NCBI GenBank assembly: GCA_965198115.1
Contig: OZ240241.1
Span: 3,328,001 to 3,392,000, forward strand
Direction of reading: 5' to 3'
From: Candidatus Latescibacterota bacterium
GTDB lineage: Bacteria > Latescibacterota > UBA2968
Length of the DNA: 64,000 nucleotides
Notes under the pieces: generated by a model
The model's database searches: none
Told to the model about the DNA's origin: nothing
The model's input: only the letters and a program-made list of their open reading frames with translations
In this document: positions 1 through 64,000 of the stretch, in pieces
How the letters are laid out: the number at the start of each line of letters is the position of its first letter
How positions within the stretch are numbered: position 1 is the first letter of the stretch
Program-made: the position numbers and the translations under genes

Positions 1-1
1 G

Positions 2-115
2 GCAATCTTGCGGCGTCACTCGAACGTGGCCCTGAGCATCATTCGTACCCTCACGCGTCGTCTTCGAGAAACCGACGCGGGGGCATCCCAACAGGCCGAA
101 AAGGGATCCGAATGA
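2..115 (+). CDS. 3' end of a probable cyclic-nucleotide-binding (CAP/Crp-like) domain protein, partial
   Basis: Frame 2 reads AILRRHSNVALSIIRTLTRRLRETD..., resembling the C-helix of cNMP-binding domains; its TGA overlaps the next ATG (ATGA at 112-115). Confidence 0.5.
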   Translation, partial: AILRRHSNVALSIIRTLTRRLRETDAGASQQAEKGSE

Positions 116-2572
116 AGCTATCCGCGTTCCTGCTCACCTTCCTCATCTCGCTCTTCACGCTCTCCCAGGTCCAGGCCCAGGTCGGACCGTCGTTCAGTCT
201 GGCAGCGTCCACGCGATCGGAACTGAAGGCCTCGCGTCTTCTGGACGACCTCGCCGTCCATCTCGTCCTGACCCTCGGCTACACCGAATCGTCGGCCGAC
301 GCCCGAAACTGGCGAATCGAGAGCCTGCCCGGCCTACGCGGGAAACGCTACTTCATCCGTGCGCATCCACAAGTCGGCACGCAGACCGTCGAATTGGCTT
401 TTCGACGGGCATCTGCCGGTGGTCTTGAGCTTCTCGCCTACGGGCAACAGTTCGACCCCCAGGGCCGTGTCTACACCAATCCCGACCTGACCGGTCTCCA
501 GACCCGCGCAACCGGCCTCGTGACAGCCGCGACCGCACCCCCGACCGGCCCTCAGACATACGGCTACGAACTCTACCAGCTCAGCTACCTGCAGGCGGAC
601 CGGGCCATCGCCATGCTCAAGACCCTCGGCTACACCACCGTCGAATACTCCGCCTCCGCCGGCGAGACGCTGAACGATCGGATCTACAACAGCTACATGA
701 GCGGCCAATGGAAGCTCCCGGCAATCGTCAAAATGATCGACGCGACCAAGACGAGCCTCATGGACCCGCCTCCGGCAGGATCCTATCCACAACAACAGCA
801 AGCCTACGGAGCCGTGACGACACTCGGCGGAACGTTTCTGCATCAAATGACCTCCGGGGAGCCGCAGCAGCGGATCATGATCGTCTACGACGAGAACGAT
901 ATAGAGCCGCTGCAGAGCCTCCTCAATCTTCTCCGCCAGAAGCTGGACCAACCCGCGCGTCAAATCGTAATCGAGGCGCTCGTCATCGAAGTCAACACCG
1001 ATAAAGTCAAACAGCTGGGTCTGGATTTCCACTCCGGCGACGGGGATGTCAGCACCGGATTCGGGTTCGATCAGAGCAATCCCTCCTTTGCCACGCGGAC
1101 AGAGCAGCCCTTTTCGTTCCAGATCTGGCGCAATGCCCTGAGCGACGTGATGACCTTCCGACTCAAGCTCACCGGTCTGATCGAGTCGGGTGACGCCGAG
1201 ATTCTGTCAAGCCCGAGCGTGCTCGTCCTGGACGGCCGCCAGGCCCGGATTCAGATCGGCCAGCAAGTCCCGGTTTCGAAATCGGTATCGACCACCGCCG
1301 GATTCGCCTCGGGCGTCGAATACATCCAGACCGGGATCGTCCTCAACCTCCGACCCCGCATCAGCGAAGACGGCAGCGAAATCTCCATGCAGGTCGAGAC
1401 GATCGTCAGCGCCGTCAACGAGGCCCTCAGTATCGAGGAAACGGCCCAGAACGTCCTGCTGGCCCCTCGTATCGACAACCGGCAGGTCCAGACGTTCGTC
1501 CGCGTCGCAGACAACACGCCGTTCATCATTGGCGGTCTGATTTCCACCGATATCCGCGAAAAAACGACCGGCATCCCCCTCCGCTCGCAGATCCCGATCC
1601 TCGGGGTGCCCTTCCGTCGCAAGTCGACTGACGTCATCAAGAAAGAAGTCATCGTGTCCTCACACCCCACGTCGTGCCCGTCGGCGAGAAGAGCTTCAGC
1701 TACGTCATCCCGAAGGATTCCGATATGTTCAACGCCTTCGGAAACCTCCTCTTTCGGAACGCCTACCGGCTGCGGGACGATGATATTTTCGATCTTAAGT
1801 TCCTCTACGAGAGTGAAATATTCCAATCACTTCTCGGAACGTTACAAACCCAGGCTGATGCAGAACCCGGCTTTGATCGCGAGGAGCCCTACGCCTCCCT
1901 ATTGGTCGGGGCAGTCCCTGGAGAGGAAATCATCGTCCGCCGGATGCTCTGGGAGATTGCGCTCAAAACCGGTTTTGGGGATAACATCGAAGCCAATCGT
2001 ATTATCGTGTTCGAAGATGACGCAGCGGCCCCCGACAGCAGCGGATTCCGGACACGTTTCCTTCACCAACTTCTCGCCGGTCGCGAGACCGGCGGTGGAA
2101 ACACCCTGGTCCTTCGCTTCGACGCCAGCAACAAGGGCACGGCCAAGCACCCGTTCGTACCGCCCAAGGCGAGCATCGGCTACGAGTCGCTCGGGTCCCC
2201 CGACGCCTACGTCAATCGTCTGATGCGAGGGAACCTGGGGAACCCGACGGAACCGCCAACGAGTGGACGCTCCTCCTGTCCGACGTCAACCCGACAGGCG
2301 TCCGTGGGGCAACAACCCTCCAGGTCCTGCAGAGCGTCCTCGTCCTCAAACGCCTCCTTGCGCTAAACACGAGCCTCCCCCTGACCATCAGAGAGTTCCG
2401 TGTGGGACGCCAGATCATCTTTCCGACGGAGCAGGACCTGAAGCAGCGCTTCCTCATCATCGACCGAGACGCGGCGATGTTTTTCTACGAAGTCATTCAG
2501 TACTATCCCGAGTTCGAAAGATCGTTCAATCGCGAGACCCAACGCATCACCGCCCTCCTGAACGCCCGTTAG
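112..2572 (+). CDS. Secretin (GspD/PilQ/RcpA-like) with long C-terminal extension; two apparent frameshifts (~1657, ~2240)
   Basis: Signal peptide; secretin motifs LDQPARQIVIEALVIEV, ILSSPSVLVLDGRQARIQIGQQVP, GIVLNLRPRI, QTFVRVADNTPFIIGGLI, IPILGVPFR. The reading continues in ORF 1674-2366 and then in a third frame to TAG at 2570-2572. Confidence 0.8.
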
Positions 2573-2585
2573 TCACCGCTCCGCT

Positions 2586-3203
2586 GTGACCGCCCCCGAG
2601 CACCCGGTTCGCAGCTACTATCGCCGAACGGCCTCGGTCTACGACGCCACACGCTGGACCTTCCTTTACGACCGCCGCTTCGCGGTCCGTGCGCTCGAAC
2701 TCGCAGCCGGGGACGCCATTCTTGAGATCGGCGCCGGAACCGGTCACAACGTATCTGCATTCTCAGACGCTGTCGGTCCCGGTGGCCAGGTCACCCTCCT
2801 CGATTTCTCTCTGCCGATGCTGCGCCGCGCCCTGACCAGAAAAGCCGGTCCCGGGGCGTGCCGGGTCGACCACATCTGCGCCGACGGCTCACGCTTCGTC
2901 CTCAGACGCACGTATGATGCCATTCTCTTCTCCTACAGTCTCAGCCTGATTCCGGATCGCCAGGCCGCGCTCCAAGCAGCGATCGATCATCTCGAGCCGG
3001 GGGGTCGGCTCTGTGTCCTCGATTTCGGCAGGATGGATCGGTGGGGCCCTCTGCGTTGGGGGCTTCGCTGGTGGTTGGGACGGCACAGCGTCCAGCCGAT
3101 CTGGGAAGACCTGGTCCGTTTCGGTTCCCAACTCGAAAACTTCCGCATCGATGGTCGGAAACTTGGATGGACGCTCATCGCCGTCGGACATCGCGCGTCG
3201 TAG
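2586..3203 (+). CDS. Class I SAM-dependent methyltransferase
   Basis: Motif I ILEIGAGTG, LLDFS, YDAILFSYSL, LEPGGRL. Confidence 0.85.
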   Translation: MTAPEHPVRSYYRRTASVYDATRWTFLYDRRFAVRALELAAGDAILEIGAGTGHNVSAFSDAVGPGGQVTLLDFSLPMLRRALTRKAGPGACRVDHICADGSRFVLRRTYDAILFSYSLSLIPDRQAALQAAIDHLEPGGRLCVLDFGRMDRWGPLRWGLRWWLGRHSVQPIWEDLVRFGSQLENFRIDGRKLGWTLIAVGHRAS

Positions 3204-3451
3204 CCTCTCTTTGCGTCCCTGTGCTCAGCACGAGGGCGCCGTTACCGACCCATCGGTACGTATCCTGCCTGCAACACGTGTGCGATCGGACCACAACGTC
3301 TTGTCCATTCACACGTCGAAATGCATTCCCCTAACCATTTGCCCCCCACAGGCCATTGCAACGTTGATCCCAAGACCGTGTCTTCCGGCACGGGGCTTGC
3401 CTGGGTATCTTTCGACCACGCCCCGTCCTGCCGATCACCTGGAGGTAACCG

Positions 3452-4366
3452 ATGACGCTTCGTCGTGCCACGCTTTTCGCCACGCTCATCCTCGCCCTTT
3501 CCACGCCCGCCTGGTGCATCTCGATTTCGATCGGAACGGACGCCATCCCGGGCGAGGTCATCCTCGATCTCACCGACCTCGAAGACACGGGCATCATCAT
3601 CGACCCGGGTCGTCGAGGTCGCATCACCATTCCCGTCCGTGGACGTGAAGATCGCCCGATCGAGCATCCCACGATGCAGGGCGATCTCCTCATCAATCCG
3701 ATCGGTAACGGCTACGCCCAGGACGTCAATGTCTACAACCCGATACACGATCTGCCCCTCGGCGCACCGCCCCCGGACTTCAGCTACCTCAACCGCGTAC
3801 GAGCCTTCTTCTCCTCTGCCAGTGGCGGTTTCGGCATGCGGATAGGCTACGATCGCCGTTTGCAGGAGGATCTGCGGCTCACCGCCGCGACTGAACTCCT
3901 GACCTACGGTCTGCGCCGATCAGTAGACATCCTGAACGCTGACCTGCCCCCCAACGTCACTCGAATCACCCTCGTGTCGTTGCCGGTCGGTCTCCAGCAG
4001 CAGTTCGGGACGTCAAGACGTGTCATCCCGCACGTCGGATTCGGCGCGGGTCCCGTCGTGCGCTTCGATCATCGCCCGCAGCCCGGCTACTACCCGACCA
4101 CCTACGGATCGACGGGTTATTATCCGACCGTCTACGGCCCCTCGAATGGCCTCAGCGTCAACGCCTACCTCAGCGATTTCCCCGCGATGTCCCTGACGGT
4201 CGGTGGCTTTGTGGAGAGCGGCGTCGACATCCGGGTTGGCAGTGAGAAGGATCTCGCCGTCACTATCGGGGGTCGCTACAGCTTCACACGATTCACGGAC
4301 AGCCTTGGGAATCCTGGCGATTTCAGCGGATTGAGTCTTGCAGTGGGGTTTGGGAAGTACTTCTAG
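3452..4366 (+). CDS. Exported hypothetical protein, probable outer-membrane beta-barrel
   Basis: N-terminal signal peptide, amphipathic strands, C-terminal GLSLAVGFGKYF (terminal Phe); SD GGAGG upstream. Confidence 0.6.
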   Translation: MTLRRATLFATLILALSTPAWCISISIGTDAIPGEVILDLTDLEDTGIIIDPGRRGRITIPVRGREDRPIEHPTMQGDLLINPIGNGYAQDVNVYNPIHDLPLGAPPPDFSYLNRVRAFFSSASGGFGMRIGYDRRLQEDLRLTAATELLTYGLRRSVDILNADLPPNVTRITLVSLPVGLQQQFGTSRRVIPHVGFGAGPVVRFDHRPQPGYYPTTYGSTGYYPTVYGPSNGLSVNAYLSDFPAMSLTVGGFVESGVDIRVGSEKDLAVTIGGRYSFTRFTDSLGNPGDFSGLSLAVGFGKYF

Positions 4367-4416
4367 GGGAGAAGGCAGGAGGCAGAAGTGAGAAGGGATT
4401 ACGCAATCCCATGACG

Positions 4417-4440
4417 GTGGGAGCGGCCTCCCGGCCGCGA
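4417..4440. repeat. REP-like palindrome (GTGGGAGCGGCCTCCCGGCCGCGA)
   Basis: GTGG/GTAG-type foot followed by a short GC-rich palindrome, intergenic. Confidence 0.5.
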
Positions 4441-4546
4441 ATGGGGTGCCTTGTGTCCTTTCGTGGCCATTGCCGCAGGGGCGGATGGCGATCCGCCCGC
4501 ATCGTGCACGCGTGACCCTCGCGTTGACCTTCGTCAATAAACAAAG

Positions 4547-4574
4547 AGGCCGCGATCCAACCGGATCGCGGCCT
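4547..4574. terminator. Hairpin terminator between convergent genes
   Basis: AGGCCGCGATCC-aacc-GGATCGCGGCCT, 12-bp perfect stem with A/T flanks. Confidence 0.65.
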
Positions 4575-4597
4575 TTCCCCTGTCCGTTTCGCGGGGA

Positions 4598-5638
4598 TCA
4601 GGTTCTCGTGACGCGTGGCACACGTCTCAGACGAGTCTGAATGTCTCGTGGGGCGTTTGGCCAGGCGTCGAGGGTCGTCTGCACCGCTTTGTGCGAGTCC
4701 GACACGGCGTGGCCGAGTTGAATCAGGAGTTCTGACAGACGTTGCTGGGCCGCCGCGCCGACGACCTTCATCTTCTCCACCGTCGCCTCGACGATCTGTT
4801 GGGCATCGCACGACGTCAGCGAAGACAGCAGCAGGCGCATCGTTCGAATCCGATCGTTCCAGAAGTCGCGCGTCGAACTCACGGTATCCGCCACGGCCTG
4901 TGCGAAGCTGTCCGTCACACCGGCCTGGGCCACGGCCTCCGTGAACAGCTCGGTCACGACGCGTCGCCGTTCGCGTCGCGCCAGCCCCGGCCAGATCGCC
5001 TTCGCCGTACGCGTCACCTCGTCATCCGCCGTGAGCAAGGCGCGGACGAAAGCGCCCTGGTCGACGCGCGTCAACAAACGAAACGCACGATCCGTCGGGT
5101 CTCCTTTCGATTCCGGGAATTCCGCCGTCATCAGGTAGGACAGAATCCAATCCGCCGCGCCCTCCGGCCGATGCAACACCTCGAGCAAGCGGACCTCGAT
5201 CTCCGGCTCCAAACCAGAGAAGTAAGCGTCGAGCGCGAACCCCCACCCCTCAGGCGACTCCGGCAACCCCATCACCGCCTCGCCGGCGACATCGGGCGAC
5301 ACGTGATCGATCAACCGGGCTGCCCCGGTCGACCCCTGGAGGGAAAAGACCAGCGCGCGTCTGGCTTCGGGATCGCGTTCCCCCGCGGCAGCCGCTGTCA
5401 GCGGATCCACCAGCGCCGCAAACGTTGCCGCCGCACGATGGAAACCGAGCACCTGAGCCGCCGTCGTACGCCACGCTGGATCTTCCGCTTTCCGTGCGAA
5501 CTCTGCGAGCGCGATCGCATCCAGCTGACCGATTGACATCCGCTTCAATCGTCGCACCGCGTCGGTTCGCACGAGACCTTCCGTGTTCTCCGACGCGCTC
5601 TGTATCAGCTCGAGCAGTTCCTGTTGTCCGTTCGTCAT
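4598..5638 (-). CDS. Hypothetical alpha-helical (HEAT-like repeat) protein
   Basis: Likely start MTNGQQELL overlaps the upstream stop (ATGA); HEAT-like segments WRTTAAQVLG and ERDPEARRALVFSL. Confidence 0.55.
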   Translation of the reverse strand: MTNGQQELLELIQSASENTEGLVRTDAVRRLKRMSIGQLDAIALAEFARKAEDPAWRTTAAQVLGFHRAAATFAALVDPLTAAAAGERDPEARRALVFSLQGSTGAARLIDHVSPDVAGEAVMGLPESPEGWGFALDAYFSGLEPEIEVRLLEVLHRPEGAADWILSYLMTAEFPESKGDPTDRAFRLLTRVDQGAFVRALLTADDEVTRTAKAIWPGLARRERRRVVTELFTEAVAQAGVTDSFAQAVADTVSSTRDFWNDRIRTMRLLLSSLTSCDAQQIVEATVEKMKVVGAAAQQRLSELLIQLGHAVSDSHKAVQTTLDAWPNAPRDIQTRLRRVPRVTRT

Positions 5639-6322
5639 TCGGTCGCCTGGCCCGCTGTCGCCCGACCCGTGGCCGCGCGCTCCAGATCCAGCATCTCCAC
5701 GCCCTTCGTGTAGGCCTTCGACTCCCACTTGGTGAGACGAGAGATTCGATCCACCATACGCGCGATATCCGTACCCGATTCCACGATCTGTGTCAGCAGG
5801 CTGCGCGCCTCACCTTTCCGCGCCAGGAGGCCCTTCAACCGAAGGATGTCCGCGCTGCCCTGGATCACCATCAACGAATTGTTGATCTCGTGATTCGCGG
5901 CCACCATCGTCGACAACGCGCCCCGTAAACGCTCGTTTTCCTGCCACGTGAAGAAATTGCGGATCCGGTAGACGAGAACCTCGACCCGTTCTGGATGGAG
6001 CACGGACTTGCTGATGTAATCGATCACACCGGCTTTCAGCCCGTTGGCCTCCCTTTCCGGGTTATCTTCGACCGTCAGAAACATGACCGGTATCTGACTC
6101 GTATCATCCACGACACGCAGGGCCTCGAGCTACGTCATAGCCTCCAAGCCCCGGCATCTGCACGTCCAGCAGGATCAGATCGGGCGTGTAGTCTTGAGCG
6201 ACGGCCACCGCCTGCGGCCCACTCGATGCGGAGAGCACTTTGAACCCCTCGGGCTCGAGCGCCGCTCTGACATACGTCGTCACTGTGATATCGTCGTCGA
6301 CGGTGAGTATTGTTCGATCCAT
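5635..6322 (-). CDS. Response regulator receiver plus HisKA-like helical domain; apparent frameshift ~6140
   Basis: ILTVDDD...PDLILLDVQMPGLGGY in ORF 6104-6322 joins IPVMFLT...GVIDYISK and HEINNSL in ORF 5635-6111. Confidence 0.75.
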
Positions 6323-6600
6323 AACCTTGCTCCGGGCTGTTGGAGTTAAAGATGGATGATGGAGTAGACGTTGGTTTTCAGTGGTCCGCTAACCGTTATC
6401 CGTTTGCCGTTGAGAACCAGGCCCCGCACGAACGTCGTTAAGAACCTGCGACGAGCGAATGCGAGGGGTGTCGCCGAGTGAAGTATCGGAACGTATGATT
6501 GTCCGTGGGCCGGTACGTGCTCGATGGGCGGGAGAGGTGCCCACCAGACACGCCCGGCCAACGGACAATGGTCAAAGAAGGGCCCCCCGACCGGCCCCGG

Positions 6601-6621
6601 GGCGGCATAGGCCGCCTTTTT
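6601..6621 (+). terminator. Intrinsic terminator-like hairpin
   Basis: GGCGGC-atag-GCCGCC followed by TTTTT. Confidence 0.45.
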
Positions 6622-6634
6622 GTTTCAAGCGATA

Positions 6635-7800
6635 GTGTCACGTCCCGCGTATAAGCTTCAAAAGTTTATGGACTTTCTCGAGGATTGAATCTGCCGTGGC
6701 GGTCCAGACGAAGGGTGTAGAATTCTCGTTGTAGTGATCAGTGAATTTCTTGATGCAGGCGATCAGGTCCTTGACGCTTCTGAAGGTGCCTCGTCGAATG
6801 GCTCTTTGGGTGATGATACCGAACCAGATCTCTACCTGGTTCAGCCAGGAGGCATATGTTGGTGTGTAGTGCACGTGATATCGTTTCCGTGAGGCGAGCC
6901 AACGCTTGACGTTCGGGTGCTTGTGCGTGCCGTAATTATCGACGACCAGATGGATGTCGAGATCCTTTGGGACGTTCTTGTCGATGTGCTTGAGGAACTG
7001 AAGGAACTCTTTGTTGCGGTGTCTGGGCTTGCACTGAGTCAGAACTTTGCCGGATGCGATGTTGAGCGCTGCAAAGAGGGTGGTCGTGCCGTTCCGGATA
7101 TAGCTGTGAGTGACGCCCTCGACGTATCCGAGACCCAAAGGAAGAATCGGTTGTGTCCGTTCGAGTGCTTGAATCTGGCTCTTCTCGTCTACACAGAGCA
7201 CCATCGCGTTGTCCGGTGGGTTCAGGTATAGACCGACGATATCCCTGACTTTCTCGACGAAGAAGGGATCGTTCGACAGTTTGAAGTGCTTCTGTCGATG
7301 CGGTTGCAGTCCAAAAGCTTTCCATACACGTTGAACCGAGGACTTGGAGAGCCCCGTCTCGTCGGCCATCGAACGACAGGTCCAGTGGGTGGCACCCTTC
7401 GGTTGCTTCTTGAGCGTCTTGTAGATGAGGGAGGAGATCTCTTCGTCGCTGACCGACCGTGGCCCTCCAGGACGCAATTCGTCATACAGTCCCATCAAGC
7501 CTTGCTCGCAGAAGCGACGACGCCACTTGCCGACAGACGCTCCGGACAACCCGACTCGTTCCGCGATCTCCTGATTGGTCAGACCGCAATCGCTCATCAA
7601 GACGATCTTCGCGCGACGCACCAAAGCGTGAGACATGCTACGCGAACGAGACAATGACTCGAGTTGATCGTGGACCTCATCACTGATGTTCAGTGGCTGT
7701 AACGGACGACCTCTAGCCATCGGTTCCTCCCAAGAATGAGTGCTTGAGGAACCATACGACAGAATCGAATATTTTTCTAGTTATTCCTGGGACGTGACAC
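6635..7800 (-). mobile_element. IS630-family insertion sequence
   Basis: Terminal inverted repeats GTGTCACGTCCC / GGGACGTGACAC, flanked by a TA duplication (6633-34, 7801-02). Confidence 0.95.
6638..7720 (-). CDS. IS630-family transposase
   Basis: HTH N-terminus; DDE motifs CVDEKSQIQAL, VVDNYGTHK, SWLNQVEIWF. Confidence 0.95.
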   Translation of the reverse strand: MARGRPLQPLNISDEVHDQLESLSRSRSMSHALVRRAKIVLMSDCGLTNQEIAERVGLSGASVGKWRRRFCEQGLMGLYDELRPGGPRSVSDEEISSLIYKTLKKQPKGATHWTCRSMADETGLSKSSVQRVWKAFGLQPHRQKHFKLSNDPFFVEKVRDIVGLYLNPPDNAMVLCVDEKSQIQALERTQPILPLGLGYVEGVTHSYIRNGTTTLFAALNIASGKVLTQCKPRHRNKEFLQFLKHIDKNVPKDLDIHLVVDNYGTHKHPNVKRWLASRKRYHVHYTPTYASWLNQVEIWFGIITQRAIRRGTFRSVKDLIACIKKFTDHYNENSTPFVWTATADSILEKVHKLLKLIRGT

Positions 7801-7875
7801 TATAAGCCCAAACCTTAATCGCTGGTAGATGTCCCGGCCAACGGTTCACGGCTCACGGCCAACGTATTCTTTCTT

Positions 7876-8067
7876 CTAAACGCTTTCCTCTCGCGATCCG
7901 TTTCGGAGCCGACGAGCGAAAGCCTGGGCCGCACGCGTAATCCACCGCCCGTTCTGCGGTGGTGTCGGTCGCACTTCCGCGGCGGGTTCCTCATGGGTCA
8001 CGAGCGGCTTTCGCACACGAAGTTCCGCCGTGGTGGTTTCTCTCGATTCGATCGGTTTGTGGTTCAT
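7876..8067 (-). CDS. Small hypothetical protein
   Basis: 63-aa ORF directly downstream of the kinase gene with a GGAG SD 8 nt upstream; no recognisable motif. Confidence 0.35.
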   Translation of the reverse strand: MNHKPIESRETTTAELRVRKPLVTHEEPAAEVRPTPPQNGRWITRAAQAFARRLRNGSREESV

Positions 8068-8081
8068 TCAAGCAGCTCCAG

Positions 8082-9398
8082 TCACGACGGAATGGATCGT
8101 GGCAGCGTCATCGACACGCGCACGCCGCCCAGTTCGCTGTCATCGATCGTCAGTGCGCCGCCGTGTGCTTCGACCACACGCGCGCAGATGGAGAGACCCA
8201 GTCCCAGTCCGTTGACCCGGCCGTCGCCCTTCTGGACCTGGTAGAATCGTTCCAGTACACGTTGCCGTTCAGCTTTTGGAATCCCTGGACCGGAATCTTC
8301 GACTGCGATCACGACCGTGTCCCTGGAGGACTCGCTGTCGATCGCCACGACCCCTCCTCGCGGCGTGAACTTGATCGCGTTGTCGATCAGGTTGCCCACA
8401 CACTGCACCAGCCGGCGCTCGTCCACGCACATTCGCGTTGCCGCACTCGCACGCGTCTCCAGCCCCACACCTTGCTCCGTCGCGCGATTCCGAAAAGCCA
8501 GCTCGCAGCCGGCCAGCATCGCATCGATCGCGACCTCGTCCGTCGGACGGATGGCGAGCGGATCCCGCTCCAACCGCGCCAGGAACAACAGGTCGTCCAG
8601 CATCGCTCCAAGATGGGTCGAGGCCACACGGGCGTGGGGCAATAAGCCCTCGAGGTCGGGCGACGCCAGGTAACGATCGATCGTCATCAGCGGACGACGC
8701 AATTCGTGGCGAATCATCGAAAAGAAATCGTCTCGCGTCTGTTCCGCCTCCCGCTCGAACTGCTTTCGCTCTGTGACGTCCTTCACGATCACCACGACCC
8801 CTGCTTCGCTGCCCGTCGCCACGAACGGCCCCGCCGTCACCTCGATCGGCCTGTCCAGCGTTCGCTCAACCGTCACCTCTTCCTGCAACACCGTCTCCAA
8901 TCGCAGATCGAGATGGCCACACACATCCCGCGCAACCTCCGATGCATCCAGATCGAGGAGTTGCCGGCAGGCGTCATTGGCCTTCAGAAGGGAACCGTAG
9001 CGATCGAGCAGGAGTACGCCGACGGGTACGAGGTCCAGAATCGCCCGGACCTCTTCGCGCTGAACGGCCAGCGCATCCTGCGTGCGTGAGAGGGATTCGA
9101 GCTGCTTCAGCTCTTGCCGCGCGTCAGCATCCTGACGGCGGTGAATCGAAGCGAGTTGGCGAAGGTCTTCATAGAGATCGCCCGCGGGTTCGAAAACGAC
9201 TACTTCGTCGCGTTCGAGCAGCACGCCGCACCGGACCAAATCGGCCACGGCCGCATCGACCTGGGCAACCGGTCGTGCCTGACGAAGCGCCAGGGCGCCC
9301 CGTGTGCATTCGAGGAAGGGATTGACGAAAAAATCGGCCACGATCCGCGCCTTCAGGTCGATCACCTGCGGATCCAGGACGGCCGTCAAAGCGGACAT
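8082..9398 (-). CDS. PAS-domain sensor histidine kinase
   Basis: H-box HELRRPL, N-box GNLIDNAIKFT, G1 VEDSGPGIP, G2 GLGLGLSI; PAS-like segment (VPVGVLLLDRYG...KDVTERK). Confidence 0.9.
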   Translation of the reverse strand: MSALTAVLDPQVIDLKARIVADFFVNPFLECTRGALALRQARPVAQVDAAVADLVRCGVLLERDEVVVFEPAGDLYEDLRQLASIHRRQDADARQELKQLESLSRTQDALAVQREEVRAILDLVPVGVLLLDRYGSLLKANDACRQLLDLDASEVARDVCGHLDLRLETVLQEEVTVERTLDRPIEVTAGPFVATGSEAGVVVIVKDVTERKQFEREAEQTRDDFFSMIRHELRRPLMTIDRYLASPDLEGLLPHARVASTHLGAMLDDLLFLARLERDPLAIRPTDEVAIDAMLAGCELAFRNRATEQGVGLETRASAATRMCVDERRLVQCVGNLIDNAIKFTPRGGVVAIDSESSRDTVVIAVEDSGPGIPKAERQRVLERFYQVQKGDGRVNGLGLGLSICARVVEAHGGALTIDDSELGGVRVSMTLPRSIPS

Positions 9399-9919
9399 AC
9401 GTCTGCCCTTGGGACAACCGGGGAGCCCGCCGGTCCGGGAGGAGTCGGAAGCCGATTCGGGCTGGCTTATCTTAGGCTAACTAATGACGTAAGTCAATAT
9501 GAAATAGGGATTTGCGTTGCAAAACACAACGGGTTGTGGCCCTTGGGAAGTCAACCACATCATGCGTGGGCGAACAGGCGATCCTCCTTCGCGGCCTTGC
9601 CGGTTCGGAGGAGGAGAGCAACCACGGGTTGACGGTGGACGGAGAGACGGCTTCGCCCCATGTAACACGACAATGAGTATGGCAATGGGTAAAATCGCAG
9701 GTCTTCAGCCTGCGTGACTTTGCAAGACACCTTCAGCGAATTTACGTGGGGCTGAAGCCCCACGCAATTGTAGCGAAGCCGGCTGAAGCAGGCTAGGAGG
9801 CTACGACTCGCCCGAACTGGCGATTTTCGCTCCCAAAACGTCGGCGCAAGATCCGGCAAACGGCCGACGGTTCACGGCCCACGACGCTTTCGCCTCTACT
9901 GTTAATATTGTCTTTTTCT

Positions 9920-9966
9920 ACCCCATAGATTGTGCTATACTCTCACTTGGGCACAATATAATGGGG
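9920..9966 (+). promoter_or_regulatory. Tandem NrdR boxes upstream of nrdR-nrdJ
   Basis: ACCCCATAGATTGTGC (9920) and GCACAATATAATGGGG (9951) each match the acaCwAtATaTwGtgt consensus at 12/16 positions, with the typical 31-bp spacing. Confidence 0.8.
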
Positions 9967-10027
9967 TATGCGGAGGCGAATCGCCACGCCCGGAGAGGGT
10001 TCCAAGAAGGGATCCGGAGGAAGAGCT

Positions 10028-10486
10028 ATGCGGTGTCCGTATTGTGACGACGTCGAGGACAAGGTCGTCGATTCCCGATCCAGCAAGGAGGGGACGGCGA
10101 TTCGAAGGCGGCGCGAGTGCCTGAATTGCGGGCGTCGATTCACGACCTACGAATACATCGAAGACCAGCCGCTCACGATCATCAAATCCGATGGCCGGCG
10201 CGAGGCGTTCGACAAGAACAAGCTCTTCGCGAAAATCCAGATGGCGTGCAACAAACGCCCCATCGCCACTGCAGAAATCGAAGAACTCGTCGACCGCATC
10301 GAAGCCGAACTGATCGGTCGGGGCGAACGAGAGATTGCCGCAAATCCGACGATTGGCGAACTGGTAATGCAGGAGTTGAAAGCGGTAGACGAGGTCGCGT
10401 ACGTTCGTTTCGCATCCGTGTATCGGCAGTTCAAAGACCTGCGAGACTTTGAGAATCAACTCAGGGAGTTAGAAGCACAGAACTAG
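10028..10486 (+). CDS. nrdR: Transcriptional repressor NrdR
   Basis: MRCPYC...KVVDSR...[18 protein letters not shown] Zn ribbon, ATP-cone, [15 protein letters not shown]. Confidence 0.97.
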
Positions 10487-10715
10487 CGGTCGGGAACCGG
10501 CGTCCGGGAACCGGGAACCGAATTGGTCATTGGTAACTGGCCATTCGAAATTGGTCAGTTGTTGTCGATTACGAATTTGCAATTTCTAATGACCAATTCT
10601 CAATGGATCGTCCCCCCTTACCCAACCTCCTCTCCCCCGAACCCGCCCGTGTGTGCTCGTAACAGTGTAGCCGGGTCGCATTTCCTGTGATCCGGACCGG
10701 AGGCTTTGCGTTTAC

Positions 10716-13700
10716 ATGAGATTCGAACGACGAACAACCAATCCTTCTTCCGATCCACTCGACGACGTCACCTACGTCCAGCGCAGCACCGTCATCACCG
10801 ATCAAGATGGGTCGGAGATTTTCCGGCTGGACAACTTCGACGTGCCCGAGGACTGGTCACAGCTCGCGACGGATATCGTCGCGTCCAAATACTTCCGCAA
10901 GCGCGGGGTACCGAAGACGGGGCACGAGACGTCCGTGCGTCAGGTCGTGCATCGTCTCGCGCACACGATTCGAACCGCCGGCGAAGAAGGAGGCTACTTC
11001 GACTCGACGGCCGACGCCGATGCGTTCGAAGCCGAGCTCGCACACTACCTCGTGCACCAGGCGGGCGCTTTCAACTCACCGGTCTGGTTCAACTGTGGAC
11101 TCTACCAGGAATACAACATCCGCAAGGGCAACGGCGGCCATTACTATTGGGACAACTTGCGCGAACGTGTGCTGCAGACGAAGGATGCCTACTCGCATCC
11201 ACAGTGCTCAGCCTGCTACATCCAGTCAGTCAACGACGACCTGATGGCCATCTTCGATCTGCTCAAGTCGGAGGCGCGACTGTTCAAATACGGATCGGGA
11301 ACAGGAACGAACTTCTCGAAGATCCGCGGCAATATGGAGAAGCTCTCCGGCGGCGGCACCTCCTCCGGCCTGATGAGCTTCCTCGAGGTCTTCGACAAGG
11401 GTGCCGGCGCGACCAAATCCGGCGGCATCACGCGTCGAGCCGCGAAGATGGTCACGCTCGACTTGGACCATCCCGAGATCGTCGACTTCATCAACTGGAA
11501 GGCCAACGAAGAAAAGAAAGTCGTCGCGCTGATCGAAGGCGGCTACAGCAGTGACTTCAACGGCGAAGCCTACCGCACCGTCTCCGGTCAGAACTCGAAC
11601 AACTCCGTGCGTATTCCCGACAGCTTTATGGAGGCCTACGAAAGCGACGGAGAGTGGCAGACGACGCTTCGAACGAACGGCGACGTCTGGAAGACCTACA
11701 AGGCGCGCGACTTGATGCGCGAGATCGCCGACGCCGCGTGGGCGTGCGCCGACCCGGGCACGCAATACGACACCACGATCAACTCGTGGCACACCTGCCC
11801 GAACACCGACCGCATCAACGGCTCGAACCCGTGCTCCGAGTATATGTTCCTCGATGACAGCGCCTGCAACCTGGCAAGCATCAATCTGTTGAAGTTCCTG
11901 AGCGACGACGGCAACTTCGACGTCGACGGTTTCCGTCACGCTTGCCGCGTCTTCTTCGTCGCGCAGGAAATCCTCATCGACTTCGCGTCCTACCCGACCA
12001 AACGAATCGCGCAGAACAGCCACGACTACCGCCCGCTCGGTCTCGGCTACGCCAACCTCGGCACCCTGCTGATGGTGATGGGTCTCCCCTACGACAGCCC
12101 TGAAAGCATCGCCATCTGCGGCGCCATCACCGCCATCATGTGCGGCGAAGCCTACAAGGCCTCCGCAGCAATGGCGAAGGACAAAGGACCTTTTCCGGGG
12201 TTCGAGAAAAACCGCGAGCCGATGCTCGACGTGATGGGCATGCACCGCGACGCCGCCTACGCCATCGACGATGCCCACGTCCCCGCCTACCTCGCCGAAG
12301 CCGCCCGCGTCACCTGGGATGACGCGGTCAAGCACGGCAAGCGTCACGGTTACCGGAACGCACAAGCCACCGTCCTCGCGCCGACCGGCACGATCGGTCT
12401 GCTGATGGACTGCGACACGACCGGTGTCGAACCCGACTTCGCGCTCGTCAAATTCAAAAAGCTCGCCGGCGGGGGCTACTTCAAGATCGTCAACGCCAGC
12501 GTCCCCAAGGCGCTCGCCCGACTCGGCTACAGCAAGAGGCAGCGTCACGACATCGTCGCCTACATCGTCGGCACCTTCAAGCTCGAAGGCACGCCCAACA
12601 TCAACGCCGACACGCTTCGTGAGAAAGGCTTCAGCGACGACGAGCTCGAGAAGATCGAAGACGCGCTGCCCGGCGCTTTCGACCTCAGCTTCGCCGTCAA
12701 CCCGTGGGTGCTTGGCGACGAGACGATGGAGCGCCTTGGGTTCAGCGCGGACAAATTCAAGTCTCCGGGCTTCAACCTGTTGCAAGAGCTCGGGTTCACA
12801 CCCGTCGAGATCGACACCGCGAACGACGTCATCTGCGGACGGCAGACGATTGAGGGCGCTCCCCATCTGAAGGACGAGCACCTCCCCGTCTTCGACTGCG
12901 CGAACACGTGCGGCAAACACGGAAAACGCTTCATTCGACCCCTCGCCCATCTGCATATGATGTCCGCCGCACAGAAATTCATCAGCGGCGCCATCAGCAA
13001 AACCGTCAACGTCCCGCACGAGACGTCGAGCGAGCAGATCGAGGATCTCTACGTCGAGGGGTGGAAGCTCGGGCTCAAGGCTGTCGCGATGTACCGGGAC
13101 GGGTCCAAACTCTCTCAACCACTGTCTTCGAAGAGCGAAAAGACAGCCACTGAGGACACGGAGAACACAGAGAATGAGGGTTCATCCCCTGCCCCCGGCT
13201 CCTCTGCCCCCCTGCAGAACGAAGTCGTCACCGAAACTGTCGCTGACCCCGCGGAAGTCGAAGCCTCCATCGCCAGGGCGGTCGATGAAGCCTTAGCCGA
13301 GGCGCAGCGGACGCAGGGGCCCGTTCGGAGACGGTTACCTTCGAAGAGAAAAGGCTTCACTCAGGAAGCAAGGGTCGCCGGTCATAAGGTGTTCCTGAGA
13401 ACCGGCGAGTATGAAGATGGCAGCCTCGGCGAGATCTTTATCGATATGCACAAAGAGGGCGCGCCGTTTCGGTCGATGCTGAACTGCTTTGCGATCGCGA
13501 TTTCGAAGGGGTTGCAGTTCGGTGTTCCGCTGGACGAGCTCGTGGAGACGTTCACGTTCACGCGCTTCGAACCGGCGGGGATGGTAGATCATTCGAACAT
13601 TCGGTTCGCCACTAGCGTGATCGATTACGTATTCAGAGTGCTCGGCTACGAGTACCTGGGTAGAACCGATTTCCTCCAAGTGAAGCCGGAGGACATCAGT

Positions 13701-14156
13701 TCCGACATTGCTACGGCAGAAGAAACGGCACGGGAGTCTGTTGCGGCAGACGGTGGTCAGTCAACAGACGAGGAGGCGAGTAGGCGAGCAGGCGTGGCAG
13801 TGGATTCCTCAATCGCTGAATCCGACAAGAAAGGCACCACCGTGTCCCCTTCAGAGCGCCTGTCCGCCGAAGCGACGGAAGCCGCGAAGGCGGATAACGA
13901 GGGGCGCACTGGAGCGCAAACCTCCGAGAAAACAACCGCGCCCACAATCACAGGACCCATCGTACCCGCGAAAGCGAATGGCGGAACCAATGGTCACGGC
14001 CAGGAAGCCGCACACCACCACGTGGACGTCCTCGACCACCAGATGTCCCAGCTTCAAGGCGACGCGCCGTTCTGCGATGTGTGCGGGCACATTTCGATCC
14101 GCAATGGGGCGTGTTATAAGTGTCTGAACTGTGGGAATTCGATGGGGTGTTCGTGA
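10716..14156 (+). CDS. nrdJ: Vitamin B12-dependent (class II) ribonucleotide reductase
   Basis: FNSPVWFN, PQCSACYI, catalytic NPCSEY, LGLGYANLG, APTGTIG, SGAISKTVN, YRDGSK, TSCPD-like domain and C-terminal Cys ribbon. Confidence 0.96.
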   Translation: MRFERRTTNPSSDPLDDVTYVQRSTVITDQDGSEIFRLDNFDVPEDWSQLATDIVASKYFRKRGVPKTGHETSVRQVVHRLAHTIRTAGEEGGYFDSTADADAFEAELAHYLVHQAGAFNSPVWFNCGLYQEYNIRKGNGGHYYWDNLRERVLQTKDAYSHPQCSACYIQSVNDDLMAIFDLLKSEARLFKYGSGTGTNFSKIRGNMEKLSGGGTSSGLMSFLEVFDKGAGATKSGGITRRAAKMVTLDLDHPEIVDFINWKANEEKKVVALIEGGYSSDFNGEAYRTVSGQNSNNSVRIPDSFMEAYESDGEWQTTLRTNGDVWKTYKARDLMREIADAAWACADPGTQYDTTINSWHTCPNTDRINGSNPCSEYMFLDDSACNLASINLLKFLSDDGNFDVDGFRHACRVFFVAQEILIDFASYPTKRIAQNSHDYRPLGLGYANLGTLLMVMGLPYDSPESIAICGAITAIMCGEAYKASAAMAKDKGPFPGFEKNREPMLDVMGMHRDAAYAIDDAHVPAYLAEAARVTWDDAVKHGKRHGYRNAQATVLAPTGTIGLLMDCDTTGVEPDFALVKFKKLAGGGYFKIVNASVPKALARLGYSKRQRHDIVAYIVGTFKLEGTPNINADTLREKGFSDDELEKIEDALPGAFDLSFAVNPWVLGDETMERLGFSADKFKSPGFNLLQELGFTPVEIDTANDVICGRQTIEGAPHLKDEHLPVFDCANTCGKHGKRFIRPLAHLHMMSAAQKFISGAISKTVNVPHETSSEQIEDLYVEGWKLGLKAVAMYRDGSKLSQPLSSKSEKTATEDTENTENEGSSPAPGSSAPLQNEVVTETVADPAEVEASIARAVDEALAEAQRTQGPVRRRLPSKRKGFTQEARVAGHKVFLRTGEYEDGSLGEIFIDMHKEGAPFRSMLNCFAIAISKGLQFGVPLDELVETFTFTRFEPAGMVDHSNIRFATSVIDYVFRVLGYEYLGRTDFLQVKPEDISSDIATAEETARESVAADGGQSTDEEASRRAGVAVDSSIAESDKKGTTVSPSERLSAEATEAAKADNEGRTGAQTSEKTTAPTITGPIVPAKANGGTNGHGQEAAHHHVDVLDHQMSQLQGDAPFCDVCGHISIRNGACYKCLNCGNSMGCS

Positions 14157-14271
14157 TCGTCACTGGCGAAAAGGCGGTCATCAGAAAGTAGCAGGCCTTA
14201 CCTTGTGGAATCACCTCGGGCGAAAGCAGGGGCTTTCCACAGCCTTGTTTGAAGCAACAGCTGACGAAATT

Positions 14272-14654
14272 TCATCCGTTCCCTCCAATCCACCAAGCAA
14301 CCCCATCCAACCCCGGCGAGTACCCTCCCTCCGTCGAAACCTGAATCGTAGGCAGATCGAGTTCCGGCGTCTCGTACACCTCCGGCGCCGCCATCATCCC
14401 CGTCTCTCTGAACTCCCGAACCCGCCTGTCCCCGTGATAGAACTCCCACTTCGGCTCATCCAACCCCCGCTCCAGATGTCGTCTCGCCGCCACCTCATCA
14501 TCGATCGCGCACACGACGATGAACACGTCTCCGATCTCAGCGATCGCGGGCACGTGCGCTGACCACCCCCTGTGCTGAAACGCCGCCTCGATCACAACCG
14601 AGACGTTGTTGGCGAGATACTGGCGCACGACCTCGAAGAAGAAGAAGAAGAACA
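14272..14654 (-). pseudogene. 5'-truncated duplicate (3' two-thirds) of the P-loop kinase gene at 21742-22302
   Basis: Near-identical DNA to 21780-22113 (YLANNVSVVIEAAFQHRGWSAHVPAIAEIGDVF); lacks the Walker A N-terminus. Confidence 0.8.
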
Positions 14655-14853
14655 CCACGTATCTGGGCATCTGCTCGTAACTGTCGTCAAGATCAGATAT
14701 TGCGCAAATCGACGCACCACCGAGGTCCATCCAATGACTTGCTTTTGGACCACTGCCCATCCATCATAGGTGCACGTTTGGGAATCGTACAGACAGATAC
14801 GATGTCGATATTCTCCTATCCACACTCCCACTTAGGCTGCTGCGTGAATACGG

Positions 14854-15357
14854 ATGCCTGAAGCAGACTCCAATACCACGAATCAATGGAAGAGCGACGT
14901 CTTGCTCTCTCCGGTCGATGCCTTTGGTGCCTCGCACGATCATCTGGTCTTCGTCTACGGTAGCCTTCTCGTTGGGGGCAGCCTGCAACGGACCATTGGG
15001 CCAAACCCGTCCGGTCTCGAATGCATCCCGAGTAGACTACGCGGGTATCGGTTAGAATGGGCCGCGGCATCAAGGAAGCCGAGTTTCCTTGCTCCCGAAG
15101 GTCAAGCGCTGCCAGAAGATGCGCTCTGGGCATCCCTCACCATCGTCCCGGGGACAACCGACGACGATGTTGCAGGAGCCATAATCGGGGTCAGCCACGA
15201 AGGATTGGCCGCCCTCCGAAACCGCGAAGTGAATTACCACCTGATGGATGTCACTGCTCAGTTAGAGGGTTGTTCAAGCACCGCAAGTACTGGAAAGCGA
15301 GTTTCGACGTTTCTCCCCATCAATCCAGGCAATGAGATCCCTTTGAAAGGCATATAG
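14854..15357 (+). CDS. Gamma-glutamylcyclotransferase (GGCT/ChaC/AIG2-like) family protein, possibly 3'-truncated
   Basis: LVFVYGSLL, LRGYRLEW and LRNREVNY motifs; ends 10 bp before an IS1380. Confidence 0.75.
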   Translation: MPEADSNTTNQWKSDVLLSPVDAFGASHDHLVFVYGSLLVGGSLQRTIGPNPSGLECIPSRLRGYRLEWAAASRKPSFLAPEGQALPEDALWASLTIVPGTTDDDVAGAIIGVSHEGLAALRNREVNYHLMDVTAQLEGCSSTASTGKRVSTFLPINPGNEIPLKGI

Positions 15358-15965
15358 GGAAGAGTAGCCTGAATTATGCAAAAAAAAGGTAGTCCCCTTG
15401 TACAAGTGTTTGTTTTTCCCTACATTAGGGCTGACACATCAAAACAACACTTGGAAGGAACTACCGTGATAGAACCTAGTCAGATCCGGTTACCATTCGC
15501 AAGCATTTCGGGCAAGGTAGTTGAGGCTGATTTTGCCGGTGGCGCCGTCAGGAGTGACGGTGGAGTTCTGTTGCTTCGCGCCCTTGAGTCTCAGATGGGA
15601 TTGATCGCCAGAATGGTAGATGCTTTGCGAGATCGTCGTCACCCAAGCTATATCGATCACACGCTTTTGGATCTTGTGAAGCAGCGTGTTTTTCAGATCG
15701 CTTGCGGCTATGAAGATGCCGTCGATTGTGATGATTTGCGCCACGATCCGGGCGTCAAGGCTGCCTGCGATCGGCTTCCTCTTTCCGGTCCTGATCTCGG
15801 GAGCCAATCAACGATGACACGACTTGAGAATGATGTGCGACGCTCGGATTTGTATCGGCTCGCACGGGCTTTTGTAGACGGGTTCATCGCATCGTATGAC
15901 CAGGCACCCCCAAGCATCATTCTCGATATCGACGACACGGATGACCCAACGCACGGTGCGCAACA

Positions 15966-17339
15966 GAGCTATAATCAAAAGGTGTGGAAAAAGAGAAAGG
16001 GCGACCCTACCCTTCCCGTGAGATAGTTGATTCACACAAAACCGGGTGAGAGGCCCGGTTGGGAAGGAGGATCGCCGTGAAGGAACATACGCATAGAGCC
16101 CCATTGAAGTCCATGCCGACGTGGGAGACGGTTGACGATTGGATCCGTGAAGAGATCCAGGGCCGGTTCCAGTCCATTCTGGAGGAGGAGGCGACCGCGT
16201 TCTTGGGCCGGTCGTGGTATGAGCGCCGAGCCGAGGTCGATAGCTCCAGGGGCTACAGGAACGGCTACGGCAAGCCCCGGCGTCTCTCGACGAGCTGCGG
16301 AACGATCAAGGTCCGGCGTCCCCGGGTTCGTGGTCTGGAAGAGCGGTTTGAAAGCCGCATCCTCCCCCTGTTCGCCCGGAGAACCAGGGCCATTGGAGAT
16401 CTGCTTCCCGACCTTTATCTCCACGGTCTCTCCCAGGGCGACTTCGAGTTGTCTTTGCGTGCGCTGCTCGGTGATGGCGCGCCGCTTTCGCCGACCTCGA
16501 TCGCTCGTCTTCGAGGGAAGTGGGAGGTCGACTTCCAGGACTGGAAAGAAAGGCGTCTGGATAATCGCGAACTGGTCTACGCCTGGGCTGATGGCATCTA
16601 CGTCAAAGCCGGGCTCGAGCGCGAGAAGGCGTGTCTGCTGGTCGTGATCGGCGCGATGAGCGACGGCAGCAAGGAGATCCTGGCGATAGAACCCGGTTAT
16701 CGAGAGTCTACAGAATCCTGGCTCACGGTGCTCCGGGATCTCCGGGATCGCGGGCTCGAACATCCTGTCCTGATCGCCGCGGACGGGAATATGGGCATCT
16801 GGGCGGCCGTTGATCAGGTCTGGCCAGAGAGCCGGCAACAACGGTGCTGGAACCACAAGATCCTCAACGTGCTCGACAAGGTCGCCAAGCGTGCACAGGC
16901 TGAAGCCCGCGCACTGCTCGTCCAGATCCCCTATGCCGGCACGAAAAAGGAGGCCGAGAAGCTCCGGAAACGCTTTGCCGCACGGTATCGCTCACAGTTC
17001 CCTGCCGCCGTGGAGACGCTCGAAAGAGACTGGGATCGGATGGTCACGTTCTACGACTTCCCGAAGGAACACTGGAAACACCTGAGAACCACGAACGTCG
17101 TCGAGAGCCCCTTTGCTTCCGTTCGGCTTCGCACAAACGCCGCCAGGCGATTCAAGAAAGTCAGGAACGCCACGGCTCTCATCTGGCGTACGCTCAAGGT
17201 CGCAGAGAGCCGATTCAGGAAACTCACCGCGCCACACTTGCTACAACAAGTCTACGATCAGAAACACTCAACCGGACCGCAGGTCGAAACCGGGAAGATG
17301 GCCGCCTGATTTCTTTTACACACCTATTGACCTGAGCTC
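15966..17339 (+). mobile_element. IS256-family element (copy 1)
   Basis: Ends GAGCTATAATCAAAAGGTGTG / CACACCTATTGACCTGAGCTC; 9-bp TSD TGCGCAACA. Confidence 0.95.
16077..17309 (+). CDS. IS256-family transposase
   Basis: YRNGY, YAWADGIY, IAADG, QRCWNHK, LRTTNVVES. Confidence 0.95.
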   Translation: MKEHTHRAPLKSMPTWETVDDWIREEIQGRFQSILEEEATAFLGRSWYERRAEVDSSRGYRNGYGKPRRLSTSCGTIKVRRPRVRGLEERFESRILPLFARRTRAIGDLLPDLYLHGLSQGDFELSLRALLGDGAPLSPTSIARLRGKWEVDFQDWKERRLDNRELVYAWADGIYVKAGLEREKACLLVVIGAMSDGSKEILAIEPGYRESTESWLTVLRDLRDRGLEHPVLIAADGNMGIWAAVDQVWPESRQQRCWNHKILNVLDKVAKRAQAEARALLVQIPYAGTKKEAEKLRKRFAARYRSQFPAAVETLERDWDRMVTFYDFPKEHWKHLRTTNVVESPFASVRLRTNAARRFKKVRNATALIWRTLKVAESRFRKLTAPHLLQQVYDQKHSTGPQVETGKMAA

Positions 17340-18382
17340 TGCGCAACAATTTTCACTCTTCAACGCGTATTACAATGAACACTGCTATATGCCGCTACAT
17401 ATCTATGAAGGCCAAAGCGGCAAGCTCATTACGACGATCTTGAGACCCGGGCATCCGACGAACGGTAAACAGGTCGTTTCTATTCTCAAGCGCTTGGTGG
17501 AACACCTACGCGGATCTTGGCCAAACGTGGAGATCATCGTTCGCGCAGACTCAAAGTTCAGCTCACCAGAGATGCACGATTTCTGCGAAGACAACGGTAT
17601 CTACTACGTTCTGGGCCAGGGCGCCAACTCCAAGCTCAAAGCGGCTGGACAAAACCTGATGGACCAAGCGCTACGTCTGAGCGAGCATAAGGAGACGATT
17701 CGCTTGTTCTCATCCTTCTCATATCAGGCTGGCACCTACCGGCAGCCTCGCCGGATCATTCACAAGGCTGAAGTCACAAACGGCGAAGCAAATCCAAGAT
17801 ACCGCGTGACCAATTTACAGAGTAATCGAGACGGCTTTATCTATGATCGTATCTACTGCGCAAGGGGACGCACGGAAGGCTTCATCAAGGACCACAAAAC
17901 ATTCCTTCACTCCGATCGAACATCGTGCCACAAGTTTGAAGCCAACCAGTTCCGACTCTTTCTACACAGTGCTGCATACGCCTTGCTTCACGCACTCCGA
18001 TCACAGGGACTCAAGGGCACCGCGTGGACCAAACCTCAGGTCAACACGATACAGAACCGTTTCCTCAAAATCGGCGCGAGAGTCATTGAAAGCGCACGAA
18101 GAATCCGATTCCATTTTCCAACATCGTATCCACTCAAAAACGTCTTGGTGTCAATCATCACCAGGCTCGAAACGAACACGCAGTAACAACGCCGATCTAT
18201 ACCGGGGACAGCTATGTACACGTCGCAAAACAACACCTGTTCCGGACGAAAATCGTGACTCTTGCGACTCGTAGAGACCGCTTACGGGACCTTGGACATC
18301 CGAAGAAGCCGAGAACAAATCCTGTGCGTGATCACATCACTCCAAAACAACCTAAACTCAAATTCATGCATGATTCAGGCTA

Positions 18383-19245
18383 GTGGACGCCTGAAGATCG
18401 TCGAGTATGAACCGGAGAAGTGGGCAACTTACCCCGAGATGGAGTACATCCGTGATAGTCTGATAGATAGAGGTTTCGAAACCGAGATCCTGGATCTGTC
18501 CAGAGGCGATCTCAACTACGCTATCGACGCTCTGAGGATAAAAGGGGACCCCAACAGAATCGATCTGATCTACAAACGAATCCTCTGGGGTGATCTGGCG
18601 AGATCGAAACCAGAAACCAAAGACGCGCTGGCCCACGCCTACTTGAACGACAATGTCTCAGTCGTCAACTCACTCGGTTCACGTGTTGCCGGAAACAAGA
18701 TGCTCTTGACACTCTTGGAGACGCCCTCCTTTCAGAACTGGGCTGAGCAGAATGACCCGCTAGTTGTAGATGACTTGGCGTCCTTCCGTGGTTGCTTACC
18801 CGCGTCGATAATTTGGGGCGACGCTCCGGTGATCGACTGGGGGAACCCTGAGCTGAGTAGGGCCGCAGTCCTTGACGAGCCACACAGATTCGTACTGAAA
18901 TCATTCCACGGATTCGGAGGAGGCGAAGTGCTCATCGGTCCAGATCTGAAGGACGCCAGCGCGGTCTTCGAAGATCGTTGGAACAAGGACTACATCGCTC
19001 AGGAGTATGTCCCCCACGGCAGGTCCCCTATGGCCGTCGAACGCGGATCGGAGATCTCCTGGGAACAACATCACTTTATTCTGGGGGCTTACGTAATCGG
19101 TGGGCAGTGCGTTGGGATCGAGGCAAAGACATCTCCCTCTCTCCCGATCAACATGTCCCAAGGCGGTTTCAGAACCGCCGTATTTCCCGTTCGGGTAGTA
19201 CCTGTTCGGATCGTAGCTTGCGCAACACTGCGGGGAGTCTTACAA
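18383..19245 (+). pseudogene. C-terminal part of a circularly permuted ATP-grasp / glutathionylspermidine-synthase-like peptide ligase; 5' end lost at IS1380
   Basis: IDLIYKR, VVNSLGSRVAGNKMLL, FVLKSFHGFGGGEVLIG, YIAQEYVP, INMSQGG. Confidence 0.7.
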
Positions 19246-20273
19246 ATGGATGAAGAACGAAATCGGCTGTCTGTAAAGGCCACGGAAACTGTTCACAGGA
19301 AGTATGCCAAGGGCGACTACATAATCAGTGTAGCGCCAGAGACCAAAAGGAAATTGCGGCTAGGTCGGTTCGCCGTCGTAGCCAGGAAGATCGAGTTCCT
19401 CGGTCGGGATGAAGTCAAACCAGAACTCGCACGCAGGGACATTCCTCTCAAGACAGAGTTCCGTGTGCACGCGAGGGTTGTGACGTTCAGCGAACGTGCT
19501 ATACGACGAGGTAAGAGCAAGAAGGACAGAAAGAACATGAAAGTTTGCCCAGATGAGGTCCGCATCGACCAGAGCATCCGCAATGCGGTGGGCATCCCCT
19601 TTGTGTACGCAGGCACCACAGTCACAGTCTGGCGGGTCAAGATGCCTCTCTGGCAACACGTCGCCTATTTCTTCCGCTACCGGGTCGCCCGACTGCTCGG
19701 CTTCAGATATTTCTTCATCGCGTCTGCTCTGCGCACATTCACGATATGGAGAAAGGGATCTGCCGTGTGCCTATCGATACCTTTCCGATCCTCGGAACCG
19801 ATGCGCAGAACAAGCTCCAGTTCGAGAGCCCGGTCGAAGTGACAGACAGTAATGGTGAGCCAGTTAAACCAAGACATTTTCAGATCGAGAAAAGGAGCAT
19901 AGCGAGCCACGAACTCACTCCGGACATCCTTGATCGAAGAAAGAAGAACGAGTGCGAAAATGAAGGAAGGTGGCTAAGACCAAGCAGCTGGCTGCCTGAA
20001 GCAGATCCAGATATAGACAGGGTATTCATAGATGCCGCCGACCGCGAAAGACTGGGTCTAAGCCAGATGTACCCGGTTAAGGCTCGCAGGGACATCGCCG
20101 ATCTGTTCCTCAGCCAGGTCCTTGGTGTCGGGATCTTCTTCTTCGTATCAGCTCTTTCGATCGGCGGTCTCTTGCCATCGACGATCGAATCCCGGCTGCT
20201 GATCTCACTTGTCGTGAGCGGATTGTTGGGCGCCAGCCTGATGATCCTTCTCATACGCTCGAGGATAAAATAG
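19246..20273 (+). CDS. Hypothetical protein with two putative CDC48/VAT-N-like double-psi beta-barrels and two C-terminal TM helices; frameshift ~19712
   Basis: SD GGGGAG before ATG 19246; repeated half-barrel motifs VRIDQSIRNAVGI, HDMEKGICRVPIDTFPILG, VFIDAADRERLGL; two hydrophobic C-terminal segments. Confidence 0.5.
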
Positions 20274-20317
20274 GAGCCGTTGGTCTGTATCCATTTGGAC
20301 AACACGCCTATTTTCAT

Positions 20318-21737
20318 GGCTATATCCGGATCTCTCAACGAGATGAAGTGGGTGAAGGTGCCGTGGTTCCTGGCATGGGGGCGCGGTTAGCGTGTGCGGA
20401 ACCTCTTCGGAATCTGCTCAGGGATGTTTATGTCTCCGACGGTAAGGAAGATCATATCGTTGAATGCGTCGAGTGTGCGGAATCCGCTGGCTCGGTTCTT
20501 GACGATTTGGACGATTCGGTTGAGGCCTTCGGCGATGGCGTTGGTAAGACGCGTGTTCACGAATGCGAGGACGCCGAAGAAGTGCTGTCGCAGGGTCCTG
20601 ACGAACTTTCGCAGGGGTTCACGTCGACTTCTGAGTGCGGACGTCGTCCAGCATTTCAGGAAGCGTTCGGCAGCCCAGGGCGCTTTGTATTCCCAGAACT
20701 GCTCGAACTCGTCCTTGAGTCTCCAGGCTCTATAGATTCGGTAGTTCGCCTTCTCCAGTGCTTTGAGTGTCCGAGTATCCCCTCTGGAGCGTGTCGCTGA
20801 GTGCCGGTAGAGGAGCCATCGGAGGCCCTTCATGGCTTTGCGCTCATCCGGGGCAGCTTCACGCCACTGGTCCTTACGGACCTCGTCAACGGCGGCATTG
20901 AGAGCCTTGACGATGTGAAAGCGATCGAGGACCAGCTTGGCATTCGGACAGTGTTCCTGGATGGCTCCGATGTAAGCTTCGCTCATGTCGCAGCAGGCCC
21001 ACTCGATCTTGGATCTCCGGTAGGGACTGAGAGCCTCTGTGAAGAACCGATCGATCGTTTTACGCGCCCTGCCGCGGCCAACCCACACCACGCAGGAGCG
21101 GTCCAGATCGTAAACGAGCGTGGCGTACCTGTGACGCTTGGCGTAGGAGATCTCGTCGATCCCGATGGTTTTGAGCCCTCGGATACGATGACCTTCACGA
21201 AGCCGCGTGATGGATCGGTGAAGGAGATCCGACAGCGTCGAGGCAGAGATGCGCAGCAACTCGGACGCCGCCTTCTGCGTCATGGTCTGGCAGTAGCGCA
21301 GCATGGCATACTCGAAGCGATACGTCACCCGAGAGAACCGCTCCGCCCACGGAATCTCCTCGACCACACGACCGTGGGTAGGACACCGAATCTCCCGAGG
21401 ATGGTAGAGAAGCCAGACCCTCCACCCGCACACCGGAATGTCACGCCACCGACGCGGATGGGGCATTGTGCGGACGATTTTACCTCGACGGCCGCACTCC
21501 GGACAACAACAACCATTCTTATGTGGCTTTACGGCGATGACGAAACAGCTTCTCCCCTCAAACCACCAGCTGACAACACGGAACCCCTTGAATCTCAGCA
21601 GTTTCGATAGTAATCTGCTCCCGGTCATAGGTCGCACCCCCTTCGCTTTGATTGTCCTACACACACAACCAAGCGTAGGGAACGATCTATGACCTTGTCA
21701 TTCTATAGTTTCACCGTTGAGAAACCCGGATAGAGCC
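20318..21737 (-). mobile_element. ISL3-family element (copy 1)
   Basis: IRs GGCTATATCCGGATCTCTCAACG / CGTTGAGAAACCCGGATAGAGCC; AT-rich TSD TTTTCAT. Confidence 0.95.
20387..21664 (-). CDS. ISL3-family transposase
   Basis: CPECG Zn finger, IGIDE, CCDMS, LDRFHIVK, TNAIAEGLN. Confidence 0.95.
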   Translation of the reverse strand: MCRTIKAKGVRPMTGSRLLSKLLRFKGFRVVSWWFEGRSCFVIAVKPHKNGCCCPECGRRGKIVRTMPHPRRWRDIPVCGWRVWLLYHPREIRCPTHGRVVEEIPWAERFSRVTYRFEYAMLRYCQTMTQKAASELLRISASTLSDLLHRSITRLREGHRIRGLKTIGIDEISYAKRHRYATLVYDLDRSCVVWVGRGRARKTIDRFFTEALSPYRRSKIEWACCDMSEAYIGAIQEHCPNAKLVLDRFHIVKALNAAVDEVRKDQWREAAPDERKAMKGLRWLLYRHSATRSRGDTRTLKALEKANYRIYRAWRLKDEFEQFWEYKAPWAAERFLKCWTTSALRSRREPLRKFVRTLRQHFFGVLAFVNTRLTNAIAEGLNRIVQIVKNRASGFRTLDAFNDMIFLTVGDINIPEQIPKRFRTR

Positions 21738-21741
21738 TTTT

Positions 21742-22302
21742 TCATGATGTTGGAGTAATCCACTGAACAACCTCCGCCAACCCCGGCGAGTACTCCCTTA
21801 CCGTCTCCACCCGAATCGTCGGGCAGTCAAGCTCCGGCGCCTCCCACGCCTCCGGCGCCGCCATCTCCCCTATCTCTCGATATTCACGAACCCGCCTGTC
21901 CCCGTGGTAGAACTCCCGCTTCGGCTCCGCCAGCCCCCGCTCCAGATGTCGCCTCGCCGCCACCTCATCATCGATCACGCAAACGACAACGAACACGTCT
22001 CCGATCTCAGCGATCGCGGGCACGTGCGCTGACCACCCCCTGTGCTGAAACGCCGCCTCGATCACAACCGAGACGTTGTTGGCGAGATACTGCTGCACGA
22101 CCTCGAAGAAGAACGTGGACACCACTTTGTTCGTGTCATCCGGCAGCCCATCGTGCCTGACGCCAAACGTGTTGACGTAGCCTTCCTTGATCTCGTCGCG
22201 ACTGATGACCGGCATCCACAGCAGCTCCCCAAGCTTCTTCGAGAGCGTGGTTTTGCCCGACCCAGGTCGCCCCGTGACGATGATGCATTTCGGCTTGCTC
22301 AT
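21742..22302 (-). CDS. AAA_33-like P-loop nucleotide/small-molecule kinase
   Basis: Walker A IIVTGRPGSGKTT, ISRDEIKE, VVIEA. Confidence 0.85.
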   Translation of the reverse strand: MSKPKCIIVTGRPGSGKTTLSKKLGELLWMPVISRDEIKEGYVNTFGVRHDGLPDDTNKVVSTFFFEVVQQYLANNVSVVIEAAFQHRGWSAHVPAIAEIGDVFVVVCVIDDEVAARRHLERGLAEPKREFYHGDRRVREYREIGEMAAPEAWEAPELDCPTIRVETVREYSPGLAEVVQWITPTS

Positions 22303-22654
22303 GTCTTACTCTGATTGATGGTGACTTGGCCGTCCTTCGACTCCGCTCAGGATGACCAAGTCACGGTTCCGCTGTATCACGATCGGACCGTCCGCGATGC
22401 GATGGTGGCCGAACTATGATAGAGTGGCTGGACGAACAGACCAACAGCTACTCGTGACCGAAAGACTTAGCCACGAAGGTGCCCTTCGGTACACTTCGAC
22501 CTGCGGTCGAAAGCACTCAGGACAGGCGAAGACACGAAGAAAACACGGGTATCTGTTTCACGCTCTTCCGGCGCCTTGTCCGATAGTCACAGGGTGTCTA
22601 CATTTCCGTGGTAGAGAAAGTCTGCGAGAGGCGCTTACCATCAAGGGACAATAG

Positions 22655-22900
22655 ATGAGCACCGAGTATAAACTCAAGCTTCAGGTCAAGCGGGTTGAGA
22701 ATGGCGAGTATCTGATCACTTCATCAGATTTGCCAGGCCTCGTCGCACAAGGCAGGACTGTCGCGGAAGCAGCTGAAATAGCGCAAGACGTGGCTAGAAA
22801 GCTGATCGAATCATTTAGAGAACACGACGATCCACTTCCTGCCTCCCTTCAGGGCATCGATGCGGACTCCTTCGAACTCGAGATCCCCGTCGTCGCCTGA
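22655..22900 (+). CDS. hicB: HicB-family antitoxin (short form)
   Basis: YLITSSDLPGLVAQGRTVAEA; coupled to hicA by TGATG overlap. Confidence 0.85.
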   Translation: MSTEYKLKLQVKRVENGEYLITSSDLPGLVAQGRTVAEAAEIAQDVARKLIESFREHDDPLPASLQGIDADSFELEIPVVA

Positions 22901-23124
22901 TGGGCCGCCTTGCAGGCTTCTCATATAGAGAAGTCGCCTCAAAACTCCGATCTCTGGGATTCCGTTTCGACCGCCAGGCTCGAGGAAGCCACGAGATCTG
23001 GCGCCATTCTGAAACGCTGAAGCGCACCACGCTTCCCAATCATCCTCGCGACATTCCGGAAGGTACGCTTTCCGCAATCCTCAGAGAGGCCGGTGTGTCA
23101 ACCGACGAGTTCCTAAACGCATAG
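22900..23124 (+). CDS. hicA: HicA-family toxin
   Basis: LGFRFDRQARGSHEIW...PNHPRDIPEGTLSAILREAG. Confidence 0.9.
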   Translation: MGRLAGFSYREVASKLRSLGFRFDRQARGSHEIWRHSETLKRTTLPNHPRDIPEGTLSAILREAGVSTDEFLNA

Positions 23125-23135
23125 CATCGTCTCCG

Positions 23136-23364
23136 ATGAGCAAGTACGTCATCTGTATCGACAACAAGAGCAATCAAGCAAGTCTGATTCTGGGAAAGTG
23201 TACCGGGTTGTGTCGGACACCGAAGCAGAGTCGCAAGACCTGCTACGCGTCATCGATGAGGACAGTTCCGAACCGGATGGATATCTCTACGCGGGACCAT
23301 GTTCTCGCCAATCGACTTGCCCCAAGAAGCAGAGAGGGCATTAATGGCCGCAGGAGACACCTAA
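23136..23364 (+). CDS. Small hypothetical protein, frameshifted
   Basis: Frame-corrected reading YVICIDN..ASLILGKVYRV..D..A....RVIDED...YLY resembles small proteins found near TA loci; needs indels. Confidence 0.4.
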
Positions 23365-23896
23365 AACTGTGATAGACTATTCAAGCCCTGGGAGACGTTC
23401 TCAGAATTGAAAGGACTCACGTGGGAATTTTGGACGTGGGTCCTTTTCTGTGTGTGCCTGTGATGTAGTTCTCCTCTGTCCAGCCCATCGGCCAGGCTCG
23501 GACCGACTTCTCGACTCCCGCTCGAAGTGACGGTATCTTCCATCTTCACGAGTTCTGACTGCTAAGTTTCAAGATCGTTTTGTGTTTTTGGTGAGAGGCC
23601 GATTGTCATCGAGGTAGCGTAACCCACGGACCACGGGGCACCTCCAATTTTCTCCCCGATAGGGCCACACCAGAGCCTGGGACCCAGGCATCCGTGTCCA
23701 TCAGTGTTCATCTGTGGTTCCCGGTTTTGGTGTCATTGATGTAGCGTCACTGCGACCCCGGGGTCTCCGCGAATCTTCTCCCCGGTAGCGCCACAAAGCT
23801 TGGGCCCAAAGCATTCGTGTTCATCTGTGTTCATTTGTGGTTCCGCTGGTTTTAGGCGCCGAAGGCCAGCGCTACGAACCTGCTTCACTGTGAATC

Positions 23897-24652
23897 ATGC
23901 CGTTCTACGAGAGAGGCGATGTTCGGATCCGCTACGAGGAAGTCGGCTCCGGCTTTCCCCTGCTGGTCATCCCCGGCGGCGGGCTGGACTCCACGGTCGC
24001 GGGACTTGCGAGCCACCCCTTCAACCCAATGGAGGACTTCAAGGACGCGTATCGCGTGATCTCGGCCGACCTGCGCAACGCCAACGACGGCGAATCGTCC
24101 GGCTCCCTCGAGGTCGACCGCCCCTGGGACGCCTACACGGACGACCATCTCGGACTTATGGATCACCTGGGCATCTCCGAGTTCGTTGTACTGGGCTTCT
24201 GCATCGGCGCCCCCTTCATCTGGAACATGCTGCGACGCGCGTCCGACCGTATCATCGCGGCCGTGCTGGCTCAGCCCAGCGGCTTCCGGCCGGAGATGCC
24301 CACGCTCTTCTATGACAGGAACATCGAGGGCTGGGGACAGACGCTCTGCGCCCGCAGACCCGACGTGACCCCGGCCACGGTCGACGCCTTCCTCGATCGG
24401 ATGTATCGCGCGAACGCCGACTTCGTCTTCACGGTCACGCGCGACTTCGTTCGCGAATGCACCACACCCATTCTGGTCCTGCCCGACGACGTCCCCACGC
24501 ACCCCTACGCCGTCGCGATGGAAACAGTGGACCTCGCACCGAACGCCGAAGCCAGCATCTATCCGTGGAAGGACACCCAGGATCACATCGACGAGACGGT
24601 GCGCCACGCGCGCGACTTTCTTCAGACGCACTGCTCCGTGACCGTTCTATAG
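23897..24652 (+). CDS. Alpha/beta hydrolase
   Basis: IRYEEVGSGFPLLVIPGG, ISADLRN, nucleophile elbow LGFCIGA (Cys). Confidence 0.85.
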   Translation: MPFYERGDVRIRYEEVGSGFPLLVIPGGGLDSTVAGLASHPFNPMEDFKDAYRVISADLRNANDGESSGSLEVDRPWDAYTDDHLGLMDHLGISEFVVLGFCIGAPFIWNMLRRASDRIIAAVLAQPSGFRPEMPTLFYDRNIEGWGQTLCARRPDVTPATVDAFLDRMYRANADFVFTVTRDFVRECTTPILVLPDDVPTHPYAVAMETVDLAPNAEASIYPWKDTQDHIDETVRHARDFLQTHCSVTVL

Positions 24653-24691
24653 CCTTATCGCCCATTCCCTCGATCCTCACTGCACATAGAA

Positions 24692-24720
24692 AACGCCCGT
24701 GTCACGACGACACGGGCGTT
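24692..24720. terminator. Bidirectional terminator hairpin
   Basis: AACGCCCGTGTC-acgac-GACACGGGCGTT between convergent genes. Confidence 0.7.
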
Positions 24721-24956
24721 ATTGTTTCCGTTCTGCATAGGCCGCTATGGCCTGCTATACGCCGCAAAACGAATGCAGTGCTTCTTCTATAGTTCGAGCA
24801 CCTCGGCTTCGCTCAGTACAGGCTCCGTCGAAAACTCGCCCGCTGTGTAGAGCGCAGAGGGACTTCTCGACTCCGCTCGAAGTGACCCTGTCTTTGGTCA
24901 TTCTACGGCGTGATTTGTGTTACAGATCGCCCATCAGACGCTCACAGTCACGTCAT

Positions 24957-26213
24957 CTACGGCGTCTTCTCAATCACCTCACCGTTCGTCAGATGGACGA
25001 CGGCCTTCCATTCAGAATCATCGCTCCCAACCTCGACACCCCCATACCGCCAGTTGCTCTGGAAGTTGATCGGAAACGACTCGTCGTAGGATGTGTAGTA
25101 AAGCGTGTCGTCGCGGTAGAAATCGACGTAGCTGATCGTCTCGGGATACAGGCTGCCGAGGCGGATCCAGCGCTCTCCACCATAGGACAAGTTTGGCTCG
25201 AGGCCCTGGAGACAATACTGATCCGCTACAGGCAAATCGGGGACCTCGATCCCGAGGCCTTTTGCCATTCGATGCGCAAAGAACGTGTCCTCACCTTTCG
25301 TGACAGACCAATCCGCGGGTGGTTCCTGTTTTGTCATGTTGTTGTAGTAGCCCCACGACGTTCGCGTCTTGAACGCGACCTCCAGCTGGCCAATCGCCTG
25401 AGAATCCTCGTTACACACGATCGGCTTGTTCTGATTCCAGCTCTTGACCTCCTGAATCATGTTGTAGTAGCGCTGACGCGACTGGCTATTCCCGTGGATC
25501 AGGATGATGTCACTCGCCTCTGCGACTTCGCGGTTTCGATACCCGCCGCCTCCGCTGCATCCGACGGCCATTCCCCCCGACGCACTCCTCGCAAGGTCGA
25601 TCAGGGACGCCATCCCTTCGGGTTGCTGGATAATTGGGTGGTCGGAGAAAGAGCCGATGTTCATTTCGTTGGCCACTTCGATCAGAACGTTCCTGTATCC
25701 GCCGTCCTTCAGGAACTCGGAGGCCGTGGTGACCGCGTTCCGAACCGCACGTCCATCTCGGAGTCGGCGGGCCTGAGATCCGTAGAAGTAACTGACGATG
25801 ACGACCATCCCCAGCGCGTCAGCCCCCCGTATGAGTGTGTCCATCCGCTCGGCATACACAGGATCGAGAGACGTCCCGTCTTCGCCGAATGGATTGTTAT
25901 GAATCGTGTGGTTGTCGACCGTGAAGCAAGGCCCCCCACCCTGGAATCCCGTCGTGAAGGCGCGCAGACCATAGCCATACCACTCGGGGAGTGCATCGAT
26001 CAGGGCCTGCGTGTTCGCAGCAGGATCCCATTGGCCGTGGCCCCACCGGGCGAACCGCTCAGGCGCTTCCTTGTCATCGAAGACCCCCTGGATGAAACGG
26101 GCGTTCATCAGGAGACCGTGCACGTCGAGTGTGCTGGATGCGATGGCCGAGTAGGTCAGCTTGCCGTTGATCAGGAAGGATTCATTTTCGATGGAGACGG
26201 TGGTCTTGCTCAT
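24957..26213 (-). CDS. Putative clan GH-A (GH5-like) TIM-barrel glycoside hydrolase
   Basis: FLINGKLTY, acid/base motif IEVANE, IHGN, KPIVCNED. Confidence 0.65.
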   Translation of the reverse strand: MSKTTVSIENESFLINGKLTYSAIASSTLDVHGLLMNARFIQGVFDDKEAPERFARWGHGQWDPAANTQALIDALPEWYGYGLRAFTTGFQGGGPCFTVDNHTIHNNPFGEDGTSLDPVYAERMDTLIRGADALGMVVIVSYFYGSQARRLRDGRAVRNAVTTASEFLKDGGYRNVLIEVANEMNIGSFSDHPIIQQPEGMASLIDLARSASGGMAVGCSGGGGYRNREVAEASDIILIHGNSQSRQRYYNMIQEVKSWNQNKPIVCNEDSQAIGQLEVAFKTRTSWGYYNNMTKQEPPADWSVTKGEDTFFAHRMAKGLGIEVPDLPVADQYCLQGLEPNLSYGGERWIRLGSLYPETISYVDFYRDDTLYYTSYDESFPINFQSNWRYGGVEVGSDDSEWKAVVHLTNGEVIEKTP

Positions 26214-26301
26214 GGAGTCCTTTCAACATCTGGCGTGATGGCCCATCATTCGGGTGGCAATATATTCGTCTGAGTCAGACTTTGCACAGCCAGGAAACGC
26301 A

Positions 26302-28573
26302 ATGACCAGAACGACCCTCATCATGTCCATCTGGATTGCTCTCCACGTTGCGGGGGTCTTCCTGATTCCCCACGCCGTGGCCGGAGACTCTCCGGTCGAG
26401 TTCCTCGCCAGAAACTGGGGCTTCCATTTCCTCGCCTACTACCCGGCCCCGGCTGCAGTCATCGCATACACGTTAGCGATCGCCACGCTGCTGCCCCCCG
26501 TTCACAACCGTCTTCTGTCGGGGCTTTCACGCCTCGTGCATCACACCCAACAGTATTCGATCCGAGCCGTTTTTGGCGTCGCGAGTTTCGTTACCCTGCC
26601 CGTGTTCTGGCAGTTTCGCCAGAAGTACGCCATCCTCGGTGACGGCTACGTTCGCGCCAGAGAACTGGAACGGGGCCACGTCCACCATCCCGGGGGGCCC
26701 TTCAACTGGGTGCTCGTTCAAGTCTGCTCGGCTTCCCCTCTGGACGGCGTCGAAACCTACCAGGTCGCCAGCGCCCTGCTCGGGATTCCGTTCGTTCTCC
26801 TGTCATTGCTCGTAGCCAGGGAGATCGGACGAAACGCTGTCAGCAGAGCCTTGTGCGGTCTGGCGATCCTGACATCCGGACTGGTCCAGTTCTACTTCGG
26901 CTACATGGAGACCTACTCGGCGGTTCCGGTTCTGATCCTGCTCTTCGTGTGGCTCGTCCTGAAGTCGGACACCGCCCGTTGGGCCGTCGTCCCATCTGCG
27001 CTCGCCCTCGTGCTAGCCCTGATCATCCACCCGCTGACGGGTGTACTGATCCCGGCCGGTCTCTATCTGGTCTGGTACCACCTCGTGAGAGGCCGATCCC
27101 GAGTCCACGCGGCCGTCCTCCTGGGGATCGTCGGGCTCGGGCTGTGGGCCGCCACCATTGCCGGTCTGGTCAACCAGTCGATCCGAGGACTGCTGCCCAT
27201 CTTCCCGACGGAAGACCAGACTTACGCGCTCCTCACGCTGACCAATGCCTGGGAACGACTGAACGGCCTCATTCTGGCAGCCCCCCTCGTGATCCCTGTA
27301 GTCGCCACGGCGATCCTACTCAGCGCACGTGTGACCAGTTTGCGGCCGAGCACGGTTGTCATTCTCGTTTCGGCGGGAACGGGTGCACTCGGTTGCCTCG
27401 GTGGGAACTTTATCCTGGGCAGCCAGGACTGGGACCTGATGGCCGTCGCAAGTTTCCCCGTGCACCTGGCCGTCGCGCTTTACGTGACGCGTCTGCTCGA
27501 GTCCGTCGGCTCAGTCGCCCTCTCCCCGGTTTTCGCGGCTGGCTTGATCCACACGGCTCCGTGGATCCTGCTCAACCATTCAGATCTTTCGATATCACGC
27601 ATGGAGGGCACGCTCCGGGACGAACCCGCCACCTATTTCGAGACCCACGATCCCGTCGTTCGTGCCGCGATGTTCATCGGGGAACAAGGCGGAAAGGAGC
27701 GACGTCGCAATCCGGATGCTGGAAGAGGGAGCGGTAGAGTCCCCTGGCAACTTCGCCATCTGCTTCAACCTCGCCGTCTTCTACTATGAAGAGGAGCGCT
27801 ACCAGGATGCCACCAGGACGGCGCTCCAAGCGCTCGAGATCGTGCCCCACAGTGTCACGATGTATCGGATGCTGGAGGATGTCTACGAACGGACCCTTCA
27901 GGAAGAGGAAGCGAAGAGCGGTCTTCGCGAGCACACCGACGCGCTGATCGCGAAGGCGCACCAGGCATTCAGTCAGGGAGACACGGCGACGGCCACGATG
28001 ATGTGGGGCGGCGCATCGTTCATGGAGCCGGGGGAGCCCAATTTCCTCACCCGGAACGAACGAACATTGCCCCTCCTGATCGACGCTTACCACCTCGATC
28101 CAAACGCGATCAATCCCGTTCCGTGGACCCGAATGCCGGAACAGCTGCAAAGGCTCGGTGATCGGGTCCTGGGACAGTCGCACGCAAAAGCAGCCGAGCT
28201 GTGGCGTGCCGCACTATCTATGGGACGGCAACACGACGCGCTCTACGGGAATCTGGGCGTCGCGTTGTTCCTCGACGGACAGTACTCCGCAGCGGAGAGC
28301 GTCTGGAGAGACGGTCTCAAGGTTTTTCCCGGCGATGCGAGTCTGCTCTTCAAGCTTGCTCAGGTTCTGGAGAAGCTGAAGAGGTACGACGAGGCAGAGG
28401 CGTGCTACCGTGAGGTCATCGACAGAGGAGACGCGGATTCGGAATTCTATGCGGAGTTTCGCCTGCTCCTCGAGCGCCTTGGCAAAACCGAGGAGGCGCG
28501 GAAGATCCGCCAGGCGGGGTTGGAACGTTGGCCCGACGACGAGAGGCTGAAAAGCGAACAAAGCACGCGGTGA
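26302..28573 (+). CDS. Multi-TM membrane protein (GT-C-like) with C-terminal TPR repeats; frameshift ~27695
   Basis: About 12 hydrophobic segments with GDG and FFGY(M)ETY-type motifs (ORF 26254-27789), continuing into TPR repeats (ORF 27662-28573). Confidence 0.65.
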
Positions 28574-28654
28574 GTGGAGAGACCCGCGCATCGACTCCAA
28601 CGTTGGATCACCTCCGCCTTCCACGCTCCCCGAACGAACATCCCACCAGCACCC

Positions 28655-29379
28655 CTGACCGACATCCAGAACTTCGCGCCTTCGTTCTGAGCCGTCCAAA
28701 GGCCTAAGAGCTCTTTGTTTCCTGATAGATTAACGCCCAACGCAAGGTAGACGGCCTTGTTCGTGACGCTTCCATCGTCTCGAATCTTGACGCGGATCGC
28801 GTCCAGATAGACGATCGGATAGATGGTGTCCAGAGGTCTGGACTGCCAGGCCTTGACCTCCTCGATGACATCATCAGTCACACTGGAGAGCAGCGAGGGA
28901 GAGACATCGACCCCGTAGAGCTCCTTCAGGTGCTCCTGAATCGCTCGAGTCGTCATCCCACGGGAATACAGCGAGATGATCGTGTCATCAAACCTGTCGA
29001 ACCGTCTCTGGCGCTTTCTGACGATCTGGGGCTCGAACTCACCATTGCGGTCCCGAGGCACTTCGATCGGGATCGCACCACGGTCGGTCTTCAGTGTCTT
29101 CGGAGTCTTGCCGTTGCGGGAGTTACCACTGTTCTTACCGTCAGAATCGTGCTTCTCGTAGCCCAGGTGGTCGGTTATCTCGCTTTCGAGCATCCGCTCC
29201 ACCAGCCCGGCAGTCAGTTGCTTCAGCAGACCTTTCTCGCCCAGTAGGTCATCGGGACCGTCACAGTTCTTGATCAGCTCATCGAGGAGACGATCGACTT
29301 CAGCATTCCTGGCCATAGAACCTCCTGTTTCTTCACTATAGGATTCTATCACCAGTTACACGGTTAATCTTACACACTC
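28655..29379 (-). mobile_element. Truncated IS256-family element (different from the three full copies)
   Basis: Transposase N-half from ATG 29316 (NSRNGK, VPRDRNGEFEP, YLDAI, EGAKFW), then breaks off; one end GAGTGTGTAAGATTAACCGTGTAAC. Confidence 0.85.
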
Positions 29380-29436
29380 AGACCGACCCCCGCTTTCTCT
29401 GTGTTCTCCGTGTCCTCAGTGGCGCTTTCCTTTCCG

Positions 29437-30741
29437 TCAGATCACCTTAGTCTTCCACTCCCCCTTCCCAAACTTCCGCACCGTCAGAACCCCCTGCAAC
29501 GTCGCGTATACAACCAGCGCCGTCCAGATCCCGTTGATCCCGTATCCCAGCGTGAACGCCAGAACGTACGCCACCGGTAGCCGGACGAACCATTGGGAGA
29601 TGAGCGTGTAATACATTGGCGGCATCGTGTCGCCCGCGCCTCTCAGGCCTCCGCCGCTGGTCTCGGCGGCAGTCAGAAAAGGTTCTGCCAGGACCATTGC
29701 GAGCAGGTAGACCACCCCGATGTCGATCACATCGGTTGCGTCCGTAAACAGTCTCATAAAATGACGCGCGAACAGGAGGGAAGGGACGCCCAGGCACACA
29801 TTCGTGAGGACCGCGATCAGAAGGGTGGTCCAGCCGTTCCGTTCGGCGGCATCAGGATTTTTGGCGCCCAGGCTCTGCCCCACGAGCGCGGTCGCCACCG
29901 TGCCGTAGGCCAGACCGTTCCGGCGGAGGATGCGCTCCATCTGCGTGCCGATCGTGTAGGCGGCCACGGCGATTGTCGAAAGCACCGTCATTCCGATGAA
30001 CTTGAGATAGACCAGGCTCGACCCATTGCGGAAAATGCCCTGGATGCCGGAAGGCACACCAATCTTCAGGAGGCGGCGGGCAAGGGCCCAATCGAATCGG
30101 TAGGACGTCGAGGAGAGAAGTGTGAGATTGAATCGCCCGCTGTAAAGCAGACCGAACCCTACAAGCGTCGCGATCGTGCGACCGGTGAAGCTCCCGACAG
30201 CTGCGCCCATAACGCCCCACGCCGGAAACCCGAAGTGACCGAAGATGAGGACGTAGCTCGTCGAGATCTGAACGGTGCTTGCCAGGACGGCCAGATAGAA
30301 GGGTGTGCGTGTATCGCCCGCACCCTGCAAGCAGCTGGCGACCGCCCGGTTGAGGGTCATAAAAGGGATACCCAGAAAGAACACCTGCAGGTAGGGCGTC
30401 CCCTGGGCGATGACCTCGGGGTCGCTGATGATCGCAGGAAGCAGGAAAGGCGAAATGGCCAGGCTGATCAGCCCGAAGAGGACGCTGAACCCGAACAGTA
30501 GCGTGAACGCCTGCTTGGCGGTGGCGCTGGCCTGTTCCATCGATTCGGCCCCGATGGCCTGGGCGACCATCGTCAGCGCCCCTCTCGAAATCGACATCAT
30601 CAGCGTGAACAGCACGCTCGTGAACGCCTGGGCGATCCCCACGGCAGAGAGGGCGGCCGGTCCGAGCATCCCGACGAGGAAAAGCTGGATCATCCCCACA
30701 GCCGTCTCGGCGTGCCCACCGAACGCAACCGGGATCGTCAT
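29437..30741 (-). CDS. MATE-family efflux transporter (start uncertain)
   Basis: Two-fold repeat with GAGDTRTP / GAGDTMPP, LIFGHFGFPAWGVMGAA, GQSLGAK; many TM helices. Confidence 0.9.
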   Translation of the reverse strand: MTIPVAFGGHAETAVGMIQLFLVGMLGPAALSAVGIAQAFTSVLFTLMMSISRGALTMVAQAIGAESMEQASATAKQAFTLLFGFSVLFGLISLAISPFLLPAIISDPEVIAQGTPYLQVFFLGIPFMTLNRAVASCLQGAGDTRTPFYLAVLASTVQISTSYVLIFGHFGFPAWGVMGAAVGSFTGRTIATLVGFGLLYSGRFNLTLLSSTSYRFDWALARRLLKIGVPSGIQGIFRNGSSLVYLKFIGMTVLSTIAVAAYTIGTQMERILRRNGLAYGTVATALVGQSLGAKNPDAAERNGWTTLLIAVLTNVCLGVPSLLFARHFMRLFTDATDVIDIGVVYLLAMVLAEPFLTAAETSGGGLRGAGDTMPPMYYTLISQWFVRLPVAYVLAFTLGYGINGIWTALVVYATLQGVLTVRKFGKGEWKTKVI

Positions 30742-30972
30742 CGTGACGATCCGGTGTGTCAGCGAGAAGTCGATCCGTTTGGGCGGGTCGTTAGCGGGAT
30801 CAGGTTCTGGAGTGGAATCCGGTATGCGTCATCCTGTGCGATGGTGGGTTTGAAGTAACGCTGTTCGAGAGGTGAGGATCCGGACAGGCTCCTATTAGGA
30901 TGCGCCGAAGAGCACTGGATTCGGGATCGTCTTCCACCACTGCGGCGCGTGTGTGTCGATCTCAACTCCCAA

Positions 30973-31020
30973 CCAGGGGCTGACGCCCCTGGCTATGAAC
31001 AGCCCGCCCCTTCGGGGCTG
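30973..31020. repeat. REP-like double palindrome
   Basis: CCAGGGGCTGACGCCCCTGG...GCCCCTTCGGGGC. Confidence 0.55.
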
Positions 31021-31067
31021 GAACCTGTCGATCCTTTGCTGCTCTCTGCGTTGAAGGCCTTTGACTT

Positions 31068-31928
31068 TCAGGCCAGGCTAAGCGCAGCGCGTTTCGGCAA
31101 CGCCGCCTGAAACGCCGCCACGCTCTCGAAATCATTCAAGGCGTGCCGCAAGTGCAGCGGCTCCGGCTGGCGATACACCGCGTGGATCGCGCGGCGAATC
31201 CGCTTCGTCTTCCGAATCGTCGCGCAGTGGTAGTTGAGCAGATTGAACATCACGGCCGATCCTGCCGGGGCGTGCACATCGACGCCTCCGATCCGTCGCG
31301 GGCGTTCACGCCCGAACGAATCCATCCATCGCGGTTTCTCCGGATGCACATAAGCCGTCTCGCCATCGGCGATCATCAAGGGGTTATCCCCCCAAGTGCT
31401 TTCTCCCCGCTTCTTGGGCCTATGGCGCTTCGTCTCCGCGCTTTCGGGAATGATGCTCGTGCAGTGGGTCGTCTCATCCACGTCGTCCAGGTAGTAGATC
31501 GTCTGGATCCCCGAAGCGAAGTAATCGTTCTGGTCAGCCCCCTCGCAGATGCCGCCGTATTCCCGGTGCCACAGGCGTGACAGCGCCAGCGGATCGTCAT
31601 CGATGTCCTCGGGCGCATCCGCGTCGCACGCTTCCCGTCGCATAAAGCTGAAGCTGCTGAATCGGACGCCCTTCCCCAGAATGGCTTCGATCAAGGGCCA
31701 CGTGTTGGGATGATAGATCACGCGGTCGAACACATCGATCCGGTGCAGGATAGACACTCCGTGCCCGATCGCGTCGTGTCCGGGCCGCTCACCCCATCTC
31801 CCAGTCCTTCGGATGGCAGTCTCGTCAGCATCCATCCCGTCGTTGATCGTCTTCACCTCTTCGGGTGAGAGAGCGCCCTCGATTACGACGTATCCGTTGT
31901 CAGCAAAATGTTTGAGTTGTTCGGTCAT
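31068..31928 (-). CDS. Phytanoyl-CoA dioxygenase (PhyH)-family Fe(II)/2OG enzyme, paralog 1
   Basis: FADNGYVVIEGALS, WHRE, YYLDDV, AGSAVMFN...HCA. Confidence 0.85.
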   Translation of the reverse strand: MTEQLKHFADNGYVVIEGALSPEEVKTINDGMDADETAIRRTGRWGERPGHDAIGHGVSILHRIDVFDRVIYHPNTWPLIEAILGKGVRFSSFSFMRREACDADAPEDIDDDPLALSRLWHREYGGICEGADQNDYFASGIQTIYYLDDVDETTHCTSIIPESAETKRHRPKKRGESTWGDNPLMIADGETAYVHPEKPRWMDSFGRERPRRIGGVDVHAPAGSAVMFNLLNYHCATIRKTKRIRRAIHAVYRQPEPLHLRHALNDFESVAAFQAALPKRAALSLA

Positions 31929-32083
31929 AGGATATCCTTTTGAAACCAGGAACACGAAGGCGCGAAGACGCGAAAAAGATCAGAATACCATCTCCTGACG
32001 CGGGAACATCTCCCAGCCTGGGACCCAGCCCAAACTCTGGAGAGTGACTTGCTTATCTCTGCGGTCTCTGCGTTGAAAGGATT

Positions 32084-32935
32084 TCAGATCTTCCCGATGC
32101 TGGCGCGTTTGGGCATTGCCGATTGAAAGTGCTCCACACTCTTCCACGGATCGACGATGGCGTGGCGGGAGTGGACGGGTTCGGGCTGACGATATCGGAC
32201 GTGAACCGTGCGGCGAATGTTTTCCGTCCTCCGAATCGTGCCGCAGTGCCAGTTCGCGTTGTTGAACACGACGGCCGTACCCGCCTTCCCGAGCACATCC
32301 ACCCCACCGATCCGGCGCGGATTCTCTCGCCCGAATGAATCCATCCACAGCGGCTTGTCCGGATCCACGTAGGACGTCTCGCGATCGTCGATCCGATACT
32401 CCCCTTCCTTCGTCTTCGGGAACTGTCGCTTTGTCTCCACACTCTCCGGGATGAGCGTCGTGCAGTGCGTCGTCTCATCCACATCGTCCAGGTAGTAGAT
32501 GATCTGGATCGCGGGCGTGAAGTAATCGTTCTTGTCCGCGCCCTCGACACAGCCTCGATCTTCGCGATGCCACTGACGTGACAGCACGGTGGGATCGCCA
32601 CCGTCCAGGTCGTCTGGCGGATCGGCCAGACACGGCTCGCGCCGCAGGAAGGACATTCCGGAAACCTGCACACCATCACCAATGATCGCGCGCACCAGCG
32701 GCACGGCGTTCGGATGATGGATCACGCAGTCCAGTGCTTCGGTTCGATGCAACAATTCCGGCGCCACGTTTCCTACCGCATCGTGGCCCGGACGTGGTTT
32801 CATCACCCACTTGTCGGGATGCGCCCTTGCATCGGCGTCGATCCCGTCGTTGATCTTGGCGATCTCTTCCGGAGATAGGGCGCCGTGGAGGACGGTGTAA
32901 CCGTTTTCAGCGAAATGTTTCAGGTGTTCGTCCAT
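32084..32935 (-). CDS. PhyH-family Fe(II)/2OG enzyme, paralog 2
   Basis: True start MDEHLKHFAENGY (the ORF-track N-terminus is IS-derived); WHRED, WHCG. Confidence 0.85.
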   Translation of the reverse strand: MDEHLKHFAENGYTVLHGALSPEEIAKINDGIDADARAHPDKWVMKPRPGHDAVGNVAPELLHRTEALDCVIHHPNAVPLVRAIIGDGVQVSGMSFLRREPCLADPPDDLDGGDPTVLSRQWHREDRGCVEGADKNDYFTPAIQIIYYLDDVDETTHCTTLIPESVETKRQFPKTKEGEYRIDDRETSYVDPDKPLWMDSFGRENPRRIGGVDVLGKAGTAVVFNNANWHCGTIRRTENIRRTVHVRYRQPEPVHSRHAIVDPWKSVEHFQSAMPKRASIGKI

Positions 32936-32979
32936 ACGATCGTCTGGTTGTCGTATCGGTTCACGCCAAATAAAAGGTT

Positions 32980-33006
32980 TAGGGACGGTTCGCGAACCGT
33001 CCCTAC
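32980..33006. repeat. GTAG-type REP palindrome
   Basis: TAGGGACGGTTCGCGAACCGTCCCTAC perfect palindrome next to the CTAG insertion hotspot. Confidence 0.65.
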
Positions 33007-33202
33007 TAGCCTGAATCATGCATGAATTTGAGTTTAGGTTGTTTTGGAGTGATGTGATCACGCACAGGATTTGTTCTCGGCTTCTTCGGATGTCCAAGGT
33101 CCCGTAAGCGGTCTCTACGAGTCGCAAGAGTCACGATTTTCGTCCGGAACAGGTGTTGTTTTGCGACGTGTACATAGCTGTCCCCGGTATAGATCGGCGT
33201 TG

Positions 33203-33940
33203 TTACTGCGTGTTCGTTTCGAGCCTGGTGATGATTGACACCAAGACGTTTTTGAGTGGATACGATGTTGGAAAATGGAATCGGATTCTTCGTGCGCTTT
33301 CAATGACTCTCGCGCCGATTTTGAGGAAACGGTTCTGTATCGTGTTGACCTGAGGTTTGGTCCACGCGGTGCCCTTGAGTCCCTGTGATCGGAGTGCGTG
33401 AAGCAAGGCGTATGCAGCACTGTGTAGAAAGAGTCGGAACTGGTTGGCTTCAAACTTGTGGCACGATGTTCGATCGGAGTGAAGGAATGTTTTGTGGTCC
33501 TTGATGAAGCCTTCCGTGCGTCCCCTTGCGCAGTAGATACGATCATAGATAAAGCCGTCTCGATTACTCTGTAAATTGGTCACGAGGTATCTTGGATTTG
33601 CTTCGCCGAGATCAGGACCGGAAAGAGGAAGCCGATCGCAGGCAGCCTTGACGCCCGGATCGTGGCGCAAATCATCACAATCGACGGCATCTTCATAGCC
33701 GCAAGCGATCTGAAAAACACGCTGCTTCACAAGATCCAAAAGCGTGTGATCGATATAGCTTGGGTGACGACGATCTCGCAAAGCATCTACCATTCTGGCG
33801 ATCAATCCCATCTGAGACTCAAGGGCGCGAAGCAACAGAACTCCACCGTCACTCCTGACGGCGCCACTGGCAAAATCAGCCTCAACTACCTTGCCCGAAA
33901 TGCTTGCGAATGGTAACCGGATCTGACTAGGTTCTATCAC
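33203..33940 (-). pseudogene. IS1380 transposase with in-frame internal deletion
   Basis: GPDLG is joined directly to EANPRY, removing the central DDE region present in copy 1. Confidence 0.85.
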
Positions 33941-34026
33941 GGTAGTTCCTTCCAAGTGTTGTTTTGATGTGTCAGCCCTAATGTAGGGAAAAACAAACAC
34001 TTGTACAAGGGGACTACCTTTTTTAT

Positions 34027-35446
34027 GGCTATATCCGGATCTCTCAACGAGCTGAAGTGGGTGAAGGTGCCGTGGTTCCTGGCATGGGGGCGCGGTTAGA
34101 GTGTGCGGAACCTCTTCGGAATCTGCTCAGGGATGTTTATGTCTCCGACGGTAAGGAAGATCATATCGTTGAATGCGTCGAGTGTGCGGAATCCGCTGGC
34201 TCGGTTCTTGACGATTTGGACGATTCGGTTGAGGCCTTCGGCGATGGCGTTGGTAAGACGCGTGTTCACGAATGCGAGGACGCCGAAGAAGTGCTGTCGC
34301 AGGGTCCTGACGAACTTTCGCAGGGGTTCACGTCGACTTCTGAGTGCGGACGTCGTCCAGCATTTCAGGAAGCGTTCGGCAGCCCAGGGCGCTTTGTATT
34401 CCCAGAACTGCTCGAACTCGTCCTTGAGTCTCCAGGCTCTATAGATTCGGTAGTTCGCCTTCTCCAGTGCTTTGAGTGTCCGAGTATCCCCTCTGGAGCG
34501 TGTCGCTGAGTGCCGGTAGAGGAGCCATCGGAGGCCCTTCATGGCTTTGCGCTCATCCGGGGCAGCTTCACGCCACTGGTCCTTACGGACCTCGTCAACG
34601 GCGGCATTGAGAGCCTTGACGATGTGAAAGCGATCGAGGACCAGCTTGGCATTCGGACAGTGTTCCTGGATGGCTCCGATGTAAGCTTCGCTCATGTCGC
34701 AGCAGGCCCACTCGATCTTGGATCTCCGGTAGGGACTGAGAGCCTCTGTGAAGAACCGATCGATCGTTTTACGCGCCCTGCCGCGGCCAACCCACACCAC
34801 GCAGGAGCGGTCCAGATCGTAAACGAGCGTGGCGTACCTGTGACGCTTGGCGTAGGAGATCTCGTCGATCCCGATGGTTTTGAGCCCTCGGATACGATGA
34901 CCTTCACGAAGCCGCGTGATGGATCGGTGAAGGAGATCCGACAGCGTCGAGGCAGAGATGCGCAGTAACTCGGACGCCGCCTTCTGCGTCAAGGTCTGGC
35001 AGTAGCGCAGCATGGCATACTCGAAGCGATACGTCACCCGAGAGAACCGCTCCGCCCACGGAATCTCCTCGACCACACGACCGTGGGTAGGACACCGAAT
35101 CTCCCGAGGATGGTAGAGAAGCCAGACCCTCCACCCGCACACCGGAATGTCACGCCACCGACGCGGATGGGGCATTGTGCGGACGATTTTACCTCGACGG
35201 CCGCACTCCGGACAACAACAACCATTCTTATGGGGCTTTACGGCGATGACGAAGCAGCTTCTCCCCTCAAACCACCAGCTGACAACACGGAACCCCTTGA
35301 ATCTCAGCAGTTTCGATAGTAATCTGCTCCCGGTCATAGGTCGCACCCCCTTCGCTTTGATTGTCCTACACACACAACCAAGCGTAGGGAACGATCTATG
35401 ACCTTGTCATTCTATAGTTTCACCGTTGAGAAACCCGGATAGAGCC
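34027..35446 (-). mobile_element. ISL3-family element (copy 2)
   Basis: Same IRs as copy 1; 8-bp TSD TTTTTTAT inside the IS1380 end. Confidence 0.95.
34096..35373 (-). CDS. ISL3-family transposase
   Basis: Near-identical to 20387-21664. Confidence 0.95.
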   Translation of the reverse strand: MCRTIKAKGVRPMTGSRLLSKLLRFKGFRVVSWWFEGRSCFVIAVKPHKNGCCCPECGRRGKIVRTMPHPRRWRDIPVCGWRVWLLYHPREIRCPTHGRVVEEIPWAERFSRVTYRFEYAMLRYCQTLTQKAASELLRISASTLSDLLHRSITRLREGHRIRGLKTIGIDEISYAKRHRYATLVYDLDRSCVVWVGRGRARKTIDRFFTEALSPYRRSKIEWACCDMSEAYIGAIQEHCPNAKLVLDRFHIVKALNAAVDEVRKDQWREAAPDERKAMKGLRWLLYRHSATRSRGDTRTLKALEKANYRIYRAWRLKDEFEQFWEYKAPWAAERFLKCWTTSALRSRREPLRKFVRTLRQHFFGVLAFVNTRLTNAIAEGLNRIVQIVKNRASGFRTLDAFNDMIFLTVGDINIPEQIPKRFRTL

Positions 35447-35470
35447 TTTTTTATGCATAATTCAGGCTAG

Positions 35471-37024
35471 GAGCCTGTCGGGTTACACCCGGAAGCTCGT
35501 TGAGATTAAGTCCAGCTGAGTCTGTCAGCGACCGGTTACCTTCGTTTTTTCCTTGAGCCGAGTTCCTCTTCGGGATCAGGTAGCCAATGAGAGTCGATAG
35601 AGTTTCAGAAGGTTGTGTGTGAGACAGATCAGGTTCCATTCTCTGATGACTTTGTGGATTCGGCGGAATGAGAATCGGGTGAAGTTCCGAACGGATTTGA
35701 TCTGTCCAAACACGGGTTCGATGATCTGTTTTCTTTTCCAGTAGGTGCAGCGACCTTTCTGTGTGAGAAGCTTTCTCGCCATTTTGTCTTTCGTCGTTGC
35801 GCCCTTGGGGATCCGTCCCCTGGGGCAGGTCGCGATGGGCGTTCCATGTTTCTGTTTTGTCGTCGCCACATAGAGGTCGACGCCATCTGATTGAACCTGA
35901 TCGACCTGACTTTGGTTGAAGTATCCGGTGTCGGCAGTGAGGTGCTTGGGTGTCGTGCCGCCCATATTCGCTCTGATCTGGTTGACCATAGGTGTCATCT
36001 GGTTCTTGTCATCAGCTTCTTGGGTGACGTCGGCAGCAACGACAATCTGGGCCTTGTCATCCACAGCAGCTTGGCAGTTGTAGGCTTGAAGGAATTGGCC
36101 CCCTGAGACCATGATCCGTGAGTCGGGATCGGTGAAGTTCAGTTGTTCCTTTCAGTCGGGCTCTTTCGATGGAGGCTTGGGCTTACGTCCACGACCGCCG
36201 CGGCGCTCCCGGGCCTTTACCTTCTCTTCATACGCTGCCTGCTTCTCAGGAAACTCAGCCTCCGCTTCGGCTTCGATCTCGGCTATTGCGTCGCGGATTA
36301 CTTTGAGTCGAGTCTCCCGGTGCTGCAACTCCTCGGGCAACTCGTCGCCGCGGTTGTCCTTTCCGTAGAGTTCGTCTTCGGCCGCGTCAGTGGCTTCGGC
36401 CTCGGTCAAGAGTCTGCGCACTTCGGCCTCGATCTCGGCTTCTTTCTTCTTCATCCGGCCGTAGCTCATCGCTTTGTGTTTTGAGGCATTTGCTTTGACT
36501 TTCGTGCCATCCAACGCCACGTGTCCCAGCTTCACCAGACCTGCCTTCACGCAGAGACACAGCACTTGCCTGAACAGACCTGAGAGGGCATCCAGATGCC
36601 GTTGACGAAAGGTCGATATCGTGTCGTGATCAGGATGCTGATCCAGGCTGAGCACACGGAAAGCAACCGAGTCATAGGTCGCACGCTCGATCTTGCGGGA
36701 ACTCCTGATGCCTTCACAGTAACCATACAGCAGTAGGCTCACCATCATCCGGGGATCATACGGTGGCTGGCCACCTTGAGACCCATCGTAGGTCTCGTAG
36801 ATCGCGGACAAATCAAGTTGTCCGACGATATCCAGAATGAAGTAGGTCGGATGACCCTTGGGAAGCCAACTCCGGAGATCCGGAGGCAGCAACATCAACT
36901 GAGCCGGATTGTAGACACGAAACCGAGTAGAAGTGCTCAACGGAAACCTCCAATTCAGAGTCGGAACCTTGATCGCACTTCTACAATACGAAATCTTCCT
37001 CCGGCTGGGTACTCCGACAGGCTC
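35471..37024 (-). mobile_element. IS1182-family element
   Basis: IRs GAGCCTGTCGG / CCGACAGGCTC with CTAG on both sides. Confidence 0.9.
35576..36940 (-). CDS. IS1182-family transposase, frameshift ~36150
   Basis: YDPRMM..LLLYGY..GIRSSRKIE, PDHDTI, LDGTKVKANAS, YNCQAAVD, ADTGY, IEPVFGQIK. Confidence 0.9.
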
Positions 37025-37037
37025 CTAGCATCGACAT

Positions 37038-37889
37038 TTAAATTCTCTCGATACTTGCGCGTTTCGGAAGTGCGGCCTGGAACTCCGCCACACTCTTGAA
37101 CGGGTCCTTCAACGCGTGCGTGGAGTGAACGGGCTCCGCCTGACGATATCGGACGTGAACCGCCCGCCGGATCCGCTCCGTCTTCCGGATCGTCGCGCAG
37201 TGCCAGCTTGCGTTGTTGAACAGAAGACCGGATCCCGCTTTCGCGTGTACGTCGACCCGACCGATCCGGCGCGGGAACTCGCGACCGAACGCGTCCGGCC
37301 ACAGCGGCTTGTCAGGATCCACATAGCTCGTGCGCGCATCGTCGATTCGCAGAACCCCTTCGGTCGTTTTGGGCAGCGTTCGTTTCGTCTCGGCGCTCTC
37401 CGGAATCACGCTCGTGCAGTGCGTCGTCTCGTCCACGTCATCCAGATAGTAGATAATCTGAATCGACGGCGCGAAGTACAAGTTCCTGTCGGCGCCCTCT
37501 ACGGTGCCGCTGTCCTCCCGATGCCACTGTCGCGACAGGGCGAGCGGATCGCCCCCGTCAATATCCTCCGGCGGGTCGGCCAGACACGGTTCACGACGCA
37601 TAAAGGTCAACCCGGAGCACAGACAGCCCTCGCCCAGGATCGCCTTTACAAGCGGGATCGCCGACGGATGATGGATCACACCATCCAACGCTTGAGTCCG
37701 ATGCATCAGCCCGGGGGCGTCGTTACTCACCGCATCGAAGCCCGGACGAGGCCTCATCACCCACTCCTCCGGATGTGTGGCCCTGTCCGAGTCGATCCCG
37801 TCGTTCACCCGTGCGATTTCCTCGGGCGACAACGCCTCGTGCAGGACGACATAGCCGTTTTCCTTGAAATGATCGAGATATTCGTCCAT
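37038..37889 (-). CDS. PhyH-family Fe(II)/2OG enzyme, paralog 3
   Basis: FKENGYVVL, WHRED, WHCA; highly similar to paralog 2. Confidence 0.85.
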   Translation of the reverse strand: MDEYLDHFKENGYVVLHEALSPEEIARVNDGIDSDRATHPEEWVMRPRPGFDAVSNDAPGLMHRTQALDGVIHHPSAIPLVKAILGEGCLCSGLTFMRREPCLADPPEDIDGGDPLALSRQWHREDSGTVEGADRNLYFAPSIQIIYYLDDVDETTHCTSVIPESAETKRTLPKTTEGVLRIDDARTSYVDPDKPLWPDAFGREFPRRIGRVDVHAKAGSGLLFNNASWHCATIRKTERIRRAVHVRYRQAEPVHSTHALKDPFKSVAEFQAALPKRASIERI

Positions 37890-38051
37890 CCTACCGCTCC
37901 TTGGCGTGCCTGAATATGCGGGAAGCTAACCACCAAGACTCTAAGACACCAAGATTTTCGGGGTGTGCCACTTCCCCAATTGAAGATTTTCGGGTGCCAC
38001 GCGTCCAGGTTTTTTCGTGTTTTTCGTGTATTTCGTGGTTAGGCTTTTCCT

Positions 38052-39032
38052 ATGAACCGTTACGAAACCCTCCGCCGACGCATCGCCGGTCCGATGGTCC
38101 CCCTCCCCATCCTCTACTGCGACAACCTCTCTGTCGACCACGCGGGCATCGCACGCTACGTCACCTGGCTGCTCGACGCGGGAATGACCAATACCTGCCT
38201 CACTTACGCCTACAGCCAGATCGGCTACGTCAGCGAAGAAGAGCCGATCGACATCACGCGAACGATCGCAGACGTCATCGGCGATCGGGCGGTTTTCATC
38301 GCCTGCTCGCACATCGACACGACCGAGAACACAGCTGCCCTCATCCAACAGATCAAGGAACTGGGTGCCCACGCCGTCTTCGCGATGCCCGAGCAGGATG
38401 GATGGCCAGCCGAGCAATACGGACCCCACCTCTCCACGATCGCCGAAACAGCTGACTTTCCGCTCCTGCTTGTGAACAACATCTCCCCAACCGATGCCGC
38501 GTCACCCATCTTCTCGATCGATGCGTACGAAGGCTTGCTCGAGCACGACGCCATCGTCGGTCTGAAGGAAGACTTCAACAACGTCCCCTATCGCCTGGAC
38601 CTCATCCGCGAATACGGCGAACGTCTCTGCATCATCGGCGGCGGTGTCCAGCGCAACTACCTCTTCTTCCACCACCATCCGCAGCAGGGCGAGTTGTTCG
38701 GCCAGTTCAGCCCGGCCACGGCGCACCGGTTCGTCGCGATGCTCGACGAAGAGCGGATGCGGGAGGCCATCGACTTCATAGCCCGTCGAGATCTTGCGTT
38801 GCGCGAAAGTCTTCTCGACCTCAACTGGCTCGCGCGGAATCAGGTCTATATGTATCAGATGGGATTCGCGGAGAGTTGGAAGCTTCGCCCCCCGCTCGAG
38901 TCTGCAACCGAGGCGCAAGTCTCGGAGGTCATTGCGGTGATGAAGGGGTATCCGGATGTGTTTACGGAGTTATGCGACTCACGTAGACACCATCCGGAGC
39001 GAGACGGAATCCGGTTCCCCGACGGCACGTAG
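38052..39032 (+). CDS. Dihydrodipicolinate synthase / NAL-family aldolase-like protein
   Basis: SVDHAGIARYVTWLLDAG, ELGAHAVFAMP, Schiff-base lysine motif IVGLKED. Confidence 0.75.
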   Translation: MNRYETLRRRIAGPMVPLPILYCDNLSVDHAGIARYVTWLLDAGMTNTCLTYAYSQIGYVSEEEPIDITRTIADVIGDRAVFIACSHIDTTENTAALIQQIKELGAHAVFAMPEQDGWPAEQYGPHLSTIAETADFPLLLVNNISPTDAASPIFSIDAYEGLLEHDAIVGLKEDFNNVPYRLDLIREYGERLCIIGGGVQRNYLFFHHHPQQGELFGQFSPATAHRFVAMLDEERMREAIDFIARRDLALRESLLDLNWLARNQVYMYQMGFAESWKLRPPLESATEAQVSEVIAVMKGYPDVFTELCDSRRHHPERDGIRFPDGT

Positions 39033-39757
39033 GGCTGAAGCCCGACGCTGGAAACACAAAGCCGGCTAAAGCCGGCTATTCCAACCCCGGAAATCGGGAG
39101 AGCTCGAACCCTGTCCGCACCAGCGATTCGCTCGTCTACCTACGTGGCTACGACTACTACAACATCAACTTCTGGCAGAAGCTCAGACGATTCCAATTCG
39201 GAATCGTCGACGACCCCTTCTGAGTACAGCAAGCGTTTCCTTCCACGGATTTATTTTTACCAGGGATTCGTCCCACTCGAACATTGCGTAGCGGCCCAAA
39301 ATAGACCCGGCCAAGAAGCGAACCGGGGTGACAATCGTTGTTCGTTGGTGATGCGCGAAGCGAGAACTCCCAGTAAATCGACCTGCAGATCCTCCTCCTC
39401 CCTTAGCCGCTATCCTCGATCCCGATTCACCCACCGAACCCAACCTCCGTGTTCTCAGTCGTATGTTTTTCGTCTTTTTTTTGAACCGCGCTCCATCGGC
39501 CGGTGTCCTGACAGGTGAACGCCCAGAAAACGCGCGTGTAACCACCTCTCAGGAAGGAGCGTCCAATGTAACCCACGACGCCGGTATCAAGTAGCGATGG
39601 GGTTTTTTGGTGACGTGACAAAAACGTGTAGGCTTCTTGAGTACGTCGCACTTCGACGGAGTTCATCCTGAGCGCAGTCGAAGGGCTCAGTGTGACGTAT
39701 CCATCCTCGGTGTAATCTGTGTGTTCTGTGGTTCCACCCCGTCTTTCAAGGACATCG

Positions 39758-40342
39758 ATGACCGACGAAGACCTCCTCACCGCCATCGCAAAGCAAGATG
39801 CTGATGCCTTCGGGGAGTTCTTCAACCGCTTCGAGCCTCAAGTGATCCGTCACCTGACGCGTATCGTCAGAGATCCGGCAACCGCCGACGATCTGACTCA
39901 AGACGTCTTTTTCCGGGTCTGGGCGCGCGCTGGGCAGTGGTCGGGGCGAGGCAGCGCGCGGAGTTGGCTGCTCACGATCGCCACAAATCTGGCCCTCAAC
40001 CACTTACGCACCGTTAAACGCCGCCGCGAGCAGCCTCTCGACCCTGGACCCGATCCTTACGCCGAAGGCGACGGGACCCACGCCCCCAGCTGGATGATCG
40101 ACGAAGCCGCCGTCGGCGCGGATGAGCAATACGAACAGACCGAGCGACGGCAGTTGCTCAACGGCCTCGTCGACGAGCTGCCCGAAGACAAGCGCGAGGT
40201 CTTACGCCTCGTCTACGACGCCGAAATGGATGTAAGGGATGTCGCCGACCACCTCGGCATCCCAGAAGGCACCGTAAAATCCCGAATGCACCACGCGCGA
40301 CGACGACTGGCCGATCGATGGCGCAACATCGAAAAACCCTGA
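39758..40342 (+). CDS. ECF-type RNA polymerase sigma-70 factor
   Basis: Region 2 ADDLTQDVFFRVW...SWLLTIATNLALNHLR; region 4 LPEDKREVL...VADHLGIPEGTVKSRMHHAR; AAGGA SD. Confidence 0.93.
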   Translation: MTDEDLLTAIAKQDADAFGEFFNRFEPQVIRHLTRIVRDPATADDLTQDVFFRVWARAGQWSGRGSARSWLLTIATNLALNHLRTVKRRREQPLDPGPDPYAEGDGTHAPSWMIDEAAVGADEQYEQTERRQLLNGLVDELPEDKREVLRLVYDAEMDVRDVADHLGIPEGTVKSRMHHARRRLADRWRNIEKP

Positions 40343-40458
40343 ACCACCCTTCGACTACGCTCAGGACAAGCTCCGACACCAAGACACGAAGAAAACCGGA
40401 AGGAAAGGCATGAGCCCCCACTCAGCTTGCGGACATAACCCCCACCTTCTGGGTGAAT

Positions 40459-40511
40459 CAGCCCACTTCAGTGGGCTTCGCTAAAGTTGCGTGGGACTTC
40501 AGTCCCACGCG
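40459..40511. repeat. REP-like double palindrome between the sigma and polymerase genes
   Basis: AGCCCACTTCAGTGGGCT...GCGTGGGACTTCAGTCCCACGC; related units at ~9745-9795 and ~39030-39078. Confidence 0.6.
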
Positions 40512-40575
40512 GCTTGGCCGATTACCGACACTTCGACTCGCGCTCAGTGTGACGGTATGTCGGCCTTCCTGAACT

Positions 40576-43500
40576 ATGAACACTCTCAATGAGGTGCGAA
40601 TGACAATCACTCCTGCAACACCCTGGCACAACACCTCCTACCAGACCTTCATCTCGAGCACGCTGCCCGACCTGTTGGCCGATCGTGTCCCGCTCGATGG
40701 CTACAGCGTCAACCGGGTCGACGACTACAACGTCAACGTCGAACTGTCGCTCAGGACGAAGGGCGGCTCGATCGATCTGTCGTTCGCTGACGTGCCGGCC
40801 CCGGATGAACACGGCCTGTTCTTTGTGGACGGACAACAGGAGAAAAATGGCGGCTACCGCGTTGTCGTTCCGTATCCCGACGGGTTCGACCTCACAAAGG
40901 CGAACATCCTGTGCGTCGGCGAACAGTTGGCCGAATTCGTGGAGGCACGACTGGGGGATGCGCCGAACGATCTCGACTGGGATCAGAAGCTGGCGGAAGC
41001 CTGGCTGCCGGTCACCGGCTGGCTGGACACGTTCCTTCGGACCCAGCCCACGTCCCAATTTATCCAGAGCACGAACTGGCTGGACCGCACAACGCATCTT
41101 CGTCGCATCACGCTCGTCCCGATCGCCTTCGCCGAGGGTCCGTCGGAGAAGACGCACATCATACCCTCACTCCCCACGAGATCGCACTACCTGATGTCGC
41201 CCGAAGACGCGGCGGCGGGCTCGAAGCGTGGGTTGACCTGTCCCATCATCCAGCCCGAAGGCCCGAATATGGGTTGGATCTTCGAAGTCGCCCGGGGCGC
41301 GGAGATCAGGGACGGACGGCTCGTCCGCATCGAAGGGGCAGATCCCGCGGACGCGTCCCTCAACGTCGGCTGGAGCGGCTCGATGATTCCCTTCATCGAG
41401 CACACCGACTCCGCCCGCTTGCTAATGGGCGCGAATATGATGCGTCAGTGGATTGCTCCGAGGAACACGGCTGGTCTCCCGTCCGTCCAAACTGCGCAGA
41501 CCTATCCCGAAGATCTCGTCGACGCGCTCTCGAATCCACCCGGCCCGACACCCGAACCTGCGCTCGTCCAGACGGGAACGGAGCCGGATGACGCCGACTA
41601 CTGGGCGGGCTATAACCTGCTGACTGCCTTCACGATGTGGGACGGTGACACGTTCGAGGACGGCGTCGTCTTGTCCGAGTCCGCGGCGGCAAGGATGGCC
41701 TTCCCAGCCGACGTCGATCTCGGTGATAAGTTGAGCACGCGTCACGGCTTCAAGGGCGTCGTGTCCCGTATTCTACCCGACTCTGAAATGCCCGCGCTTC
41801 CCGACGGTACCGCGGTCGACACCATCATTTCGCCGACCAGTCTGATCTCGCGAGTCAACTTTGGTCAGCTGCGAGAAGCTGTGATGGGCCGCATCGCTCA
41901 CGCCGAAGGCCAGCCTGCGGTCGTGCCCGCCTACGAGGCACTGTCAATCGAAGACTTGAAGAGCCGGTTGAAAGGGGTGGGGCTGCCCGAGGATGGAATG
42001 GACCAACTGACACTCGGCGGAGAGGCGCTCCCGCACAGATCGACGGTGGGCTACGTCTACTGGGGGCGCCTCACGCATCTGTCACGGCACAAGCTGCGCG
42101 GTACGGACCACCTACTGGGGCCCGTGCTCTTCGGTGAGCGGCAATACTCAACGCTGAAAGGTCTCAAAGCCTACGCCACGATCGGCGATCTGCTACGACG
42201 CGCAACGGAAGCAGGCAACACCGTCCCGACACTGGACAACGTCACGGCCAAACTCAACGAGGCCGGCATTGTCCTCGAGCGGAATGGAGAGGAAGTCACG
42301 TTCTCGACAAACGGCACGAAAGGCTATACCCTCGCCTCGCCGGTCCCTCACCCCTGGCATCCCGAGGTCGAACTGAGGGCCGTCAGCGAAGGCGAAGGCG
42401 ATCTCTACGACGACGTCGTCGCGGCGGACGAGCGGGTGCGTCGCCTCGACGACAACGCGCCCGCCCCGCTGAAGTCGGCGGCGATCGAGCGTCTTGCCGC
42501 GGCCGTCGGCGACTATCTGGACGCATCCCTCACACCGAGCGATCTAGAAATCGACGCGCGTGTGCCCGATAGCGGCCGTGCCGTCATCGTCCCCGGTGCC
42601 GAGCTCGCACTCGATCAGATCGGTGTCCCTCGCGAAATGGCGTGGACCCTGTTCGGTGAAGACGTCGCGTCGGAGCTAGGCGAGGACGCCGTCGAGAAGC
42701 GAACGAAGGCTGCTACGTCACGTCTGGAGGAAATCGCCAACTCCGCCCATCTCCTGATCCACAAGGGCGTCCACATCACAGCCACGTCTGTGCTCGCTGC
42801 GCGGCCCGTCCTCATCGACGATCCCGTTATCCGCATCCATCCGATGCACTGCGCGCTTCTGGATGCCGACTTCGACGGCGATCAGGTCGCCGTCACGCGG
42901 CTCAAGTCAGAAGACGCCGTTCGCGAATGTGTGGAACGACTTTCCATCGCCGGCCACCTGCGTCACACACCCGACGCGCTTCGAATCCTCATCGGACGGC
43001 CGCACGGAATCAACTGGGGCTTGACCCGGCTTGCCAGAACGGCTGACGGTCGGAAGAAGATGACAGACATAGCCGGCGAAGCGATCGGTGAGGATTACGG
43101 TGGTCGCCGGTCTTATCTCGCCCTGCTCGAGCGCATCTTCGAGCGGGAAGGCGACAACGACGAGGGCTTGGCTAGAACGTTCGCCATCTACGACGGCCTG
43201 ATGCGACTCGGGCTCCAGGCGTGCAAGGAATCGGGCGTCTCCATCAACCCGTTCCTCGGTGCCTCTCTCGATCTGCCCGCGCCACCGCAATCCGACGATC
43301 TCGAATTGATGCATATATACAAGGAAGAACTCATCGCCGCGCTCAATCAGCATTCGGATCCCGATGACGGCGATGTCGGCACCTTCAACAGCTTCCGGCT
43401 CACAGGAACACGCGGCAGCGATGGGCAATACGTCCTCTACTTCGGCGCCATCGGCCACGTCGAGGGCGTCAACGTTCGTCACGGCTACATCAAAGGCCTC

Positions 43501-43740
43501 GACGTCGACGAAACCGCCGCCCTCAGCGCGAGAACAAGAGCCGCCATCGCCAGCGCCAACCGACAGATGGCCTCCTTCGACGATCGCCCGACCCTTCCCG
43601 GCCGCTCCTACGGCGTCATCGCAAGAGCGCGCAGAAGCGATCGCCCTGGCGTCGTCTTCGCACGGGCAGCCGCCAGAGGTGAAGTCGATCCCTTGGAGGA
43701 TGTTGATGCGCGGATCTTGTGTGGCTTGCCGGTGACATAG
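40576..43740 (+). CDS. Miniature single-chain RNA-polymerase-like protein: fused RpoB-core and RpoC-core (two-barrel nucleotidyltransferase)
   Basis: Collinear beta motifs (SQFIQSTNWLDRTTHLRRI, PEGPNMG, RLLMGANMMRQ, FEDGVVLS, GDKLSTRHGFKGVVSRI, LPDGTAVD, SRVNFGQL, VGYVYWGRLTHL) followed by beta-prime motifs (LASPVPHPW, SGRAVIVPG..L.LDQIGVP, IHPMHCALLDADFDGDQVAV, GTRGS, AAARGEVDPL). Confidence 0.9.
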   Translation: MNTLNEVRMTITPATPWHNTSYQTFISSTLPDLLADRVPLDGYSVNRVDDYNVNVELSLRTKGGSIDLSFADVPAPDEHGLFFVDGQQEKNGGYRVVVPYPDGFDLTKANILCVGEQLAEFVEARLGDAPNDLDWDQKLAEAWLPVTGWLDTFLRTQPTSQFIQSTNWLDRTTHLRRITLVPIAFAEGPSEKTHIIPSLPTRSHYLMSPEDAAAGSKRGLTCPIIQPEGPNMGWIFEVARGAEIRDGRLVRIEGADPADASLNVGWSGSMIPFIEHTDSARLLMGANMMRQWIAPRNTAGLPSVQTAQTYPEDLVDALSNPPGPTPEPALVQTGTEPDDADYWAGYNLLTAFTMWDGDTFEDGVVLSESAAARMAFPADVDLGDKLSTRHGFKGVVSRILPDSEMPALPDGTAVDTIISPTSLISRVNFGQLREAVMGRIAHAEGQPAVVPAYEALSIEDLKSRLKGVGLPEDGMDQLTLGGEALPHRSTVGYVYWGRLTHLSRHKLRGTDHLLGPVLFGERQYSTLKGLKAYATIGDLLRRATEAGNTVPTLDNVTAKLNEAGIVLERNGEEVTFSTNGTKGYTLASPVPHPWHPEVELRAVSEGEGDLYDDVVAADERVRRLDDNAPAPLKSAAIERLAAAVGDYLDASLTPSDLEIDARVPDSGRAVIVPGAELALDQIGVPREMAWTLFGEDVASELGEDAVEKRTKAATSRLEEIANSAHLLIHKGVHITATSVLAARPVLIDDPVIRIHPMHCALLDADFDGDQVAVTRLKSEDAVRECVERLSIAGHLRHTPDALRILIGRPHGINWGLTRLARTADGRKKMTDIAGEAIGEDYGGRRSYLALLERIFEREGDNDEGLARTFAIYDGLMRLGLQACKESGVSINPFLGASLDLPAPPQSDDLELMHIYKEELIAALNQHSDPDDGDVGTFNSFRLTGTRGSDGQYVLYFGAIGHVEGVNVRHGYIKGLDVDETAALSARTRAAIASANRQMASFDDRPTLPGRSYGVIARARRSDRPGVVFARAAARGEVDPLEDVDARILCGLPVT

Positions 43741-43825
43741 TCATCTGACCGACATACACGTCAAAGCCGCGGGTTGGTCGAGAGGACCGATCCGCGGCTT
43801 TTATTATCAGAAAGAAGTCGCCTGC

Positions 43826-43999
43826 TTGTCATTTCGACACGGTGTCACCCGCGACCAGGAAACACACCATCGCGATCTGCGGCGACCCGTGGAGAAATTC
43901 CTGCGCCTGGATGCAAGAGAGCCTGTCACGTTGTCCCTTCCCGCAGGGATCTCTCACCCGTGGCGAGGGCCGAGGCTCAAATCGGGTTCGAGATGACAA
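43826..43999. repeat. MITE-like palindromic element
   Basis: Ends TTGTCATTTCGA / TCGAGATGACAA, inner arms GAGAAATTCCTGCG / CGCAGGGATCTCTC; half-sites of the same class (CTCGAAGTGAC, CTCAGGATGAC) at ~22334, 23508, 24865, 39664, 40348. Confidence 0.6.
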
Positions 44000-44518
44000 A
44001 CTAGATGCGCGATCTGGATCCCACACGTCGGTTCACCAAGCTGCTGGGGAAGACTACCCACTCGACGCCTCTTCGCCCGGTGCCCTCGGTGGTAGGTTTT
44101 CAGTGTATTCTGTGTGCTCTGTGGTTCCCTCTCTCACTGGGCAGGCTCACCCAAATCCCGCGGAGTCCTAGGCCAATGGAACTTCTCCTCCCCCGTCAGC
44201 AGCGCCCGATGCTCTTCGGATATGGTCTTCACGAAGTCGGGATCGGGATCGTACCGGTTCCACGCCTGGAACATCGTGGGCATATACCCACCCAGAATGA
44301 GAAGGCGTTCCCTGTTCGACCGGATGATGCCCGCCGAATGCATCAGGGATTCGTAGAAGAGTAGCGTCGAGCCCGCCGGAGCTTCGACCTGATGGATCAT
44401 AGAAGGATCTTCCATTGCCGCATCCACGATCGCATCACGTGAAACGTCGGTCCCCACCTTGTGCGTCCCTGCGATGACCGTCGTCCCGCCGTCATCCGGC
44501 CCTAGATCCGTCAGATTA

Positions 44519-45812
44519 GGGTTTGCCACGAAATAAGTGCTGCACTTTTCAAGGTAATGATCTTACGCTCGGAGTGTGGACGTCGAAACTCTCCGAACGA
44601 AGTATGAAGCCTTGGCTCCGGTGCTGACGGAACGCACGCGTCGTCTGTGGGCCGCCACGGAAGCCGAAGCGTTGGGTCACGGTGGGATCGCGATTGTGGC
44701 TCTGGCGACAGGAATGTCCAGAGAGCGGATCTTTCGTGGCATTCAGGAGTTGAGGTCGGACGAACCTTTGGACCCGGCTCGCATCCGGCGTCCAGGCGGC
44801 GGTCGTAAGCGGAAGGCCGACACGGACCCGACGCTGTGGCAGGACCTGAATGATCTGGTCGAGCCAACGACTGCGGGGTCGCCTGACGACAATCCTCTGA
44901 GATGGACATCGAAGAGCACTCGCAAACTGGCCGCCGAGTTGCAAGCGATGGGGCATTCGGTGAGCCCCAGGATCGTTGCCAATCTCCTGCACGAACACGA
45001 TTACACGCTGCAGGCGAATCGGAAGACAAGGGAGGGATCTGCACACCCGGATCGGGACGCTCAGTTCGTTTACCTCGATGATCGGATTAGCCAGCAGCAG
45101 CAGCAGGGCCTTCCCGTTATCTCGGTGGACACCAAGAAGAAAGAGTTGATCGGCGACTTCAAGAATCCTGGCCGAGAATGGCGACCCAAGGGAGACCCGG
45201 AGCGTGTGAAGGTACACGATTTCATAGTGCCTGCTCAGGGCAAGGCGATCCCTTATGGAGTGTATGATCTGAGCCGTGATGAAGGCTGGGTAAGTGTCGG
45301 TATCGATCACGACACGGCCAGCTTCGCCGTGAATGCGATCCGAAGTTGGTGGAAGAACATGGGACGGCCCGCCTACGGCACTTCGACGCATCTGCTAATC
45401 ACGGCGGACGCAGGCGGCAGCAACGGCGCCAAGACGCGGCTGTGGAAGTGGGAGCTGCAGCGCTTTGCGAATCGCACTGGCCTGACGATCACCGTATGCC
45501 ACTACCCTCCTGGCACTAGTAAGTGGAACAAGATCGAACATCGCCTGTTCTCCTTCATCGCTATGAACTGGCGAGGCAAGCCCCTGGTCAGCCTGGCTGC
45601 AACCGTGAATCTCATTGCCGGAACGACCACTCAAGCCGGTCTCCGAGTACGCTCCGAGATCGACAAGCGACCCTACCCTAACGGGGTCAAGGTGACCGAT
45701 GAACAGATGACCCAAATCGATCTCACTCCGCACGATTTCCACGGCGACTGGAACTACACGATCCGGCCAATGGCTCAACATTGAGATCGACCGTTTATTT
45801 ATTCGCGAACCC
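44519..45812 (+). mobile_element. ISAzo13-family element
   Basis: Ends GGGTTTGC / GCGAACCC; 3-bp TSD TTA. Confidence 0.9.
44576..45784 (+). CDS. ISAzo13-family transposase
   Basis: RIRRPGGGRK, ISVDTKKKELIG, ITADAGGSNG, PPGTSKWNKIEHRLFS. Confidence 0.95.
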   Translation: MDVETLRTKYEALAPVLTERTRRLWAATEAEALGHGGIAIVALATGMSRERIFRGIQELRSDEPLDPARIRRPGGGRKRKADTDPTLWQDLNDLVEPTTAGSPDDNPLRWTSKSTRKLAAELQAMGHSVSPRIVANLLHEHDYTLQANRKTREGSAHPDRDAQFVYLDDRISQQQQQGLPVISVDTKKKELIGDFKNPGREWRPKGDPERVKVHDFIVPAQGKAIPYGVYDLSRDEGWVSVGIDHDTASFAVNAIRSWWKNMGRPAYGTSTHLLITADAGGSNGAKTRLWKWELQRFANRTGLTITVCHYPPGTSKWNKIEHRLFSFIAMNWRGKPLVSLAATVNLIAGTTTQAGLRVRSEIDKRPYPNGVKVTDEQMTQIDLTPHDFHGDWNYTIRPMAQH

Positions 45813-46462
45813 TTAGTCAGCGCCTTGACAAACGAGAAGTGGTAGAGACCCCGTTCCATATGACTGTATGCCGGGTTGATTCCACGATGGAAGCCAAACC
45901 GCTCCCCACCATCGGCCACTGGCCGGCGTATGTGGGCATCCGATTGCTGGAGCCGGGCCGGGCCACCGATGATTTCCTCTGCCATCCCGACAATGAACGG
46001 GCTCGTCAGGTAATCGAAAAAACACTGTGCCAGGTGCGGCAGGTTATCGATCCGGAAGAACTCCTCCGTCGTACTCGTGTTGAAGCAGTTCGGCCCGGGC
46101 ATTTCTCCGTTCCGGCGAAACTGATCCTCTATCTCATACAGCGTCTCCTTCAGCACATCGATCTCGTCCTGCGACAACACCTGTTCGACAATGACGTACC
46201 CGTAGATCTCGATGTGCAATCGCTGAGCGGGCGTCAGCGCGGGAAACGACTTTGCTTTCGGTTCTGCGGTCATTGATTCCGATCCCTTGGTTCCGTGGAC
46301 GTCACAGTGATGCCCATATGATAGGCCGGGCAGCGGCCAAGCCATCGCTCCTCTCACTGCAGTTCCGTAGGAATTCACACTACGATGGTGGTGCGAATGC
46401 GTCGGCCACCGAGACGAGGGACTCAAGCCCACCGCTTGGCCGCAAAAGTCGGGTCGAAAAAT

Positions 46463-47882
46463 GGCTCTATCCGGGTTTCTCAACGGTGAAACTATAGAAT
46501 GACAAGGTCATAGATCGTTCCCTACGCTTGGTTGTGTGTGTAGGACAATCAAAGCGAAGGGGGTGCGACCTATGACCGGGAGCAGATTACTATCGAAACT
46601 GCTGAGATTCAAGGGGTTCCGTGTTGTCAGCTGGTGGTTTGAGGGGAGAAGCTGTTTCGTCATCGCCGTAAAGCCACATAAGAATGGTTGTTGTTGTCCG
46701 GAGTGCGGCCGTCGAGGTAAAATCGTCCGCACAATGCCCCATCCGCGTCGGTGGCGTGACATTCCGGTGTGCGGGTGGAGGGTCTGGCTTCTCTACCATC
46801 CTCGGGAGATTCGGTGTCCTACCCACGGTCGTGTGGTCGAGGAGATTCCGTGGGCGGAGCGGTTCTCTCGGGTGACGTATCGCTTCGAGTATGCCATGCT
46901 GCGCTACTGCCAGACCATGACGCAGAAGGCGGCGTCCGAGTTACTGCGCATCTCTGCCTCGACGCTGTCGGATCTCCGTCACCGATCCATCACGCGGCTT
47001 CGTGAAGGTCATCGTATCCGAGGGCTCAAAACCATCGGGATCGACGAGATCTCCTACGCCAAGCGTCACAGGTACGCCACGCTCGTTTACGATCTGGACC
47101 GCTCCTGCGTGGTGTGGGTTGGCCGCGGCAGGGCGCGTAAAACGATCGATCGGTTCTTCACAGAGGCTCTCAGTCCCTACCGGAGATCCAAGATCGAGTG
47201 GGCCTGCTGCGACATGAGCGAAGCTTACATCGGAGCCATCCAGGAACACTGTCCGAATGCCAAGCTGGTCCTCGATCGCTTTCACATCGTCAAGGCTCTC
47301 AATGCCGCCGTTGACGAGGTCCGTAAGGACCAGTGGCGTAAAGCTGCCCCGGATGAGCGCAAAGCCATGAAGGGCCTCCGATGGCTCCTCTACCGGCACT
47401 CAGCGACACGCTCCAGAGGGGATACTCGGACACTCAAAGCACTGGAGAAGGCGAACTACCGAATCTATAGAGCCTGGAGACTCAAGGACGAGTTCGAGCA
47501 GTTCTGGGAATACAAAGCGCCCTGGGCTGCCGAACGCTTCCTGAAATGCTGGACGACGTCCGCACTCAGAAGTCGACGTGAACCCCTGCGAAAGTTCGTC
47601 AGGACCCTGCGACAGCACTTCTTCGGCGTCCTCGCATTCGTGAACACGCGTCTTACCAACGCCATCGCCGAAGGCCTCAACCGAATCGTCCAAATCGTCA
47701 AGAACCGAGCCAGCGGATTCCGCACACTCGACGCATTCAACGATATGATCTTCCTTACCGTCGGAGACATAAACATCCCTGAGCAGATTCCGAAGAGGTT
47801 CCGCACACGCTAACCGCGCCCCCATGCCAGGAACCACGGCACCTTCACCCACTTCATCTCGTTGAGAGATCCGGATATAGCC
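46463..47882 (+). mobile_element. ISL3-family element (copy 3)
   Basis: Same IRs; 8-bp TSD CGAAAAAT. Confidence 0.95.
46536..47813 (+). CDS. ISL3-family transposase
   Basis: Near-identical to the other two copies. Confidence 0.95.
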   Translation: MCRTIKAKGVRPMTGSRLLSKLLRFKGFRVVSWWFEGRSCFVIAVKPHKNGCCCPECGRRGKIVRTMPHPRRWRDIPVCGWRVWLLYHPREIRCPTHGRVVEEIPWAERFSRVTYRFEYAMLRYCQTMTQKAASELLRISASTLSDLRHRSITRLREGHRIRGLKTIGIDEISYAKRHRYATLVYDLDRSCVVWVGRGRARKTIDRFFTEALSPYRRSKIEWACCDMSEAYIGAIQEHCPNAKLVLDRFHIVKALNAAVDEVRKDQWRKAAPDERKAMKGLRWLLYRHSATRSRGDTRTLKALEKANYRIYRAWRLKDEFEQFWEYKAPWAAERFLKCWTTSALRSRREPLRKFVRTLRQHFFGVLAFVNTRLTNAIAEGLNRIVQIVKNRASGFRTLDAFNDMIFLTVGDINIPEQIPKRFRTR

Positions 47883-48070
47883 CGAAAAATAGACCCCGGC
47901 CAGGAAGCGTACCGGGGTGACAATCACCTTCGTTCATCCCCCAATGTTCTCAGTGTCCTCAGTGGCGCCTTATGGAGCCGGCCCCACACGAACGTAGAGG
48001 TGGTCCGTTCGTGTCTTTCGTGCCTGCCCGCCGTAGCTCCGCGAAGGCGGGTATTTCGTGGTATGCCTTT

Positions 48071-50518
48071 TCACTCGTGCTGGATCGCCTCGATCGGATC
48101 CGTTGCCGCCGCTCTAAGCGACTCGTAGGCCACGGTGGCCAACGCGACGGCCGATGCCAGCAGCGCAGAGAAGAGAAACGGCTGCACGTCGAGGTCGATG
48201 CGATACGCAAAGTCAGCCAGCCAATCGCGCGAGATCCAAAAGCCAATCGGAGCGGCAACGGCCGCGGCGAGGATGACCAGGGCCATAAACTCTCTCGACA
48301 GCTTACCCAGGATCTCCTGACTCGACGCGCCCAAAACCTTGCGGATTCCGATTTCCTTCCGCCGTTGTTCCGAGGCGTAGGACGCAAAGCTCCACAGCCC
48401 TGCACACGAAATGGCAACCGCGACCAGCGTGAAGGTCAGGAACAGCTGCTGAGCCCGTGTTTCGCTCCGGTATACATTGTCGAGCTGGTCGTCCAGAAAG
48501 GAAAACTGGAAGGGCTTGCCCGGTAGCAGTCGGCCCCAAACCGCCTCGATGCCGGCGATGGTCTCCGGGAGATTTTCGCTCGCGACCTTCAGATAGAGAT
48601 ACCGAAACGAGGGCACCCAACGGTAGAAATAACCGGGTATGATCTTTTCATAGAGAGAGTGCGCGTGGAAATCGCGCAACACGCCGACGATCGTCGGTCG
48701 GTAGTCCCCGAATCTGAGAACCACCGTTTTCCCGATAGGATCCGATAGCCTGAGTCGCCGGGCCGCGGTCTCGGTCAGGAGAACCTCTACCGGAGCGGGA
48801 CCCGTCGTGCCTCCCGCACCACGCACGATCCTGCTCGCGTCGGTTGCCCCCGTCGGGGACAGATCGCGTCCGGCGACGAATTCCATCCCCATCAGCCCGA
48901 TGAAGTCCCGGTCGATCGAGCTTCGAGCCATCACGACATCCGATTCCGAATCCCCCTCCAACCCCACGGGCCCGTAGCCCACGTACTGGCCCATCCGGAG
49001 TTGAGCGGCCGATGCCCCGACGACCCCCGGCACATCCATAAACGCCTGCTTCACCGTCTCGTACTTCGGAATCAGATCGTAGTCTTGACGGAACAGATGC
49101 GTCACAACCACGTGTTCCCTGTCAAACCCCAGATTCTTCTCGCTCATATACTTCATCTGACTGTAGACCACCCACGTCACCGCGAGCAGGACAATCGTGA
49201 CTCCGAACTGGAATACCACCAGCCCCTTTCGAAGCAGACTGCGCCCGGAGCCCAATCCGTGGAAATTACGAAGCACGGATCCCGGATGGAATGCGGACAG
49301 CACAATCGCCGGATAACCCCCGGCCAGAAGACCGACCAGTGGCACGCACAGCGCGGTCAGACCTGCGATCAGGACGTTCTTCGGCGCAGCCAGCGTATAG
49401 GGTCGACCCACGACGTCCGCGAATGTCGGAAGCAGGAGCGTCACCAGCCCGAGCGCGAGCAGAAACGCGCAAGCAGCCACGACGAGACTCTCCGACAGAA
49501 ACTGAATCGCCAGCTGACGCCGGAAGGCCCCGAAGACTTTGCGCAACCCGACTTCACGAGCACGCCGTACCGCACGGGCGGTGTTGAGATTCGCGTAATT
49601 GACGCAGGCCAGAACCAGAATCGACAAGGCAACGGTCACGAACAGGCGCACGTGGGCAATGTTGCCCCCGGACGAGAATCCGTAGTCCTCGAACGAGTAG
49701 AGATGAATGCGCTCGATCGGTTGCAGGTGGTAGGACGCCACGTCGCGTATGTCGGGCGGGAGCCGCTCTGCCATCAGGGTCGCAATTTTCTCTTCTACAG
49801 CCCGTGGGTCCGTCCCTTGGCGCAGCAGGACGAAGGTGTCCGTGCGACCATCCCGCGTCCTCAACGGTCGCCCCTCGAGAAACCCCGAGCTCCACCCTGT
49901 TGCTCGCATCGTCGTCACAAAATCGAATTCGATGTGGGACGTCCCGGGCAAGTCTTTCATCACCCCCGTCACGCGATACTCGCCCCCGACCTTCCGATCG
50001 TCGATCGTAATCAGCTGGCCCATCGGATCGGAATTCGGAAAGAACTTCGCCGCCATCGACTCCGTCAGCAGCACGCCTCCCGACTCGGTCAGACAGGTCT
50101 TGGGGTCGCCCGCTACGAGTGGCAGGCTGAACACGTCGAGCAGTGTCGTGTCCGTCACGCAGAACGACTGCTTGAACGTCCGACCCCCGGCCTTCAACCA
50201 GGGTCCTCCGTCTTCGCGGAAGTAGGTGCGAACGACGTGTTCGACCTCAGGGAACGCAGCCTGCCACTGTGGACCGACCGAGCCACCGATCGCGGGAATA
50301 TGGGTCGTCGGCGATCCCTTGGTGGTGAATCCTCGAACCGCCCGGTAGATGCGCTGGCTCCTGGCGTGCGACGTGTCGTGACCGACCTCGCCCTGCACGT
50401 AGAGACCGACGAGCAGGCAGCTCGCGAGTCCTACCCCGAGGCCGATCGTGTTGAGGGCGGAATGGATCGGATTTCGCCGGAGATTACGAATCGCGATCTT
50501 GAGATAGTTGGAGAGCAT
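48071..50518 (-). CDS. ABC transporter permease, MacB/FtsX-type (duplicated domain)
   Basis: MLSNYLKIAIRNL, ACVNYANL..ARAVRRAREVGLRKVFGA, LVVFQF, RRKEIGIRKVLGAS. Confidence 0.9.
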   Translation of the reverse strand: MLSNYLKIAIRNLRRNPIHSALNTIGLGVGLASCLLVGLYVQGEVGHDTSHARSQRIYRAVRGFTTKGSPTTHIPAIGGSVGPQWQAAFPEVEHVVRTYFREDGGPWLKAGGRTFKQSFCVTDTTLLDVFSLPLVAGDPKTCLTESGGVLLTESMAAKFFPNSDPMGQLITIDDRKVGGEYRVTGVMKDLPGTSHIEFDFVTTMRATGWSSGFLEGRPLRTRDGRTDTFVLLRQGTDPRAVEEKIATLMAERLPPDIRDVASYHLQPIERIHLYSFEDYGFSSGGNIAHVRLFVTVALSILVLACVNYANLNTARAVRRAREVGLRKVFGAFRRQLAIQFLSESLVVAACAFLLALGLVTLLLPTFADVVGRPYTLAAPKNVLIAGLTALCVPLVGLLAGGYPAIVLSAFHPGSVLRNFHGLGSGRSLLRKGLVVFQFGVTIVLLAVTWVVYSQMKYMSEKNLGFDREHVVVTHLFRQDYDLIPKYETVKQAFMDVPGVVGASAAQLRMGQYVGYGPVGLEGDSESDVVMARSSIDRDFIGLMGMEFVAGRDLSPTGATDASRIVRGAGGTTGPAPVEVLLTETAARRLRLSDPIGKTVVLRFGDYRPTIVGVLRDFHAHSLYEKIIPGYFYRWVPSFRYLYLKVASENLPETIAGIEAVWGRLLPGKPFQFSFLDDQLDNVYRSETRAQQLFLTFTLVAVAISCAGLWSFASYASEQRRKEIGIRKVLGASSQEILGKLSREFMALVILAAAVAAPIGFWISRDWLADFAYRIDLDVQPFLFSALLASAVALATVAYESLRAAATDPIEAIQHE

Positions 50519-50627
50519 AGGAACCCATCCGAGTGGAAGACGAAGACACTGCCTGCACAATATACGACCTGCCCGATCCCTCGGGGTTTCGCCCTGGCCG
50601 CTTCATTACCTTCGATCCACTGCTTTC

Positions 50628-52001
50628 GAGCTATAATCAAAAGGTGTGGAAAAAGAGAAAGGGCGACCCTACCCTTCCCGTGAGATAGTTGATTCACACA
50701 AAACCGGGTGAGAGGCCCGGTTGGGAAGGAGGATCGCCGTGAAGGAACATACGCATAGAGCCCCATTGAAGTCCATGCCGACGTGGGAGACGGTTGACGA
50801 TTGGATCCGTGAAGAGATCCAGGGCCGGTTCCAGTCCATTCTGGAGGAGGAGGCGACCGCGTTCTTGGGCCGGTCGTGGTATGAGCGCCGAGCCGAGGTC
50901 GATAGCTCCAGGGGCTACAGGAACGGCTACGGCAAGCCCCGGCGTCTCTCGACGAGCTGCGGAACGATCAAGGTCCGGCGTCCCCGGGTTCGTGGTCTGG
51001 AAGAGCGGTTTGAAAGCCGCATCCTCCCCCTGTTCGCCCGGAGAACCAGGGCCATTGGAGATCTGCTTCCCGACCTTTATCTCCACGGTCTCTCCCAGGG
51101 CGACTTCGAGTTGTCTTTGCGTGCGCTGCTCGGTGATGGCGCGCCGCTTTCGCCGACCTCGATCGCTCGTCTTCGAGGGAAGTGGGAGGTCGACTTCCAG
51201 GACTGGAAAGAAAGGCGTCTGGATAATCGCGAACTGGTCTACGCCTGGGCTGATGGCATCTACGTCAAAGCCGGGCTCGAGCGCGAGAAGGCGTGTCTGC
51301 TGGTCGTGATCGGCGCGATGAGCGACGGCAGCAAGGAGATCCTGGCGATAGAACCCGGTTATCGAGAGTCTACAGAATCCTGGCTCACGGTGCTCCGGGA
51401 TCTCCGGGATCGCGGGCTCGAACATCCTGTCCTGATCGCCGCGGACGGGAATATGGGCATCTGGGCGGCCGTTGATCAGGTCTGGCCAGAGAGCCGGCAA
51501 CAACGGTGCTGGAACCACAAGATCCTCAACGTGCTCGACAAGGTCGCCAAGCGTGCACAGGCTGAAGCCCGCGCACTGCTCGTCCAGATCCCCTATGCCG
51601 GCACGAAAAAGGAGGCCGAGAAGCTCCGGAAACGCTTTGCCGCACGGTATCGCTCACAGTTCCCTGCCGCCGTGGAGACGCTCGAAAGAGACTGGGATCG
51701 GATGGTCACGTTCTACGACTTCCCGAAGGAACACTGGAAACACCTGAGAACCACGAACGTCGTCGAGAGCCCCTTTGCTTCCGTTCGGCTTCGCACAAAC
51801 GCCGCCAGGCGATTCAAGAAAGTCAGGAACGCCACGGCTCTCATCTGGCGTACGCTCAAGGTCGCAGAGAGCCGATTCAGGAAACTCACCGCGCCACACT
51901 TGCTACAACAAGTCTACGATCAGAAACACTCAACCGGACCGCAGGTCGAAGCCGGGAAGATGGCCGCCTGATTTCTTTTACACACCTATTGACCTGAGCT
52001 C
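50628..52001 (+). mobile_element. IS256-family element (copy 2)
   Basis: Same ends as copy 1; flanking duplication (A/G)CTGCTTTC. Confidence 0.95.
50739..51971 (+). CDS. IS256-family transposase
   Basis: Near-identical to copy 1. Confidence 0.95.
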   Translation: MKEHTHRAPLKSMPTWETVDDWIREEIQGRFQSILEEEATAFLGRSWYERRAEVDSSRGYRNGYGKPRRLSTSCGTIKVRRPRVRGLEERFESRILPLFARRTRAIGDLLPDLYLHGLSQGDFELSLRALLGDGAPLSPTSIARLRGKWEVDFQDWKERRLDNRELVYAWADGIYVKAGLEREKACLLVVIGAMSDGSKEILAIEPGYRESTESWLTVLRDLRDRGLEHPVLIAADGNMGIWAAVDQVWPESRQQRCWNHKILNVLDKVAKRAQAEARALLVQIPYAGTKKEAEKLRKRFAARYRSQFPAAVETLERDWDRMVTFYDFPKEHWKHLRTTNVVESPFASVRLRTNAARRFKKVRNATALIWRTLKVAESRFRKLTAPHLLQQVYDQKHSTGPQVEAGKMAA

Positions 52002-52078
52002 GCTGCTTTCTATTCGTCCCGTTTCGTGGTTAAATACCCCATCTCTCGTTCACTTCACTCGCCAGCGAGGCATCAATC

Positions 52079-52897
52079 GTGAAATTCGCCATCTGTAACG
52101 AGATTATCAAAGATCGTTCGGTGGCCGAAACCTTTGAAGCGATCGCGGCGATCGGCTACGATGGGGTCGAAATCGCTCCCTGGACGCTGGGCGCCCCGAT
52201 CGACGAGCTCGACGACGCCACGCTCGAGTCGGGACGTGATGCTGCTGAAGCCGCTGGACTCCAGATCGCCGGCATCCATTGGATCTTCGGCACGGACTCC
52301 CCGTATCACATCCTGCAACCGGAGGCCCGTGACGGCACGCTCGATGTCCTCGTGCGTGCCGTCGAGATCTGCGGCGGGCTCGGCAGAGATGTGATCACCT
52401 TCGGATCGCCGTGGCAGCGAAACCGACCCGACGGAATGTCCGAATCGGAGGCAATGGATCGAGCCGTCAACCTGCTCGGCCACGACCGAATGCTCACGGC
52501 CCTGTCGGACGCGAACACCGTCTTTTGTTTCGAGCCCCTGTCCGAAAACCAGACGAACTTCATCAATCGCGCATCGGTCGCGCTCGACCTCGTCGACAGG
52601 ATCGATCATCCCAACTTCGGCACGATGCTCGACGGCTACAGTCTCACGTGGGAAGAAGACGACGTCGATACGCTCATCCGCGCCTGCGGCAGCCGACTGC
52701 GCCACTTCCACGCCGATGACGAAACCAAACAGGGGCCGGGCCAGGGAGAAGTCGACTTTCAACAGATCGCGCGGAGCCTCGACGCAATCTCATATGACGG
52801 TTGGATAAGCATCGAGGCTCACGACCATAGCGTGGACCTGGAAGCCCTGGCTGGTGGGTGGCTGGCCTACTTGCGGAGGTGTTGGATCCTAGATTGA
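52079..52897 (+). CDS. Sugar phosphate isomerase/epimerase (xylose isomerase-like TIM barrel)
   Basis: GYDGVEIAP, FEPL..QTNFIN, MLDGYS, HFHADD, PGQGEVDF, YDGWISIE. Confidence 0.88.
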   Translation: MKFAICNEIIKDRSVAETFEAIAAIGYDGVEIAPWTLGAPIDELDDATLESGRDAAEAAGLQIAGIHWIFGTDSPYHILQPEARDGTLDVLVRAVEICGGLGRDVITFGSPWQRNRPDGMSESEAMDRAVNLLGHDRMLTALSDANTVFCFEPLSENQTNFINRASVALDLVDRIDHPNFGTMLDGYSLTWEEDDVDTLIRACGSRLRHFHADDETKQGPGQGEVDFQQIARSLDAISYDGWISIEAHDHSVDLEALAGGWLAYLRRCWILD

Positions 52898-52981
52898 CCA
52901 TTGACAGGTGACCAGTGACAATTGACAAAAGAGACTTTGGTCACGGGTCACTTGTCACCGGTCAATCAATGTCCCGGTGCT

Positions 52982-53500
52982 ATGCACGAGATCTCACTCA
53001 CCGAAGCCATCGAAACAGTCCCGGTCGTAACGAGCGATTGACGTTGGTCCTGCAATCGCGAGGACAAGGGACCCGGGGTCTACTTCGCGACGTTCCCCGA
53101 GTGCAGAGAGGATCCTCTGCGCAAGGATTTCGGCCAGGTGACGGACCTGCCCTCAGCCTCGGCCAGAGGAGGCGGGCTCTTTCCGGTCCTTCTCCTTCTC
53201 GACGACGGCCGCCTGTGCTGCTCGACCAGAACCGGGTCTGCACATAGCACGGATGCCAGCTCCGAGATCAGCCTGTCATTCTCGGACGACCGTGGCAGGA
53301 CGTGGTCCGACTATCGTGTGGTCGTGAAGAGCCGACCCGAAGACAACCTCGACTGCCGAAATCAAAGCCTTGGCCAGGCGAGCGACGGCCACCTCGTTCT
53401 CACGTATGGCACGATCGGAGGCGCGGACGAGACCGACAGTGCCGGATCGCATCGTGAGATGGAGTCGATCCGGTCGGCCGACGGAGGTCTCACGCGGATT
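52982..53500 (+). pseudogene. Truncated sialidase/BNR (Asp-box) protein remnant
   Basis: Asp-boxes SFSDDRGRTW and RSADGGLT, then abrupt loss of similarity; frameshifted 5' part. Confidence 0.55.
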
Positions 53501-53585
53501 GACCCTCACCGCCCGTTACTTCATATTCCGCATCAGCATTCGAACCCCATTCAAGTTCCTCGCAAACAACGAGGCCTGACTGCAG

Positions 53586-54777
53586 ATGGCAGAAGCCACC
53601 ATCCTCATCGTTGACGACCAACCAGCAAACCTCGAATTGCTCGAGCAGGAGCTGGAGGAGGACTACGACGTCATTCTGGCAGAAAACGGTCCCACGGCGA
53701 TCGAGGTCACTGAGTCGGAGTTGCCCGATCTGATTATGATGGACGTGATGATGCCGGAGATGGACGGCTTCGAAGCCTGCCGGCTGATCAAAGCCAACGA
53801 AAAAACCGCGGGCATCCCCGTCATCTTCATCACCGCGCTCGATTCAACGGAAGATACTCTGTCCGGGTTCGACGCAGGTGGCGTGGATTTCATCACCAAA
53901 CCGTTCCAGGGGGCTGGAGGTGCTGGCGCGCGTTCGAACGCACCTTCGGATCGACGAACTAGAACGACGCGTCGAACTGCGCACGCGCGAGCTCGAGGAA
54001 ACACACGCAAAGCTGGAAGCCGCTCAGGCCGACCTGATTCGAGAGCTCGAGAGCGAACTCGAGAAGGCGAGTCGGCTTCAAATGGGCCTGATGCCGACCG
54101 AAGCCCCGAAAGCCGCGCCGCTCGAAATATGTGGGTTGTGTATTCCCGCGAATCACGTTGGAGGAGATTTCTACCAGTATTACAGCTCCGAAGGGCATTT
54201 AAGCGTCTGCCTGGCGGACGTGAGTGGGAAGGCGATGGACGCTGCGATTCCGGTCGTGATGTTCAGCGGAATTCTGAACAGCCAGATGGAGGACGACCGA
54301 CCTATCAACGAGCGGTTCGAGCGGCTTAACCGTTCCCTGCACCGGTCGCTCGACACCCGGACCTTCATCTGTTTCGAAATGGCGAAGTTCGACGCCGTCG
54401 GACGAACCGTTCACTACGCCAACGCAGGATGCCCCTACCCCTACTGGTATCGCGCTGACGAGGATTCGATTCACGAAATCGTCTCGGATAGCTATCCGCT
54501 CGGTGTTCGCGCGGACCAGACGTATGAAACGATCGAACTCGATCTGAGCACAGGAGATACGGTCGTCTTCTGTTCCGACGGCATCGTCGAGGAGACCAAC
54601 GCTCAGGGCGAGCAATTCGGATACGACCGGACTGAGCAGATCGTACTCGATGCTTGCCGAGAGGGCCTGTCTGCAGACCGGGTGGCCGACCGGATCCTGT
54701 CCACGGTCGAATCTTTCAGAAACGGCCAGAATCAGATGGACGATATGACGTGCATTGTCTTGCGCCTTGCCGGTTGA
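53586..54777 (+). CDS. Response regulator receiver plus PP2C/SpoIIE phosphatase (RsbP/RsbU-like); frameshift in G-run ~53910
   Basis: ILIVDDQ..PDLIMMDVMMPEMDG..DFITKP, then VGGDFY, ADVSGK, NAGCP, SDGIVE, DDMT. Confidence 0.88.
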
Positions 54778-54868
54778 ACCCGCAACAGTCTCCCCCTCCA
54801 CCGAGGACCATCAGCCTGCAGCAAAGATCTCACGCAATCCCTCAAAGGCCGCGCCGCGCATCGATCCA

Positions 54869-55226
54869 TCTTGTCGCCTCCCGTGCGCTCGCATTGTCGA
54901 TCACGCTCCTTGCCTGTGAATCTGAATCCCGGGCAGCGACCGTCATCCTGGCTGACATCCCCGCCGACTGCCACACCATCGCCATTCGCTTCAGCCGTCG
55001 CGCTCCCTACCACGGCAACCTCGCACTGTGGAAACCGGTGGTGGACGGACGCATCGAGGTCCACCTCGGACCCGAGTTCGCGCCTCACCGTTATGGTGTC
55101 GACGCCGTGCACATCGAGTGTCGTGACGTAGAAGGCGCCATCGTCCGAATGATGGACAACACGGAGACCATCACCATCAGCGGCGGGGAGCACGTGATAG
55201 ATCGGGATCAATTCAAGGAACGCTGA
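54869..55226 (+). CDS. Hypothetical protein, possible lipoprotein (start uncertain)
   Basis: ALALSITLLAC lipobox-like segment followed by a protein-like open frame. Confidence 0.3.
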
Positions 55227-55293
55227 TCGGGATCCGGGAAATGGCGACCGAGTTCAGAGCCTCAACATCTCCATCATCTTTAAGGAGCCGATA

Positions 55294-56817
55294 GTGCCAA
55301 CCATCGCGGTCGGTTCGTTCCTCATCGAGTGCAATCAATTCGGCGGGGCGCTCGCCGACCTGGAGACATTCAGGCGATACGACTACCTCTCTGGGGACGA
55401 GATGCTCTCGATCGCGGACGGCGCCGTGGGCGGAATGTTGTCTCTTCTGGACGAGCACGATCACGCTGTGGCGCCGCTGATCGTCGCGTCGGCGTGCCCG
55501 AGTTCGGTCGTCACCGATGCCGCCTACGATCACCTCAAGAACGAACTGCTCGATCGACTTCGTGTTGCGCTCGACGTCGACGGCGTACTCCTGGCACTGC
55601 ACGGCGCGGCCGCATCCGAATCGATCGGCGACCTGGAGGGCGATCTGCTGGAGGCGGTGCGAAATGTCGTCGGACGGGATATCCCGATCGTTGCGACGCT
55701 CGATCTCCACGCGCACGTCTCGCAGCAGATGATCGATCACTGCGACGCCCTCTTCGCGTGGGAGACCTACCCCCACCGCGACGCATTCACGACCGGCCAG
55801 CGAGGTGCAAGGGCCATCGTCGACATTCTGGCGGGTGCGCTGAAACCCACGATGGTATCCGCCAATGTCCCGGTGCTCGTCAGCGCCACGCTCGGGCACA
55901 CCGAGGGTCCCGGGCCCTTCGCCGATGTGATGCGCAAGGCCAAGCAACTCGAACGCGAAGACGATCGCATCTACAGCGTCAGCGCCTTCCTCGTTTATCC
56001 CTACCTGAACGTTCCCGATATGGGTGGCGGAGCCGTCGTCATCACGCACGATGACGAGCCACTCGCCGAAGACGTCGCAACCGACCTGGCCAGTGACTAC
56101 GGCGACCGCCGGCTCGATCTGGAGCCCGACCTCTTCACACCGGCTGACGCGATCGCGCAGGCGTCATCGCTGGGCCAGGGGCCCGTCATCCTCGCCGAGA
56201 CAGCCGACTGCTGCGGTGGTGGCGCCGCGGGCGACGGAGCACACGTCTTGAGAGCCCTCCTCGATCGCGCACCCGACCTACGCGCCTACGTACCCATCGT
56301 CGATCCGGAAGCGACTCGAGCCTGTCACGAATCGAGGGTCGGCGAGTCCATCACACTCTCGCTGGGACATCGTCTGGACCCGAAATGGGGGGACCCGGTC
56401 GAAGTCACGGGCAGAATCGAGCGACTGACGGACGGCGTCTTCACTTATCGAGGCGGTATCTGGGACGGGCGTGTTGCCGAGATGGGTCCGTCGGTGTTGC
56501 TCGGTGTCGACGGCATTCTCATCGGCGTCAGCTCGCACCCCACCTATGAATGGGCGGGCGAACAGCTCGAGCACTTCGGTGTGAGTTATCGTGACCTGCG
56601 TTTTGTCGTCGCGAAGAATCCGATGAACTATCATATGGCCTTCGCCGACAACATTGCTTCCTTCGTCCTGGATACGCCGGGACCGACACCCCCGACTTGC
56701 CGTCATCTGGACTACACGAAAATGGCGAGACCCTACCACCCCGCTGACGAGGACATCGATAGGATTGTGGTCTTCAAGAGAGGTAAAAGGGTGATCCGGA
56801 ATCGGGGAGCCGCGTAA
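55294..56817 (+). CDS. M81-family metallopeptidase (MlrC-like)
   Basis: ECNQF, DGVLLALHGA, DLEGDLL, TLDLHAH, TYPHRD, ETADCCGGGAAGD. Confidence 0.9.
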   Translation: MPTIAVGSFLIECNQFGGALADLETFRRYDYLSGDEMLSIADGAVGGMLSLLDEHDHAVAPLIVASACPSSVVTDAAYDHLKNELLDRLRVALDVDGVLLALHGAAASESIGDLEGDLLEAVRNVVGRDIPIVATLDLHAHVSQQMIDHCDALFAWETYPHRDAFTTGQRGARAIVDILAGALKPTMVSANVPVLVSATLGHTEGPGPFADVMRKAKQLEREDDRIYSVSAFLVYPYLNVPDMGGGAVVITHDDEPLAEDVATDLASDYGDRRLDLEPDLFTPADAIAQASSLGQGPVILAETADCCGGGAAGDGAHVLRALLDRAPDLRAYVPIVDPEATRACHESRVGESITLSLGHRLDPKWGDPVEVTGRIERLTDGVFTYRGGIWDGRVAEMGPSVLLGVDGILIGVSSHPTYEWAGEQLEHFGVSYRDLRFVVAKNPMNYHMAFADNIASFVLDTPGPTPPTCRHLDYTKMARPYHPADEDIDRIVVFKRGKRVIRNRGAA

Positions 56818-56849
56818 CCGGTCAACTCTGGTCGCGCTGAAAGGACGGG

Positions 56850-57956
56850 ATGTCTAGCACCGACGAAACAAATTTCCAATTCACGAAGCAGGGTCCGTTG
56901 ATCTCTCCCCACCCCTCGATGCCAGAGCCCGGACCCTACTACACCTGTCTGGTTCCGATGTCGGACGTAGAAGGGTTTCCGTTCGACTATGCCCTCTACT
57001 TTTCAACCGATCACGACAAGGAAGAGGGCGGTATCTGGTTGTATCTCTGCGACGGTTGCCCTACCAGCCCCGGATGGGTCTCCTACGAGGCAGCGGTTGC
57101 GGGTGGGCGATTCGATCACATCGAGGAGAAACCCTCGGGCAACCCGATCTTCCGCGACGACGTTCAGGGCGACGGCCACACCGAAACGCCGCACGCCAAC
57201 GTCATCAACGGTGTCGTCCATCTCACCTACCACAAAACCTGTGGTCACAGTCAGTCGACCCTCCTCGCCAAGTCGCGCGACGGCGTCAACTTTTCTCGCC
57301 TGAACGGAAATGAAGACTCCATCATCCTCGACTACGAACCGAGTGAACGTCACGGCGACGGTCACACGGGCTACTTCCGCTGGAGCCGCAATCCGTTCGC
57401 CGGTATCCCTCATCGTTACGTCGGCTATTCTCTCCACGGTGGCGGGGACGACTTTCACTCCGCCATCTGGGTATCCGACGACGCCGTCCGATGGGATCGC
57501 CTGGACATACTGGATCCCATCCTGGGTTTCGCCGTTCCATCAGACGATACGGAGCTTATCTGGCACGAATTCGATCCGGCGTCGATCACGAAACTCGGCG
57601 ACGAGGAATATGTCGCCATCTGCGGCGTCGGCACCCGCGCATCCGGCGGTGTCGGCCGTCTAACCGAGCTCTATGAAATCTTCCTCGGACCCGATGGACG
57701 GACGCTCAAGCGGGAGTGTCGGAAGTCTCTGAGTGTGCAAACCGATGCCGACGATTCCGAAGAACTCGCTTCACCCACGTCCGTCGTCATCGGCGACACG
57801 CACCATCTCATCTACGTCGGTGCCACTGCGGAGGGGACCGTCAACACCGTGATGGGGGCTCGCGGGGCATTCGACAATGATGCAAAAAGGCCGGCAGCGC
57901 TCAGCACGTCGGAACAACGGCGGCATATACAAGAGCCTGTGGACGGTAACCGGTAG
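56850..57956 (+). CDS. Hypothetical beta-propeller (glycosidase-like) protein
   Basis: YALYFSTDH, HTETPHA, AKSRDGVNF and WVSDDAVRW repeats. Confidence 0.55.
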   Translation: MSSTDETNFQFTKQGPLISPHPSMPEPGPYYTCLVPMSDVEGFPFDYALYFSTDHDKEEGGIWLYLCDGCPTSPGWVSYEAAVAGGRFDHIEEKPSGNPIFRDDVQGDGHTETPHANVINGVVHLTYHKTCGHSQSTLLAKSRDGVNFSRLNGNEDSIILDYEPSERHGDGHTGYFRWSRNPFAGIPHRYVGYSLHGGGDDFHSAIWVSDDAVRWDRLDILDPILGFAVPSDDTELIWHEFDPASITKLGDEEYVAICGVGTRASGGVGRLTELYEIFLGPDGRTLKRECRKSLSVQTDADDSEELASPTSVVIGDTHHLIYVGATAEGTVNTVMGARGAFDNDAKRPAALSTSEQRRHIQEPVDGNR

Positions 57957-58081
57957 GTTCTCCTTCACCTACAGCGCCTTAACGGACACGCCGTCGTCAA
58001 CCGTCATTTATACTCCGTCTTCTGCCTTTCTCCGAGTGCTCCGTGTTCTCTGTGGTTCGTTCTGTATTACACGAGGTGCCA

Positions 58082-59749
58082 ATGCCCCGCCCGAACATCC
58101 TTGTCCTGATGACCGATCAGCAACGCCACGATGCGCTGCGCTGCTCCGGGAACGACGAAATCCGGACGCCCAATCTCGACGCACTCGCGTCATCTGGCGT
58201 TCGCTTCACGCAGGCCGTCACACCGACACCGGTCTGTGTTGCCGCACGGATGAGTTTCATCACCGGTCATCGAGTAAGTCAAACACACTGGGTCGCCAAC
58301 AACGCGCTTCCAGGCCCCTGCCCCGAACTGCCGACGATGATGGGCACTTTGCTGCGAGCCGGCTATTGGACACAGGGGATCGGCAAGATGCACTTCCGCG
58401 GTCGTCACTACGGTCTTCAGGATCTGCTGACGATGGAAGAGTGCGTCGACCACTACGTCGACGACGACTACATCCGATACCTGCGCGCGAACGGCGTCCC
58501 TACGCGGTTTCCCAAGGGCTTCCGCGACCTGCTGATGATGCAGCCGCAGACCTGCGCGATTCCGGTCGAACATCATATGAACACGTGGGTCGCGGATCGA
58601 TCCGTCGAGTTCCTGCGTGAACACACGCACCACCGCACCGATCAGCCCTTCTTCCTGTGGTCGTCGTGGATCTCCCCACATCCGCCCTTCGCGCCGTGCG
58701 AACCTTACGACTCGATGTATGACCCGTCGAAGATGGCCCTCCCCCATTACCCCGACCGTCCGATCGAGGATCTGCCACCAGGCCTGATCCGACAGCGGGG
58801 TCGATTGGACGGAAGCCACCGCGACCCAGACCGCATTCGTCGAGTGCGCGCACTCTACAACGGGCTCGTCTCTCACGTCGACGATAGTGTCGGCCGCATC
58901 CTTTCGGAGCTCGATGACCTCGGAATCGCAGAGAACACGGTCGTCCTCTTCGTGTCCGACCACGGCGAGATGCTCGGCGATCACGGCATCGGGCAAAAGT
59001 TCTGCCCCTACGAACATTCCGTCCGAATCCCATTCCTCCTCCGTTGGCCCGGACGTACGGAGGCCGGACGCGTCAGCGACGACCTCGTCAGCTTGCTCGA
59101 CGTCTATCCAACGATCCTCGCCGAACTCGACCTCGCCTACCCCGATACCCAGCCCTCTTTGACTGGTTCCAGCCTCCTCGGTAAGTCGGGCGGCGGACTC
59201 GGAGTCGCTCGAGATGCGATGCCGATCGATTTTGGAGCAGGAAAATCGCGCTGGATGGCGCTCAGAAGTTGGGACAGGATGCATACGTTCTTCGCCAACG
59301 GAGGAGTCGAAGAATGCTACGATCTCACGGCAGATCCGTGGGAAACTCGCAACCTGATCGACGATCCACCGGGTTGGGCAGCCGACTGGCGAGCGCGACT
59401 CGTCGGCTGGGAGCGCGAAAACGGATTTTCAGATTCGTTCGAGGGCGACTGTCTCCGCACCTTCGAGGCGCCGTCACCGCCGCGGGAAGAGGACTGCCGT
59501 AACATCACACTCAACGATGGCGCGTGGCCCAAACGGATGCCCGTTGAAGAAAGTGACGACATCGAAACTTTCGCCGAAGCGTTCGACCGAATGATCAGCA
59601 AGGAAACCACGCTTACCCCCGACAAGCTGAGCATCGCCGACTACCGGAAGCAGATCGAAGCGGCCGAACCGAACGCGGAAGGTGGAGAAAGTCTGGTAGG
59701 AACGAAGTGGGAAGCTGCCTGGCGCGAGGCGGGATCGAGTTCCGAGTAG
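58082..59749 (+). CDS. Sulfatase (formylglycine-type)
   Basis: PNILVLMTDQQR, CVAAR (CxAxR), GKMHF, PHPPF, SDHGEMLGDHG, YDLTADPWE. Confidence 0.92.
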   Translation: MPRPNILVLMTDQQRHDALRCSGNDEIRTPNLDALASSGVRFTQAVTPTPVCVAARMSFITGHRVSQTHWVANNALPGPCPELPTMMGTLLRAGYWTQGIGKMHFRGRHYGLQDLLTMEECVDHYVDDDYIRYLRANGVPTRFPKGFRDLLMMQPQTCAIPVEHHMNTWVADRSVEFLREHTHHRTDQPFFLWSSWISPHPPFAPCEPYDSMYDPSKMALPHYPDRPIEDLPPGLIRQRGRLDGSHRDPDRIRRVRALYNGLVSHVDDSVGRILSELDDLGIAENTVVLFVSDHGEMLGDHGIGQKFCPYEHSVRIPFLLRWPGRTEAGRVSDDLVSLLDVYPTILAELDLAYPDTQPSLTGSSLLGKSGGGLGVARDAMPIDFGAGKSRWMALRSWDRMHTFFANGGVEECYDLTADPWETRNLIDDPPGWAADWRARLVGWERENGFSDSFEGDCLRTFEAPSPPREEDCRNITLNDGAWPKRMPVEESDDIETFAEAFDRMISKETTLTPDKLSIADYRKQIEAAEPNAEGGESLVGTKWEAAWREAGSSSE

Positions 59750-59995
59750 CGAGTGAAAGGTCGGTGTTGCCTTCTGAACTCGGAACTCTTCATTAATTCA
59801 ATTTTTTATAACCTCCAGTATTTACTGATTCTTAGGTTACTTACCAACAAAAGTGGCCCCGGGGCCACTTTTAAGAACTCGGGCCAGACCGCCTTCCTTC
59901 GTTTCCTCGGTGACCCTCAGCAGTGTATCTTCCAGTTCTCACGCACCGGGAATGTCTCCCTTTCGTGTGTTTCGTGTATTTCGTGGTAGTTTCCT

Positions 59996-60784
59996 ATGAC
60001 TGACATCCGCGCACACAACCGTGACGCCTGGAATCGCCAGGTCGAAGGCGGCAACGAGTGGACGATCCCCGTCACCTCCGAGGAAGTCGCGGCCGCCCGA
60101 GCAGGCGAGTGGTCCATCTATCTCACGCCCAAAAAGCCCGTTCCGAGGGAGTGGTTTCCCGATCCGCTGGCCGGCTGTGAGGTCCTGTGCCTTGCCTCCG
60201 GCGGAGGCCAGCAGGGTCCGATTCTGGCTGCCGTCGGCGCGAATGTGACCGTCTACGACAACGCACCCGCCCAACTCGCGCGTGAAGCGGAAGTCGCCAG
60301 CCGAGACGGACTGACCATTCGCACGATCGAGGGAGATATGCGCGACCTTTCCGCGCTGGGAGACGGTGTCTTCGACCTCATCATCCACCCCGTGTCCAAC
60401 GTATTCATCCCCGATGTGCACCCGGTCTGGCAGGAGGCTGCCCGTGTCCTCCGCGGCGGTGGAGCCCTCCTTTCGGGCTTCACGAATCCCACCATCTACC
60501 TGTTCGACGGACAGCGTATCCTACGCGACGGCACGATGACGGTCGCCCATCGCCTCCCCTACTCCGATGCCGAGAGTCTGTCGACCAAAGAGATCGAACA
60601 GCGCGCCCGGGAGGGGGAACCGCTGGAGTTCAGTCACACCTTTCAGGACCTCATCGGCGGCCAGACCGACGCCGGCCTGGTCATTGCCGGATTCTACGGA
60701 GATCGGTATCGAAAAGAATCCGGAGACGTTACCTCGAAGGTGATGGACGTTTTCTTCACCACACGCGCCCTCAAGCCCGCGTAG
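59996..60784 (+). CDS. Class I SAM-dependent methyltransferase
   Basis: VLCLASGGGQQ, EGDMRDLS, FDLIIHPVS, RVLRGGG. Confidence 0.88.
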   Translation: MTDIRAHNRDAWNRQVEGGNEWTIPVTSEEVAAARAGEWSIYLTPKKPVPREWFPDPLAGCEVLCLASGGGQQGPILAAVGANVTVYDNAPAQLAREAEVASRDGLTIRTIEGDMRDLSALGDGVFDLIIHPVSNVFIPDVHPVWQEAARVLRGGGALLSGFTNPTIYLFDGQRILRDGTMTVAHRLPYSDAESLSTKEIEQRAREGEPLEFSHTFQDLIGGQTDAGLVIAGFYGDRYRKESGDVTSKVMDVFFTTRALKPA

Positions 60785-60879
60785 CTTGGAGCGTATCGCC
60801 GTGTTCGTTCTCGTCGTGCGTATTTCACATCCCATCTCTACCGTGAACGCAACCCATCGCCTGTCAATCCATCTCATCG

Positions 60880-60995
60880 CCCTCTGCGAAACATTCGGCT
60901 CGAACAGCACTCCATTTGACTTCGATGAGAGTGGGATCGTCGACTTCGACGACTCCCTCCGCTTCGCCTCCGTCTTTGGCGAGACTGCCGGCTGA
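60880..60995 (+). pseudogene. Isolated EF-hand/dockerin-like C-terminal fragment
   Basis: FDFDESGIVDFDDSLRFASVFG followed by a stop; no convincing start. Confidence 0.4.
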
Positions 60996-61163
60996 ACAAA
61001 CGAAGACGCGAGGTCGAAGATGGAGCCGCGGGAAGCAGTCATCCTGCTTGCGATCTCACTCCGATCGACCGATCCTAACGTCCTCACCAAACGTTCACAC
61101 CTCTAGTGACCACGAGTTCGCTATGAAGATCACCGACCTCAAGTGCACCGTCATCGGCCAGAA

Positions 61164-62537
61164 GAGTTCAGGTCAATAGGTGTGTAAAAGAAATCAGGCG
61201 GCCATCTTCCCGGCTTCGACCTGCGGTCCGGTTGAGTGTTTCTGATCGTAGACTTGTTGTAGCAAGTGTGGCGCGGTGAGTTTCCTGAATCGGCTCTCTG
61301 CGACCTTGAGCGTACGCCAGATGAGAGTCGTGGCGTTCCTGACTTTCTTGAATCGCCTGGCGGCGTTTGTGCGAAGCCGAACGGAAGCAAAGGGGCTCTC
61401 GACGACGTTCGTGGTTCTCAGGTGTTTCCAGTGTTCCTTCGGGAAGTCGTAGAACGTGACCATCCGATCCCAGTCTCTTTCGAGCGTCTCCACGGCGGCA
61501 GGGAACTGTGAGCGATACCGTGCGGCAAAGCGTTTCCGGAGCTTCTCGGCCTCCTTTTTCGTGCCGGCATAGGGGATCTGGACGAGCAGTGCGCGGGCTT
61601 CAGCCTGTGCACGCTTGGCGACCTTGTCGAGCACGTTGAGGATCTTGTGGTTCCAGCACCGTTGTTGCCGGCTCTCTGGCCAGACCTGATCAACGGCCGC
61701 CCAGATGCCCATATTCCCGTCCGCGGCGATCAGGACAGGATGTTCGAGCCCGCGATCCCGGAGATCCCGGAGCACCGTGAGCCAGGATTCTGTAGACTCT
61801 CGATAACCGGGTTCTATCGCCAGGATCTCCTTGCTGCCGTCGCTCATCGCGCCGATCACGACCAGCAGACACGCCTTCTCGCGCTCGAGCCCGGCTTTGA
61901 CGTAGATGCCATCAGCCCAGGCGTAGACCAGTTCGCGATTATCCAGACGCCTTTCTTTCCAGTCCTGGAAGTCGACCTCCCACTTCCCTCGAAGACGAGC
62001 GATCGAGGTCGGCGAAAGCGGCGCGCCATCACCGAGCAGCGCACGCAAAGACAACTCGAAGTCGCCCTGGGAGAGACCGCGGAGATAAAGGTCGGGAAGC
62101 AGATCTCCAATGGCCCTGGTTCTCCGGGCGAACAGGGGGAGGATGCGGCTTTCAAACCGCTCTTCCAGACCACGAACCCGGGGACGCCGGACCTTGATCG
62201 TTCCGCAGCTCGTCGAGAGACGCCGGGGCTTGCCGTAGTCGTTCCTGTAGCCCGTGGAGCTATCGACCTCGGCTCGGCGCTCATACCACGACCGGCCCAA
62301 GAACGCGGTCGCCTCCTCCTCCAGAATGGACTGGAACCGGCCCTGGATCTCTTCACGGATCCAATCGTCAACCGTCTCCCACGTCGGCATGGACTTCAAT
62401 GGGACTCTATGCGTATGTTCCTTCACGGCGATCCTCCTTCCCAACCGGGCCTCTCACCCGGTTTTGTGTGAATCAACTATCTCACGGGAAGTGTAGGGTC
62501 GCCCTTTCTCTTTTTCCACACCTTTTGATTATAGCTC
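61164..62537 (-). mobile_element. IS256-family element (copy 3)
   Basis: Same ends; 9-bp TSD CGGCCAGAA. Confidence 0.95.
61194..62426 (-). CDS. IS256-family transposase
   Basis: Near-identical to copies 1 and 2, with a few substitutions. Confidence 0.93.
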   Translation of the reverse strand: MKEHTHRVPLKSMPTWETVDDWIREEIQGRFQSILEEEATAFLGRSWYERRAEVDSSTGYRNDYGKPRRLSTSCGTIKVRRPRVRGLEERFESRILPLFARRTRAIGDLLPDLYLRGLSQGDFELSLRALLGDGAPLSPTSIARLRGKWEVDFQDWKERRLDNRELVYAWADGIYVKAGLEREKACLLVVIGAMSDGSKEILAIEPGYRESTESWLTVLRDLRDRGLEHPVLIAADGNMGIWAAVDQVWPESRQQRCWNHKILNVLDKVAKRAQAEARALLVQIPYAGTKKEAEKLRKRFAARYRSQFPAAVETLERDWDRMVTFYDFPKEHWKHLRTTNVVESPFASVRLRTNAARRFKKVRNATTLIWRTLKVAESRFRKLTAPHLLQQVYDQKHSTGPQVEAGKMAA

Positions 62538-63730
62538 CGGCCAGAACCCCGTGCTCCGCATCGTCACCGACGAGGGGATTGACGGGTTCAGCCAGGTCGA
62601 GCCCAGTAAACACTACCTGAAGCCGCACGTCCTCTTCTATCGAGACCACATTCTCGGCGAGGATCCAACCAGCGTGGAACGCGTCGTTCGAAAAATTCGA
62701 CGGCTCGGCGCCTTCAAGCCGTGGGGAAGCTCGGTCAGCGCGATCGAGATGGCGCTCTGGGATATCGCGGGCAAAGCGGCTGGACTGCCCGTCCATCGGC
62801 TGCTGGGCGGCAAGGTTCGCGACACCGTTCGGGTCTACAACGGCGCCGTTCGCTTTCCCCTCGAAGGCTACGAACCCGATGACTACGCCGCCAATATGGC
62901 GAAGATGAAGGCTTCCCCCGAAAACTTCAGCCTGATCAAACAGGGCGTGGCGTTCCACGGTCCGATGGCCGACTCGGTACCCGGTTTCTACTACGGCGAC
63001 GCCAACAGTGGAAACTATCGTTTCAGTCGCGGGGCACTGACCGAAAAGGGCCTCAAGCACCTGATCGCTTGTACCGAGGCAATGAAGGAGGTGTGTGGCG
63101 AAGAGGTGGGACTCGCGCTCGACTGCGGTCCGGGTATGCTCCCCCACGATGTCATCCGGTTTGCGCGGGCCGTCGAGCACCTCAACCTCGCCTGGATCGA
63201 GGACACCGTCACCGGCGACTACGTCCCCTGGGTACACGCCGACCAGTATCTCGAGATCACACGCAGCACGTCGACTCCCATCCACACGGGCGAACAGATC
63301 TATCTACGTCACAATTTCAAAGACCTCATCGAAGCGAAGGCCGTGAATGTGATTGGTCCTGACCCCTGCGACGTCGGCGGCATATCGGAGTTGAAATGGA
63401 TCGCCGAATACGCCGATCTACACGGGATCCTGATGGCGCCGCACGGAACGGGCGACGGCCTCTTCGGTGTTGCGGCCCTCGTTCAGGTCTGTGCGACCTT
63501 GCCCGACAACTTCATCGCCTTCGAGTATCCAACGGGGAAACCGGAATGGTGGTACGACATCGTCGACGGTCTTCCCGATCCCATCGTGACGAACAGTTGC
63601 ATCGAGGTCTGGGACACGCCGGGTATCGGTGTCACGTTCAACGAGAAAGCTCGCGACCGCCTGCCGGAAGGCGACGAGGACTTCTTCGATTGAGTCTTAT
63701 TGGCCAATTGCGCGTGAGGAGAGGTAGCCT

Positions 63731-64000
63731 ATGATTCAGCACATCGTTCTGCTCAAACTGAAACCTGGCACGACCCCCGAGCAGAAGCAGGCATTGCACG
63801 ACGGACTCGTCGGCCTAAAAGACATCATTCCCGGCATCGAATCGGTCACCGATGGGGATGACTGCAGTCCGGAAGGGAAACAGCACGGCTTCGACTGGGG
63901 GTTCGTGATGGCGTTCGCGGACGAGGCGGCCCGAGACGGGTATCTACCCCACCCCGATCACAAGGCGTTGGGGCAGACCTTCATCCGACCCATCGCGGAC
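63731..64000 (+). CDS. Dabb-family (stress-responsive A/B barrel) protein, runs off the window end
   Basis: MIQHIVLLKLK...LKDIIPGI...GFDWGFVMAF....RDGYLPHPDH; SD GAGG upstream. Confidence 0.85.
   Translation, partial: MIQHIVLLKLKPGTTPEQKQALHDGLVGLKDIIPGIESVTDGDDCSPEGKQHGFDWGFVMAFADEAARDGYLPHPDHKALGQTFIRPIAD

Follow-up and report, generated by a model that had tools for sequence, protein, structure and literature searches.

The window, i.e. the whole stretch of 64,000 nucleotides from a Candidatus Latescibacterota bacterium analysed here, contains a conserved two-gene cassette consisting of a small ECF sigma factor and a single-chain miniature beta::beta-prime RNA polymerase protein (hereafter referred to as the miniature). 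The pairing of an ECF sigma with a mini-polymerase, observed previously in a first-pass annotation of this DNA, was confirmed on re-analysis. We could not find an earlier description of such a transcription module, nor of the family, in the literature covered, though the papers on ECF reclassification or the Iyer and Aravind review of the bacterial transcription apparatus may mention this group.

Conservation of the gene pair

The sigma gene (39758..40342, forward strand) encodes a protein of 194 amino acids, in which the Pfam domains Sigma70_r2 (E 9e-18) and Sigma70_r4_2 (E 8e-14) were detected. Regions 2 and 4 only, without sigma3, within about 200 residues characterise it as an ECF sigma; it scores 106 bits against TIGR02937 (cut-off 42.9), and among the best 25 matches shown no cut-off of a named subfamily was reached. 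The linker carries a P-x-W-x-x-D motif (weighted conservation of P110 0.87, W112 0.88 and D115 0.90 in 116 pairs) and the region 2.2 residues D45, Q48 and E49 are retained.

Adjacency across the homologues, a check named beforehand, was borne out: the sigma gene lies directly upstream of the miniature in 75 of the 80 genome loci and 71 of the 80 metagenome loci, and the partner sigmas form one specific ECF clade. The pair was found in at least seven phyla, with a second copy elsewhere in the same genome. Among 168 genomes of the phylum, the sigma is present in 63 and is accompanied by the miniature in 62 of them, the exception lying at a contig end. The sigma and polymerase trees are congruent (Mantel r 0.87) and, as judged from dN/dS values of 0.04-0.27 for the sigma, purifying selection acts on the unit. 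A stop/start overlap (ATGA) joins the two genes in at least 21 of the 64 listed pairs, many from one genus. Inter-protein covariation in the 116 pairs (effective number 61) remained at noise level, with a top z of 7.1 against 6.2-6.6 for shuffled pairings, and no clamp/region-2 pair occurred among the top 25 covarying pairs.

Departures from the common arrangement were also observed. Miniatures without an adjacent sigma occur at seven loci (L014, L049, L073, L164, L166, L167 and L192), of which L014 has a dN/dS of 0.16, while the promoter described below lies directly 5' of the sigma-less copy at L049 and likewise in front of that at L164. Inserted cargo genes at L108, L110, L111 and L119 encode ABC exporters. 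A search of longer proteins for a natural sigma-polymerase fusion returned one unrelated ECF of 433 aa; P0215 and P0230, each containing part of a sigma and part of a miniature, are single-member clusters without the beta catalytic lysines and were set aside as deletion products or chimeras.

Architecture and active site of the miniature

The polymerase ORF extends over 40576-43740 (forward strand), with the likely start at the ATG at 40600, after GAGGTG, giving a protein of 1046 aa (40600..43740); the database copy P0003 is likewise 1046 aa. Residue numbers used here follow P0001, which begins 8 codons earlier at 40576. The AlphaFold2 model has a pLDDT of 88 and a pTM of 0.87. Pfam RNA_pol_Rpb2_6 and RNA_pol_Rpb1_2 were detected and the best sequence matches are bacterial beta subunits; the chain is about 40% of the joint beta and beta-prime length, and scores 136 of 801 bits against TIGR02013 (rpoB) and 59 of 963 bits against TIGR02386 (rpoC).

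The beta half (40600..42282, forward strand) comprises the N-terminal core, the rifampicin/fork region, the hybrid-binding region, barrel B and the C-terminus, with the lobe and the flap deleted, and its model matches Rpb2/RpoB chains with Z of about 28, roughly 500 residues being superposed at about 3 A (VIA-align). The flap-deletion junction and, behind it, the catalytic lysines K385 and K393 occupy 41674..41754 (forward strand). Only 16 residues separate the SES and GDK segments there, where about 250 would be usual, and a gap of the same length is present in 60 of 66 representatives; a 16-residue link stands in for host beta 795-1046. The beta-prime half (42283..43740, forward strand; model pLDDT 92.6) extends from position 16 to 1358 of E. 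coli beta-prime, from which long internal stretches are missing (Z 28.6; 470 residues aligned out of 485 spanned, with an rmsd of 3.4 A).

The clamp coiled coil (42400..42528, forward strand), on which sigma region 2 is predicted to dock, has been retained although the flanking sequence is deleted on both sides. The earlier assignment of clamp helices stands, since 42400-42522 translates exactly to the peptide quoted then and hhalign pairs the segment with host beta-prime 263-352 (probability 95%, E 2.8e-8); both structure models show two helices. Conserved positions at the tip include R620 (45 of 66 representatives), R623 (41), P629 (62) and L632 (59). The equivalents of E. coli beta-prime R275, E295 and A302, clamp positions important for sigma70 binding, are changed, the first two to alanine in 50/66 and 45/66 representatives, respectively.

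A shortened bridge helix with a 12-residue loop leads to the C-terminal clamp segment without a trigger loop or jaw (43495..43614, forward strand). Residues 931-1001 match host beta-prime 688-772, and no counterpart of host beta-prime 773-1295 was found in the miniature; the span from G974 to R1017, between the start of the bridge helix and the C-terminal segment, is only 41-59 aa in 66/66 representatives. Altogether the flap, lobe, zinc finger, lid, rudder, jaw and trigger loop have been deleted and, as almost every residue aligns to the canonical subunits, no new domain substitutes for them. A search of this genome for a separate trigger-loop or flap piece found none, and PF04998 has only one match per genome in five of five genomes. 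The same deletions are shared by 65 full-length representatives (50% identity).

The catalytic centre, on the other hand, is well preserved. The DFDGD motif (residues 765-769; 42868..42882, forward strand) is kept in 161 of 177 full-length homologues, and in the 66 representatives D765 and D767 are each present in 64 and D769 in 63. The beta lysines K385 and K393 are found in 60 (arginine in four others) and 62, respectively, with further conservation at R426 (65), H501 (60), D362 (61) and R946 (61); residues binding the hybrid and the NTP are the most conserved of the protein. Membership of the two-barrel polymerase superfamily is indicated by the two double-psi barrels with DxDGD, together with barrel B's basic residues and the aspartate for the second metal. 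Of the alpha-assembly segments, PDxEMP is partly kept, whereas the DGxxG pattern of the beta DGRTG segment, presumably an alpha-assembly determinant, occurs in only 11/66 representatives. A role as a rifamycin sponge was rejected because the S531-equivalent is not conserved.

Compared with canonical RpoB and RpoC in an ECF holoenzyme such as M. tuberculosis sigmaH-RNAP, the miniature has the same folds in the same order, the clamp coiled coil, both barrels and the catalytic residues; the canonical enzyme differs in having two chains and no deletions, and the miniature is one chain with one travelling sigma. Full-length fusions (NCBIfam PRK09603 and PRK14844), which replace the separate genes, likewise join beta to beta-prime in the rpoBC order, but their models have about 2850 positions and the miniature reaches 126 bits where 5372 is the cut-off. 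The yeast VLE RNA polymerase K2ORF6p, a beta::beta-prime-like fusion of about 980 aa, has lost the trigger, rudder and lid from its large chain, with the rim helices reduced; it belongs, however, to a eukaryotic cytoplasmic element of poxvirus-like origin without a sigma, and has C-terminal beta-prime regions on a second small subunit (K2ORF7p; PMC2919709, PMC6211774), whereas the miniature carries the C-terminal segment in the same chain. The clamp coiled coil, kept in the miniature, was likely lost in the reduced yeast enzyme (PMC6211774). YonO of the B. subtilis prophage SPbeta is also a single-chain two-barrel polymerase (about 100 kDa), but is prophage-linked and shares few residues with multisubunit RNA polymerases (PMC5467207), in contrast to the chromosomal, sigma-linked miniature, which is a recognisable deletion derivative of bacterial beta/beta-prime.

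Promoter, genomic setting and target search

A unit promoter is predicted at 39482..39507 (forward strand), with a -35 element TGAAC (39482-39486), a 14-nt spacer and a -10 element CGGTGTC (39501-39507), resembling the -35/-10 promoters of the ECF type. The strict motif TGAAC-N14-CGGTGTC occurs in 50 of 55 upstream regions as compared with 19 of 5000 random windows, with a single -35/-10 spacing in 53 of the 55, and was recovered in 50 of 61 metagenome loci, an independent set unused in deriving it. The unit's ECF sigma probably recognises this motif, and the unit is likely to be autoregulated through its own predicted promoter. In most relatives the motif begins about 60 nt before sigma codon 3; here it is followed by an unusually long leader (39508..39757, forward strand) with a dispersed repeat (about 39650-39690) that has about 30 genome matches and an inverted match to 40347-40375.

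The two genes are co-oriented on the forward strand with REP-like palindromic repeats between them (40343..40599), in agreement with the earlier observation; parts of these repeats in the 257-nt spacer give about 35 BLAST matches in the genome. A terminator-like hairpin with a T run follows the stop codon (43763..43806, forward strand; 17-bp arms, 88% complementary), although the terminator scan did not list it, and Rfam gave no match within the unit. The promoter motif, the hairpin, the second copy of the pair and the loss of the flap and trigger loop were all absent from the first-pass annotation.

Neighbours at 30-52 kb of the window include PhyH dioxygenases, a DHDPS-like gene, transporters and several transposases. 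The genome has one rpoA which, like the rpoBC operon, is located some 1.4 Mb from the unit, consistent with the previous remark that rpoA is not nearby, and the miniature is accessory to an intact rpoBC. No neighbour family conserved across phyla (including an alpha or anti-sigma gene), common downstream gene or helper subunit was found beside the unit; the sigma had been described as having no anti-sigma gene, and none is conserved beside the pair. A phage origin was rejected, with no relative in viral contigs and 0 of 33 phage-record matches covering 80% of the query. PADLOC returned no match.

The search for targets yielded none that is conserved apart from the operon of the unit itself. 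Extra exact matches to the motif in 10 other genomes fall mostly inside or antisense to genes, and the one intergenic candidate in this genome, before a GNAT-like gene, was rejected, the site being present in 0 of 28 testable homologue loci. In a scan with the core motif, 31 sites exceeded 16 bits as compared with 11 in the reversed control, so weak additional targets may exist.

Possible roles of the pair

The reading preferred here, tentatively and with somewhat less than even confidence, is that the miniature binds the sigma in the place of an anti-sigma, as a catalytically competent but slow and probably non-processive core, while the host RNA polymerase makes the mRNA. Beyond what is observed, i.e. 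the pairing, the domain anatomy, the conserved active-site residues, the purifying selection and the motif, the following course is proposed. The sigma with the host core would fire the promoter, the host flap holding sigma4, and sigma and miniature would be produced together. The clamp helices of the miniature would then capture sigma2, with the linker in the miniature's cleft, and so damp the positive loop. The complex could still bind or melt the same promoter, giving short RNAs at most. In the weakest step, the intact NTP, Mg and hybrid site might allow the brake to sense nucleotide levels or agents that hit RNA polymerase.

Several findings point in this direction. The flap is gone, yet the promoter retains a strict -35 with uniform spacing; in ECF sigmas the flap-tip helix is enfolded by sigma4, which requires a rigid spacer (PMC6411747). 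Nothing replaces the lost trigger loop, lobe, jaw, lid, rudder and zinc finger and the predicted transcript is about 4 kb, and blocking of trigger-helix folding slows E. coli RNA polymerase 10^4-fold or more (PMC4227799). The clamp coiled coil and sigma D45, Q48 and E49 are kept, with no conserved target beyond the operon, and the miniature occupies the gene position usual for an anti-sigma, no gene for which is conserved. The sigma is accompanied by the miniature in 62 of the 63 genomes of the phylum that have it. Operons of ECF sigma and anti-sigma factors have an autoregulated promoter, the sigma first and a coupled second gene; the layout is the same here, except that the second gene is a polymerase derivative and not a membrane or zinc-binding anti-sigma. 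Against this reading, the near-invariant catalytic residues would be unneeded by a pure decoy, and the changed equivalents of R275, E295 and A302 could mean weak or no sigma binding. YonO elongates efficiently with no trigger-loop homology detectable (PMC5467207). Sigma-less miniatures exist, that at L014 still under selection, and the promoter at L049 precedes its sigma-less copy as it would a plain target gene. That the sigma hardly ever occurs without the miniature would be predicted just as well if it had no use by itself.

Ranked close behind the brake is the first-pass model of a dedicated holoenzyme, in which sigma and miniature are self-sufficient without alpha, processive on the cassette and the occasional inserted genes, and orthogonal to the host RNA polymerase, e.g. 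when the latter is inhibited. It is a possibility to which we give somewhat less confidence. The ECF linkage and the retained clamp coiled coil uphold part of this model, and the changed R275 and E295 equivalents could confer orthogonality; conservation extends to all the residues for catalysis and hybrid binding. The DGxxG pattern is scarce, and a gene for alpha does not accompany the pair. Conservation of PxWxxD falls in what is otherwise the least conserved part of ECF sigmas (PMC6411747), and YonO and the yeast VLE ORF6 are reduced single-chain precedents (PMC5467207, PMC2919709 and PMC6211774). The self-sufficiency is less well accommodated: no flap is left for sigma4, the trigger loop, lobe, jaw and rudder are gone with no substitute domain, and, with no regulon beyond the unit itself, the loop would have little output. 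The congruence of the trees also speaks for the model, but linkage of the genes would produce it even if their proteins did not bind.

It is conceivable, though on balance doubtful, that a second transcription machine of two proteins exists in bacteria of at least seven phyla: a single-chain descendant (1046 aa) of their own beta and beta-prime and a private ECF sigma, which without alpha, flap or trigger loop would recognise and transcribe their own promoter. No smaller sigma-dependent RNA polymerase is known to us, and it would be a ready-made orthogonal expression system or, if processive, a compact orthogonal transcription tool. No precedent was found for either leading reading, i.e. an RNA polymerase core as the regulatory partner of a sigma or a second sigma-dependent chromosomal polymerase. 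The miniature is a natural deletion experiment kept under selection across phyla: two genes and one 26-bp promoter bear on how small a core can be for melting and initiation with a sigma, and on the ability of the two-barrel centre to work without trigger loop, flap and alpha.

It is unlikely that the sigma only switches the gene on via the host core and that the miniature is a sigma-independent effector. Such an effector would extend RNA ends or RNA:DNA hybrids by short stretches, prime on them, or act on them by pyrophosphorolysis or cleavage, and the clamp helices would be structural or NusG-binding. The strong conservation of hybrid- and NTP-binding residues, the promoters in front of the sigma-less L049 and L164, the selection on L014 and the similar placement of the cargo exporters would all suit such an effector. 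It leaves a self-activating sigma without a visible brake, however, and fits poorly with the frequent translational coupling of the genes and with the conservation of the linker motif in the sigma and of R620, R623, P629 and L632 at the exposed tip of the clamp.

Finally, a decayed rpoBC duplicate or assembly artefact with the sigma adjacent by chance is highly improbable; copies are indeed shortened or lost at L073 and L125, and one same-genus genome retains the promoter and the last ~80 codons only, but this reading is already contradicted by the conservation data, with identical deletions in the 65 full-length representatives, dN/dS of 0.095-0.24 and the spread of the pair over the phyla.

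Organisation and linkage of the sigma-miniature unit

An ECF sigma factor gene (39758-40342, plus strand), identified as an open reading frame with a Pfam match, is followed after 257 nt by a co-directional gene for a single-chain miniature polymerase (likely start 40600, end 43740), which bears out the directly adjacent, co-oriented arrangement described in the first-pass annotation. Pfam and PDB sequence searches relate the first half of the miniature to RNAP beta and the second half to beta-prime, the top matches being bacterial. The host genome (8.43 Mb, one contig) also possesses the separate, normal RNAP presumed in that annotation, with intact rpoB and rpoC and a single rpoA encoded outside the window; rpoC was likewise present in all five hosts checked from other phyla, one copy being frameshifted in the assembly. 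A second pair in the same genome (L001:10406-14187; G000:C1:1427408-1431190) lies among transposase remnants, with a miniature and a sigma 42% and 53% identical, respectively, to those of the window, the sigma gene directly upstream and overlapping the start of the miniature, and a promoter with a 13-nt spacer.

The adjacency was examined across homologues and found to be conserved. Among the best 80 of 113 confirmed relatives in genomes, titled Latescibacterota, Poribacteria, Gemmatimonadota, Chloroflexota, Armatimonadota, Planctomycetota and Hydrogenedentota, the cognate sigma lies directly upstream in 75 loci, while two have no upstream sequence and three no sigma; the best 80 of 485 metagenome relatives include 71 with the sigma, five without upstream sequence and four without sigma. 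Across 168 genomes of the phylum, the sigma occurs in 63, the miniature in 66 and both in 62; the sole sigma-only case sits at a contig end, and the four miniature-only genomes carry one intact copy and three fragments. The unit is present in all 21 genomes of one genus, several of which carry an insert between sigma and miniature, either an ABC exporter gene or an unknown gene of 390 aa. The sigma-miniature unit is real and conserved. The sigma and miniature trees of 55 pairs, which include non-independent kin, are broadly congruent (Mantel r 0.87), as is predicted by linkage alone. No neighbouring family other than the sigma was found in common between several phyla near the miniature loci.

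Several loci show variant organisations. ABC exporter genes (about 590 aa) separate sigma and miniature in L108, L110, L111 and L119, and an unknown gene of 380-400 aa does so in L109 and L112; five of these loci carry a BlaI-like repressor gene 3' of the miniature. In one genome (G179; L049 and L206), a complete unit of promoter, sigma and miniature coexists with another miniature that has no sigma and directly follows a copy of the promoter. In locus L243 (G080:C44, same genus), the promoter and a window-like leader are kept, but of the miniature only the final ~80 codons, indicating that the unit was deleted and is hence dispensable.

Anatomy and active-site conservation of the miniature

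Segments were mapped by profile alignments to the host RNAP subunits, in the numbering of the window protein P0001, which begins eight codons before the likely start; domain names and E. coli numbering were placed through these alignments. Residues 16-100 correspond approximately to host beta 50-180 and 101-158 to beta 411-478, and the lobe is therefore absent. Fork, hybrid-binding and first barrel segments (159-245 and 256-372) precede a 16-residue link replacing the flap (beta 795-1046), followed by 380-573 (beta 1047-1278). In the second half, 584-595 match beta-prime 101-112, and 609-672 correspond to the clamp coiled coil and lack the rudder, in agreement with the earlier claim that the clamp helices survive the domain loss. 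Barrel A with the catalytic DFDGD motif spans 660-810, residues 820-1001 match beta-prime 558-772 and end inside the bridge helix, and for 1026-1050 there is a weak sequence match to beta-prime 1296-1320 (E 0.05). The AlphaFold2 model is confident (pLDDT 88.4, pTM 0.87; beta-prime half modelled separately, pLDDT 92.6). The beta half gives a structural match over ~500 residues (~3 A, Z ~28), and in the beta-prime half 470 of 485 spanned residues are superposed on E. coli beta-prime 16-1358 (Z 28.6). The latter alignment confirms where the C-terminal segment belongs and shows that no new domain can be accommodated. In 66/66 sequences just 41-59 residues lie between the bridge-helix start and the C-terminal segment, so that trigger loop and jaw are missing.

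Conservation was assessed in these 66 sequences, the window protein and 65 representatives of 940-1150 aa among 150 listed. The DFDGD aspartates are retained in 64, 64 and 63 sequences, and a few family members have lost catalytic aspartates. Also retained are K385 (60/66; R in four), K393 (62/66), R426 (65/66), H501 (60/66), D362 (61/66), R290 (65/66), Q291 (64/66), R668 (58/66) and R946 (61/66). The window copy has K at the NRAP arginine position (R in 55/66) and D in place of the N of NADFDGD (N in 37/66). Pairwise dN/dS is 0.13-0.24 for the miniature (13 pairs), 0.04-0.27 for the sigma (11 pairs) and 0.095 between the window miniature and its 83% relative.

Three members of 891-973 aa, P0233, P0214 and P0197, diverge far more from the rest; P0233 has lost several beta catalytic residues and retained DFDGD. 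In other representatives (P0245, P0252, P0256, P0260, P0261, P0263, P0268 and P0272) the beta::beta-prime fusion is longer (1600-2800 aa) and its deletions are partial. P0215 and P0230 join part of a sigma in frame to the rear part of a miniature; each is a single record, probably a deletion or chimera, and they were discounted as real fusions.

Putative promoter motif and search for further targets

Upstream regions of the window pair and 54 of the 64 complete pairs carry TGAAC-N14-CGGTGTC in 55/55 cases by a loose and 50/55 by a strict pattern, compared with 19 of 5000 random windows; an independent metagenome set has it in 50/61, with variants visible by eye in most others. The window site (39482-39507) lies farther from the sigma than usual, a dispersed repeat intervening. 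A matrix built from these sites, the window's own among them, ranks it first in the genome (28.3 vs 20.8 bits); a core-only matrix, which gives 31 sites above 16 bits vs 11 in a reversed control, places it second, behind an antisense in-gene site. In ten other genomes the exact pattern occurs at the operon in nine, the tenth having lost the sigma; the remaining exact matches are mostly within or antisense to genes, the exceptions being a recurring site within an insertion sequence and, in a single genome, a site upstream of an open reading frame. Among 31 genomes of the family, every match in carriers is at the operon, save the antisense in-gene site, and no conservation was found for the single intergenic candidate in the window's genome. 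The genome motif scans revealed no regulon beyond the unit, and weak targets may exist.

A divergent sigma subgroup (L176, L181, L183, L185, L195, L196 and L202), mostly missing the linker tryptophan, has an altered, CCGTGTC-like -10 element and offers a natural test of sigma-promoter covariation. The window leader (39552-39572) contains a strong ribosome-binding-like sequence with an immediate start-stop ATG TAA, and L243 a similar one.

Proposed mechanism and relation to known enzymes

In an ECF holoenzyme, as outlined in passages of PMC6411747, sigma2 docks against the clamp coiled coil, sigma4 is held by the flap-tip helix, and the linker lies in the cleft. The miniature probably binds its sigma, since the coiled coil survives between flanking deletions and conserves R620, R623, P629 and L632, and D45, Q48, E49 and an unusual linker motif are preserved in the sigma. 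The promoter demands a fixed placement of sigma4, for which the miniature offers no flap; without trigger loop, lobe, jaw and rudder it is, moreover, poorly suited to making a 4-kb transcript (basis in passages of PMC4227799). Both features favour the host core as transcriber, and our tentative preference is that the host core would transcribe the unit from the predicted sigma-dependent promoter, the miniature, which takes the usual position of an anti-sigma gene, serving as a core that binds sigma and is slow or limited to initiation. The catalytic centre is, however, more conserved than a decoy needs. This conservation and the precedent of YonO, which works without trigger-loop homology (excerpt of PMC5467207), keep the orthogonal holoenzyme of the first-pass annotation, with miniature and sigma as their own transcription machine, a close but less favoured alternative, against which the same missing flap, trigger loop, lobe, jaw and rudder weigh. 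These two unusual readings are the leading ones. Copies that have the promoter but no adjacent sigma speak for a plain effector role, an unlikely third reading.

By fold and motifs the miniature belongs to the two-barrel superfamily, and on the features tested it is not a canonical RpoB/RpoC, a YonO-like protein or a yeast VLE enzyme. VLE ORF6 is the nearest anatomical analogue (PMC2919709, section 5; PMC6211774); the VLE enzyme has a second subunit and likely lacks the clamp coiled coil, whereas the miniature keeps it; PolD lacks even the bridge helix (passages of PMC6355029). Homologues are labelled 'hypothetical protein' in the source records; of the two nearest Atlas clusters, one bears the name 'hypothetical' and the other 'DNA-directed RNA polymerase family protein'. 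No description of the family was found in the openly accessible literature searched, and the unit has apparently not been described before.

Elsewhere in the window, several PhyH-like dioxygenase paralogues (31068-37889 and 44134-46483) are broken up by many insertion sequences, including two transposases of 425 aa that are nearly identical (34096-35373 and 46536-47813) and an ISAzo13-type one at 44576-45784; an Acido-Lenti-1 RNA match (Rfam) at 30973-31019 scores above the gathering score.

Follow-up and report, generated by a model that had tools for sequence, protein, structure and literature searches.

Bacteria are held to have a single RNA polymerase (RNAP), with the trigger loop, flap and clamp seen as indispensable. 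Natural RpoBC fusions are the essential polymerase of their cells; the NCBIfam models PRK09603 and PRK14844, which we take to be the Helicobacter and Wolbachia fusions, place beta then beta' in one chain, and have ~2840-2890 positions; an earlier note on this DNA had also called such fusions full length. In the RNAP of yeast linear plasmids, the trigger helices and loop are borne by the subunit Orf7. Its Orf6 chain, a 982-aa Rpb2::Rpb1 fusion, is described as lacking the trigger, rudder and lid (PMC2919709) and as working with Orf7, the pair being drawn with trigger helices and loop (PMC6211774). Single-chain two-barrel RNAPs are also phage-borne (YonO, of ~100 kDa, P23-45 gp64/gp96 and phi14:2 gp66); YonO is reported to be fast and processive, yet with undetectable trigger-loop homology (PMC5467207), and the solved phage single-chain RNAPs are described as retaining a bridge helix together with the beginning of a trigger loop (PMC10770324). 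As to gene order, ECF operons with a soluble anti-sigma have an autoregulated-type promoter, the sigma gene first, its partner behind and coupled translation, and self-only ECF regulons are on record (SigY/ECF31; PMC7826278, supplement).

The window analysed here, a 64,000-nucleotide stretch of Candidatus Latescibacterota DNA (contig OZ240241.1), encodes a pruned single-chain relative of these enzymes, here called the mini-core (P0001). Features are listed with window coordinates and strand; residue equivalents are those of E. coli and family counts are out of 74 members.

39482..39507, +, ECF-type promoter (-35 TGAAC, 15 nt, -10 GGTGTC), predicted target of the sigma encoded downstream
39758..40342, +, ECF sigma factor, 194 aa (sigma2 + sigma4; Pfam Sigma70_r2 and r4_2, TIGR02937)
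40600..43740, +, single-chain mini-core (pruned RpoB::RpoC); counted from its probable start, 1046 aa, frame open from 40576
40600..42285, +, RpoB-derived half, residues 9-570 (profile alignment to E. coli RpoB)
41656..41661, +, E361/D362, equivalent to beta E813/D814 (second Mg); E in 64/74, D in 68/74
41722..41757, +, GDK motif, K385/K393, equivalent to beta K1065/K1073; K in 67/74 and 70/74
42400..42528, +, beta' clamp helices (sigma2 docking site), with Ala in place of R275 and E295 (model, profile alignment)
42862..42882, +, catalytic loop DADFDGD (beta' N458-D464); triad intact in 71/74
43504..43581, +, shortened bridge helix, residues 977-1002 (helix in the model; aligns to beta' 770-795)
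43609..43731, +, C-terminal segment similar to beta' 1321-1356 (region H / switch 5); weak E. coli match, E 0.06

The unit can be set against each of the systems above. (i) With a bacterial core plus ECF sigma it shares collinear beta/beta' segments, the catalytic set and an ECF-type -35/-10 promoter, but the mini-core is a single chain amounting to ~38% of E. coli beta + beta' (2749 residues), has neither zinc sites nor the trigger loop, flap, lid, rudder, lobe and jaw, and is accessory to an intact rpoBC. (ii) It has the subunit order of the natural RpoBC fusions, yet is neither full-length nor the sole rpoBC of the cell, scoring 126 and 111 bits against PRK09603 and PRK14844, whose cut-offs are 5372 and 4632. 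(iii) Orf6 resembles it in size and order, but is of non-bacterial origin and works without sigma; no Orf7-like second subunit was found conserved beside the mini-core gene. (iv) Phage RNAPs are more diverged, as the earlier note had held: they are described as having few residues in common with cellular RNAP, whereas core blocks of the mini-core family share 30-40% identity with cellular beta/beta', and YonO-like enzymes are phage-borne, whereas the family gave no full-length phage match. (v) The unit is laid out as ECF/anti-sigma operons are, but the partner is an RNAP-core derivative where those use an anti-sigma domain; a group pairing sigma with a mini-core was not found in the available parts of the ECF classification supplement or of a review of non-canonical ECFs.

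Architecture of the mini-core

Re-reading of the window sequence gave an unbroken frame at 40576-43740 (+) of 1054 codons and a stop, in which all the RpoB and then RpoC motifs listed in the earlier note occur in the order claimed, with GDK...G at 41722-41757 and DADFDGD at 42862-42882 as it had placed them. The true start is probably the ATG at 40600 (Met9, 1046 aa) and not 40576, since this codon has a GAGGT Shine-Dalgarno sequence and is the start used by most homologs, and the database copy is 1046 aa long. Pfam agreed with the assignment (Rpb2_6, E 4e-35; Rpb1_2, E 7.5e-13), the Rpb2_3 match (E 0.004) falling under the family cut-off; in domain searches only RNAP families matched, and no known anti-sigma domain. 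Among solved structures the best matches came from bacterial beta, at E 5e-36, and bacterial beta', at E 3e-13, and the predicted fold is confident (pLDDT 92.2, pTM 0.92), its top Foldseek matches being mostly bacterial or plastid beta chains. Two double-psi barrels, DxDGD and the beta lysines, the two-barrel polymerase superfamily's marks, are all present.

All alignable segments are collinear with E. coli beta then beta' in the profile alignment. The RpoB-derived half corresponds to beta 24-151 (its weakest aligned piece, probability 75%), 443-584, 655-698, 782-828 and 1056-1340, with the lobe (152-442) and flap (829-1055) missing. Also missing are beta' 130-262 (clamp head, lid), 309-340 (rudder/switch 2) and 796-1320 (trigger loop, jaw, Zn-II), together with fork loop 2 and the end of the bridge helix. 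The set of beta flap and beta' zinc-binding domain, lid and rudder is not found, and three downstream-DNA grips (lobe, jaw, clamp head) are gone. The idea that only whole peripheral domains had been deleted proved wrong, as core elements such as the trigger loop have gone too; no large new domain stands in place of the deletions in the model or profile alignment. An 11-residue loop joins the bridge helix to the C-terminal segment, leaving no trigger loop after the helix. From the F-loop glycine to the C-terminus there are 75-98 residues in 72/74 members, and the C-terminal segment is conserved within the family (mean 0.67). The equivalent of beta 1078-1092 has a mean conservation of 0.76, with E or D at the D1084 position in 52/74; we take these to be residues of assembly on the alpha dimer, and this partial conservation of the beta surface suggests that the mini-core probably still assembles on host alpha.

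The catalytic centre is kept. Residues binding Mg, NTP and RNA are ~90% conserved, far above background: the mean is 0.93 for nine metal/NTP positions and 0.90 for twelve RNA-contact positions, while 0.85 is reached by only 12% of 329 polar columns. The catalytic residues are intact here, as first noticed, and kept among homologs (triad and lysine counts above). The equivalent of N458 is Asp here (N 44, D 19, E 4 of 74 in that column), that of R425 is Lys here, the triad is altered in 3/74 members, and S531 and F514, in the rifampicin pocket, lack conservation across the family.

The sigma partner and its promoter

The ECF sigma gene directly upstream and its promoter were absent from the earlier note. 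The protein is made up of sigma2 and sigma4 alone, and upstream of its gene lies a conserved -35/-10 motif, as defines ECF sigma factors; the protein lacks a C-terminal extension and has a conserved linker with an acidic loop. Linker conservation (0.64-0.70) is on par with that of sigma2 and sigma4 (0.67-0.68), dN/dS is 0.08-0.14, and the D/Q/E triad is nearly invariant (D45 and Q48 in 35/35, E49 in 34/35). Sigma and mini-core occur together in 61/67 carrier genomes, their trees are congruent (rho 0.87) and the sigma stop and mini-core start codons overlap at many loci; the co-inherited sigma and its promoter make this a two-gene system. Sigma is lost or broken next to the mini gene in three genomes, one of these mini genes being itself truncated, and in one genome it is the mini gene that seems frameshifted, behind an intact sigma. 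Beside the unit, neither an anti-sigma nor any other neighbour was found to be conserved across phyla. In one family ABC exporter genes are inserted into the operon, cargo of one class only that may be incidental. Two database proteins (P0272, P0277) join sigma and core, but a natural fusion was rejected: they are probable frameshift artefacts, since one lacks the sigma4 end, the other clusters with fragments, and longer sigma homologs were not found.

The promoter pattern lies upstream of sigma in 49/55 loci, with fixed spacing and with the -35 element among its most conserved columns. With a 26.8-bit matrix from 30 non-redundant sites, the locus site, itself in the training set, is the top match genome-wide, and in 21/21 genomes of one genus the strict promoter is present as a single copy, at the unit. 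There was no excess suggesting a wider regulon in this genome (14 matches, against 7-23 in permuted controls); 14 hand-picked other sites in five genomes all lie within reading frames of at least 120 codons, a weak test in GC-rich DNA.

The D/Q/E triad of an ECF sigma is described as touching four residues of the beta' coiled coil, three Arg and one Glu (PMC12019637). The mini-core still has its clamp helices and dock, as well as part of switch 3, and the canonical sigma2 docking set (R275, R278, R281, E295) is incomplete: Ala stands at R275 in 54/74 members and at E295 in 48/74, while R278 and R281 are retained as R/K in 56/74 and 53/74. E. coli substitutions at the two Ala positions reportedly impair holoenzyme formation (PMC8321222). 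With its triad kept, yet Ala at two of four contact residues in the mini-core, sigma appears tuned to the canonical core.

Possible roles of the unit

Our tentative preference is for a sensor or decoy that binds sigma and whose active site is slow, the promoter being read by the host polymerase. This is preferred to an ordinary second polymerase because the trigger loop and main DNA grips are lost and the catalytic centre is kept. In such a two-gene feedback unit the promoter would be read by host RNAP with the unit's own ECF sigma, as a -35/-10 element would need the flap, found only in the host core; flap-tip loss is reported to prevent -35 binding (PMC8321222). The stripped core would bind the co-encoded sigma by mimicking polymerase and, its active centre being intact, would detect or sequester ligands of the polymerase cleft; RNA synthesis would be slow and short at most. 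In promoter escape, nascent RNA displaces the acidic sigma linker, an established mechanism. An RNA 3' end, short hybrid, NTP-site antibiotic or phage inhibitor in the cleft might likewise displace the linker, freeing sigma so that more decoy is made. The mini-core would then be regulator and output at once, being the unit's only conserved product and sigma's only conserved partner. About as tentative is the boldest form of the idea, a cleft that has become a receptor and releases sigma when an RNA, antibiotic or phage inhibitor enters it, by which the cell would monitor attacks on transcription and respond with more decoy, with, as bold alternative, a ~115-kDa trigger-loop-less sigma-dependent polymerase of recent bacterial origin. 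Several points weigh on the sensor or decoy. With R275 and E295 lost, sigma binding could be weak or absent, undercutting the anti-sigma step; trigger-loop loss is no proof of slowness, given YonO; and a Streptomyces ECF open complex reported to form with sigma4 and -35 DNA disordered (PMC12019637) makes a flap-less holoenzyme conceivable. Near-perfect conservation of NTP/Mg residues would fit selected catalysis at least as well as sensing, and the gene losses noted above are not cleanly one-sided.

A private holoenzyme, in which sigma joins the mini-core and probably host alpha in a dedicated simplified RNA polymerase, is rather unlikely, and it is similarly doubtful that this would transcribe its own promoter, and perhaps non-consensus targets, while insensitive to rifamycins and main-enzyme regulators. 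The full catalytic set, the confident fold, the survival of clamp helices, dock and some of switch 3, the non-conserved S531 and F514 and a sigma linker as conserved as sigma2 and sigma4 all fit it, with YonO as a precedent (PMC5467207); tree congruence fits too, but linkage alone explains it. However, such an enzyme would have no flap to position sigma4 on a -35 box that is strongly conserved, would lack the lobe, jaw and clamp head for downstream DNA, and would have no lid or rudder. The cost of trigger-loop loss in a bacterial core is put at ~10^4-fold: for Taq RNAP, the rates listed in Table 1 are 0.26 with the loop and 0.000017 without it, ~15,000-fold slower (PMC3874190). It is also difficult to see an obvious benefit in a loop targeting only itself.

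Less probable still is an effector enzyme induced by sigma without binding it, which would act as a non-processive nucleotidyl transferase on primed or single-stranded substrates with relaxed sugar choice; its putative reactions, no more probable, would be synthesis of short primers or dinucleotides, 3'-end addition or pyrophosphorolysis. Retention of RNA 3'-end, NTP and Mg residues beside lost duplex-DNA grips would suit such an enzyme, as would the variable N458, the Lys at R425, the eroded docking residues and the ~1100-fold fall in dNTP discrimination reported on trigger-loop loss (PMC3874190). But it would leave an autoregulated sigma without a conserved control partner, the clamp helices and dock are still there, and the stop/start overlap suggests a 1:1 complex.

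Distribution, selection and implications

Canonical rpoB and rpoC are separately present in the genome, along with a second mini-core paralog. The family is chromosomal and found in several phyla, in 66/168 genomes of its own phylum and 21/21 of one genus, but in only 3 of 301 genomes in a sample of the phylum to which one Chloroflexota match belongs. The same deletions recur across phyla, and ~70 full-length clusters, drawn at 50% identity, have this architecture in common; these, and an assembled contig of a public run (maybe the same sample) that spans 40527-44500 with zero differences, argue against a chimeric assembly. The argument of the earlier note for selection rather than decay held: dN/dS is 0.15-0.16 overall and at most 0.24 in every 100-codon window, though 2.5 times the rpoB value (0.175 vs 0.070). 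Phage or plasmid origin was rejected, as no match was full-length among the best 80 of 166 to viral contigs (best E 3e-18), and 0/68 plasmid and 0/33 phage records reach 80% coverage of the mini-core. Also rejected was a composite transposon from the inverted ISL3 pair flanking the locus, which lacks a matching target duplication; with 233 copies of the element in the genome, the pair is put down to chance. At E 0.01, no family among the PADLOC 2.0 models of anti-phage defence matched P0001 or P0004. No published description of the family was found in the literature searched, in agreement with the earlier note, and older reviews could mention such proteins. The evidence supports a bacterial-derived beta::beta' fusion under selection, distinct from canonical rpoB/rpoC.

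A decaying duplicate, selfish passenger or assembly artefact, to which the patchy distribution, the raised dN/dS relative to rpoB, the few broken copies and the three altered triads might point, is very improbable and largely refuted by the low dN/dS in every window, the presence throughout one genus, the identical deletions across phyla, the lack of full-length plasmid, phage or viral-contig matches and the chance nature of the ISL3 pair.

Of the polymerase, purifying selection across phyla has retained nothing but the catalytic centre and a portion of the sigma dock. Should the sensor or decoy not transcribe, it would be a new type of sigma regulator derived from polymerase itself. If the mini-core does transcribe, it would be a natural minimal core that tests the need for trigger loop and flap, and would provide a compact orthogonal set of polymerase, sigma and promoter. 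Sigma, promoter and point mutants are defined, making the unit directly testable in vitro and in E. coli.

The mini-core gene and its genome

An earlier note read the mini-core as one uninterrupted frame in which RpoB motifs are followed by RpoC motifs; indeed, 40576-43740 holds 1054 open codons with every listed motif in order, and both Pfam Rpb2_6 and Rpb1_2 exceed their cut-offs. Translation probably starts at Met9 (40600), and the solved structures matching the sequence are bacterial beta and beta'. A chimeric assembly is countered by a contig assembled from a public run, possibly of the same sample, that covers the whole ORF with zero differences. Canonical rpoB and rpoC are encoded separately in the same 8.43-Mb single-contig genome (G000, contig C1). 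A second mini-fusion there (C1:1427411-1430617), 38% identical to the first, has its own sigma, 53% identical to that of the window unit.

Window 39482-39507, upstream of sigma: promoter TGAAC-N15-GGTGTC
Window 39758-40342, plus strand: ECF sigma gene, adjoining the mini-core on its upstream side
G000:C1:1427406-1431231 (L001:7406-11187), minus strand: second sigma and mini-core unit

The promoter of the paralogous unit has a 14-nt spacer versus 15 nt at the window unit, a difference that may insulate the two circuits from each other.

The surroundings are rich in repeats. The ISL3 element at 34020-35452 and 46457-47889 has 233 near-identical copies (97-100%) in the genome, about one per 36 kb and some tandem, which is a very large recent expansion. 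A PhyH-family gene (44134-46483, minus strand) is apparently split by an ISAzo13-family transposase (44576-45784), and 31000-52000 also holds several PhyH paralogs and IS5, IS1380 and IS256-type transposases. REP-like short palindromic repeats (39306-39336, 39657-39685, 40347-40375, 40519-40558), each with 29-40 matches across the genome, flank the sigma gene and enlarge the promoter-sigma and sigma-core gaps, both short in most relatives.

Family, sigma partner and promoter

Intact homologs with both halves, on which the earlier proposal depended, form about 70 near-full-length clusters (50% identity); our alignment takes 73 of these plus the window protein (74 members), excluding shorter fragments among 150 listed clusters. 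A genome scan gave 35 loci, labelled Latescibacterota, Gemmatimonadota, Chloroflexota, Spirochaetales, Kiritimatiellae and Armatimonadia, and named proteins, nearly all annotated 'hypothetical', add Poribacteria, Hydrogenedentes and Planctomycetota. Matches occur in 66/168 genomes of the window's phylum, including 21/21 of one genus, and in 3 of 301 genomes drawn from the phylum to which one Chloroflexota match belongs (seed counted). No full-length mini-core was found among the best 80 of 166 viral contig matches, and none of 68 plasmid or 33 phage records covers 80% of it.

A sigma gene lies upstream at 31 of the 35 genome loci (of the other four, two lack room and two lack sigma) and at 8 of 12 metagenome loci, and its stop overlaps the mini-core start codon at many loci. 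Phylum-wide, 61 genomes have both genes and 101 neither. Five have the core alone (fragments in two, a frameshifted sigma in one, a deleted sigma in two), and in one, at a contig edge, only sigma passes the threshold. Sigma and mini-core trees of 36 loci share 20/33 splits, and 13/16 of the well-supported sigma splits, with rho 0.87 against a shuffled maximum of 0.28; linkage alone explains this congruence, which is therefore no proof of contact. No other neighbour conserved across phyla was found beside the pair. Natural deletions include L124:824-852 (promoter retained, sigma lost), L022 upstream of 6001 (sigma internally deleted, core 5'-damaged) and L015 (promoter and sigma deleted, core ORF intact).

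By pattern search, TGAAC-N15-GGTGTC precedes sigma at 49/55 loci; close variants stand at five of the remaining six, and in three the spacer is 14 nt long. Scanning G000 with a 26.8-bit matrix gave no excess of other sites (14 matches above 15 bits versus 7-23 in five permutations). The strict pattern occurs once per genome, at the unit, in 21/21 genomes of one genus, which are kin and so not independent observations; a reversed-pattern control is present in two of them. The mini-core is therefore the sole conserved output found.

Low-GC cargo genes (about 0.46 vs 0.56) lie between sigma and core at some loci:

L207, L220, L221, L222, L224, L226, L229, L236, same orientation as unit: cargo, 597-620 aa
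L208, same orientation: cargo, 586 aa
L215, L227, L237, same orientation: cargo, 381-396 aa

Some encode ABC exporters of two types, others a 381-aa protein that matches neither Pfam nor PADLOC; the one site has received at least three different cargoes. A co-oriented BlaI/penicillinase-repressor gene lies 3' of the core in most genomes belonging to a single genus (L218:9763-10149 and equivalents).

Anatomy and known relatives

The AlphaFold2 model (pLDDT 92.2, pTM 0.92) finds mostly bacterial and plastid beta chains as best Foldseek matches. Profile alignment to E. coli RpoB/RpoC defines the kept segments as beta 24-151, 443-584, 655-698, 782-828 and 1056-1340 and beta' about 100-129 (weak), 263-308, 341-493, 567-641 and 682-795; the C-terminal end is probably equivalent to beta' 1321-1356 (E 0.06). 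Lost are what we take, by established naming, to be the lobe, fork loop 2 and flap on the RpoB side, and the zinc-binding domain, clamp head, lid, rudder/switch 2, bridge-helix end, trigger loop and jaw on the RpoC side.

The mini-core would share the chemistry of two-barrel polymerases and by its sequence belongs to that superfamily, in which it falls outside bacterial RNAP cores, full-length RpoBC fusions and phage single-chain RNAPs as each is defined; the pair likewise differs from known anti-sigma operons. The closest architectural parallel is yeast plasmid Orf6 (accessible text of PMC2919709 and PMC6211774). The earlier note did not recognise the family, and it is undescribed within the literature searchable: full-text searching, at the level of listings and abstract openings and outside subscription papers and bioRxiv supplements, returned no description of the mini-core, nor do the accessible parts of the ECF reclassification supplement (PMC7826278) describe such a pair, or those of PMC8999054 and PMC10770324 such a protein or pair. 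NCBIfam has no model for it, and ESM Atlas clusters (135 and 73 members) that match it in size and Pfam domains carry automatic names only. Other single-chain RNAPs were seen: P0137 (2309 aa) and P0146 (1948 aa) join alpha, beta and beta' domains, and P0150 (1613 aa) is a shortened beta::beta' retaining Rpb1_5; ESM Atlas holds similar clusters of 1200-1800 aa.

Possible function

The host core, rather than the mini-core, would be the likelier reader of the unit's promoter, because the -35 box shows strong conservation and constant spacing, the mini-core is flapless (flap-tip deletion abolishes -35 binding; PMC8321222, accessible text), sigma retains D45/Q48/E49, and two dock positions are commonly Ala. 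In the Streptomyces beta' coiled coil, equivalents of that triad touch R350, R353, R356 and E370 (PMC12019637, accessible text), which map by offset to E. coli R275, R278, R281 and E295; the family has Ala at R275 in 54/74 and at E295 in 48/74.

Removing the trigger loop slows a bacterial core about 15,000-fold and sharply lowers its selectivity (accessible part of PMC3874190), and a normal elongation complex should be beyond the mini-core, which lacks lobe, jaw, clamp head, lid and rudder. With no extension or other partner, an autoregulated ECF sigma would require a brake, for which the coupled downstream mini-core is a candidate. This need, the coupling and a presumably slow, grip-less core lead us to favour, tentatively, a sigma-coupled polymerase mimic whose intact cleft would sense or absorb ligands. 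Against the mimic we count that its ligands are hypothetical, that its eroded dock may fail to bind sigma, that YonO, with no recognisable trigger loop, is processive (accessible text of PMC5467207), and that disorder of sigma4 need not keep an ECF open complex from forming (PMC12019637, same portion). A private holoenzyme of sigma and mini-core, which the flap and clamp-helix findings place second, seems to us somewhat unlikely, and a sigma-induced transferase making short products is more doubtful still.

The catalytic aspartates, intact in the window copy according to the earlier note, are kept in 71/74 members, with R678 in 73, D814 in 68, K1065 in 67, K1073 in 70, R1106 in 73 and H1237 in 66 of 74. 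Active-centre positions average 0.90-0.93 conservation (only 12% of polar columns attain 0.85) and the bridge helix only 0.34; the N458 position is variable (Asp in the window copy, which has Lys at R425). The triad is changed in P0005, P0006 and P0069, two with further active-site changes, possibly inactive sub-lineages.

Decay is very improbable: the selection that the earlier note argued for is borne out by mini-core dN/dS in two genera (0.164 over 13 sequences, 0.148 over 19), at most 0.24 in every 100-codon window, and in four genomes 0.175 beside 0.070 for rpoB and 0.078 for sigma. The mini-core is a real, selected and widespread gene, whose function is a prediction.

Follow-up and report, generated by a model that had tools for sequence, protein, structure and literature searches.

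The window analysed here, a 64,000-nucleotide stretch of a Candidatus Latescibacterota bacterium genome (contig OZ240241.1, positions 3,328,001 to 3,392,000 of the forward strand), carries a gene for an ECF sigma factor followed by one for a mini RNA polymerase, in which the cores of bacterial beta and beta-prime are fused within a single open reading frame. This frame occupies 40576-43740 (1054 codons), and its probable start, the ATG at 40600, gives the 1046-residue form on record. The predicted promoter heads a 4.3-kb operon with a hairpin at its end, and the insertion of a dispersed repeat has moved it away from the start codon, to a distance of about 275 nt. The features of the cassette are as follows.

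39482..39507, + strand: predicted ECF promoter of the cassette, TGAAC-N15-GGTGTC (motif obtained by EM in upstream regions)
39649..39697, no strand: dispersed short repeat lying between the promoter and the sigma gene (38 blastn matches in the genome for 39640-39705)
39758..40342, + strand: dedicated ECF sigma factor of 194 aa, comprising sigma2, sigma4 and a conserved linker (Pfam Sigma70_r2 8.7e-18, r4_2 9.1e-14)
40085..40102, + strand: sigma linker motif P-x-W-M-I-D, behind an acidic loop
40217..40219, + strand: sigma4 Asp154, aligned with L151 of E. coli sigmaE
40600..43740, + strand: mini RNA polymerase, single-chain beta/beta-prime (Pfam Rpb2_6 4.3e-35, Rpb1_2 7.5e-13)
40600..42291, + strand: beta-like half with beta1 lobe, RNA-binding regions, barrel B and beta C-terminus, lacking beta2 lobe, flap and switch 3 (hhalign to E. 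coli beta)
41653..41730, + strand: flap deletion junction between FED (41653-41661, E813/D814 equivalents) and GDK (41722-41730, K1065 equivalent)
42292..42357, + strand: beta/beta-prime fusion junction, beta-prime beginning past the zinc-binding domain (weak profile match to beta-prime 101-128; structural range from 100-104 in trimmed rows)
42400..42528, + strand: clamp helices (coiled coil, the sigma2 docking site), kept but remodelled (helices 609-623 and 630-651, aligned to beta-prime 266-313)
42763..42765, + strand: Lys730, replacing the sugar-selecting beta-prime R425 (alignment)
42862..42882, + strand: DADFDGD, with the catalytic Asp triad intact and N458 replaced by Asp (alignment)
43504..43581, + strand: bridge helix, retained to about beta-prime S793 (modelled helix and alignment)
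43582..43614, + strand: unconserved 11-residue loop in place of about 525 residues holding the trigger loop, second zinc site and jaw (models, alignment)
43615..43728, + strand: region-H-like end, corresponding to beta-prime about 1318-1355 (weak sequence match; the structural comparison extends to 1358)
43763..43808, + strand: terminator-like hairpin with a U-rich tail, possibly common to the converging gene (-32.4 kcal/mol, z -6.9; absent from the consensus scan list)

The beta/beta-prime fusion is not an assembly artefact, as a short-read contig (possibly from the same sample) spans 40527-44000 without difference from the window and full-length relatives are on record at 83-66% identity; a pseudogene was rejected too. 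The best sequence matches are bacterial beta (4.9e-36, against 2.4e-16 for the archaeal one) and beta-prime, and five blocks align to the bacterial subunits with hhalign probabilities of 97-99.9. The AlphaFold model of the polymerase is compact and confident (pLDDT 93.3, pTM 0.93), with a structural match for the beta-like half at Z of about 28-30 (rmsd 2.5-3.3, 444-514 residues aligned), and bacterial beta-prime can be overlaid on 453-468 of the 480 residues of the C-terminal half (Z 27-28, rmsd about 5-6). Besides an intact host rpoBC, the genome carries two mini-polymerase copies, of which the second (C1:1427405-1430581) keeps R425 and N458 and the window copy has neither.

The earlier note on this DNA, made from the letters alone, had claimed a precise loss of flap, zinc finger and trigger loop, and all three losses are borne out. 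The FED aspartate and the GDK lysine (D362 and K385) lie 23 residues apart, against 251 between D814 and K1065 of E. coli beta (FED at 812, GDK at 1063), and the same spacing is found in 254 of 262 family sequences, marking it as a conserved feature rather than a chance one. The profile alignment fuses beta 829 straight onto beta 1057, so the flap was lost together with the lineage insert. The polymerase has six cysteines (113, 222, 759, 785, 883 and 1049) with none between 223 and 758, leaving the junction devoid of the beta-prime zinc-binding domain, and a CxxC occurs there in a single one of the 262 family sequences; the beta-prime homology sets in near residue 101, right past the E. coli zinc ligands C70/72/85/88. 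Finally, 62 residues separate the equivalents of G766 (bridge helix start) and K1340 (region H), compared with 574 in E. coli (family median 64, range 59-78, for the 91 non-redundant members at <60% identity), and the trigger-loop motif is found in none of the 262 sequences. The bridge-helix-like segment was also rightly recognized from the letters, but its placement at 43474-43575 has to be shifted to modelled residues 977-1002 (43504-43581).

Neither of the two findings that had been named beforehand as grounds against these losses was made. In two AlphaFold models a single bridge helix leads through the 11-residue loop into the region-H helices and a trigger hairpin is absent, and a cryptic trigger substitute was rejected given that the loop past the bridge helix is unconserved in the family. 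Neither the genome nor 82 loci contain a gene of its own for flap, zinc finger, lobe or trigger region; the candidate matches proved to be host rpoBC only and one weak hit (E 0.001) an unrelated frame. The window copy contains insertions at about 181-215 (fork loop 2) and 295-325, with lengths of 42 and 36 relative to family medians of 16 and 8; as both are missing from most members and the first is poorly modelled, they do not provide a family-wide trigger-loop substitute. The G-V-I-A-R stretch (1013-1017) was considered as a displaced bridge helix end, although a gapless fit of region H would be the simpler reading of the sequence. The list of losses itself was correct but incomplete, since beta2 lobe, lid, rudder, switch 3, jaw, clamp head and zipper are gone too. 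The losses form coherent sets, one being the RNA-exit channel (flap, zinc finger, lid, switch 3), another the downstream-DNA channel (beta2 lobe, clamp head, jaw) and a third the regulatory surfaces, and the remainder is the core of the core. The beta YDGxTG motif is found in none of the 91 members and beta-prime 517-571 is deleted, both of which we take to be alpha contacts.

The barrel A signature DxDGD is present as DFDGD at residues 765-769, with each Asp found in 87-88 of the 91 members, and so are the barrel B lysines K385 and K393, at positions that hold K or R in 89/91 and 87/91 members, respectively, and that match in the fold as well. The full catalytic set (equivalents of the Asp triad, D814, K1065, K1073 and R1106) is retained in 80 members and incomplete in 11, and equivalents of the RNA-contact residues R529 (85/91), R687 (89/91), Q688 (87/91) and H1237 (82/91) are kept in a family where only 123 of 1054 columns reach at least 90% conservation. 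R425 is present in 73 of the 91 members and N458 in 53, while 13 have lost both. The window copy, which has lost R425, P427 and N458, groups (99) with sequences also lacking R425 and N458, and its branch, the longest of the tree (1.07), together with these replacements means that it may be degenerate. In the clamp helices, R275 is replaced by Ala in 68/91 members and E295 by Ala in 63/91, and the equivalents of R278, L279, P288 and I291 are conserved.

Like bacterial RpoB and RpoC working with an ECF sigma, the mini-polymerase features collinear homology, beta then beta-prime, and it shares with that core the catalytic residues, clamp helices, funnel, half of the bridge helix, a sigma2/sigma4 partner and a -35/-10 promoter. 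It differs in being one chain of 1046 aa rather than 2749 in RpoB plus RpoC, in having no flap, beta2 lobe, switch 3, zipper/zinc finger, clamp head, lid, rudder, trigger loop, jaw or full bridge helix, and it scores far under the NCBIfam cut-offs (TIGR02013, rpoB, 136 versus 801 bits; TIGR02386, 59 versus 963.5). Natural RpoBC fusions (NCBIfam PRK09603 and PRK14844) also hold beta and beta-prime in one chain, but are housekeeping enzymes of about 2850 aa with every module present, and the mini-polymerase reaches 126 and 111 bits against their respective cut-offs of 5372 and 4632. Both barrels are likewise found in one chain in QDE-1, maize RDR2, the crAss-like phi14:2 virion RNAP, P23-45 gp96 and P74 gp62, which have no sigma partner and match the mini-polymerase with Z 7.6-10.7 over 271-436 residues at 8-11% identity, whereas the cellular subunits match more strongly (Z 18-26, identity up to 28%). 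RdRPs, YonO and NCgl1702-like enzymes also do without the flap insert, according to PMC7824862. YonO, of the Bacillus subtilis prophage SPbeta, is described in PMC5467207 as a single chain of about 100 kDa with a two-barrel centre and no trigger-loop homology, and is set apart by having only a few catalytic residues in common with cellular RNAP; the mini-polymerase, by contrast, has long stretches in common with bacterial beta/beta-prime, lies on the chromosome and comes with a sigma and an ECF promoter. That source gives YonO a processivity above that of E. coli RNAP and a lower accuracy despite the absent trigger-loop homology, making it a precedent for a stripped enzyme that is processive yet error-prone, and describes flap, lid, zipper, rudder and lobe as dispensable for RNA synthesis under mild conditions.

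An orthologue of the cognate ECF sigma lies upstream of the polymerase in 76 of 80 loci (two of the misses are contig ends), and the gap from sigma to polymerase start falls within -45 to +20 nt in 40 of 74. This partner has the features of an ECF factor, namely sigma2 and sigma4 alone, about 200 aa and a bipartite self-promoter. ECF linkers are normally unconserved (PMC6648896); the P-x-W-M-I-D motif occurs in 73 of 74 cognate sigmas and in none of the 11 other ECF matches of the genome. The position of sigmaE L151, a flap-tip contact (PMC6648896), is hydrophobic in none of 30 cognate sigmas, where it is acidic or polar, versus 13 of 15 ordinary ECFs; it is the only one of nine flap-contact positions compared to split the two groups, and the 30 cognate sigmas are kin. 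At the level of sequence, the L151 change and the linker motif would fit a sigma adapted to a partner that has no flap. No anti-sigma gene stands next to the sigma gene, the polymerase gene being the sole neighbour common to all loci. The sigma tree is weakly resolved (quick trees, 28 rows), and co-folding of polymerase residues 242-1046 with the whole sigma scored 0.25 against a mark of 0.32 and is not used as evidence.

The TGAAC-N15-GGTGTC element is found upstream of the cassette in 71 of 74 loci and in none of 69 control windows. Further promoter targets in this genome were not convincing (10 pattern matches versus 6-9 for wrong spacers). Across 28 genomes the scan gave 34 matches versus 7 for reversed controls; among the 30 fetched, 17 were cassette promoters, one lay ahead of a broken sigma and 12 lay elsewhere, and a wider regulon was rejected, as 8 of the 10 inspected among these 12 fall inside long ORFs.

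Cassette loci come from several phyla and the mini-polymerase is accessory and patchy, occurring in 54 of 151 genomes of the phylum; this patchy spread across phyla suggests transfer. Searches of viral contigs, phages and plasmids gave no full-length relatives, and no mobility gene is conserved at the loci. Apart from the sigma there is no conserved neighbour, whether helicase, replication or signalling gene, and no conserved downstream cargo (a crude ORF pick gave the minus orientation in 14 cases and the plus in 13). An atlas search for a clade-specific neighbour returned only hypothetical clusters, and PADLOC gave no match that would link the cassette to defence. A literature search whose coverage stopped short of Iyer and Aravind 2012 returned no description of the family, one for deletion studies came back empty, and the available part of the ECF re-classification supplement holds no RpoB/RpoC context.

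With a probability of roughly 45%, we favour an active mini-polymerase dedicated to its sigma factor, for which no target other than its own operon turned up. The single-chain fusion retains its two-barrel catalytic centre along with the clamp helices; it is likely an active RNA polymerase that does without alpha, and the sigma from the adjoining upstream gene would be its predicted partner in transcribing from TGAAC-N15-GGTGTC. Sigma2 would dock on the clamp helices and melt the -10 element, and sigma4 would read the -35 without a flap, kept in place by the conserved linker. Catalysis without a trigger loop would be YonO-like: of low fidelity, lacking proofreading and hardly affected by pausing or by Gre/DksA-type factors. 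As the cassette's own promoter is the only copy found, the circuit would amplify itself. The dedicated sigma and promoter, both missed by the earlier note, point to promoter-directed transcription. Against an active enzyme, trigger-loop folding accelerates catalysis by cellular RNAP about 10,000-fold (PMC7862312) and the family sequences appear to hold no conserved substitute; with rudder, lid, switch 3 and downstream channel all absent together, a stable elongation complex is not assured. Against a dedicated machine, host RNAP carrying this sigma could read a bipartite, fixed-spacer promoter, and with no other promoter target found the purpose of the system is obscure.

A slow or non-processive enzyme making short products, as previously proposed, does not follow from the losses, since YonO is processive without trigger-loop homology and the modules are dispensable in vitro (PMC5467207); it nonetheless stays alive as an unlikely rival, in which sigma and mini-polymerase would open the promoter and yield abortive oligonucleotides, primers or a persistent R-loop. 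The RNA-exit channel has lost all its walls and the rudder is absent too, the retained RNA contacts cluster near the active site, the conserved acidic loop in the sigma linker resembles a sigma finger, and a regulon of one suggests a product other than an mRNA programme; the promoter nevertheless directs into a long operon with a terminal hairpin, and helicase, replication or signalling genes are not among the conserved neighbours. The other role proposed there, a pure roadblock or promoter-melting factor, is disfavoured by the conservation of the catalytic set in most members. It is improbable, too, that the protein is a core mimic that binds its own sigma as an anti-sigma or occupies the promoter, in negative feedback, with the sigma using host RNAP: the polymerase gene does fill the usual anti-sigma slot, often overlapping the sigma stop and with no other conserved neighbour, and clamp helices are retained in a family where some members have damaged catalytic residues, but a mere sink would hardly need the residues that bind metal, NTP and RNA, which are conserved in several phyla between members of about 35-45% identity, and the flap-contact position of the sigma is altered.

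The remaining alternatives concern what is made and from which template. The 2'-OH is contacted by three residues, R425, N458 and Q929, and the E. coli substitution R425K lowers sugar selectivity 17-fold in binding and 25-fold in incorporation (PMC7862312); with Q929 deleted and Lys and Asp in place of R425 and N458, both of which are also lost in the sequences with which it groups, the window branch might accept dNTPs and synthesize DNA or mixed chains. We consider this quite improbable, given that most of the family keeps R425 and over half keeps N458, that N458S effects are small (PMC7862312) and that the loop varies freely in the 13 members without both, which equally fits relaxed selection or decay. 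A long shot, too, is the bolder version, in which the chromosome would encode a further transcription machine made of two proteins and orthogonal to the host enzyme, and the window branch, with all three ribose selectors gone, would be a promoter-directed, sigma-dependent polymerase writing DNA or mixed chains, a natural RNA-to-DNA polymerase switch built on the scaffold of cellular RNAP. Under a division of labour, which we hold to be very improbable, the sigma would work with host RNAP solely to turn on the operon in some stress, and the mini-polymerase would act sigma-free on single-stranded, damaged or foreign DNA. The missing downstream-duplex channel, the loss of the canonical sigma contacts R275 and E295 in most members and a promoter resembling ordinary ECF ones (TGAAC -35 elements are also found in other ECF groups) would fit such a split, but the other conserved clamp-helix positions, the sigma-specific linker motif, the altered sigma4 surface and the lack of a PADLOC match speak against it.

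To our knowledge, bacteria are held to use a single RNA polymerase core for every gene. A conserved chromosomal core of 1046 aa with its own sigma would constitute a second, minimal machine as well as a natural deletion map of RNAP, making it testable how much core promoter-specific synthesis needs, by what means a flapless enzyme reads the -35 and how it catalyses with its trigger loop gone. With two genes and a 26-nt promoter, the cassette would also be compact as an orthogonal expression system, and the two genomic copies, with and without the sugar-selecting residues, offer a built-in comparison.

The mini-polymerase, a single-chain fusion of 1046 aa, resembles RNA polymerase beta in its first half (Pfam 4.3e-35) and beta-prime in its second (Pfam 7.5e-13), and its closest solved structures are bacterial. 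Its gene follows a predicted ECF promoter and a sigma gene, with which it forms a cassette:

39482-39507, predicted cassette promoter, located with an EM-derived pattern and moved away by an inserted repeat
40576-43740, mini-polymerase open reading frame, start probably at 40600

The earlier note had read from this gene the loss of flap, Zn-finger and trigger loop, and all three losses are borne out. Only 23 residues separate the FED aspartate from the GDK lysine (251 in E. coli), with beta 829 joined to beta 1057 in the alignment; residues 223-758 are devoid of cysteine; and 62 residues, versus 574, run from the start of the bridge helix to region H. Across the family the deletions are fixed, with a flap spacing of 23 in 254/262 sequences and, among 91 members below 60% identity, length variation at the other junctions confined to interquartile ranges of 0-3 residues. 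The AlphaFold model (pLDDT 93.3, pTM 0.93, 94 sequences) contains no cryptic trigger hairpin, its order being a helix (977-1002), an 11-residue loop and two helices (1014-1020 and 1024-1034), and a separate model of the C-half concurs. In the latter, 453-468 of 480 residues superpose on bacterial beta-prime (Z 27-28, rmsd about 5-6), covering 101 to 1358 in trimmed E. coli rows, so nearly complete a fit that it could accommodate no extra domain. Against beta subunits the N-half scores Z 28-30, whereas single-chain two-barrel enzymes match the mini-polymerase at Z 7.6-10.7, far below the cellular subunits. Nor are the missing modules encoded separately. The genome, a single 8.43-Mb contig, has an intact rpoB (1281 aa) and an intact rpoC (1364 aa), and these are all that segment queries match in it; the same queries find nothing among 82 loci and 262 family proteins.

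Alignment to the subunits of the host and of E. coli maps what is kept: both barrels; on the beta side the beta1 lobe, RNA-binding regions and C-terminus; on the beta-prime side the region-H end, the clamp helices, a portion of the funnel and a bridge helix that persists as far as about S793. Gone are the beta2 lobe, first beta insert, flap, switch 3 and, in most members, most of fork loop 2, together with the beta-prime zipper, zinc finger, clamp head, lid, rudder, residues 517-571, a large part of the rim helices and the whole stretch between about 794 and 1318. In terms of established RNAP structure, these losses concern the channel through which RNA exits (its walls), the channel for downstream DNA, and sites for secondary-channel regulators; we presume the alpha sites to be among the lost regions as well. 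The entire catalytic set is present in 80 of 91 non-redundant members and the residues holding the RNA 3' end are equally well kept, while only 123/1054 columns are conserved at 90% or more, which suggests that the family has been selected for nucleotide addition on a hybrid.

A search with the mini-polymerase returned 342 matches, nearly all full-length (about 1000-1075 aa) among the 120 listed, and a 50%-cluster library holds dozens of further relatives. GTDB genomes contain 202 stretches encoding one, of which 80 were retained, from Latescibacterota, Poribacteria, Gemmatimonadota, Chloroflexota, Armatimonadota, Planctomycetota, Kiritimatiellae and Hydrogenedentota. Within Latescibacterota, the window's phylum, 54/151 genomes have it, and presence is all-or-none by genus in large samples (20/20, 0/15). 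No full-length relative was found among the viral contigs, phages and plasmids searched. Four proteins of 1613-2309 aa with weaker matches to the beta block (P0254, P0262, P0263, P0267) may be further RpoBC fusions or partly reduced forms. The window's genome carries a second cassette of sigma and mini-polymerase (G000:C1:1427405-1431186, minus strand; 38% and 52% identity), in which R425 and N458 are both retained and the promoter is a variant with a 14-nt spacer.

The sole neighbour common to all loci is the cognate sigma, found 5' of the polymerase gene on the same strand in 76/80 loci (two of the others being contigs that start at the gene) and 42-58% identical to the window's. ECF sigma2 binds the clamp helices, sigma4 binds the flap tip, including through sigmaE L151, and linkers are usually unconserved (PMC6648896). 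In the mini-polymerase the clamp helices are retained yet remodelled, and the cognate sigmas share a conserved linker motif (73/74, versus 0/11 other ECF hits of the genome). At the L151 position all 30 aligned cognate sigmas have a polar or acidic residue, and 13/15 ordinary ECFs of the genome a hydrophobic one; since the other eight flap-contact positions do not separate the two groups and the 30 sigmas are related to one another, it hints at co-adaptation to a flapless polymerase without proving it.

When 31 non-redundant upstream regions were searched by EM, the motif recovered was TGAAC-N15-GGTGTC, and the derived pattern occurs in 71 of the 74 loci (out of 82) where both genes could be delimited versus 0/69 downstream controls, the three exceptions having a 14-nt spacer or one altered letter. 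Elsewhere in the genome the motif is not enriched (10 vs 6-9 for wrong spacers) and in 28 other genomes it is little enriched, and the promoter appears to serve a regulon of one. The one good candidate target beyond the cassette is an intergenic match 5' of an ABC transporter ATPase gene (L087, G028:C96:9549-9574). At L098 (G027:C139:6624 onward) a perfect promoter precedes a cognate sigma gene of which a broken start is left; the stretch covered gives no match to the polymerase, and the locus reads as a decayed second cassette.

Flanking genes vary. Nineteen Latescibacterota loci (L001:3410-5283 and 18 more, e.g. L058, L077) carry two genes just 5' of sigma on the same strand, one for a protein of about 320-345 aa with a zinc finger of the DksA/TraR C4 type (Pfam 4.9e-8) and one for a protein of about 310 aa without assigned family. 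About 1.9 kb is inserted between sigma and polymerase in L040, L044, L045, L047, L048, L058, L077 and L078 (e.g. L044:4162-5958); in L044 the insertion carries an ABC exporter gene, placed within the predicted operon. In the window, short palindromic repeats flank sigma (39640-39705, 40343-40400, 40420-40560; 38-52 blastn matches each in the genome), and related dioxygenase-like genes surround the cassette (31068-33127, 37038-37889, 44134-46483), interrupted by many transposase-like ORFs; two that were scanned match PhyH, and in one of these dioxygenase-like genes an insertion at about 44530-45790 breaks the frame in two.

From the losses the earlier note had argued for a slow or non-processive enzyme making short products, or a roadblock. 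The losses stand, and the argument from them is undercut by YonO, which according to PMC5467207 is about the same size, lacks trigger-loop homology and exceeds E. coli RNAP in processivity, with lower accuracy and no proofreading; its authors consider flap, lid, zipper, rudder and lobe dispensable in mild conditions, closely the list that the mini-polymerase has shed. A short-product synthetase is unlikely but the strongest of the rival readings, and the loss of every wall of the RNA-exit channel would suit it. An anti-sigma mimic or roadblock would accommodate the damaged catalytic set of 11/91 members, a point against an enzyme, and is improbable given how the remainder keep theirs. The window's copy, the longest branch in a 28-row quick tree, carries replacements at R425 (Lys), P427 (Val) and N458 (Asp; E. 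coli beta-prime numbering), a further point against an enzyme, and 13/91 members lack both R425 and N458. In E. coli R425 is what chiefly keeps dNTPs out, and the R425K change weakens that selection strongly (PMC7862312); this branch might tolerate dNTPs, a decidedly improbable reading. Least probable is a sigma-independent enzyme expressed by the host RNAP.

Like YonO, the mini-polymerase is a stripped single chain; unlike the YonO family, it has extended stretches of sequence in common with bacterial subunits and therefore falls outside that family, and module tests place it with neither canonical RpoB/RpoC nor full-length RpoBC fusions. The flap insert belongs to cellular enzymes and is absent from RdRPs, YonO and NCgl1702-like enzymes (PMC7824862), whereas this family combines cellular-type sequence with its absence. 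We found no description of it in the literature searched, and an earlier mention may exist. The family is a real, conserved variant of two-barrel polymerases. The YonO precedent, catalytic conservation, dedicated sigma and promoter facing the cassette together lead us tentatively (probability roughly 0.45) to an active, sigma-dedicated minimal polymerase, where the predicted promoter would direct transcription into the 4.3-kb cassette.
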